Origin: a virus
Taxonomy: Duplodnaviria > Caudoviricetes
Virus record (IMG/VR): IMGVR_UViG_3300035670_000803
Location: 1-33,487 of that record
DNA length: 33,487 bases
Strand: one strand, 5' to 3'
Each line of letters begins with the position of its first letter. Positions within the stretch are counted from its first letter, which is position 1. Shown here in pieces: positions 1-33,487 of this stretch. The notes under the pieces were generated by a model that was not told the origin of the DNA, did not search any database, and worked only from the letters and a program-made list of their open reading frames with translations. A program made the translations under genes and the position numbers.

Positions 1-403
1 TAATGGAAGAATTAGAATGGCAACTTGGACAGCTGATGGTGATACTGCAGCTTATAGAGATACTGCAACCAACTGTATTGCTTTAATTGCTTCAGACCAA
101 AGACTTAAAAAAGATTTAGAAGTTATCTCTAATCCAATAGAAAAAGTAAAAGCAATAACAGGTTACACTTATAGAAAGATAGATGATGAACCAACTGAAA
201 AAAAGAAATATGGTGTAATGGCACAAGATGTTTTAGCAGTTGCTCCTGAACTTACTTTCACATTTACAAATGAAGATGACCCAGAAACCTATTATGGTGT
301 CCATTATGATAAGTTACCTACATTATTATTAGAAGCAATCAAAGAGCAACAAAAGATAATTGAGGACTTAAAAACAAGATTGGAAATACTTGAGTCCAAA
401 TAG
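1..403 (+). CDS. C-terminal part of tail fibre/spike with intramolecular chaperone (Peptidase_S74-like) domain; 5' truncated
   Basis: Frame is open from position 2. SDQRLKKD..I...G.TY...YGVMAQDV..VAPEL..V.YDKL...LLEAIKEQQ plus a coiled coil matches the S74 autocleaving chaperone pattern. Confidence 0.85.
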   Translation, partial: NGRIRMATWTADGDTAAYRDTATNCIALIASDQRLKKDLEVISNPIEKVKAITGYTYRKIDDEPTEKKKYGVMAQDVLAVAPELTFTFTNEDDPETYYGVHYDKLPTLLLEAIKEQQKIIEDLKTRLEILESK

Positions 404-406
404 CAG

Positions 407-436
407 TTGAAATAAACAGCACAATTTATTATTCCT
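407..436 (+). promoter_or_regulatory. Putative late, leaderless promoter TTGAAA-N17-TATTCCT
   Basis: TTGAAA 407-412, TATTCCT 430-436, ATG at 442. The same geometry recurs before other virion genes. Confidence 0.6.
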
Positions 437-441
437 ATCTT

Positions 442-1101
442 ATGACCATTTACTATGATGCAGGAACAATATTAAAATCAGTTGGTGCTTTAACAGAACA
501 GGATGCTGTTCTACCAGTTGGTACTGACCTTGATGTAAGACTTGCATACATGAATGATGCTCTAGGTGAATGGGCTGATGCCTACACTTGGCAGGATTTA
601 AGGGTTCAATACCCTATTGTTACAAATAATGTTTCAACTGTTTCTATTGGACTACCTACAAATTTTAGACAACCTCTATCTTCTGTATGGGAATACACAG
701 ATGCAGGAAACAAGATTGAACACAAACTAATTTTAGGTGAGGATAGATTTAATAAAGATGCAGATACAACAGATGCTTATATTACAGGCCCAATACTTTC
801 AAAATCAATTCAATTTATAAATCCACTAGCTAGTGGTGTGTCTTTGGTAATAGACTATATGTCTTTTCCATCTTCAGTTGCAACTATGACTGACTTTGTT
901 CCAGTAGCATCATCACAGTATTTGGTAAAAAGAGTTGCTTCTATGGTCTTTCAGGCAAGAGGAGATTCAAGATTTCCACAATTATATGCAGAAGCTCAAA
1001 GACTTCTTGCAAACACCATTGAGGAACAGAATGTGCCTTTTGGGAGGCTAAATAGAATACCTATGAATACATTTGGTTTCACAATGGGAGTTGATGGATA
1101 A
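442..1101 (+). CDS. Probable head-to-tail adaptor / tail tubular protein A-like
   Basis: 219 aa, lies just before the 652-aa stabilisation-like gene; N-terminal helical 'YMNDAL.EWA..Y.W..L' pattern resembles podovirus adaptors. Confidence 0.55.
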   Translation: MTIYYDAGTILKSVGALTEQDAVLPVGTDLDVRLAYMNDALGEWADAYTWQDLRVQYPIVTNNVSTVSIGLPTNFRQPLSSVWEYTDAGNKIEHKLILGEDRFNKDADTTDAYITGPILSKSIQFINPLASGVSLVIDYMSFPSSVATMTDFVPVASSQYLVKRVASMVFQARGDSRFPQLYAEAQRLLANTIEEQNVPFGRLNRIPMNTFGFTMGVDG

Positions 1102-3059
1102 TGCCTAGTTTAAGCACTAATATCCCATCATTTTTACCACAAAAAATATTTGAAGCTAATTATTTAGGCTTTTCAGGTGGGCTTAATACCTTTTACAAAC
1201 CAACAGAAATTAAAAAAGATGAATTAGCTGTTGCTAATAACTGTATGCTTATTGGTAAAGGAGTTGTAACATCCAGATGGGGTAGTGAAACTTACTTTCA
1301 AGCAGGAACTGGTGATGTTAAATACATGGATGTATATAACAATATTGATACCTCAACTAGAGAGTTACTAGCACTTACTGATGCTGGATATTTAATAAAA
1401 AAATCTGGTGCTTCTTATAATATTATTGCTGGTGCTTCATTTGCTTCAGGAGCTGTGGCATCATTTACACAGATTGGAAATTATGAATATATTGCAAGTT
1501 CTTCAAACAATTTATCAAGATATGATGGCACTTCTATTACAACATATACAGCAATATCTAGACCAACTATTTCAGGAGGAGTTTCCCTTGTTTCAGGTGC
1601 TACTGGAACTGCTGTCTGGAGTTATGTTGTAACAGCATTTTCAACAACAGGTGAAACTTTGCCATCAGACCCTGTATTTCTAAACAATGCTAATTTTGAT
1701 AGAGAAACTTTTATTGCAAATATTGCATGGAGTCAGCCATCTACAGCTTCAACTGCTATAACAGGTTATGGAATTTACTGTGGTTTAGCTGGGGAGGAAA
1801 CTCTTATTGCTACAGTTGGCCCAACAGTTAGGTCAATTGTTGATGAGGGGTTACCACAATCCTCTACATTTGCACCAACAACTGACACAACAGGTGGGGT
1901 TAAAGCTAAATACATTAAAAGATTTGATGACAGACTAATACTTGCTGGTATTGATGGAGACCCAACAATGGTCATGATTTCAGGTAAATACCCATACCAA
2001 GACAGATTTAACTGGCAAAATGGTGGAGGTTATATCAAAGTAGCCCCAGATTCTGGTGATGAGATTACAGGAATTGAAGTGGTTGCAACAAATGCAGTTG
2101 GGGCATCTTTATCTGCATCTATTTTGGTATTTATGAATAACTCAATTCACCAAGTAGTGCTTTCTTATATAACAGTAGGTAATTACTCTATATTAAACCC
2201 AACAGTCCAACAAATATCTGTTGCAGGTGCATCTAACTTTAAGGGGATTAAAAATATTCAAAACAATACTTTCTATTTTGGTAATCAAGGACTTCAGACT
2301 GTAGGCCCTGAAGCAAATTACTTTAATATTTTAAGAACAAGAGAGGTTAGTGAAAGAATTAGACCATTTGTTGATTCATTATCAGAATCAGATGCTCAAC
2401 AAGTTGTTGCTGGATACATGGACTACAAATATATATTCTCTTTCAAAAGACTTAAACAGACTTGGATTTATGATTACCAAAGAGGATGTTTCATGGGAGC
2501 ATGGCAAACACCATTTGGTATTACATCTTGGTATGAGTACATAGATGATGATGGAGAATTTCACTACCTTGCTGGTTGTGATGATGGTTTTGTTAGAGAG
2601 TTCTCAACTTTATATTTAACTGACTCTGGAACTGCAATTACTAAACAAATGGTTACAAGAAAAGAAACATTTGATAACTGGGGAGTGTTAAAAGTTATAA
2701 GACAGATGTACTTACTATTTAGAAATGTGTCTGGAACAGTATCTGTAAATATTATTATTGAAAATAGAGATGGTACAACATCAGTTATTGCTAAATCATT
2801 TGAAGTTGTTGGAACAAATGGTGGTACTGGATGGGGTACTGACTTATGGGGTTCTCATTTGTGGGGGCAATCAAATACCAATATTCAACAAGCAGAACCA
2901 GATGACATTATTAGATGGTTAAATTTATATAAAACTGCAAGAACTATTCAGGTAGAAATCATACAAACAACTGCTCAATCTAACTTTGAGTTTGCTGAAG
3001 TTAAAATGAGTGCAACATTCCAACCAGAGGGTTCTATTTCTTCATCTTTAAGAATCTAG
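1101..3059 (+). CDS. Probable tail nozzle / DNA stabilisation protein (P22 gp10 / tubular protein B-like)
   Basis: 652 aa, beta-rich, N-terminal 'F.GGLN....P..I...E...A.N' motif and WG repeats near the C-terminus; follows the adaptor gene. Confidence 0.65.
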   Translation: MPSLSTNIPSFLPQKIFEANYLGFSGGLNTFYKPTEIKKDELAVANNCMLIGKGVVTSRWGSETYFQAGTGDVKYMDVYNNIDTSTRELLALTDAGYLIKKSGASYNIIAGASFASGAVASFTQIGNYEYIASSSNNLSRYDGTSITTYTAISRPTISGGVSLVSGATGTAVWSYVVTAFSTTGETLPSDPVFLNNANFDRETFIANIAWSQPSTASTAITGYGIYCGLAGEETLIATVGPTVRSIVDEGLPQSSTFAPTTDTTGGVKAKYIKRFDDRLILAGIDGDPTMVMISGKYPYQDRFNWQNGGGYIKVAPDSGDEITGIEVVATNAVGASLSASILVFMNNSIHQVVLSYITVGNYSILNPTVQQISVAGASNFKGIKNIQNNTFYFGNQGLQTVGPEANYFNILRTREVSERIRPFVDSLSESDAQQVVAGYMDYKYIFSFKRLKQTWIYDYQRGCFMGAWQTPFGITSWYEYIDDDGEFHYLAGCDDGFVREFSTLYLTDSGTAITKQMVTRKETFDNWGVLKVIRQMYLLFRNVSGTVSVNIIIENRDGTTSVIAKSFEVVGTNGGTGWGTDLWGSHLWGQSNTNIQQAEPDDIIRWLNLYKTARTIQVEIIQTTAQSNFEFAEVKMSATFQPEGSISSSLRI

Positions 3060-3089
3060 TTGAAAAACTCTATAATCTTTTATATTTCT
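3060..3089 (+). promoter_or_regulatory. Putative late, leaderless promoter TTGAAA-N17-TATTTCT
   Basis: TTGAAA 3060-3065, TATTTCT 3083-3089, ATG at 3095. Confidence 0.6.
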
Positions 3090-3094
3090 AGGTT

Positions 3095-3997
3095 ATGGCA
3101 AACTTATATTCAGTACCATTAAAAAACTCAATTCAAAAAACTTTAGCTGGAACATTAACCCAAGCTGAAACTGCAACTATTACTTTAGATTCTTCAGTTG
3201 CTTTAGAACTACAAGCATCTGCTACTATGGCAGGACTTTTAGTAATTGATAGAGTTGATGTAAATGGAAACCTTACACCTGCAAAAACTGAATATATTTC
3301 TTATACAGGAGTTTCAGGTTCTACTGTTACAGGTTTAACAAGAGGTCTTTCTGGAACATCTGCACAAGGTCATGCTATTGGAGCTATAGTTGAGTTTGTT
3401 CCTGATGTTACATGGGCTCAAGCAATAAATGATGTATTCACTACACAACACAATGATGATGGAACACATAAAACTTTATCTTCTATCTCACTTGCTTCTG
3501 TTACAATTAATTACCCTTACATAAATGGAGGTTCTGCAACATCCCTTGCAATAAACTACTCTCAATTACAAAATGTTACTTTAGATGGGTACTCTGCATA
3601 TAATTCAACAATTATTGGGGCATCACTTGCATCAGTTCAGATAACAGCATCTGTATTAAATGATGTTTCAATTTATGGAACTTATATTCCTTATATGACA
3701 AAGCTAAATGCTTTAGCATCTACTGGTTTTGATTTAGGAGTTTCAAACATTTTTACAACAACACTTTCTACAGCTACAACAACCTTTACAATCTCAAACC
3801 CAGCAGTTTCTGCTTTTGTTATAAGAGTAGGACAAGATGGTACAGGTGGAAGAAGAGTTGTATGGTTTGACACAATTAAGTGGGCAGGAGGCACAGTTCC
3901 AACCCTAACCTCAACAGCATCAAAAACTGATGTCTTTGGTTTCTTATGCACAGCATCAGGATACTATGATGGTTATGCAGTTGGTTACAACTTGTAA
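3095..3997 (+). CDS. Ser/Thr-rich virion (tail-associated) protein
   Basis: 'EYISYTG......TGLTRG..GT.A..H' N-terminal motif and 'QDGTGGR...W...KWAGG..PTLT.....DVFGF' C-terminal module, as seen in phage tail/fibre proteins. Confidence 0.6.
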   Translation: MANLYSVPLKNSIQKTLAGTLTQAETATITLDSSVALELQASATMAGLLVIDRVDVNGNLTPAKTEYISYTGVSGSTVTGLTRGLSGTSAQGHAIGAIVEFVPDVTWAQAINDVFTTQHNDDGTHKTLSSISLASVTINYPYINGGSATSLAINYSQLQNVTLDGYSAYNSTIIGASLASVQITASVLNDVSIYGTYIPYMTKLNALASTGFDLGVSNIFTTTLSTATTTFTISNPAVSAFVIRVGQDGTGGRRVVWFDTIKWAGGTVPTLTSTASKTDVFGFLCTASGYYDGYAVGYNL

Positions 3998-5184
3998 TGC
4001 CAAGACAATTCAAAGCAACTGACACATCTCAATGGGCAGAACAATTTGGAACTGGTAAAGATGGTGCTATTAATATTACTGAAGCTGGAACAAGAGATTT
4101 TAAGGTTGCAAGTTCTCCTTTTACTACAGATGCAAATTCTTTTGCTTCTTTTACAGGAACAAGTGGTAATTCTTCAGGAAGTGCAACAGATGTTTGGGGA
4201 TTTCACCCAATATACACTTTTATAGGTGATTATGTATTAATTCATCAAACACAAGGAACAAATGTTGGTAACTGGGAATTAAATGTAATTACAGGTGGGA
4301 TACCAGCTTCAGGTGGTACATCAACTTTGACCTTAAAATATCCCTTACAAAATACTTATACAACTGGTTGCCAAATAATTAAATGTCCTCAATTTTCAAG
4401 TTTTACTTTAGGTGCATCAACATCTTTAACTCAAAGTTATTGGCAAGGTACTTGGGGTGGTATTGTTGCTTTCTTTTGTAATGGAACTACAACTCTTAAT
4501 GGTCTTTTATCTGTAAATGAAAGAGGTTCAAGAGGGGGTTTTGGTAGAGATTTTGGTTCTACTGCATTTACTGGAGAAAATGAAAACAATACTGGTCTGC
4601 AACAAACTTCTGCTTCTTATAATGGAGGTGGAGGTTCTGATGGTGATAATGGTGATGGTAGAGGTGCCTCTGGTGGTGGAGGTGGTAATTATACTGTTGG
4701 AAGTGCTGGTTCTACTGAAGGTGGTGGTGCTGTTGGTGGGAGTGGTGGTGCTGTTGCTCAAACTAATACTGAATTAACTGTTAATGTATTTGGTGGAGGT
4801 GGAGGTGGTGGTTCAAGGACTGGTTCTGGTGCTTATCCTGCAGGTGGAGCTGGTGGTGGGTTAATTTTTATATTTACAAAAGACCTACAAGTTAATAATC
4901 AAATATTAAGTAATGGTGGTTTAGGGCAAACAAGTGGTGATGGTGGAGGTGGAGGTGGTGCTGGTGGTTGTGTATTGATAAAAACAATTACAGCAACACT
5001 TGGTAGTAATCAAATAAATGCTTTAGGTAATACTGGTGGGATTAGAGGTGGTACTGGAGGAAATGGAAGAATACATTTAGACTATGCTTCTTCTTATACA
5101 GGCACAACTTCTCCAACTTTAAGTGCAACTCAAGACAGTTCTTTGTATCCAGCAGGGGGAGCTTTTATTTATAATTTACTATGA
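3997..5184 (+). CDS. Glycine-rich virion/tail protein
   Basis: 395 aa with multiple GGGG(S/A)GG tracts alternating with short beta strands; located in the tail module. Confidence 0.6.
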   Translation: MPRQFKATDTSQWAEQFGTGKDGAINITEAGTRDFKVASSPFTTDANSFASFTGTSGNSSGSATDVWGFHPIYTFIGDYVLIHQTQGTNVGNWELNVITGGIPASGGTSTLTLKYPLQNTYTTGCQIIKCPQFSSFTLGASTSLTQSYWQGTWGGIVAFFCNGTTTLNGLLSVNERGSRGGFGRDFGSTAFTGENENNTGLQQTSASYNGGGGSDGDNGDGRGASGGGGGNYTVGSAGSTEGGGAVGGSGGAVAQTNTELTVNVFGGGGGGGSRTGSGAYPAGGAGGGLIFIFTKDLQVNNQILSNGGLGQTSGDGGGGGGAGGCVLIKTITATLGSNQINALGNTGGIRGGTGGNGRIHLDYASSYTGTTSPTLSATQDSSLYPAGGAFIYNLL

Positions 5185-5369
5185 GGGTAGATGAAAGAAT
5201 GGCTAAACTAGAGGAAAAGGTAGAGAACATCAAGGAAAACCTTGATAATGTTGTCCATAATAAACTACCTAATATTGAAAGAAAAATAGAGGGATTACAA
5301 AAATATATCTTTATAGGCATTGGACTTGCTATGGCAATTCAATTTGCTTTTTCACATTTTGTAAAATAA
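5181..5369 (+). CDS. Small coiled-coil protein with C-terminal TM helix (XhlA/holin-like lysis protein)
   Basis: Coiled-coil N-terminus, hydrophobic IFIGIGLAMAIQFAF, immediately upstream of the endolysin. Confidence 0.55.
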   Translation: MRVDERMAKLEEKVENIKENLDNVVHNKLPNIERKIEGLQKYIFIGIGLAMAIQFAFSHFVK

Positions 5370-5381
5370 TTTTGTATTAGT
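5351..5381 (+). promoter_or_regulatory. Putative late, leaderless promoter TTCACA...TATTAGT
   Basis: TATTAGT 5375-5381, 12 nt before ATG 5387; TTCACA at 5351 (18-nt spacer). Confidence 0.5.
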
Positions 5382-5386
5382 AGGTT

Positions 5387-6103
5387 ATGACATTACAAGA
5401 GTTCATAACTAAATATAAAAATAAGACAGTAGATTTTGATGGAGCTTATGGGGGTCAATGTGTTGATTTGTTCAACAAATACCTAGTAGATGTACTTGGT
5501 ATTACAAACCCTATACAACAGTTTCCAGTAGCATCTGCTTATCAGATTTATGGTTATGCAAAGAATAACAGTTCATTTGTTTGTATCCCTAATGACCCAA
5601 CAGCAGTTCCTCAAGCTGGGGATATTATAATCTGGAATCAAGGAGTTGGTTCTCATGGTCATGTAGGCATATTTGTTGAGGGGGATGTAATGAGCTTTAG
5701 GTCATTTGAACAGAACTGGAATGGTATTCAAAAGTGTGTAATTGTTAATCACCCTTATGACCATGTAACTGGATGGTTAAGACCAAAAAGAAATATTCCT
5801 GAACCTGTTGTTGTAAAACCAACACCACAACCAATCTATACTCCAGAACCTGTTGTAACACCTACACCAGTAGTTGTACCACAACCAGTTCCAACACATA
5901 CTCATACAGAAGAAAAACCAAAACCATTAATTGATTTAACAATGCTTGATGGAAACAAAACAAAAATTGTTACAGGAATTGTTATTGTAATAGCTATACT
6001 TGCTCAACAAGGCTATATAGATGACAAAATGGTAGAAACTATCAACATGATTACAACAGCTCTTATTGGATACACTTTAAGAGATGCAATTAAAAAGAAA
6101 TAA
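5387..6103 (+). CDS. CHAP-domain endolysin with Pro/Thr/Val linker and C-terminal hydrophobic helices
   Basis: DFDGAYGGQCVDL (catalytic Cys), GDIIIW, HGHVGI (His) and EQNW are CHAP motifs. Confidence 0.85.
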   Translation: MTLQEFITKYKNKTVDFDGAYGGQCVDLFNKYLVDVLGITNPIQQFPVASAYQIYGYAKNNSSFVCIPNDPTAVPQAGDIIIWNQGVGSHGHVGIFVEGDVMSFRSFEQNWNGIQKCVIVNHPYDHVTGWLRPKRNIPEPVVVKPTPQPIYTPEPVVTPTPVVVPQPVPTHTHTEEKPKPLIDLTMLDGNKTKIVTGIVIVIAILAQQGYIDDKMVETINMITTALIGYTLRDAIKKK

Positions 6104-6108
6104 ATAAT

Positions 6109-6174
6109 CTGTACTGCCTTATGGTTTTAAAGTAAATAAAATTGAAATTAATTATTTATTTTAAGGCAGTACAG
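6109..6174. repeat. Perfect 13-bp inverted repeat around a 40-nt AT-rich spacer
   Basis: ctgtactgcctta (6109-6121) / taaggcagtacag (6162-6174). Confidence 0.85.
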
Positions 6175-6204
6175 CAGACAAAAGAATTATCATTATTATA
6201 CTCC

Positions 6205-6293
6205 ACAAAAAAAGGTCAGATTGCTCTGACCTTTTTATGATGAAAAATTTTCCTGCCCATGAAATTTATTCATAGTTCCAACCTGAATTGGAT
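6205..6293 (-). ncRNA. Candidate antisense sRNA-1 (about 88 nt)
   Basis: Minus-strand extended -10 TGtTATAAT (6308-6300), two short hairpins, ends in the 6207-6236 terminator, and contains segments complementary to 6357-6371 and 6460-6472. Confidence 0.55.
6207..6236. terminator. Bidirectional intrinsic terminator
   Basis: aaaaaaaggtcaga-ttgc-tctgaccttttt, giving a U-tract on both strands. Confidence 0.85.
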
Positions 6294-6321
6294 ATTTGAA
6301 TTATAACATATAACCAAATTC

Positions 6322-6349
6322 TTGACACTATTGGTAGATACATTACAAT
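6322..6349 (+). promoter_or_regulatory. Sigma70-type early rightward promoter
   Basis: TTGACA 6322-6327, 16-nt spacer, TACAAT 6344-6349. Confidence 0.7.
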
Positions 6350-6360
6350 AGATTTAGCCT

Positions 6361-6426
6361 ATGAAATTTATAATTAAATACCCTTATTACCATTGCAATA
6401 TTTATTTTATGAAAGGTCTGTTATGA
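6361..6426 (+). CDS. Putative 21-aa leader peptide MKFIIKYPYYHCNIYFMKGLL, coupled to the next gene
   Basis: ATG about 5 nt after the predicted TSS; its TGA overlaps ATG 6423 (ATGA). Confidence 0.4.
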   Translation: MKFIIKYPYYHCNIYFMKGLL

Positions 6427-6614
6427 CACAAGTCAAACTCCTGCTTGATAAAACCAAGCAAATTTTCCTGCCAAAAGGGAACACAGTATTTGATTTTACT
6501 GACATCTACAAATGTTGGTTACAAGGTAAATGCACCACACAATATCTGCATGATTATTGTATGAGGCAGATTGCTCTAGGGTTCAGTAAAGAATTAGAAA
6601 GGATACAAAAATGA
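6423..6614 (+). CDS. Hypothetical protein, first gene of the early rightward operon
   Basis: SD-like gaaagg before ATG 6423; the stop overlaps the next ATG. Confidence 0.6.
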   Translation: MTQVKLLLDKTKQIFLPKGNTVFDFTDIYKCWLQGKCTTQYLHDYCMRQIALGFSKELERIQK

Positions 6615-6748
6615 GATGCTTACCAGAACAAGACTTCTATTTAATTATAGGGGTTGCAATACTCACTTCATCTTTATGTGCAGTTTTGTTTGAGATGATA
6701 ATTAACAAATTCACCAAGAAAAAAAGAGGTAGAAAGAGTAGTAAATAA
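6611..6748 (+). CDS. 45-aa membrane protein (not in ORF track)
   Basis: MRCLPEQDFYLIIGVAILTSSLCAVLFEMIINKFTKKKRGRKSSK: one TM helix plus a basic tail; overlaps neighbours at both ends (ATGA, TAATG). Confidence 0.65.
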   Translation: MRCLPEQDFYLIIGVAILTSSLCAVLFEMIINKFTKKKRGRKSSK

Positions 6749-7209
6749 TGGCATGGGATTTATCAAACTATGAAACAGTAGAAGATAGAATTGATGCTTT
6801 CTACACAGATAACCAAGATGGAAGAATACTTACAGAGATTCACACACTAACTGCTGACAAAGTAATATTCAAAGCTCTTGTCTATGTAGGAGAAATCCTA
6901 GTTGCTACTGGTTTTGCTTATGAGAAAGAGGGTTCAACTCCTGTTAATAAAACATCTCATATAGAAAATGCTGAAACCTCTGCAATAGGTAGAGCATTGG
7001 CAAACTACAACTATGCCAAGAAAGGGGCTAGACCATCCAGAGAAGAAATGGAAAAGGTTGTAAGAATGCAAGAAGCACCAAAGACAGATACTGTATGGAC
7101 TGGTAAGTGTTCTAAATGTTCTACATCAATTCCTACATCAGTAGCAGTATTTAGTAAAAATAAATTTGGCAAACTACTTTGTAGAACCTGCCAAGAAAGT
7201 GAGAAATAA
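6748..7209 (+). CDS. Rad52/Sak-like single-strand annealing protein with C-terminal Zn finger
   Basis: 'Y.TV.DRI..F' and 'IENAETSAIGRALA' motifs; C-terminal CSKC...CRTC. Confidence 0.6.
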   Translation: MAWDLSNYETVEDRIDAFYTDNQDGRILTEIHTLTADKVIFKALVYVGEILVATGFAYEKEGSTPVNKTSHIENAETSAIGRALANYNYAKKGARPSREEMEKVVRMQEAPKTDTVWTGKCSKCSTSIPTSVAVFSKNKFGKLLCRTCQESEK

Positions 7210-7680
7210 ATGAAAAAAATAAAATTTAGAGCTTGGGGTGATAAGTATAAAAAAATGTTTTATCTTGATAATAAACAAGAAGAATTTTATAAAGGGGCTT
7301 TTCTTTTATGGGGAGAAAGAATAGGTAATTATTGGAAGCTTGGTGATGCAGACCATGAATGGGAAATATTTGGAGCAAGTAACTCAAATGATGGAACTGA
7401 ATCAAAAGATGTTTTGATGCAATACACAGGACTTAAAGATAAAAATGGAACAGAAATCTATGAGGGGGATATTGTTAGATATATTGCAGGAGAAAACTAC
7501 CAAACAATAGGAGTTGTAACTTGGGTAGATGAGAAGAACTCATTTAACTTTAAGACATATCCTTTGGTGTGTGCATTTGTAATCCACAATGAAAAAGAGA
7601 ATAAAACTGATAAGTTTGAATGGGATGAAACAGATTATATGGAAGTAATAGGAAATATTTATGAAAGTGAAAACAAATGA
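7210..7680 (+). CDS. YopX family protein
   Basis: IKFRAW...LMQYTGLKDKNG.EIYEGDIV...EVIGNIYE. Confidence 0.9.
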   Translation: MKKIKFRAWGDKYKKMFYLDNKQEEFYKGAFLLWGERIGNYWKLGDADHEWEIFGASNSNDGTESKDVLMQYTGLKDKNGTEIYEGDIVRYIAGENYQTIGVVTWVDEKNSFNFKTYPLVCAFVIHNEKENKTDKFEWDETDYMEVIGNIYESENK

Positions 7681-7862
7681 TTAATGACTTAAAGACAACA
7701 AGCAAAACATTACAAGCAATGCTCTCCTCCTGTGAGGAAATACTTCCTAACATTATTGATGAAAAGTATAAAGCCTACACAGAAGAATTTATTGAAGCAA
7801 CAAAGATAGTTCTTAAACAAGTAGAAGCATTAATTGAAGATAGTGAGGAAGCCAATGTTTGA
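7677..7862 (+). CDS. Hypothetical protein
   Basis: ATGA overlap with the YopX stop; codon usage like neighbours. Confidence 0.6.
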   Translation: MINDLKTTSKTLQAMLSSCEEILPNIIDEKYKAYTEEFIEATKIVLKQVEALIEDSEEANV

Positions 7863-8109
7863 ACAAAAACACATAGACAGTCTATTTGCAGACCTAACAA
7901 GATGGGGCATGACAGTAGTTACAAGTAAAGACAATTACAAAGATAAGATTGTTTTGAGGAGGCACTACTGGGATGATGATGCTCCAGATTGGAGATTTAC
8001 TATAGACAGAAACACAGACACTATTCATGAGTTTAGACTAGGGAAAAAGAATGCTAAAGAGAATCTTATAAAGTTTCTTAAAAATTCTAATCTTTGGGGG
8101 GAACAATAA
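7855..8109 (+). CDS. Hypothetical protein
   Basis: ATG 7855 preceded by gagg SD; last gene of the sub-operon. Confidence 0.6.
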   Translation: MFEQKHIDSLFADLTRWGMTVVTSKDNYKDKIVLRRHYWDDDAPDWRFTIDRNTDTIHEFRLGKKNAKENLIKFLKNSNLWGEQ

Positions 8110-8123
8110 TAGTAAAACAAATG

Positions 8124-8228
8124 GAGGGTAAAAACAATAATTGTCTTTACCCTCTTAAGTGTTAATGTGAAAGTGTTGCTGTGAGATAGCAATACTGGTT
8201 TTTGCTAGATAATGTGGGTTATCTAACA
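8124..8228 (+). other. Three consecutive stem-loops upstream of the replication gene
   Basis: Inverted repeats at 8124-8154, 8172-8196 (11 bp, two G-U) and 8203-8228. Confidence 0.6.
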
Positions 8229-8270
8229 GGACAATTATAACATTTTACCCACAAGAAAGTGATACTGCCA

Positions 8271-8963
8271 ATGAAAACAAGAATCATTCAAACCAGATTC
8301 TGGGATGATGAATTTGTGTTTAATGCATCCAAAGATGCAAAATTACTTTACATATACCTTTTAACTTCACAATACATTAATATCTGTGGCATTTTTCAAC
8401 TTGATGAGAGAAAGATAGCCTTTGAAACAGGACTTACTCCTAAAGAGTTTGAGAAAGCTAAACAAGAAATAGAAACTGCTAAAAAGGTTTTCTTCTATAA
8501 GGGGTGGGTTAAGGTCTGCAATGCAGAAAAGAATAATGGTTATAAAAACTCACCATTAAATGAAGTTGCTTATGACAGGGAGATTTCATTGATTCCTCAA
8601 GGTGTTTTAGATTATTTTAATAGTAGTATGGATACTAGTATAGATAGTAGTATGGATACTAACCATAAATCAGAAATAATAAATAATAAATATAAAATAA
8701 TAAATAAAACAAAAAAGGAATTTTCAGAATTTGATGATTTAACAGAGGATATATGTATGGAAATAGCAAATCAATATTCAGTTTCATTTGAGGATGTTTT
8801 AGATACAAAGCAGGATATAGAACTGTGGATGGGTAAGGCATCTAAAAATAGATACAGCAATTACAAGTTAGCATTACAAACTTGGGTTAGAAATAACAAA
8901 AAGAGTAATAAGTTCCAAACTACAAGCAGAAAGGGAGGTTATGCAGAAATCACAGACTACTGA
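8271..8963 (+). CDS. Replication initiator (N-terminal wHTH, DnaD/O-like architecture)
   Basis: 'R.I.T.FW.D......S...KLLYIYLLT.......GIF......IAFETGL' N-terminus, internal iteron-like repeats, C-terminal 'NYKLALQTWVRN'. Confidence 0.75.
   Translation: MKTRIIQTRFWDDEFVFNASKDAKLLYIYLLTSQYINICGIFQLDERKIAFETGLTPKEFEKAKQEIETAKKVFFYKGWVKVCNAEKNNGYKNSPLNEVAYDREISLIPQGVLDYFNSSMDTSIDSSMDTNHKSEIINNKYKIINKTKKEFSEFDDLTEDICMEIANQYSVSFEDVLDTKQDIELWMGKASKNRYSNYKLALQTWVRNNKKSNKFQTTSRKGGYAEITDY
8620..8720. repeat. Putative replication origin: direct repeats followed by an A-rich tract
   Basis: atagtagtatggatacta at 8620-8637 and 8644-8661 (12-bp sub-period), then a very A-rich run to about 8720. Confidence 0.65.
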
Positions 8964-9597
8964 TGAAGTAACAAACTACAAATGGGAAATCAAAGTAGGT
9001 GATGAGAAGTTTGAGTTATCAGAAAAAGGTTATCAACAACTCATGGAGAAAGAAAAGGAGGGGGTAAGGTTAGTTAAAATTGGAGATAAAGTTATAAACC
9101 CAGCATTCATTCAAAGTGCCAAAAAGATTTACAGAGAAGAACCTAAATTTGCATCAGACTTTCTTGACTGGGCAACTATGGGGGAAAACCCTATTCCAGA
9201 ACCAAAAGCTATAGCAAATAGACAGAAAATCATGGAAGAAACTAGAAAGATGATTAAGGAAAAGAACAAAGATTGGAAACCAGTCTATAAAGACCCAGTA
9301 CATAGAGAAGCAGTAGCAGATGTCTGGCTACATCTAAAATCAGTTTTAAGCACTCTAGAGTTCCCTATAAAAGATGATTCTTGGAAATCTGACCCTAGTA
9401 TCACTAAACATTCAGAGGGCAGGGAAAGTCATTCTGTGGAGTATAAAACCAAGATTATTGATTTAGGTGATAAATATGATGATAAGTTCTGGGCAGAGGC
9501 AAATTATATTTACTGTCCTGTGTGTAAAAAAGAATTAAGAAAACAAATTGTCATGTTTAATGAGTATGAAGCAGATGTAGTAGTAAGAAATTTATAG
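8941..9597 (+). CDS. Hypothetical protein next to the replication initiator
   Basis: SD gggagg, 218 aa, CPVC near the C-terminus. Confidence 0.7.
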   Translation: MQKSQTTDEVTNYKWEIKVGDEKFELSEKGYQQLMEKEKEGVRLVKIGDKVINPAFIQSAKKIYREEPKFASDFLDWATMGENPIPEPKAIANRQKIMEETRKMIKEKNKDWKPVYKDPVHREAVADVWLHLKSVLSTLEFPIKDDSWKSDPSITKHSEGRESHSVEYKTKIIDLGDKYDDKFWAEANYIYCPVCKKELRKQIVMFNEYEADVVVRNL

Positions 9598-9607
9598 AAA
9601 GATTAAT

Positions 9608-9814
9608 ATGAACAAACAAGAAGTATTAACCCTAGTAGATAAAAAAGTTAGAGAGGTAGCTCAAGTTTTCTCCCAAAACTCAACAGCACTTGCTAGAGAA
9701 TTTACCTTAAAGATAGCAATAGGAGAGATAGAGGAAGCAATAGAGAAACTTCTTAAAAAGGAAGAAGTAGAGAATGATAACAAATCCAAACCAAAGGGAA
9801 ACAAAAACTTATGA
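9608..9814 (+). CDS. Hypothetical protein
   Basis: Fills the gap in the operon; helical, 68 aa. Confidence 0.6.
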   Translation: MNKQEVLTLVDKKVREVAQVFSQNSTALAREFTLKIAIGEIEEAIEKLLKKEEVENDNKSKPKGNKNL

Positions 9815-10280
9815 GAAATCTTTTCAAGAAAGAAAGCAGGTTGGAGATGCAGGAGAGAGATGCTTTGAGAAATATCTTGAGTCAAAATATAATCAGAGTC
9901 AAATTACCAACAGGCAGAAAGAAAACATGGTTGATTTCAAGTTGCCAGACTTTATGGTTACAACTAAAAAAGGTAATTATGAGTTTGAAGTTAAAACAAC
10001 CAACAAGATTAAGGTAAGAGATTTTAATTACCAGCTACAATATGCCCTAGATAAAAACCTAGTCCTGTACTATGTTTATGTCAAAATCCTCAATTCACAC
10101 AAATTCATGTTTAGAGCAATAGAAATTAGAAATATTTTAGATTATAGAGTGCTGTATGGGCAGGGAGTCTATCCAGACCCACCACCCAAAGCATTTTTTA
10201 CTGTAAATTGGAATTTATTTCTTGGACAGGACTATGAGAAGAAATGGGTTGAGTTTGAATCTCCTTACCCAATCTCTTAA
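9774..10280 (+). CDS. PD-(D/E)XK restriction-endonuclease-like protein
   Basis: G..GE helix, then LPDF and FEVKT catalytic motifs. Confidence 0.7.
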   Translation: MITNPNQRETKTYEKSFQERKQVGDAGERCFEKYLESKYNQSQITNRQKENMVDFKLPDFMVTTKKGNYEFEVKTTNKIKVRDFNYQLQYALDKNLVLYYVYVKILNSHKFMFRAIEIRNILDYRVLYGQGVYPDPPPKAFFTVNWNLFLGQDYEKKWVEFESPYPIS

Positions 10281-10416
10281 CAATAGTGTGTAATGTTTTG
10301 ATATTCAAGTTGTACTTAAATGACAACTTTGACCAAGACAGACCTTGCAGTCTGTCTTGATAAATCTCATTGTTTCTATCTACTTTTTCATTGTATCTTG
10401 GTTTATTACTTGCCAT
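10198..10416 (-). CDS. Mor/C-like HTH DNA-binding protein
   Basis: 'RNNEIY....QGLSWSKLSFKYNLNIKTLHTIVKR' resembles the Mor/C HTH pattern. Confidence 0.6.
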   Translation of the reverse strand: MASNKPRYNEKVDRNNEIYQDRLQGLSWSKLSFKYNLNIKTLHTIVKRLGKEIQTQPISSHSPVQEINSNLQ

Positions 10417-10577
10417 TCTTCTATTTCTTTCACTAAATTATCTGTTTCTATTCCAAAAGGCAGGATTGTTTCAAGCACAAAGGGTATGTCAGAAGAATGC
10501 ATTTTTGGCAATTCTTCTAAAGCTACATCTAACAATTGTATCTCAAAAAGGTAGTTCCAAAATTCTTGTAATGACAT
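10380..10577 (-). CDS. Hypothetical protein
   Basis: Part of a tightly packed leftward operon. Confidence 0.55.
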   Translation of the reverse strand: MSLQEFWNYLFEIQLLDVALEELPKMHSSDIPFVLETILPFGIETDNLVKEIEEWQVINQDTMKK

Positions 10578-10849
10578 TATTTAATCACTTTCAAACTAAT
10601 TACTGCTGTATAACCCCATTCACCAGCAAACTGTGTCTTGTTAAGAGTAAGAATCAAAGAACCTTTGAATGCTCTATTAATCTTAACTAGGTGTCTGTTT
10701 AAGTATTTATAACCCTCAAGATTTACAGGTAACTTCACAACAATTACTTCAGAGTAATTCCAGTTAGTTAATTCATGAAATCTTTTTCTTAACTTACCCA
10801 AGAAAGAGGTTTTGTTTTTATACTTTAATTTATTTTTTACTGTTTTCAT
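10577..10849 (-). CDS. Hypothetical basic protein
   Basis: TAATG overlap with the downstream gene. Confidence 0.6.
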   Translation of the reverse strand: MKTVKNKLKYKNKTSFLGKLRKRFHELTNWNYSEVIVVKLPVNLEGYKYLNRHLVKINRAFKGSLILTLNKTQFAGEWGYTAVISLKVIK

Positions 10850-10898
10850 TTTGTGGGCAGACCTAAAATTATCTACTAGTGGCAGGTCTGTTCTTTCT

Positions 10899-11192
10899 TT
10901 ATTTAACTTCTAACTTGAACTGTCTGAAAAACTTTTCAGAATGTTCTTTATCATCATCCAAATCAACTGCTTTACAGAAATTGATGTAGTTTTGGGTTCT
11001 CCTTGCCATTCTAAAATGTGCATCTGCAAACTTAATTAATAACCAAGTAATTGGTGAAAAAATTAAAAATGCAAGAAATAAACTTCCATCTGATTGAAAT
11101 AAACTTCCAAACAGAAAGAAAACAGAACCTAAAGCATAAACACCTGCATAAAAGTAAGTGAATACACCTGCTATTTTCATGTAAGTTACCAT
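10899..11192 (-). CDS. Two-TM membrane protein
   Basis: SD aaggag upstream; two hydrophobic helices. Confidence 0.7.
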   Translation of the reverse strand: MVTYMKIAGVFTYFYAGVYALGSVFFLFGSLFQSDGSLFLAFLIFSPITWLLIKFADAHFRMARRTQNYINFCKAVDLDDDKEHSEKFFRQFKLEVK

Positions 11193-11210
11193 TGTTTTAA
11201 CTCCTTTCTT

Positions 11211-11375
11211 TTAACTAAAAATACTCATAATAAAACTAAATAATATGTCTGCTAAATCATAAGGATTTAATCCTACAAACCACCAGTACCCCTCTGGTTG
11301 AAACCATCCAGCAACAATAAATATAATGAAGAGGATTCCTCCAACATTACCTAACAATTCTTTCCAGTTTTTCAT
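11211..11375 (-). CDS. 54-aa membrane protein (not in ORF track)
   Basis: MKNWKELLGNVGGILFIIFIVAGWFQPEGYWWFVGLNPYDLADILFSFIMSIFS; starts directly after the upstream stop. Confidence 0.65.
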   Translation of the reverse strand: MKNWKELLGNVGGILFIIFIVAGWFQPEGYWWFVGLNPYDLADILFSFIMSIFS

Positions 11376-11576
11376 TTATAATGTTGTCCTTTCTGCTACA
11401 ACTTCTAACTCAAAACCCATCATCTTTAGAGTTTCAATATCCCATTCTGTAAGAGTAATTCTTCCAGTTAATCTTGAGATTAGATTTGCTACTTTAGAAT
11501 CTTTAATGTAAATGTTTTCTTTACCATAAACATTCTTAATAAATACTTGAATTTTGTTGTTCTCTATTTTGAACAT
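11376..11576 (-). CDS. Hypothetical protein, first gene of the early leftward operon
   Basis: SD gaaagg and a promoter upstream; 'KNVYG.E.IY.......L..LTG..TLT...I..LK.MG' small phage protein pattern. Confidence 0.7.
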   Translation of the reverse strand: MFKIENNKIQVFIKNVYGKENIYIKDSKVANLISRLTGRITLTEWDIETLKMMGFELEVVAERTTL

Positions 11577-11615
11577 ACTTGTTTGAACCTTTCTTATCAG
11601 TTAATTACTTCTATT

Positions 11616-11644
11616 ATTATCTACCATTGGCAGATATATGTCAA
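11616..11644 (-). promoter_or_regulatory. Early leftward sigma70-type promoter overlapped by a palindromic operator
   Basis: Minus-strand TTGACA-N17-GATAAT; near-perfect palindrome TATCTACCATTGGCAGATA at 11618-11636. Confidence 0.7.
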
Positions 11645-11679
11645 TAGGGATATTGGTAGAAGTTTTGTATAATACAAAT

Positions 11680-12090
11680 ATGGAAGAAACAAAGCCTAAA
11701 AAGAAAACTCCACAGAAGAAGATTGATGATATTGCCAAGAAGAAACAAGAGTTTATGGTGTATTACAGACAGTTACCTATTATGAAACTTGCAGGAGGTA
11801 AGATAGGTGTTCATTACACAACTGTGTATAGGTGGGTAGAAGAAGATTCTATATTTGCAATGCAGCTAGAACAGCTTAAATATGAGTTTGCAATGGAGAA
11901 CTTACCTCAAATTAAGAACAGAGAATGGGTTTTAGAAAGAATATTAAGAGAACACTTCACACCTAGAACTGAAATTACAGGTAAAGATGGTAAAGACCTA
12001 CTGCCTACACCTATAATGGGAGGGAAATCAAAGAATGTATCAGGAAACAACAACATTTCAGAAGATAGCAAACCTCAAGAAGAGAATTAG
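11680..12090 (+). CDS. terS: Terminase small subunit
   Basis: HTH region (TVYRW), 'EWVLER', 'EITGKDGKDL' tail, directly upstream of TerL. TATAAT at 11668 lies 12 nt before ATG 11680, suggesting a leaderless start. Confidence 0.75.
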   Translation: MEETKPKKKTPQKKIDDIAKKKQEFMVYYRQLPIMKLAGGKIGVHYTTVYRWVEEDSIFAMQLEQLKYEFAMENLPQIKNREWVLERILREHFTPRTEITGKDGKDLLPTPIMGGKSKNVSGNNNISEDSKPQEEN

Positions 12091-13204
12091 AATTGTTCAA
12101 GGTGGTTCATCTGCTGGTAAAACAATAGCTCTGCTTCTTTATCTAATAGACTATGCACAATCACATAAGGGAAAGACTATCTCTGTTGTATCTGCAACTC
12201 TGCCTCATTTGAAAAGAGGTGCTATCAAAGACTTCCTAAACATAATGCAGACTCACAACTACTATGATGATGATAAATGGAATAAGACTAACTTTACCTA
12301 TTCATTTGAAACAGGCTCTACTATGGAGTTCTTCTCTGCTGACCAACCAAGCAAGGTAAGAGGGCCAAGAAGAGATGTTTTGTTTATCAATGAATGTAAT
12401 AACTTACCCTTTGAAACCTACACACAACTATCAATTAGAACTAATGACTTTATATTCCTAGACTACAATCCAGTAAGTAGCTTCTGGGTGCATGAGGAGA
12501 TAGTTCCCAAGTTTGAGCATGACTTTGTCATTGTTACCTATAAAGATAATGAAGCCTTACCAGACACAATAGTTAAAGAGTTAGAGTCAAGAAGAGCAAA
12601 CAAAGCATTCTGGACTGTGTATGGTGAGGGAAAGATAGGAGAAGCAGAACATAGAATCTATAAGGGATGGTTAATGGTTGATGACATACCTCATGAGGCA
12701 AGACTTGTTAGATATGGACTAGACTTTGGTTATACTAATGACCCTACAGCTCTTGTTGCCATCTATTACTACAATGGAGGTTACATACTAGATGAGATTG
12801 TTTATCAAAAGGGATTATCCAATAAAGACATTGCAGATATTCTTAATGTAAATCCTAAAGCAACTGTTATTGCTGATAGTGCTGAACCTAAATCTATAGA
12901 TGAGATTAAATCTTATGGAGTAATAGTGCTTCCTGCAACCAAAGGACAGGGTTCTATTAATCAAGGAATACAGTATATCCAAGAGCAAAGAATTTCTGTT
13001 ACTAAAAGAAGCACTAATCTCTGGAAAGAGTATAGCAACTATCTATGGATGACAGATAAAGATGGAAAGATACTTAATGTTCCTCAAGACTTCTTGAACC
13101 ATTGCATGGATTCTTTAAGGTATGGATTTGATAAGATAAACCCAGACAACCAAGTTCCAAAGTTTATTCCCCAGAATAATTTTCAACAATGGACAATTCA
13201 ATAA
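12035..13204 (+). CDS. terL: Terminase large subunit (PBSX-like)
   Basis: Walker A QGGSSAGKT, Walker B LFINE, DYNP, nuclease motifs GLDFGYTNDPTA, ADSAEPK and NHCMDSLRY. Confidence 0.95.
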   Translation: MYQETTTFQKIANLKKRIRIVQGGSSAGKTIALLLYLIDYAQSHKGKTISVVSATLPHLKRGAIKDFLNIMQTHNYYDDDKWNKTNFTYSFETGSTMEFFSADQPSKVRGPRRDVLFINECNNLPFETYTQLSIRTNDFIFLDYNPVSSFWVHEEIVPKFEHDFVIVTYKDNEALPDTIVKELESRRANKAFWTVYGEGKIGEAEHRIYKGWLMVDDIPHEARLVRYGLDFGYTNDPTALVAIYYYNGGYILDEIVYQKGLSNKDIADILNVNPKATVIADSAEPKSIDEIKSYGVIVLPATKGQGSINQGIQYIQEQRISVTKRSTNLWKEYSNYLWMTDKDGKILNVPQDFLNHCMDSLRYGFDKINPDNQVPKFIPQNNFQQWTIQ

Positions 13205-13219
13205 TTCTTTTATATTTCT
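13190..13219 (+). promoter_or_regulatory. Putative late promoter TGGACA-N17-TATTTCT
   Basis: Same motif geometry; ATG at 13229. Confidence 0.55.
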
Positions 13220-13228
13220 ATATTAAAT

Positions 13229-15250
13229 ATGGCAAAGAAATCTAAAAACAAAGCAGACAATTTTCAAAACCCTGAATTATTAGCAGAATTGATGTATCAC
13301 TACACCTATTCCCAAGATGATATGGACAAAAGAAAGTTAAGAAAGAATGGTTGGGATGATATACAAAAGGCATACTTTGGTTATTTACCAGCTAACTGGC
13401 CATATTTAGCTAAAGTTACTGACCCTGTTATTAGAACTGCAATACTTGAAAAGACTGCAAGACTCTTTGCTGGAAAGTTAAGAGGAACTGTTGTTCCAAG
13501 AGAGGGTGCAGATGCAATAAGTGCCAAGATAATGAATGCTATCCTAGACTTCCAATGGGATTATGCAACTGTTGGTGGCTCAATGCTTGAGAAAGTAATT
13601 TTAATGGACATCCAAACAAGATTATTTGGAGCATCATTTGGACTTTGCTACTGGGATATTAAAAAAGATAAAGCAGGTAATGATATTGAAACTAATGAGT
13701 TCAAGGTTTTAGATAATAGAGATGTGTTTGTTGATTACCAAGCAAACCATGTTAAAAATGCTAACTGGGTTCAAGTAAGAGAATGGCTAACATTCCAAGA
13801 ACTACAATCCAAAAATGATGGTGGAGAACCAATTTATAAAAATTTAGATGTTATTAAATCAAGACTACTTGATAATCAAAGACCTGCTCCTGAAAGAAGA
13901 GATAACAAATATACATCCCTTATAAAACAATTAAGAAGCCTAGAAGATAGAGTAGGACAAGACATTTATTACCCAACTATTGAGGTTGTTACTGAATATA
14001 GGTCTGATAGATGGATTACATTTGCTCCAAGACTAGGAGTTATCTTAAGAGATATTGAAAACCCATACAAAACAAATGAAATCCCTGTTGTAATGTTGAG
14101 ATATTACCCAGTAGGTGATGATGTATATGGTGAGTCTGAAGTAGAATCAGTTTTACCTCTTTACAGAGCATTAAACTCAATCCTATGTGGTTTCCTAGAC
14201 CAAATAAACTTGGCAATGAGGCCTCCAATTAAGGTAGCTAACAATTCAGAGGGGGTAAGACTAGATACTTTAGTTTATGGCCCAAATGCTATATGGCTAA
14301 CTGGTAACTCAACTGCAAATGTAATTGAACACCAGTCTGGTAGTCAAAGCATTTCATCTTTCCAAACTTCTTACACATCTCTTAAGAATGCTATTCAAAC
14401 AGCACTTGGTGAGCAATCATTAGGATTACCTCCTATTGGCCCATTTGCACAAGATAAGACTGCTACAGAGATTAGAACAACACAAAGACAAACACTAGCT
14501 AGAGATAACTATAATCAGATTTACCTAGAAGAGTTCTTAAAAGACATGGTAATGAAATGGATTTCAAACAACCAACAATTCTTATTTGCTGACCCTACAA
14601 AACAAGCAGAAATTATTAGAATTGTAGGTAAAGAAACTATAAATGACCTAGAAGATTTAGGACTATCTAATGAATCAATCCCTGCAGATGTAATGAATGC
14701 AACAGCAGACCTTATTGATGAATCTGGAGGACAATTAACTCCTGAAGAAATTGAGGTTATAGCAAACACTTCAAAGACACCACAATACCCAGTTGAGGTA
14801 GGTGGAACTATCAGACCTAAACTTGAAAAAGATGAGATGGGTAACTTTGCAAATCTTTACATCACAGAAGATGATATGCATGGACTATTTGATTACATTC
14901 CAGATGTTAAATCAATGGCTGTTGGTGTATCTGATGAACAAATAAGAGGAAGAAATCAAGCTTTAACACTACTTTTGAACCCAGCTATTGAGGGCAAACT
15001 TACTCAAGCAGGTGAAAATGTAAATATAGTAGAATTAGTAAAGCAAATACTTTATGACAATGGTGTAAAAAACCCAGATAAATTATTTGAACAAAAGGAA
15101 AAACAAAATGAACCACAAATTGGATTACCTAACCCAGCAGGAACAGGAATTGTTCCACCAAGCACAAGCCCTATTGGACTTGAAGCAAACACAGGGATGG
15201 CAAATGCTCCAGAACTATCTAATCAACTTACCCAAGTTCCCCAACCCTAG
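13229..15250 (+). CDS. Portal protein (P22-like)
   Basis: 673 aa directly after TerL; 'YG.S.VE....L...LN' and 'KTATEI' motifs typical of podovirus portals. Confidence 0.85.
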   Translation: MAKKSKNKADNFQNPELLAELMYHYTYSQDDMDKRKLRKNGWDDIQKAYFGYLPANWPYLAKVTDPVIRTAILEKTARLFAGKLRGTVVPREGADAISAKIMNAILDFQWDYATVGGSMLEKVILMDIQTRLFGASFGLCYWDIKKDKAGNDIETNEFKVLDNRDVFVDYQANHVKNANWVQVREWLTFQELQSKNDGGEPIYKNLDVIKSRLLDNQRPAPERRDNKYTSLIKQLRSLEDRVGQDIYYPTIEVVTEYRSDRWITFAPRLGVILRDIENPYKTNEIPVVMLRYYPVGDDVYGESEVESVLPLYRALNSILCGFLDQINLAMRPPIKVANNSEGVRLDTLVYGPNAIWLTGNSTANVIEHQSGSQSISSFQTSYTSLKNAIQTALGEQSLGLPPIGPFAQDKTATEIRTTQRQTLARDNYNQIYLEEFLKDMVMKWISNNQQFLFADPTKQAEIIRIVGKETINDLEDLGLSNESIPADVMNATADLIDESGGQLTPEEIEVIANTSKTPQYPVEVGGTIRPKLEKDEMGNFANLYITEDDMHGLFDYIPDVKSMAVGVSDEQIRGRNQALTLLLNPAIEGKLTQAGENVNIVELVKQILYDNGVKNPDKLFEQKEKQNEPQIGLPNPAGTGIVPPSTSPIGLEANTGMANAPELSNQLTQVPQP

Positions 15251-15404
15251 TGATTACAAATCAAATGAGGAGTTGATGCTTTCTTATACAAAAGCCTATG
15301 GAATGGCAGAGGCAGTAAGGTTAATAAATCAGTTCATGTCCCAGCAAGAAGAAATACTTGCTAACCTGATAACAAGAAATGAAACCAATAGAGAATCAGA
15401 ATGA
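15108..15404 (+). CDS. Hypothetical protein overlapping the portal 3' end
   Basis: SD aagga before ATG 15108; 'L..L.QT.GW..L' pattern common in the small gene after portals. Confidence 0.6.
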   Translation: MNHKLDYLTQQEQELFHQAQALLDLKQTQGWQMLQNYLINLPKFPNPSDYKSNEELMLSYTKAYGMAEAVRLINQFMSQQEEILANLITRNETNRESE

Positions 15405-15645
15405 TTCAAAAGAAATTAAAGAGTTCTATCAACACAGCAATTCCCAAGATGTTAATAACTGTGAGCATTTTTTTATCAGACTTTCTCCTACCAGAGTCCA
15501 ATGCAAGAAATGTAATCTTGGTTTCTTTGACAATCCTTTTGACCCATTTCCTGTTGATGAGATTAATAGAAAAACTATCAATGAAAGAGCAAGTATTAAT
15601 TACCATAAAAGAAAACATAAAAAGGATGTTGAAAAAACAGTTTAG
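15379..15645 (+). CDS. Small putative Zn-binding protein
   Basis: CEH.F.......CKKC..GF motif. Confidence 0.55.
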   Translation: MKPIENQNDSKEIKEFYQHSNSQDVNNCEHFFIRLSPTRVQCKKCNLGFFDNPFDPFPVDEINRKTINERASINYHKRKHKKDVEKTV

Positions 15646-15658
15646 TTATTTTATTCAT
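15629..15658 (+). promoter_or_regulatory. Putative late, leaderless promoter TTGAAA-N17-TATTCAT
   Basis: ATG 15664 lies 35 nt after the start of TTGAAA. Confidence 0.6.
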
Positions 15659-15663
15659 TGACT

Positions 15664-16620
15664 ATGGCAAAACTCTCTAAATCTGAAAAGCAATATCAAA
15701 AAGATGTAAAAAAGGCTATTGAAAGCTCATATAAATCAGGTATTGAATATCTTGGTGGTCAGGAGCAAAGATTACAATCATTCCAACCACAAATTGAAGA
15801 ACAGATTAGAACTACTTATGAAGCTCAAGTACCTCAAATACAAGAGCAATTAAAACAGCAAACTACTGGTATTAGAGGACAACAAGAAGAAACTAGAGCC
15901 CAAAGAGAATCTGCACTTGCTCAAGCAAGGAGGCAATATCAAGAGGGAACTCAAAGAACACAAGCATTATTTGGTGGTGTTGCTGGTTCATCTGCTGGTC
16001 AGGCTCAATCAGAGTTACTTGCTAGAGAACAAACAAGACAAATGGGAGCAACCCAAAGACAAGCACAACAAAACATTTTAGGACTTGAACAAAACTTACA
16101 AAATGTACAAGCTCAAACAGCTCAAGCATTAAGACAAGTTGAGCAAGATAAGCAATCTGCAGTTCTTAAAGCAAGAGATGCTTTCAGACAACAACTTGAT
16201 ACTATTAATTCACAAAGATTTCAGTTAGCTCAAGATAAAGCTAATAAGCAACTCCAAGCATTACAAGATTTTAATAATAGAAGAAGACAGCTAGAAGATT
16301 ATTACAGACAGCAACAAGACTCTATTGCTAATTACAGAACCCAACAACAAATTGGTCTTGAAACTTATGGACAGCAATTACAATTAGCACAAAGATATAC
16401 ACCTCAACCAGTAACTTCAGGAATTTCTAACCTTGCAGGTCTGTCATTACAAGCATTGCAATATGCTAACCCAACACAAGCACAGGCACTAGCTAAACAA
16501 ATTGCATCATCTCCTGCATCTGTACAGCAGAGTTATGGAGCAACTGTTTCACCAGATGGTTCAAAACTTATCTATACTGATGCTATAACAAAACAGTATG
16601 GTGAAATTCCAATCAAGTAA
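15664..16620 (+). CDS. Gln-rich coiled-coil internal virion / DNA ejection protein
   Basis: Very Q/A-rich helical sequence with 'GSSAG' motif, upstream of the large ejection protein. Confidence 0.6.
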   Translation: MAKLSKSEKQYQKDVKKAIESSYKSGIEYLGGQEQRLQSFQPQIEEQIRTTYEAQVPQIQEQLKQQTTGIRGQQEETRAQRESALAQARRQYQEGTQRTQALFGGVAGSSAGQAQSELLAREQTRQMGATQRQAQQNILGLEQNLQNVQAQTAQALRQVEQDKQSAVLKARDAFRQQLDTINSQRFQLAQDKANKQLQALQDFNNRRRQLEDYYRQQQDSIANYRTQQQIGLETYGQQLQLAQRYTPQPVTSGISNLAGLSLQALQYANPTQAQALAKQIASSPASVQQSYGATVSPDGSKLIYTDAITKQYGEIPIK

Positions 16621-16629
16621 TCTTTAATC

Positions 16630-16659
16630 TTTACTAATTACTCATAAAATTATATTTCT
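16630..16659 (+). promoter_or_regulatory. Putative late, leaderless promoter TTTACT-N17-TATTTCT
   Basis: TATTTCT 16653-16659, ATG at 16665. Confidence 0.55.
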
Positions 16660-16664
16660 TTTGT

Positions 16665-19600
16665 ATGGACATCTTTGAAAGAATTAGACAGATTATTACA
16701 CCATCTAATATAAAACAACCAACCCCTACTCCATCATCAAGTAAGGGAATTGAAGCAGTTAATCAAATAAGAAGTTCATTAAACTTACCTGCTAAACCTG
16801 TATCTTCTCAATTTACACCTACATTTAATTTACCTAGCCCAATAGATACAAAAAGATTTGAACCAAGAATACCTACTACACCACAACCACAAATGAGTAG
16901 GTTGCCTCAAATAAAACCACAGCAAGTTATGTCTGTTAAACCTCCAGAGCCAAAAGCAATACCATTTCAAACATTTACTCCAAGAGTTCCAGAAGCTGAA
17001 ACTCCTTTTGGTAAGTTTATTGTTAGTAAGGGTGTATTACCTCTTAATACTGGATTAACTAAATTATCTGATGCTTGGAAAAACACAGATAACAAAGGTG
17101 GTTTAGAAAGAACACTACAAGGAGTTGAGGGTGTTGGACTTATTGCTACTATCCCTAATGAGGTATTTATTCAACCTGTATGGGATTCTATAAAACTTGG
17201 AATTAAAGGTTTAAGAACAGGTAAGGTAACTCAAGATGACATTGATAACTTTTTATTTACATCTGGTGGGCAAAAAGGAACTATATTTGAAGCATTTGGA
17301 ACTAATGAAGATGAGTTTGGAAAACAATATGGTGATGTTGCACTAGGTGTTGCAAGATTTGCTGACTTTGCTCCAGAACTTATCAATGTACCTGGCTCTC
17401 AAGCTGGAAAAGGTGCTAAAACAATGACTCTTGCTAGAGAAGTAAAGGTTACAGGAAAAGGTGCTAAAGAATTAGGAGAACAAGCATCTAAAGCTAAAAA
17501 AGTAGAAGATACTATTAAACAATTTGAGGTAAAAACTGGTAAAGCACTTGATAATGCTACAAAGAATGAGATTAAAAAGACTGTTCAAAACCCACAGCCA
17601 TTCTTAAATAAACTTCAACAAAAAGCACCTAAAACAGAAGATTTAGTTTCTGAAGCAAGAAAATATAAAACTCCAGAGGAATTTATACAAACACAAGGAA
17701 TATTTGCTTATCATGGCACTCCTCAAAAATTTGAAAAATTTACTATTGAAACAGTAGGTAAATCAACTGATTCTGGTATGTTTGGTAAGGGAATATATTT
17801 TACAGAAAATTTAGATGAAGCTAGAACTTACTCAATAAGAGATGGAAAAGTGGGGGAAGTTAAAGAAGTATATCTTAAATTCAAAAATCCTTACATCATT
17901 AACTCTAAAAATGATATACCAAAAATTGATGTTCCAACAAAAACAATAGAAGATTTGAAAAATGCAGACAAAAAGTATTCAGAATTATTTACCAAATATT
18001 TACAAGATAGAGGTTTTGATGGTGTTATAGATAACTTAAGTTCAACAAAACAATATGTTGTTTTTAATCCTGAACAAATAAAGACAAAAAAGGAATTATT
18101 AAACATTTGGAATAATGCACAAAAAACTATTGCAAAAGACACACCAAAACTTACAACAAATATAGAGAATGTACTTAAATCAGTTAAAAAAGGAGCTGCT
18201 ACAGGCACATCAGAGGGAGCAAACTTGGGTGCAAAGATTATATCTGGAGCTCAAAAAGAAAGAAGATTTGCTAAAACAACTGTTGCTGGTGCTGAAAGAA
18301 CACCAAAAGCTCTTAAAAAGATTCTTGATGATTCAAATGATTTATATAACCCACTTAATAACAAAGTAGAGTTTGCTAAAGCTGAAAGATTTGTAGAAAC
18401 AAATTCAGTAGATGATGTATTAAACAGAATAAGAAGCACATCAGATACAAGAGAAGTTTCTTATCTTGGACAAGCTCTTATGAATAAGTTTCAAAAAATA
18501 GGTGATTATGCTTCAGAGGGGCAACTTGCACTTGAAATATCTAAAAAAGGAACAGAATTTGGACAAGCAATCCAAGCTCTTTCTATTTGGAAGAAACTTT
18601 CCCCTACTGGTGCTAAAGTCTGGGCTCAAAAACTAGCTAATGATGCAAATACAGCAAGTAAAGCAGTTGCTGGAGATAAAAACTTTGTTCAATTTACAGA
18701 ACAAGAATTAAAAGCTATTGGCAAACAAGCTGAAAAGATTGGTAAAGCTTCAACTGAATATGATAAGGCAGTCCAAACACAACTACTTGCTAAACTTATT
18801 TCTGCAAAACTCCCAACTGACTTCTTATCCAAAGTTGGAACAATACAAACAATGGCACAACTTATTAACCCTAAAACACTTGTAAGAAATGTGGCAGGTA
18901 ACATGATATTTGGTGTGTTTGAAGCAGTTTCAAATGGTATTGCTACCCCTATTGATTTAGCAGTGAGTCTATTTACTAAAAAAAGGGGTGTTGCAAACTT
19001 AAATCCAGTTGGTTATGCAAAAGGATTTGCACAAGGATTTGGTAGAGGTGTTAAAGAATCCTTACTTGGCATTGATACATTAGGTAATTCATCACTTGAG
19101 CAGGGTGTAAAAAATGGATTTATCTTTCAAAGCAAGGTAATGCAAGGATTTGAAAAGACATTAAACCTTGTTCTTAAACCATTTGATAGGGCATTTTATG
19201 AAGCAAACTACAGGGCAACACTTGAGGGTTTAATGAAAGCTAATAAGGTAGATAAACCTACCCAAGAGATGATTGAACAAGCTCACTACATGGGTCTATA
19301 TAGAACATTTCAAGATGATAATGTTGCAACTAAAGTATTTGGCAACCTTAAAAAGGCAATGAATACAAGTTATGACCCTAAAACTAAAAAGATAGTTGTA
19401 AATCCTTTTGGTTTAGGTGATTTAGTATTGAAATATACAAAAGTTCCAGCAAACATAATTATGAGAGCTGTTGATTATTCTCCTATTGGTTATGTAAAAG
19501 CAGTTATGGAATTAGCTCAACCATTATTTAAGAGAGAATTTAACCAAGCAGAGTTTGTAAATGCTATTGCAAGAGCAAGTGTTGGAACATTAGGTGTTAT

Positions 19601-21170
19601 GAATACAGGTTACATTCTTGGAAAACTAGGAATCATTACACCAAAACCTGATTCAAGCAAAGATGTTAGAAATGCACAGCAATTAGATGGTGTTAGAAGC
19701 TATGCAATAAACACTTCTGCACTAAAAAGATATGTAGCATCTGGATTTGACCCAGAGTCTGCAAAACAAATGGAGGGTGATACTTTAGTTTCCTATGACT
19801 GGGCTCAACCAGTATCTATTCCTCTTGCTATGGGTGCAAACTGGGCTGAAACTGAAAAGTTAAAGAAAAATTCTGCACAAGAAAGAATACTTGCTTCATT
19901 TGGTGCAGGTGGTGTTGCTTTTGCTGATGCTATGAACACCTTAACAGAACAACCACTACTACAAGGACTTAAAACAACATTCTCTCCACAAGGTTTAGTT
20001 CAAGGATTAATTAATACAGTTAAAGGAGCTCCAGCATCCTTTGTACCTACAGTATTAAATCAAATTAACCAATTAACAGACAATACAAGAAGAGAAACAT
20101 TTAGCCCTAACATTTTAGAGGAGAGTAAGAACCTTGCTATAAATAAAGTTCCATTTTTATCTCAAAGTCTGCCAGTTAAATATGACATCTTGGGCAAACC
20201 TTTAGAAAAGTATCAAGGTGGAACAAACACATTTGCCAATGTGATGATTAACCCAGCATTTGTTTCTAAAGTTGGTTCTGATGAGAACTTAAAAGAAGTT
20301 ATAAGACTTTATGAAACACTTGATGACACAGGAGTTATCCCAAACACAGTTACTAATAAAGTAAAAATTAATAAAGAAGATGTAATCCTAACAGGAGAGC
20401 AAATGTCTATGTATCAAAAAGAAATTGGTAGCAAATCTGATGAGTATATTAGAAAACTATTATCCAATGAAGATTACTATAAACTCCCAGATGATGCCAA
20501 AGCATCCTTACTTGCTAAAGGTTTATCAAATATAAATAGTGCAACCAAGATTAATATGTTTGGGGATAGACCAGAAACCATATCACAAGATGTAGCTCTA
20601 TTAAGAGATAACCAAATGGATAACTATGTCTATAAGAATGTAACTGATGCAATACTAGACCAACCAAAGAAAGAGATGTCTGTAAAAACTGACCAATTAG
20701 AGATTCTTCTTAAAGGACAAAGAAACCCAGAAGAAATCTCCAAGTTTATTATTGAAAACAAAATCCCACAAAGTTCTATCTCTGGGGTTATTAATAAGAT
20801 TGCAAAAGATGAGGTATTCAAGCAGTTATCCCCAGAGCTACAAAAATATAATGGTCTTTCAAACTCTCAACTTGAGGAATTAAAGACACTTAAACCACAA
20901 TTAACAACTGAAATTATCCAGTATCAATCACAGGCTAAAGTATTTGATACTATTGCTGATGCTCAAATTGGTTTCTATAAGAATCTTGGTACAAATAAAC
21001 CAAGAGCTTCAACAGGTAGAAGAAGAACTGGAAGAATTGCTAGAGCAAGAATCAAAAAACCAAGAAAACCATCATTGAAGTTAGCAAAGATTAAGGGAAT
21101 AAAAACCCCTAAAACAAGACAGATTAAGTTAGCAAAAATTAAGAAACCTAAACCTTTGAAACTTGCTTAA
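16665..21170 (+). CDS. Large polyvalent / DNA ejection protein with an internal ADP-ribosyltransferase-like domain
   Basis: 1501 aa; Pro-rich N-terminus; YHGT..GKGIYFT..A..Y..NPY..GFDGVI..YVVFNPEQIKT at about 17700-18090; long helical body; K/R-rich C-terminus. Confidence 0.7.
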   Translation: MDIFERIRQIITPSNIKQPTPTPSSSKGIEAVNQIRSSLNLPAKPVSSQFTPTFNLPSPIDTKRFEPRIPTTPQPQMSRLPQIKPQQVMSVKPPEPKAIPFQTFTPRVPEAETPFGKFIVSKGVLPLNTGLTKLSDAWKNTDNKGGLERTLQGVEGVGLIATIPNEVFIQPVWDSIKLGIKGLRTGKVTQDDIDNFLFTSGGQKGTIFEAFGTNEDEFGKQYGDVALGVARFADFAPELINVPGSQAGKGAKTMTLAREVKVTGKGAKELGEQASKAKKVEDTIKQFEVKTGKALDNATKNEIKKTVQNPQPFLNKLQQKAPKTEDLVSEARKYKTPEEFIQTQGIFAYHGTPQKFEKFTIETVGKSTDSGMFGKGIYFTENLDEARTYSIRDGKVGEVKEVYLKFKNPYIINSKNDIPKIDVPTKTIEDLKNADKKYSELFTKYLQDRGFDGVIDNLSSTKQYVVFNPEQIKTKKELLNIWNNAQKTIAKDTPKLTTNIENVLKSVKKGAATGTSEGANLGAKIISGAQKERRFAKTTVAGAERTPKALKKILDDSNDLYNPLNNKVEFAKAERFVETNSVDDVLNRIRSTSDTREVSYLGQALMNKFQKIGDYASEGQLALEISKKGTEFGQAIQALSIWKKLSPTGAKVWAQKLANDANTASKAVAGDKNFVQFTEQELKAIGKQAEKIGKASTEYDKAVQTQLLAKLISAKLPTDFLSKVGTIQTMAQLINPKTLVRNVAGNMIFGVFEAVSNGIATPIDLAVSLFTKKRGVANLNPVGYAKGFAQGFGRGVKESLLGIDTLGNSSLEQGVKNGFIFQSKVMQGFEKTLNLVLKPFDRAFYEANYRATLEGLMKANKVDKPTQEMIEQAHYMGLYRTFQDDNVATKVFGNLKKAMNTSYDPKTKKIVVNPFGLGDLVLKYTKVPANIIMRAVDYSPIGYVKAVMELAQPLFKREFNQAEFVNAIARASVGTLGVMNTGYILGKLGIITPKPDSSKDVRNAQQLDGVRSYAINTSALKRYVASGFDPESAKQMEGDTLVSYDWAQPVSIPLAMGANWAETEKLKKNSAQERILASFGAGGVAFADAMNTLTEQPLLQGLKTTFSPQGLVQGLINTVKGAPASFVPTVLNQINQLTDNTRRETFSPNILEESKNLAINKVPFLSQSLPVKYDILGKPLEKYQGGTNTFANVMINPAFVSKVGSDENLKEVIRLYETLDDTGVIPNTVTNKVKINKEDVILTGEQMSMYQKEIGSKSDEYIRKLLSNEDYYKLPDDAKASLLAKGLSNINSATKINMFGDRPETISQDVALLRDNQMDNYVYKNVTDAILDQPKKEMSVKTDQLEILLKGQRNPEEISKFIIENKIPQSSISGVINKIAKDEVFKQLSPELQKYNGLSNSQLEELKTLKPQLTTEIIQYQSQAKVFDTIADAQIGFYKNLGTNKPRASTGRRRTGRIARARIKKPRKPSLKLAKIKGIKTPKTRQIKLAKIKKPKPLKLA

Positions 21171-21185
21171 GAAATTTGTATTAGT
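21156..21185 (+). promoter_or_regulatory. Putative late promoter TTGAAA-N17-TATTAGT
   Basis: TTGAAA 21156-21161, TATTAGT 21179-21185. Confidence 0.55.
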
Positions 21186-21203
21186 AAGTAAGTAACAAAA
21201 TTA

Positions 21204-21461
21204 ATGAGAGGAATAAATCAGATGGCTATGTTAGGTTTTGGATTTACCTTAAATCCATCAAATAAAACTATGAATAAAACAAAAGCTGAAAGCAAAATGG
21301 CTAAAATAATGAGAGAGTACAAAGAGGGTAAGTTAAAAAGTGGTATTGACCCAAAAGGCCCAAAGAAAGCAAAAACTGTTAAATCAAGAAAACAAGCCAT
21401 TGCAATTGCATTAGCAGTATCTGGTATGGGTAAAAAAATGATGAAGAAAGGCAAAAAATAA
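21204..21461 (+). CDS. Small basic protein, DUF6496-like (start may be 21270)
   Basis: K.M.EYK.GKL.SG....V.SRKQAIAIAL motif. Confidence 0.7.
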   Translation: MRGINQMAMLGFGFTLNPSNKTMNKTKAESKMAKIMREYKEGKLKSGIDPKGPKKAKTVKSRKQAIAIALAVSGMGKKMMKKGKK

Positions 21462-21613
21462 TGAGAAAAACTATTGAACAACTCAAAGCAATGAAGAATA
21501 GTTTAGTTAAAAACATTGCACTTGCTAGAAGAATGGGTACTTCTAAATCAAAAAAGAAATCAACCATTGAACCTAAAGCATTTAAGGCATTAAAAACTTA
21601 CAAAAAGAAATAA
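21461..21613 (+). CDS. 50-aa Lys-rich protein (not in ORF track)
   Basis: MRKTIEQLKAMKNSLVKNIALARRMGTSKSKKKSTIEPKAFKALKTYKKK; TAATG coupling to the upstream gene. Confidence 0.65.
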   Translation: MRKTIEQLKAMKNSLVKNIALARRMGTSKSKKKSTIEPKAFKALKTYKKK

Positions 21614-21618
21614 ATGAC

Positions 21619-21894
21619 ATGGCATACAAAACACCAGCATGGACAAGAAAAGAGGGTAAAGACCCAAAAGGTGGCCTTAATAGAAAAGGAGTTGCTTCAT
21701 ACAGAAGTGAGAATCCAAAATCCAAACTTAAGATGGCAGTTACTACACCACCTAGTAAGCTTAAAAAAGGTTCAGAAGCATACAACAGGAGAAAAAGTTT
21801 CTGTGCAAGGATGAGTGGTGTTTCTGGCCCTATGAAAGATGAAAAAGGCAGACCTACAAGAAAAGCATTAGCTTTGAGAAAGTGGAACTGCTGA
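21619..21894 (+). CDS. Small basic protein, DUF6321-like
   Basis: GGLNRKG...RRKSFCARM.G..GPMKDEKGRPTRKALALRKWNC motif. Confidence 0.7.
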   Translation: MAYKTPAWTRKEGKDPKGGLNRKGVASYRSENPKSKLKMAVTTPPSKLKKGSEAYNRRKSFCARMSGVSGPMKDEKGRPTRKALALRKWNC

Positions 21895-22146
21895 ATCTTC
21901 TATTTTCCTAATCTCTAACCTGTACCCAGCAACAGCAAGAATCTTAATAAATAAATTAACAGAAACAGTTGCTACCTTATTTTCATAGCTGGATATAACT
22001 GCTTTGTTTGTTCCAGTCATTTTTCCTAACTTTGATTGAGTTAAATTGTAATCTTCCCTAATTCTTTTAATAACAACTCTAAATATGTCAGAGCTTTCTA
22101 CTACAATCACTTTTTTCATTGGAGGTCTTTGGTATTTAATCTTCAT
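21868..22146 (-). CDS. XRE-family HTH regulator
   Basis: IKRIREDYNLTQSKLGKMTG.....ISSYEN; start position uncertain. Confidence 0.8.
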   Translation of the reverse strand: MKIKYQRPPMKKVIVVESSDIFRVVIKRIREDYNLTQSKLGKMTGTNKAVISSYENKVATVSVNLFIKILAVAGYRLEIRKIEDSAVPLSQS

Positions 22147-22441
22147 TGTTCTTGAAATGTGATTGGGTTCTGCTTGTAAAGTCAAATTCACTTACATCTT
22201 CATTTTTATCAACAATAAAGACTTTCTTATTAAACACTTTTAGAAACTCAATGATTACATCCATAGATGGCTTAATCTTTTTCATTTCATAACTGTTAAT
22301 TGCTTTACCTGAAACTTTAAGTAACCTACCCATCTCTTCTTGAGAGAAACCCATAGCCATTCTTTCATCAAAAATAGCTTGGTTAAAAACCCATTGGCTC
22401 ATGGACTTTCTATAAAATCTATTATTTTTCTCTGTAGGCAT
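22136..22441 (-). CDS. XRE-family HTH regulator
   Basis: R..MGFSQEEMGRLLKVS...INSYE.KKIKPS; minus-strand TGtTATAAT at 22458-22450 implies a nearly leaderless transcript. Confidence 0.8.
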   Translation of the reverse strand: MPTEKNNRFYRKSMSQWVFNQAIFDERMAMGFSQEEMGRLLKVSGKAINSYEMKKIKPSMDVIIEFLKVFNKKVFIVDKNEDVSEFDFTSRTQSHFKNNED

Positions 22442-22499
22442 CTACACAGATTATAACAAAAGTTGTATTTTTAATTTGAGCATAGATAAGGAGAGATAT

Positions 22500-22724
22500 A
22501 TGCCACCACATTTTCACTTTGAGCTTGTTGTGCATTTGGTTAAGTTTGGTGAAAAGCCAATGTTTATGACCAAGAGAGTCATGGATGTATATATGTCTAT
22601 TTATGTAGATGTTGCATACAACATGGCTAAATCCTACATCCAAGATGGGTGGAAGATTGAAAAGGTTGAGATTAGGGATTACCAATTCTATCCAAACATG
22701 GATTCTAGTTGGGAGGATTTCTAA
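22500..22724 (+). CDS. Hypothetical protein (paralogue A)
   Basis: SD aaggag before ATG 22500; similar to the next gene. Confidence 0.65.
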   Translation: MPPHFHFELVVHLVKFGEKPMFMTKRVMDVYMSIYVDVAYNMAKSYIQDGWKIEKVEIRDYQFYPNMDSSWEDF

Positions 22725-22897
22725 TGAACTCAATGCTTGTTATAAAGTTGGTTAAGAACCATGAGTTTGGGAATCTTGTTATGTATGTAAAAGCATCAAG
22801 AAACCCAGTTCTTGACTACATGGAACAGGCAAACCTTATGGCTAAACCTTACATCAAGGAGGGTTGGCAAATGGTTCATGCCTACATTGAAAGGTAG
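22724..22897 (+). CDS. Hypothetical protein (paralogue B)
   Basis: SD ggagg and TAATG overlap; LV..LVK and MAK.YI..GW shared with the previous ORF. Confidence 0.65.
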   Translation: MNSMLVIKLVKNHEFGNLVMYVKASRNPVLDYMEQANLMAKPYIKEGWQMVHAYIER

Positions 22898-23168
22898 GTT
22901 CTATGTGGGGAGGCTTTCAAAAGAAGTAAGGAGATATATTCTTGAAAGAGATGACTTCACTTGCAGATTCTGTAAGAGAGGTGGCAGATTTTCAGATTAT
23001 CTTCTTGAAGTTCATCATATTGTCTGGAGGAGGCATGGTGGTTCAGATGACCCCTCTAACTTAATGACAATTTGTGTGGAATGCCATGACACTTTGCACT
23101 ATGGGGAGTGGAAAGGCAGACCTAGAACTTTTACTGAACTGGGAGAGAATCAAGGGAGGAGGTGGTAA
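22878..23168 (+). CDS. HNH endonuclease (start may be GTG 22905)
   Basis: ILERDDFTCRFC...LEVHHI.....GGSD..SNL.T.C.ECH...H. Confidence 0.9.
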   Translation: MPTLKGRFYVGRLSKEVRRYILERDDFTCRFCKRGGRFSDYLLEVHHIVWRRHGGSDDPSNLMTICVECHDTLHYGEWKGRPRTFTELGENQGRRW

Positions 23169-23179
23169 CATCTTCTCCC
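23154..23179 (+). terminator. Stem-loop at the end of the HNH gene (possible terminator)
   Basis: gggaggaggtg-gtaa-catcttctccc, 11 bp with G-U pairs and a GNRA loop; the U-tract is not directly adjacent. Confidence 0.45.
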
Positions 23180-23204
23180 AAAACTTTTTACAAAAAATAA
23201 CCCT

Positions 23205-23234
23205 TTGACATTGGTATATAACTTTTTTATTTAT
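23205..23234 (+). promoter_or_regulatory. Putative late promoter TTGACA-N17-TATTTAT for scaffold and capsid genes
   Basis: Perfect -35 hexamer and same spacing to TATTNNT. Confidence 0.65.
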
Positions 23235-23297
23235 TAAGTAGTTTCTGTGGGGATGCTCACCACACTAAATAACAGAGCATAGAAAGGGAAACTAAAA

Positions 23298-24083
23298 ATG
23301 GATGATTACAATCCAAATCAAGGCATGAGTGAGCAAGTAGCTCAAGGTGAGTTTGAAACACCTACTGATTTGCCACCAGTTGAAACCCAAACAGAAAGTT
23401 CTGCTGATGATTATCAATTAGATACATCTAATGACAGAACAAAGGAGCAATTCCAAAAATTACTCCAAAGTAATAAGGAGTTAAAGGAACAGCTCCAAAA
23501 ACTTGCAAGTACAAAGAACTCTGAACCAAGTCCTTATGGTTCAGTTTATGACTCTATCAAGTCAGATAGTGTTCAAGGCAACACTACTTCTTCTGATAGT
23601 TATGTTGATGAGGAGGGCAATGTTGATATTGCCAGACTTAATCAAGACCTAAAAGAAGCAAAGATGTCTGCACTTGAGGCAAAGGCCCTTGCCCAAAAGG
23701 CAAGAGAGGACATGGAGGTAAGGGAGGCTCATATGAAGCACCCATATCTTAATCCTCAAAGCTCTGAATTTGACCCAACTTTTTTTGAGTTGGTAAAGGA
23801 CAGAGTGTTAAGGCAAAAATTCTATGAGAACAAAACTGTTTCTCTAGGAGAAGTAGCTGACCAAGTAATTAGTTTTTATACACCAAGCAGTAAGAAGTCT
23901 GCAGAGAGTGCTAAAGCTATTGAGGACTATAAAAAGGCTCAATCACAAATAGCTAACAATGCTCCACTTTCTAACTCTAATAGAGCTAGACAAGAGGGAA
24001 CAAATTTAGATGATTTGAGAGCAAGAACTAGAACTGGAGATAGCAGAGCAATTATTGAAAGACTTAAGAACATTGGTATATAA
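23298..24083 (+). CDS. Capsid scaffolding protein
   Basis: Acidic N-terminus, coiled coils, directly upstream of the major capsid gene. Confidence 0.7.
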   Translation: MDDYNPNQGMSEQVAQGEFETPTDLPPVETQTESSADDYQLDTSNDRTKEQFQKLLQSNKELKEQLQKLASTKNSEPSPYGSVYDSIKSDSVQGNTTSSDSYVDEEGNVDIARLNQDLKEAKMSALEAKALAQKAREDMEVREAHMKHPYLNPQSSEFDPTFFELVKDRVLRQKFYENKTVSLGEVADQVISFYTPSSKKSAESAKAIEDYKKAQSQIANNAPLSNSNRARQEGTNLDDLRARTRTGDSRAIIERLKNIGI

Positions 24084-24112
24084 ATGCCAAAAAGAAAAGA
24101 GGTGAATAAAAT

Positions 24113-25027
24113 ATGGCTATAGGTTTAATAACTTACCAAGATGCTTCAAGAAGAGAATCTCTATTAAGCATTTTGAAAGATGTATCTCCTTTAGGAGGAA
24201 ACTATTTAGTAGAAAATTTAGGAACTAGCATTGCTAGAAACACTTTACATGAGTGGCCTACATTCTACCAATCAAGACCTACTACAGTAACTTTCACAGT
24301 TGAGGGTGCTGATGCTACTGTTGTTGATTTAACAGCTCCTGTTAGGTCAAACAATGTAACAGCTATCATATCTGAAGTTGTTAAAGTTTCTGGAACTGAA
24401 AGAGCTGTTGCTGTTGCAACTAACCAAGACCCTTATGCTTTCCAAAAGGAAAAAGCCTTAATGAGAATGAATGCAAAAATGGAATTTGCTCTTGTTAATG
24501 GAACTAAAGCATCAGGAGCTTCTGGTGTTGCTAGAGGAATGGCTGGTCTTGATGGATGTATCTCAACTAATGCTACTGCATTATCTTCAGGTACTTCTTT
24601 ATCAGTTGATACTTTAGAGAACATCCTACAATTGTCTTGGGACAAAGTTGGAAATGAATATGTTGCTGACACTATCATCTGCCCTATGGGGTTGAAGAGA
24701 AAAATCTCAACATTCACAACCAATATAACTAACTATGTCAATGAAACTGACAGACTATACAGAAATATCTCTGTGTTTGAAGCTTCAACAGGTGTAGTAA
24801 GAATTGTTCCTCACAAAGATGTAAGAAATGTTGCTGGTTCAACAACTCTTTATGCTGTCAAACTTGATACATTCAAGATGGCATTCCTAGAGGGAAGAGA
24901 ACCTCAATTCCAAGAATTAGCAAAATCTGGAGATTATGACTTTGGTCAATACATCACAGAAATGACTCTTGAATCTTATGCAGAACCAGCTTCTGTAAAA
25001 GTAACAGGGTTTGCTTTGAATGGATAA
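24113..25027 (+). CDS. Major capsid protein (SU10/DUF5309-like)
   Basis: 'RE.L...I..VSP', 'HEW', 'EG.DA', 'N.T.I....V.VSGT..AV', 'E.A...G', 'LAKSGD......E.TLE'; strong SD gaggtg. Confidence 0.85.
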   Translation: MAIGLITYQDASRRESLLSILKDVSPLGGNYLVENLGTSIARNTLHEWPTFYQSRPTTVTFTVEGADATVVDLTAPVRSNNVTAIISEVVKVSGTERAVAVATNQDPYAFQKEKALMRMNAKMEFALVNGTKASGASGVARGMAGLDGCISTNATALSSGTSLSVDTLENILQLSWDKVGNEYVADTIICPMGLKRKISTFTTNITNYVNETDRLYRNISVFEASTGVVRIVPHKDVRNVAGSTTLYAVKLDTFKMAFLEGREPQFQELAKSGDYDFGQYITEMTLESYAEPASVKVTGFALNG

Positions 25028-25056
25028 TTTCTACAAATAGTAGGATTTCATCAATT

Positions 25057-25084
25057 AGGGGTGGCAGAAATGCCATCCCTTTTT
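25057..25084 (+). terminator. Intrinsic terminator after the capsid gene
   Basis: aggggtggca-gaaa-tgccatccct followed by tttt. Confidence 0.85.
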
Positions 25085-25130
25085 GTATTTATATATAGAT
25101 TTACTGAAGCAAACCAGTTTGAGTTGAATT

Positions 25131-25139
25131 TGGTATAAT
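25131..25139 (+). promoter_or_regulatory. Extended -10 promoter TGgTATAAT
   Basis: Perfect extended -10; the predicted TSS (about 25145) coincides with the start of a 14-bp helix. Confidence 0.6.
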
Positions 25140-25144
25140 CAAGC

Positions 25145-25207
25145 TGTGGGTGATTGTGTTCTTCCTTATCAGTTGATTCAACATCTTGTTTGTTGCAATT
25201 GCCCACA
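25145..25207 (+). ncRNA. Candidate structured antisense RNA-2 / leader
   Basis: tgtgggtgattgtg pairs with tgcaattgcccaca (14 bp, four G-U); the loop matches 11589-11606 and 11572-11585. Confidence 0.55.
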
Positions 25208-25218
25208 CTTAAAAGACT

Positions 25219-25611
25219 ATGGAAACTGCTGACCAATTTTATTATGTAGAAGTACCTAGAAAAAAGGTAGAACTAATAGACAAGTTGGTGGAATTGTCCA
25301 AAAATTCAGGAACTACAATTGAAACAGAAAAAGATTGGGAAATAGTTGCAAGACTATTTGATTTTTTCAAAAGTGAATTTCCAGAAGCATATTCAGAATA
25401 CCTTGTATCCATTGCTCATTTAAGAAGAGAGCATAACTATGGTACTGCTATAGTTAAACAAGGAGATGGAATGATGCAACATCAATTAGAAATACCAGAA
25501 AAATTTGCAGAGTTAATCTATGCAATCTTCCCAGACCAAAAATTTGATAGGGATTTTGTTAGGGGATTAAGTAAAACATTACCTATATTAAGGGTAGCAA
25601 GTTCAATATGA
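25219..25611 (+). CDS. Hypothetical protein
   Basis: 130-aa ORF following the capsid gene. Confidence 0.7.
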   Translation: METADQFYYVEVPRKKVELIDKLVELSKNSGTTIETEKDWEIVARLFDFFKSEFPEAYSEYLVSIAHLRREHNYGTAIVKQGDGMMQHQLEIPEKFAELIYAIFPDQKFDRDFVRGLSKTLPILRVASSI

Positions 25612-25898
25612 AGAAATATTTTTTAATGACAAGTTATGGTGAGACTTGTGGTGATTTTTTTGAAGTAAGAGAAGATGAAGATGTAAAAGAAAAAGCTGTT
25701 GATGAATATTATAAGTGGGTAAATAACCCTAAATATTTTGATAGAAGTCAAGAAATACCAAAAGAAGCATTGTATAAAATGTTTGAAGATGATTCTGAAG
25801 AAGATGAAGGTGGTGAAACAATAAGTATTGTTGAAGTTGTAAATAAAGATTTTTATAATTCAGAAGAATGGGAGAAAATGAAAAATGAGAACAATTAA
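25608..25898 (+). CDS. Hypothetical acidic protein
   Basis: ATGA overlap; very AT-rich. Confidence 0.65.
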   Translation: MKKYFLMTSYGETCGDFFEVREDEDVKEKAVDEYYKWVNNPKYFDRSQEIPKEALYKMFEDDSEEDEGGETISIVEVVNKDFYNSEEWEKMKNENN

Positions 25899-26391
25899 AT
25901 TTAGAATTTGGAATTTAAGTGAAAAAAAAATGTATTCATCTGTACAAAGTTCTTTAGATACAAGAGGATTAAAACAAAATATAACAATTTGGGATGATGG
26001 AAGATGGGATTTTTACTCTGTTATAAATAATTCAGAAGTAAAAATAATAAATTCTCATAATCTAATTACTATAGATGATTATAATTGGGAGTATCAAGAT
26101 GCAGGAAATGTTTTAATGCAATTTGTAGGTGAAAGAGATACAAATTACAAAGACATATATGAAGGAGATTTAGTTAGATTAGATAAAACATTTAATGGTA
26201 AAGATGAAAACTCTGAAGTATTTGAAGTTGTTTATTTAGATGAAGATAATGCAGATGAATACCCAACATTTCCTGATACTTGCACCTATATCTTATTTAA
26301 CAGAGAAACAAAGAATTGGATAGATTTTCAATGGGATGATACAGATTATATGACAGTAATTGGAAACATTTATGAAGGGGTAAAAGAATGA
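25885..26391 (+). CDS. YopX family protein (second copy)
   Basis: IKFRIW...LMQF.G..D.N.KDIYEGDLV...VIGNIYE. Confidence 0.88.
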   Translation: MRTIKFRIWNLSEKKMYSSVQSSLDTRGLKQNITIWDDGRWDFYSVINNSEVKIINSHNLITIDDYNWEYQDAGNVLMQFVGERDTNYKDIYEGDLVRLDKTFNGKDENSEVFEVVYLDEDNADEYPTFPDTCTYILFNRETKNWIDFQWDDTDYMTVIGNIYEGVKE

Positions 26392-26651
26392 TTCCTCCAA
26401 TAACTAGCTTTTTATACCCAATATTATTTAAGTCAAAAAATACTACTGGCTATGGATATGATTTTACTGCTCTTCATCATATACCTGATAGAAGACAAGA
26501 CCTATTAGATGTTATTGATAAAAATTCTGAAAAAGAAAAAACTATTGAAGTAGAAAATAAAATAAATGATAACAACCAAATTATAGAGTTACAACAAAAG
26601 ATAATTGAACTACAAAAAAAAGTAATTGAATTAGAAAGTAAATTAAAATGA
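26388..26651 (+). CDS. Hypothetical protein with C-terminal heptad repeats
   Basis: IIELQQK-IIELQKK-VIELESK. Confidence 0.6.
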   Translation: MIPPITSFLYPILFKSKNTTGYGYDFTALHHIPDRRQDLLDVIDKNSEKEKTIEVENKINDNNQIIELQQKIIELQKKVIELESKLK

Positions 26652-28462
26652 GTGCCAAAATAGCATTAACATACATAGTAAAAGATAATTCAGAGTACAA
26701 CTTATTTGAGAAATCATTAGATAGCTTTATGCCCTTTTTTGATGGTCTTTATGTAGCAGTAACTGGCACATCTGGAGAACATGACAAAATACATAAATTA
26801 GTTAGAAAATGGAAAGGTAAGTCTATATCTACCACTCCAGAAACTCATCCAGCAATATATTCACAAGATGAGAATGGCAAATGGTTCTTTTCTAACTTTG
26901 CAGAAGCAAGAAAAGTATCATGGAGCATTGTAGATAAAGAATATGACTATCTTTCTTGGGCAGATACTGATGATTTATTACAAGGTGGTGTAGAGATAAG
27001 AAACATAGTAACCCAAGCAAAAGCACAGGGGGTTGATATGATTTTTTGTACCTACAACTATGCCAATGTCTTTGATGAAAAAGGCAGAATTAAAGAAGTT
27101 GTTATCAACCATGAGAGAGAAAGATTTATAAATCCTAAAAAGTATTCTTGGAAATCAAGATTACATGAGGTTTTAATTCCAAATCAAGGTGTTCCTATTA
27201 GAGCAGTTCAATATACTTATGACCCAAAAATAGGACAAAACTTGGTCTGGATTCATACAGCAGACATGGAAAAATCCAAAGGGGCTTTGATGAGAAATGT
27301 TGAGATTCTTGAAATACAAGCAAAAGAAGAAAACTATTCTGACCCTAGAACTGTATTTTATCTAGCTAAAACCTATTTTGATGTTGGTGGTGATGATAAG
27401 TTAAGACAGGCTGATGAGTACCTAGACAAATACTTGAAAGTATCTGGCTGGAATCAAGAAAAAGCAAATGCTTGGGAATACAAAGGCATGATTGCTCAAA
27501 GACTTAACAAACCAAAAGAAGAATCTCTTAAATACTTTTTAATGGCAAATACAGAATACCCTAAAAACCATACAGTTAATTTGAGAATTGCTGATTTATA
27601 CCTACAATTAAATCAAGATGATTTAGCAAATTACTACCTAGACCTTGTACAAAAGGTTTTAGGAGAGCATAAATCACAAGCAACTATAGGAAATCCTATG
27701 GAAATTAAACTTTTATTCACAACACTTAAATATCAACAAGCAATTAAAAATGGAAAACTTGATGAGGCTTGTGAATGGGCTAGACAAAGACATGAGGTAA
27801 TACCAGATGGTCTTTTAGATAGTGTTGTTGCTGAACAAAACAAACAAATGGTAGCAAAAGGATTTGTTAATTTTGCAACTTACCTTAACAAAGCAGGAAA
27901 ATATGAGGATGTATTAAAACTTCTTCAACTTGCTCCAGAAGAATACAAAGAAGAACAATTTTTGATGCAGATTGCTAATAATTTACCTCCTAAAAAATGG
28001 AGTGATGACTCTATAGTCTATTTTGCTTCATGGGGTGCTAAACATTTAGAAACTTGGAATGCCCATTCTCTTAAAAAGGGAATTGGTGGTTCAGAATCTG
28101 CAGTAATTTATCTTGCAAAAGAGTGGGAACAATTAGGATATGAAGTAACAGTATTCTGTGATACTCCAAAAACTGAAATGATTGATGGAGTTTTATATGT
28201 TCCATACTACTTAATGAACTTCAAAGATGAATTTAATACCTTAATTCTTTGGAGAAGCCCTCACTTACTTGATTTAGATATAAATGCCAAGAACTTATAC
28301 ATGGACTTACATGACATTGCAGACCCAACACAATGGACACCAGAAAGAATAAACAAAATTGATAAGGTATTCTTCAAAAGCACATGGCATAGAACTAATA
28401 TCCCACAATTACCAGACAGCAAAGCAGTAGTTATTTCAAATGGAGTAGTAGAAAATGATTAA
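26648..28462 (+). CDS. GT2 glycosyltransferase + TPR repeats + N-terminal half of a GT-B (GT4-like) domain
   Basis: IVKD, NFAEAR, WADTDD (DxD), RER, LHE; TPR-like 'PRTVFYLAKTY'; C-terminal GIGGSESAVIYLAKE..GYEVTVF...S.WH...VISNGV. Confidence 0.85.
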   Translation: MSAKIALTYIVKDNSEYNLFEKSLDSFMPFFDGLYVAVTGTSGEHDKIHKLVRKWKGKSISTTPETHPAIYSQDENGKWFFSNFAEARKVSWSIVDKEYDYLSWADTDDLLQGGVEIRNIVTQAKAQGVDMIFCTYNYANVFDEKGRIKEVVINHERERFINPKKYSWKSRLHEVLIPNQGVPIRAVQYTYDPKIGQNLVWIHTADMEKSKGALMRNVEILEIQAKEENYSDPRTVFYLAKTYFDVGGDDKLRQADEYLDKYLKVSGWNQEKANAWEYKGMIAQRLNKPKEESLKYFLMANTEYPKNHTVNLRIADLYLQLNQDDLANYYLDLVQKVLGEHKSQATIGNPMEIKLLFTTLKYQQAIKNGKLDEACEWARQRHEVIPDGLLDSVVAEQNKQMVAKGFVNFATYLNKAGKYEDVLKLLQLAPEEYKEEQFLMQIANNLPPKKWSDDSIVYFASWGAKHLETWNAHSLKKGIGGSESAVIYLAKEWEQLGYEVTVFCDTPKTEMIDGVLYVPYYLMNFKDEFNTLILWRSPHLLDLDINAKNLYMDLHDIADPTQWTPERINKIDKVFFKSTWHRTNIPQLPDSKAVVISNGVVEND

Positions 28463-28589
28463 TACATTAGAACAAATAATGAATATGACTAAAGAGCAAT
28501 TAAGAGCTTTAGATGACAGCCAAAAGGCACAAGTCAAAGCAATTCTTGAAGCTGAAATAGAGAAAATTTTACAAAGGAATAAAAAATGA
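28455..28589 (+). CDS. 44-aa helical protein between the GT-B halves (not in ORF track)
   Basis: MINTLEQIMNMTKEQLRALDDSQKAQVKAILEAEIEKILQRNKK; SD ggag; overlaps both neighbours. Confidence 0.6.
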   Translation: MINTLEQIMNMTKEQLRALDDSQKAQVKAILEAEIEKILQRNKK

Positions 28590-29155
28590 AACCATTTAGA
28601 CTGCTTTATGCATCAAGTCCAGATAGAGGTTTAGAGCATTTGTTAAGAATGTGGCCTCAAATAAAAGAAAAAATCCCTACAGCAGAGTTACATTTTTGCT
28701 ATGGGTGGAATATGTTTGACAAAGGATACTCAAATAATCCTTATATGATGAAATGGAAAGAGAAAATGCTTGAGTTACTTAAACAAGATGGAGTTACTGA
28801 CTATGGAAGATTATCCAAAACTGACCTAGATGAGCTAACAAAGTCTTGTGATGTGTGGGCATACTACTGCACATTTGATGAAACTAATTGTATTACAGCT
28901 CTTAACTCCCAAAGACTTGGGTGTGTTCCAATTACAATGAAGAGAGCAGGACTTATGGATACAGTTTATTCTGGAATCATGATTGATGGAGATGGCTTTG
29001 AACCAGAAACAAAAAAGAAATATCTTGAAGCATTAGTTTATGCTTATGAGAACCCAGAGTGGCTCAAAGCAGAGGCTGAAAAAGGTAAGACTGGCATTAA
29101 GAATTTTTACTGGAAAAAAATTGCATTACTTTGGGGGAGAGAATGGCTCAATTAA
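28586..29155 (+). CDS. C-terminal (nucleotide-sugar binding) half of a GT-B / GT4-like glycosyltransferase
   Basis: LLYASSPDRGL..LL..WP.I...P.AELH, GR....L, Y...F.ETNCITAL..Q..GC.PI. Confidence 0.85.
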   Translation: MKPFRLLYASSPDRGLEHLLRMWPQIKEKIPTAELHFCYGWNMFDKGYSNNPYMMKWKEKMLELLKQDGVTDYGRLSKTDLDELTKSCDVWAYYCTFDETNCITALNSQRLGCVPITMKRAGLMDTVYSGIMIDGDGFEPETKKKYLEALVYAYENPEWLKAEAEKGKTGIKNFYWKKIALLWGREWLN

Positions 29156-29790
29156 ATGCAAATATTCCTTATGTTGGGTGTTTTATAAGAAAAGAATATA
29201 CAGGGCATTCTGACAATTTAGAGGGTTACATTTTTGGTGTTAAGTCTATGCTTAACAGACCAATGCACTTTCATTTCTTATCAAAAATAGGAGCAATTTT
29301 CTACAATATGCCAATAAGTGCATTTGCACACCTAGAAGATTTTGATGTGCTTTCAGATGATGAGGAAAAAAGATTATCTTTACTTCAGACTTGGGATTGC
29401 CAATCAAACAACATAGCAGTTACAACATTTGCTTTCTTACAAAACAAAAGAGTTGATGTTCATTGCAGAGATGGGGTTTGGAGAAGTGGTAAATACTTAT
29501 TTACTATTGATGACTATGAGGGTGATTTGAATGAACTTAATGTAGGATACTCCAATGACCCAGACAGCAAATGCTACCAGTTTATAGTTCTTGATGATGG
29601 TAACTTTTGTATCCAGCCAAACAACCTTTTGAGATGGCATAACCCAGACTTCATTATTCCTTATGATAAAAACAATGTTCCAAGACTTAAAGTATTCAAA
29701 GAACAACTAACAAGTGAGGATATTGATAGAACTTATGGGAACTCACCTTACTATTTTTATAATGAGGAGAAGTTAGATGAACAACACTAA
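29143..29790 (+). CDS. Conserved phage hypothetical protein
   Basis: 'LNANIP....IRKEY', 'PISAF', 'LQ.WDC', 'G.YLFTID', 'GNF..QPNN' pattern; function unknown. Confidence 0.7.
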   Translation: MAQLNANIPYVGCFIRKEYTGHSDNLEGYIFGVKSMLNRPMHFHFLSKIGAIFYNMPISAFAHLEDFDVLSDDEEKRLSLLQTWDCQSNNIAVTTFAFLQNKRVDVHCRDGVWRSGKYLFTIDDYEGDLNELNVGYSNDPDSKCYQFIVLDDGNFCIQPNNLLRWHNPDFIIPYDKNNVPRLKVFKEQLTSEDIDRTYGNSPYYFYNEEKLDEQH

Positions 29791-30649
29791 AATTGCAGTA
29801 GTATGGACAGATAAAAAAAAAGTAGAAAGTTATTTTATCCCTAACTGGGCTGTTAAGATGTCCAAGTTTTTCCCTAAAAATTATGAATTTGCTTACTTTG
29901 CATTAACTGATACTAACTCTGCTGTTTATAGAGAAAAAGAAAACTACACTATCTGGTTAAAACCAGACCTTAAGACTTTGCACTATGGGGTTAATATGTT
30001 TTATGAACCAGACATCCTAATCATCATTGGAACATCAAACTTTAACTTTGAGAATTTATTTGGAAATCAAAAGAAAAAAATCTATATTCATAAAGGTATA
30101 ACTCATAAAACAAAGGACACTAATCTTTTTGATGCAGTAATTGTTGAAACTGAAGAAGATAAAAAGTTTTACAAAAATAGCATTGTCCAACCTGTAGTTG
30201 ATGAAGAAAACTTTACTGATTTGAATATACATAAATTCTTTAGTGTCTGCTACCCACAAGAAATAACAGAAAATAATTTTGAGTTTTTTGCTAATGTCAG
30301 ACTTTATGGCTCAATATCAAACTCATTATCTACAACTGTAAAACTACCTCTTTATAGGAGTGATATTCTAAATTTAATAATTAACCAGTCTAAAGTTTTG
30401 TCTTTACTTGAAGAAGAAGATTCATTTGAGCTAGCCTTATCATCACTTTCTTGCAACACCCCAGTTGTAGCATTAGACACAATTAAAGCATCTAAAATAC
30501 CAGCTGTTATGAGTGCTAAATATGATGCACAGGACTTTATAAAGCAGACAGTAAATGCAGTAGATAATTGTTACAATTACAGAGAGGAATACATTTTGCC
30601 AAACTTTACTGTAAAGCACATGGCAGATACTATAAAATCAATACTATGA
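29777..30649 (+). CDS. Divergent GT-B-like protein
   Basis: Two-Rossmann size, 'VDE..F' linker, 'LSSLSCNTPVV' resembling E.A..G.PVV; catalytic residues look degenerate. Confidence 0.45.
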   Translation: MNNTKIAVVWTDKKKVESYFIPNWAVKMSKFFPKNYEFAYFALTDTNSAVYREKENYTIWLKPDLKTLHYGVNMFYEPDILIIIGTSNFNFENLFGNQKKKIYIHKGITHKTKDTNLFDAVIVETEEDKKFYKNSIVQPVVDEENFTDLNIHKFFSVCYPQEITENNFEFFANVRLYGSISNSLSTTVKLPLYRSDILNLIINQSKVLSLLEEEDSFELALSSLSCNTPVVALDTIKASKIPAVMSAKYDAQDFIKQTVNAVDNCYNYREEYILPNFTVKHMADTIKSIL

Positions 30650-30864
30650 CAAAACATCCTAAAGTAGAAGTCAATGAAAAGGTACTTAAAAACTTTTTGC
30701 CTCAATTAACCAAAGACCAAATAACTACTCTGATGTTAGAAACATTGACTAAAGAAGATTTAATCCAAGCAATTATATTTACATGGAATCAAAGAAACCT
30801 AACCACTAATGACAGGTTAGAAAAATATTTTAATAGGAATTTCAAACATGAAACAAATTTTTAA
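30646..30864 (+). CDS. Hypothetical protein
   Basis: ATGA overlap at 30646. Confidence 0.55.
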   Translation: MTKHPKVEVNEKVLKNFLPQLTKDQITTLMLETLTKEDLIQAIIFTWNQRNLTTNDRLEKYFNRNFKHETNF

Positions 30865-31345
30865 GGGAATGAAAATTGACATTGGTGCTGGTAACCCTGC
30901 AGAGGGAGAGAACCAAGCAGGTGCTGGTTACTTACTCCAAGATGTAGATGCTCATGAGGGCATTGATATTGTTTGTGATATAAGAGATTTGAAAGAAACA
31001 ATTGGAGAAAATATGTGTTCAGAGATAAGAGCATCCCATGTATTAGAGCATTTTCACAGTAAAGAATTGAACACAAAAATACTTCCAATGTTAAAAGACT
31101 GTTTAGAAGTTGGTGGGATACTTAATATTATTGTACCCAATTTTGAGTGGCATTGTGATTTGGTTAGACAAGGTCATGATGAGAAAGCAGTATTCTATGC
31201 TTTTGGTGGAGGTCTTGATAAGTTTGACCATCACTATACAGGATGGACTCCAAGACTTGCAGTTAAGTGGCTAACAGATGCAGGATTTGGTATAGATGAC
31301 ATTTATGTAGATAGTTGTGTTCATGTAAAGGCAAAGAAAATATGA
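30848..31345 (+). CDS. Class I SAM-dependent methyltransferase (glycan / small-molecule type)
   Basis: IDIGAG, D.VCDIR, ASHVLEHF, L..GG.L.I.VPN; no DNA-MTase catalytic motif. Confidence 0.8.
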   Translation: MKQIFKGMKIDIGAGNPAEGENQAGAGYLLQDVDAHEGIDIVCDIRDLKETIGENMCSEIRASHVLEHFHSKELNTKILPMLKDCLEVGGILNIIVPNFEWHCDLVRQGHDEKAVFYAFGGGLDKFDHHYTGWTPRLAVKWLTDAGFGIDDIYVDSCVHVKAKKI

Positions 31346-32157
31346 TTTCAGTTTTATATATTTCAAATAGATATGGTGGTTTAGATATTCTAAAAGCAAA
31401 TTTAGCAAGACAAACAATTCAGGATATTCAACTTGTATTTGTTGATGGTTTGTATCATGAAAGAAAAGAAGAAGTTAAAAGTCTATTTCATAGATTTAAT
31501 ATAGAACACATTGACCAGACAGTTTTACCTATGGATGGTTACCTTTCAAGACTTGCAAGAGCAGATAATTTAGGCTTTAAGAATTGTGATGGGGATTTAA
31601 TAGTTTGTTTGCAGGACTATATCTACATTCCTCATGATGCTTTAGAAAAGTTTGCTTATATAAATGAAATGGAAAATGGGAATGCATTAATTACAGGAGT
31701 AGGACATCAATATTCATCACCAACAGCAGATGAAATTGTAAATCCTAAAGGGTTAATTTCTGTCTTTGCACAACCTTACACATTAAAACCAGAAAATAAA
31801 TTCTGGCAAGACCCAAGAGAGAATGGATTTAAGGGAGTAAGACCTGCTGAACCTGTTGAATGGGAATTAAATTGGGCTTGTATCTCAAAGAAAGCAATTA
31901 TGGATTTAGGTGGAATGGATGAGGAGTATGACAAGAGAGGTTTTGCTTGGGATAACACAAACATTGCTGAAAGAGCAAAGATTTTAGGTTACAAAATCTT
32001 GCTTGATGGTTCAAATGAGTGTTATGGTTTTGACCATGATGGTTGGTGGCCTAACCCTCTTAAGGTAAATAGAATATCTCCAGCTGAATATCATTTTCAA
32101 CAAATAGGTAAGATGAAAAGTGGTGAAATCTCTGCAAGGTTGAATTATCTCTCCTAA
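31342..32157 (+). CDS. GT2-family glycosyltransferase
   Basis: ISV..., LARQT, VFVDG, ARADNLG...GDLIVCLQDY, GGMDEEY..GF.WDN. Confidence 0.85.
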   Translation: MISVLYISNRYGGLDILKANLARQTIQDIQLVFVDGLYHERKEEVKSLFHRFNIEHIDQTVLPMDGYLSRLARADNLGFKNCDGDLIVCLQDYIYIPHDALEKFAYINEMENGNALITGVGHQYSSPTADEIVNPKGLISVFAQPYTLKPENKFWQDPRENGFKGVRPAEPVEWELNWACISKKAIMDLGGMDEEYDKRGFAWDNTNIAERAKILGYKILLDGSNECYGFDHDGWWPNPLKVNRISPAEYHFQQIGKMKSGEISARLNYLS

Positions 32158-32169
32158 AATTGTATTCCT
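32140..32169 (+). promoter_or_regulatory. Putative late, leaderless promoter TTGAAT-N17-TATTCCT
   Basis: ATG 32175 lies 35 nt after the start of TTGAAT. Confidence 0.6.
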
Positions 32170-32174
32170 AACTT

Positions 32175-32564
32175 ATGCTAGGCTCACAAGATATTAAAAA
32201 AGTAGAATTAGAATTACAAAACAACCCTGTTGATACACAGGCAAATACCCCTAGTGAAACACCTCAAGAACCAACACCTCAAACAATAGTTCCAAGAGAT
32301 GTTGTGTTAAATAAACTTGCAGAAATGTTTGGAATACTTAACTCTGAAGTTGGTAAATACAATGCAGATTTAGATAGAATTGTTGAGTATGCAAAAGCAA
32401 GAGGTGCTACAAATCTTGATGAGATTATGTTTAGAGTTAGAGAAGTTTCTGACTCACTTGCTAATAATATGAGTGAAAAAAAGATTAAAACTGTTGCAAG
32501 GTATTTATTCCTACTTGGGGATAAAGCAAAACTTGAACAAGATATTGAAAGGATGAAAGCCTAA
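32175..32564 (+). CDS. Hypothetical protein
   Basis: 129-aa ORF after the promoter motif. Confidence 0.7.
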   Translation: MLGSQDIKKVELELQNNPVDTQANTPSETPQEPTPQTIVPRDVVLNKLAEMFGILNSEVGKYNADLDRIVEYAKARGATNLDEIMFRVREVSDSLANNMSEKKIKTVARYLFLLGDKAKLEQDIERMKA

Positions 32565-32890
32565 TGCCTCCAATTACAAGACCAGACATGATAGGTTCAG
32601 GACACAATTCTCCAGAAGCATGGATGATGTGGGAACAATTTGGTCATGTAGGTAACTCACAGGATGGTGAGGGATACCAAAGAATCCAAAAAACTAATGA
32701 ATCTATAAGAGTTGATGACACAGGCACTTATGTCTATGTAGGATATGCTAAAACTGGTTCTACAACATCAACTGCAGTATGGAAAATCTTTAGAGTAACA
32801 ACAACTAACCCAGTTGCCATTGAATACTCTGATGGAAATGCTTTTTATGACAATATTTGGGATAACAGGGCAAGTTTGACATACCTATGA
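32564..32890 (+). CDS. Probable small virion/tail protein
   Basis: 'YVG.A..G..TS.AVW.I.R......YSDG...YDNIWDNRASLTY' pattern often found next to tail fibres. Confidence 0.6.
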   Translation: MPPITRPDMIGSGHNSPEAWMMWEQFGHVGNSQDGEGYQRIQKTNESIRVDDTGTYVYVGYAKTGSTTSTAVWKIFRVTTTNPVAIEYSDGNAFYDNIWDNRASLTYL

Positions 32891-33487
32891 CAGTATTTTT
32901 TGATTACATTTTAGGTGAATTAAGGCTTAAAGATACCTCTGGAGGTGGGGGTAGTGCTGGTTCTTTGGAAGCTATACAAATAGACCAAAGTGGTGGTACT
33001 GCTGATACTTATGGAGTTTTATCAGGAACTATAAATGGTTCAAATACCACATTTACTGTTTCAAAGACTGAATATTTAACAGGAACATTAAGAGTATTTT
33101 TAAATGGACAATTACAAACACAAGGTACTGCAGAGGACTGGGTAGAAACAACACCTGCTTCAGGTACATTTGATTTTAATACAGCACCTCAAAGTGGTGA
33201 TGAGATAACAGTTGTATATAACTACCCAGCAACTGGTGTTATTGATTCACTTGTTGTTAATAATTTAAGTGTTAATTCTACTGCTTCTATAAATGTGGGA
33301 TACTTTAACAATATCTATGCTTCTACAATCTCTACTGGAAACCTTACTACAAATAATATTGCTAATCATTCAACTATTTCTACAAATCTTATCTTTACTA
33401 ATGGGATTATTGCCTCAACTGCAACTATTGGTACAGCACATATCTCAAACATTGACTGGAATCTAACCTCTGGAGCAACTCTTGCTA
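32887..33487 (+). CDS. N-terminal part of a tail fibre; 3' truncated (not in ORF track)
   Basis: Open from ATG 32887 to the window end; 'G.INGSNTTFT......G.LRVFLNG.LQ..G..DW.E......F.F.TAP.SGD.I.V.Y' module followed by S/T/N-rich repeats. Confidence 0.75.
   Translation, partial: MTVFFDYILGELRLKDTSGGGGSAGSLEAIQIDQSGGTADTYGVLSGTINGSNTTFTVSKTEYLTGTLRVFLNGQLQTQGTAEDWVETTPASGTFDFNTAPQSGDEITVVYNYPATGVIDSLVVNNLSVNSTASINVGYFNNIYASTISTGNLTTNNIANHSTISTNLIFTNGIIASTATIGTAHISNIDWNLTSGATLA

What the first reader, a model, noticed from the sequence alone, without database searches (positions are those of the whole stretch)
6205..6472. Candidate antisense-RNA switch on the early rightward operon: divergent sRNA, leader peptide and two target sites
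Seen: a minus-strand extended -10 (TGtTATAAT, 6308-6300) points into an 88-nt ORF-free stretch with two small hairpins that ends in a terminator with a U7 tract. This RNA carries ataaatttcatgggc, which pairs over 15 nt (one G-U) with gcctatgaaatttat at 6357-6371. That site is the extreme 5' end of the rightward transcript and covers the ATG of a 21-aa uORF whose stop overlaps the start of gene 6423. An overlapping segment, ggcaggaaaattt, pairs perfectly (13 nt) with 6460-6472 inside that gene. Known: P1 c4 and P4 CI RNAs control lysis/immunity through bipartite pairing to leaders with small coupled ORFs. Inference: this is an analogous RNA switch, encoded divergently rather than within the operon.
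Basis: partly seen in the sequence, partly recalled or inferred. Interest (0 to 1): 0.85.

Follow-up and report, generated by a model that had tools for sequence, protein, structure and literature searches.

The report
Phage hairpin RNA guarding early operon
An uncultured phage carries a likely 89-base RNA that is complementary to the very start of its early messenger RNA and changes in step with it in relatives, so it probably shuts down the early recombination and replication genes by base pairing, although neither the RNA nor its effect has been observed.

Summary
The promoters, terminator, 21-codon uORF and both matches are at the stated coordinates and exceed chance. The RNA belongs to a family of promoter-led hairpin RNAs with the loop core RGGCAGGR, found in 13 of 17 related phage records. 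Six records carry the promoter–uORF–gene-6423 cassette. In the three sequence types among them, RNA and mRNA 5' end differ in step (cognate duplex about -19 kcal/mol, p about 0.001 each). In G010 the RNA gene lies 4.5 kb away and inverted, yet still antisense, which argues for RNA pairing in trans, not DNA repeats. The most likely mechanism is a block of the near-leaderless uORF and so of the coupled early operon. No integrase was found, so a lysogeny switch is unsupported. Seven records keep the RNA without the cassette, which is unexplained; three such RNAs match other phages' leaders. There is no Rfam match, no expression data and no known host.

The parts
6300..6328 (-). Leftward promoter of the sRNA: -35-like 6328-6323, extended -10 6308-6300; overlaps the -35 of the rightward promoter
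   Evidence: a TATAAT (TAAAAT in G004) precedes every family copy listed
6205..6293 (-). Predicted 89-nt sRNA (+1 inferred from -10 spacing)
   Evidence: top hit of model R1, built without window-type sequences
6251..6258 (-). Family loop core GGGCAGGA
   Evidence: GGCAGG invariant in 8 of 8 syntenic copies and in 8 of 8 model copies
6255..6269 (-). Anti-A seed (complement of the mRNA 5' end and uORF start)
6245..6257 (-). Anti-B segment (overlaps anti-A by 3 nt)
6205..6236 (-). Terminator hairpin with U7; probably also ends the rightward late transcript
6322..6349 (+). Early rightward promoter P_R (11 of 12 consensus); +1 predicted at 6356
   Evidence: conserved in 6 cassette records
6357..6371 (+). 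Target site A at the mRNA 5' end, covering the uORF ATG
6361..6426 (+). Near-leaderless uORF; position and -1 overlap conserved, peptide not
   Evidence: 6 of 6 cassette records
6423..6614 (+). 63-aa protein of unknown function, first gene of the early operon; SD at 6411-6416
   Evidence: no family or fold match
6460..6472 (+). Target site B in codons 13-17 of gene 6423; lineage-restricted
6439..6445 (+). Weak second core-complementary site (7 nt; net energy about 0)
6567..6577 (+). Match C to the terminator; lost in G001 and energetically unfavourable, probably chance
6611..6748 (+). 45-aa hydrophobic, basic-tailed protein; absent behind the cassette in L016 and G010
6748..7209 (+). Probable single-strand annealing protein (Sak-like lead); ERF at this place in L016 and G010
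8259..8963 (+). DnaD-like replication protein, downstream in the early region
6110..6200 (.). Separate conserved element: covarying long hairpin, 13-mer at 6177-6189 and ATTATA at 6195-6200; strand unresolved

Best explanation
The stretch 6293-6205 likely encodes a small hairpin RNA that likely pairs in trans with the first 16 bases of the early mRNA and would thereby block the near-leaderless uORF and the early genes predicted to be coupled to it. Shown by sequence and comparison: two back-to-back promoter consensus sites, a covarying terminator, a uORF at +1 to +6 overlapping the next gene in the -1 frame, and matched changes of RNA and target in three sequence types. Inferred: that both RNAs are made; that gene 6423 needs the uORF ribosome to open its partly paired start region; and that pairing represses translation, possibly followed by decay or polarity on the annealing-protein and replication genes. 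Site B would be an auxiliary site in this lineage. The biological role is most likely timing or damping of early expression, with possible exclusion of co-infecting phages of the same sequence type.
For: Matches beyond chance. Cassette present in 6 of 17 records, with uORF geometry kept in 6 of 6 although the peptides are unrelated. Cognate duplex energies are -19.7 (window), -18.6 (G002) and -19.3 (G010) kcal/mol, at p 0.0005-0.001 against own-genome 16-mers; cross pairs are weaker, e.g. G002 RNA on window mRNA -10.2 and G010 RNA on window mRNA -6.9. Among all predicted transcript starts, the cassette start is the best partner in 3 of 3 cassette records tested (p_any 0.011, 0.026, 0.004) and nothing is significant in 7 of 7 records without the cassette. 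In G010 the RNA gene is 4.5 kb away and inverted, with its own promoter flipped too. Accessibility-corrected net energy is -10.6 for A and -8.8 for B. The predicted RNA strand folds more stably in 12 of 12 stems.
Against: No expression data. With the full-length RNA, the G002 cognate pair is no better than non-cognate (-3.5 against -3.6 to -3.9) and G010 reaches only -2.9. In a genome-wide energy scan, site A ranked 6th among non-self sites in the window and was not among the top 7 in G002. Only three independent sequence types exist, and G010 pairs through a different side of the core. Seven records keep the hairpin without the cassette gene, so the leader does not explain the invariant core. 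The main-gene SD/AUG is predicted mostly open in G010 and half open in G002, which weakens obligatory coupling there. The window, G001, L016 and L017 copies fail my loop descriptor; L016/L017 score only 14.7 bits, E 0.71, with model R1.
Confidence: 0.58

Rival explanations
1. The RNA's main partner is a conserved host RNA or protein recognised by the RGGCAGGR loop; pairing to the early leader is secondary, or runs the other way, with the early 5' end titrating the RNA.
For: The core is invariant while location, stem and flanks vary; 7 records have it without the cassette. In the window the AGGA half of the core does not pair with site A.
Against: The variable loop part tracks the leader in three types. 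Three copies (G006, G007, G010) lack GGA at the core, against a CsrA-type site (motif recalled). No host is available to search.
Confidence: 0.15
2. The RNA activates or antiterminates rather than represses, as IsrK does for orf45-anrP, by opening the leader.
For: IsrK activates a coupled uORF in trans (PMC4825925, passages). Co-folding with site B rearranges the leader, and in G010 the target is predicted to be paired in cis.
Against: The seed covers the uORF AUG itself in all six cassette records, and site A is almost fully open without the RNA (opening cost 0.6 kcal/mol).
Confidence: 0.07
3. A divergent type I toxin-antitoxin pair: the RNA silences a toxic small protein (the 45-aa membrane peptide or the 63-aa protein).
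For: The layout resembles tisB-istR1 and shoB-ohsC, and the coupling resembles mok-hok (PMC4147584, passages). The 45-aa product is hydrophobic.
Against: L016 and G010 have RNA and cassette but ERF directly after the 63-aa gene. The 63-aa protein and the uORF peptide are not hydrophobic. Toxicity is untested.
Confidence: 0.08
4. The matches are DNA repeats: operators for a phage protein, or relics of a duplication with no pairing role.
For: Site A lies over +1 of P_R, where an operator could sit. The window encodes two HTH_3 proteins. G008/G009 suggest the 5' ends arose as copies of the RNA gene's opposite strand.
Against: The promoter flips with the repeat in G010. The one mismatch in site A is G-U compatible in 4 of 4 window-type records. 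Stems covary.
Confidence: 0.12

Closest known systems
P1/P7 c4 antisense RNA (Rfam C4 family)
   Same: A trans-acting phage RNA pairs through loop sequence with a translation start region; small sequence changes give phage-specific pairs (PMC5320573 and PMC12197685, passages).
   Different: c4 has three stem-loops, RNase P processing, and separate a' and b' loops, and it maintains lysogeny. Here there is one loop with overlapping seeds, its own divergent promoter and terminator, no Rfam match, and no integrase.
P4 CI RNA
   Same: RNA-only control of a replication operon through leader pairing.
   Different: CI is processed from the regulated transcript and pairs with seqA and seqC on either side of it to cause termination (PMC4825925, passages). 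Here the gene is outside the operon and covers the first start codon.
Divergent type I antitoxins IstR-1, OhsC, Orz, AgrB; Sok/mok-hok
   Same: Divergent genes share a short repeat that makes the RNAs complementary; Sok blocks a leader ORF on which the next gene depends (PMC4147584, passages).
   Different: Those divergent antitoxins pair in long 5' UTRs away from the start site and control a membrane toxin. Here the target is the extreme 5' end of a phage early operon.
P22 sar, lambda OOP and aQ
   Same: Short phage antisense RNAs acting on developmental genes (PMC5415839, PMC12197685, passages); G008 and G009 have a cis layout over an ERF leader.
   Different: OOP and aQ are listed as cis-encoded there (sar is cis as recalled), whereas the window's pair and G010's are in trans.
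Gifsy-1 IsrK
   Same: A short phage RNA acts in trans on a uORF coupled to the next gene.
   Different: IsrK is the 5' part of its own target mRNA and activates translation.

Membership tests
C4 antisense RNA (P1/P7) | Match to the Rfam model at gathering score | tested here: not met
   0 hits in the window; no C4 model among 13 weak hits at E up to 10
C4 antisense RNA (P1/P7) | Two separate loops pairing with two target boxes | tested here: not met
   anti-A and anti-B overlap by 3 nt; B absent in G002 and G010
C4 antisense RNA (P1/P7) | Covers a translation start, with allele-specific pairing | tested here: met
   computationally only:
C4 antisense RNA (P1/P7) | RNase P processing from a longer precursor | not testable with these tools
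   no reads; the gene has its own promoter and terminator
C4 antisense RNA (P1/P7) | Target operon encodes an antirepressor in a temperate phage | tested here: inconclusive
   protein 6423 has no family or fold match; no integrase; plasmid-like lysogeny not tested
P4 CI RNA | RNA lies inside the regulated transcript between its two targets | tested here: not met
   divergent in the window; 4.5 kb away in G010
P4 CI RNA | Causes premature transcription termination | not testable with these tools
   a hairpin at 6442-6460 is listed as terminator-like; function unknown
Type I toxin-antitoxin (divergent) | Divergent sRNA complementary to the 5' region of the mRNA | tested here: met
Type I toxin-antitoxin (divergent) | Small hydrophobic toxin always linked to the RNA | tested here: not met
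   the 45-aa peptide is missing behind the cassette in L016 and G010
Type I toxin-antitoxin (divergent) | Toxicity neutralised by the RNA | not testable with these tools
   needs expression tests
CsrB/RsmZ-type sponge | Several GGA motifs in loops (recalled) | tested here: not met
   one core per RNA; G006, G007 and G010 have no GGA there

The most novel reading that the evidence does not exclude
These integrase-less phages trade a mobile ~45-nt key-and-lock RNA: a fixed RGGCAGGR loop plus a variable flank that reads the first codons of a leaderless uORF. Phages lacking the lock keep keys that fit their relatives (G008 fits the window type, G009 fits G002, G006/G007 fit G010). The RNA would then be an RNA-only weapon that silences the early operon of competing phages, as well as an autoregulator.
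Probability: 0.2. Interest if true: 0.85.

Novelty: new variant of a known kind. Interest (0 to 1): 0.62.

Why it matters
It defines an RNA family absent from Rfam, with natural allele pairs that make compensatory tests straightforward. It suggests that c4-like RNA control with allele specificity can work from a single loop on a near-leaderless uORF, in phages with no detected integrase. If the cross-phage matches are functional, it would be inter-phage exclusion by a minimal RNA. The cis (G008/G009), adjacent (window) and distant (G010) layouts also offer a traceable route from cis-antisense to trans-acting RNA.

Tried and rejected
RNA runs: no RNA holder was listed, so no reads were laid. 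Host: no prophage was found in GTDB genomes by pattern or protein; the best cultured terminase match is 49.6% and the best capsid match 32%; no DNA match to the region in the phage collection. The host is unknown. Patterns had spacing errors of mine and missed known loci; L021 and L023, 24, 26, 27, 28, 31, 33 were chance hits. Protein 6423: model pLDDT 74.5, Foldseek nothing, best VIA Z 6.0, atlas nothing usable. RNAalifold found no consensus on A5. Pair counts on A8 were unclear (56% paired; a +1 slide gave 61%), because stem registers differ and weak hits were included. Weak model hits in L078, L074, L066 and L004 were not counted as members; the three inspected lie antisense over genes. Match C was rejected. 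Near-leaderless HTH genes as a general second target were rejected: only G003 gives 8 bp. A genome-wide duplex scan did not single out targets. In one search the G001 mRNA began 2 nt late; one search corrects this. A recalled idea that the loop is complementary to host rRNA was not tested. Whole records were fetched for 14 of the 18 loci. Paper searches (listings only) showed no description of this RNA; the library lacks most subscription papers and supplements were not read.

Full report
Setting. The window is one linear virus record (G000, 33,487 bases, 33.7% G+C). It has terminase, portal, major head and tail genes and a CHAP endolysin at 5387-6103. The finding lies between this lysis gene and a rightward region with a probable annealing protein (atlas lead), YopX and a DnaD-like protein. 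No host could be assigned.

Observation. Three exact matches link 6205-6293 to the rightward transcript: A (11 nt, 15 with one G-U), B (13 nt) and a previously unnoted C (11 nt). They are the three longest on the + strand, and 0 of 20000 shuffles gave three such matches. Rfam has no match at gathering score and only weak unrelated ones below it.

Relatives. Searches with gene 6423, the annealing gene, a conserved 62-aa lysis-module gene and DNA patterns gave 16 related records besides the window: G001-G014 (whole) and two short contigs, L016 and L017. The 6423 gene occurs in G001, G002 and G010 among the 14 whole records and in L016 and L017, so 6 of 17 records carry the cassette. In all six, a uORF starts at +1 to +6 of the predicted transcript and overlaps the main gene in the -1 frame; its peptides are unrelated between types. 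It therefore looks like a coupling device, not a conserved peptide.

The RNA family. In the four window-type records a 30-nt stretch around the core is invariant, and the terminator has four compensatory pairs (4 sequences only). GGCAGG is invariant in 8 of 8 syntenic copies aligned. A descriptor (upstream -10 plus RGGCAGGR in a closed loop) hit once each in G002-G006 and G008-G011, against shuffle means of 0-0.075 per genome. Among the eight records G007-G014, which were not used to notice the motif at its usual place, 4 hit against 0.275 expected; I had already seen three of these four, so this is not a blind test. The window-type copies failed the descriptor because their stem is weak. However, a covariance model built from eight other copies ranks 6234-6278 (minus) first in the window at 23.9 bits, E 5e-4, next 14.2; L016/L017 reach only 14.7 bits. 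In the window the core-in-loop fold costs 4.9 kcal/mol more than the two-hairpin fold. In total 13 of 17 records have the RNA, G007 has a variant without an evident promoter, and G012-G014 have none. The predicted RNA strand is the more stable one in 12 of 12 stems, though G-rich strands tend to fold better anyway.

Target covariation. The cassette 5' ends fall into three types, and each RNA fits its own: -19.7, -18.6 and -19.3 kcal/mol, p about 0.001 at a position fixed in advance, with weaker cross pairs. The window RNA still pairs fairly well with the G002 leader (-15.3). Among all predicted transcript starts, the cassette is the best partner in G000, G002 and G010, and nothing is significant in seven cassette-less records. 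G010 is the most telling case: no RNA gene lies beside P_R, but one sits 4.5 kb away on the other orientation with its own extended -10, and carries an exact 10-nt complement of the uORF start. A DNA-binding site would not need its promoter to flip with it. A seventh case is hinted at by a mis-called protein extension (P0162) that reads through the same core and promoter region; this is protein-level evidence only. Against this reading: with full-length RNAs, G002 shows no cognate preference and G010 only a small gain; site A is not top in a plain genome-wide energy scan, though it is the top contiguous helix in G000, G001, L016 and L017.

Sites B and C. B is perfect in G000/G001, has one mismatch in L016/L017 and is missing in G002 and G010. 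Its seed overlaps the A seed by 3 nt. Net energies are -10.6 (A), -8.8 (B) and positive for C. Co-folding offers an alternative complex in which B pairs with the core while the neighbouring U-rich CAU pairs with the uORF AUG. B is best treated as a lineage-specific helper and C as chance.

Mechanism. Shown: architecture, conservation and matched change. Inferred: the RNA is made from a promoter overlapping P_R, binds the open 5' end, and prevents initiation at the uORF. In window-type phages the SD and AUG of gene 6423 are predicted about two-thirds paired, so loss of the uORF ribosome would silence it and, by coupling or polarity, the annealing and replication genes. I put this at 0.58. No tyrosine integrase (0 of 10 records, two with terminal repeats) or serine resolvase (0 of 5) was found, so early-gene damping in a lytic or carrier cycle is more likely than a classical lysogeny switch; plasmid-like lysogeny was not tested.

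What remains unexplained. Seven records (G003-G006, G008, G009, G011) keep the hairpin without the cassette. In G008 and G009 it lies on the opposite strand of the region just upstream of an ERF gene, and that strand reads like the 5' ends of the window and G002; this suggests the trans pair arose by duplication from a cis pair. G008, G009, G006 and the G007 variant match leaders of other phages at p 0.001-0.006 (14 x 6 comparisons, and the shared core raises the baseline). G003, G004, G005 and G011 match none. Shared descent explains the cross matches as easily as competition does. A host partner for the invariant core remains open.

Comparison with known systems. It works like c4 (loop pairing at a start region, allele specificity; PMC5320573; PMC12197685) and like Sok on mok-hok, in the layout of IstR-1/tisB (PMC4147584). 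It is not a member of C4 or CI: no Rfam match, no separate loops, not embedded in the operon (CI and IsrK details from PMC4825925; sar and OOP from PMC5415839). I saw matched passages of these five papers only. Eight literature searches (listings only) showed no description of this RNA. Two earlier AI reports of this scan describe similar anti-leader RNAs in other phages; I could not check them, and sequence look-ups found no overlap. They suggest the strategy recurs but are not evidence.

Verdict. A real, conserved, undescribed phage sRNA candidate with comparative support for its target and no expression evidence: a new variant of a known kind, interest 0.62.

Noticed in passing
window 6110-6200: A second conserved element follows the lysis gene in most relatives: a long hairpin with changing but paired arms, an invariant 13-mer that begins with a perfect TTGACA in five relatives, and ATTATA. 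It could be a rightward promoter firing into the sRNA terminator, a leftward promoter for a second RNA, or both; folding asymmetry was mixed (2 minus, 4 plus, 1 tie).
   Followed up: partly
L003 4936-4985 and 5085-5115; L045 6460-6510; L047 6975-7035: Further hairpins in the same intergenic region of relatives, one with a conserved 13-mer, absent from the window; the region may be a cluster of small RNAs.
   Followed up: no
window 22136-22441 (-), promoter -10 near 22458: An HTH_3 gene predicted to start 2-3 nt after its transcription start, followed by a second HTH_3 gene, inverted among structural genes; similar near-leaderless starts in G003, G008 and G009. In G003 the start pairs 8 bp with that phage's hairpin loop.
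   Followed up: partly
G010 21469 (-); G008 14895 (-): Core-complementary heptamers between SD and ATG of an 84-aa gene (G010) and at codons 4-6 of a 103-aa gene (G008): possible extra targets.
   Followed up: partly
window 6423-6476: The first 18 codons of gene 6423 are 50 of 54 identical to L016/L017, against 78 of 126 further on, consistent with RNA-level constraint on the hairpins and site B.
   Followed up: partly
window 16665-21170: A 1501-aa protein with an ART-PolyVal ADP-ribosyltransferase domain at residues 348-474, possibly an ejected polyvalent protein.
   Followed up: no
window 8124-8196, promoter -10 near 8242 (-): Two hairpins and a leftward extended -10 just upstream of the replication gene, conserved in G002: another candidate antisense RNA.
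   Followed up: no
window about 4550-5000 and about 4560-5030 seen from the minus strand: Local direct repeats of up to 20 nt inside the 3997-5184 gene.
   Followed up: no
G008 9540-9600 (L054 5905-5965); G009 near 10151: Leftward promoter-hairpin units after the lysis gene with a different loop, at the place where other phages have the RGGCAGGR RNA.
   Followed up: no
P0161/P0163 cluster (P0015): In this lineage the uORF appears fused in frame to the 6423 homolog.
   Followed up: no
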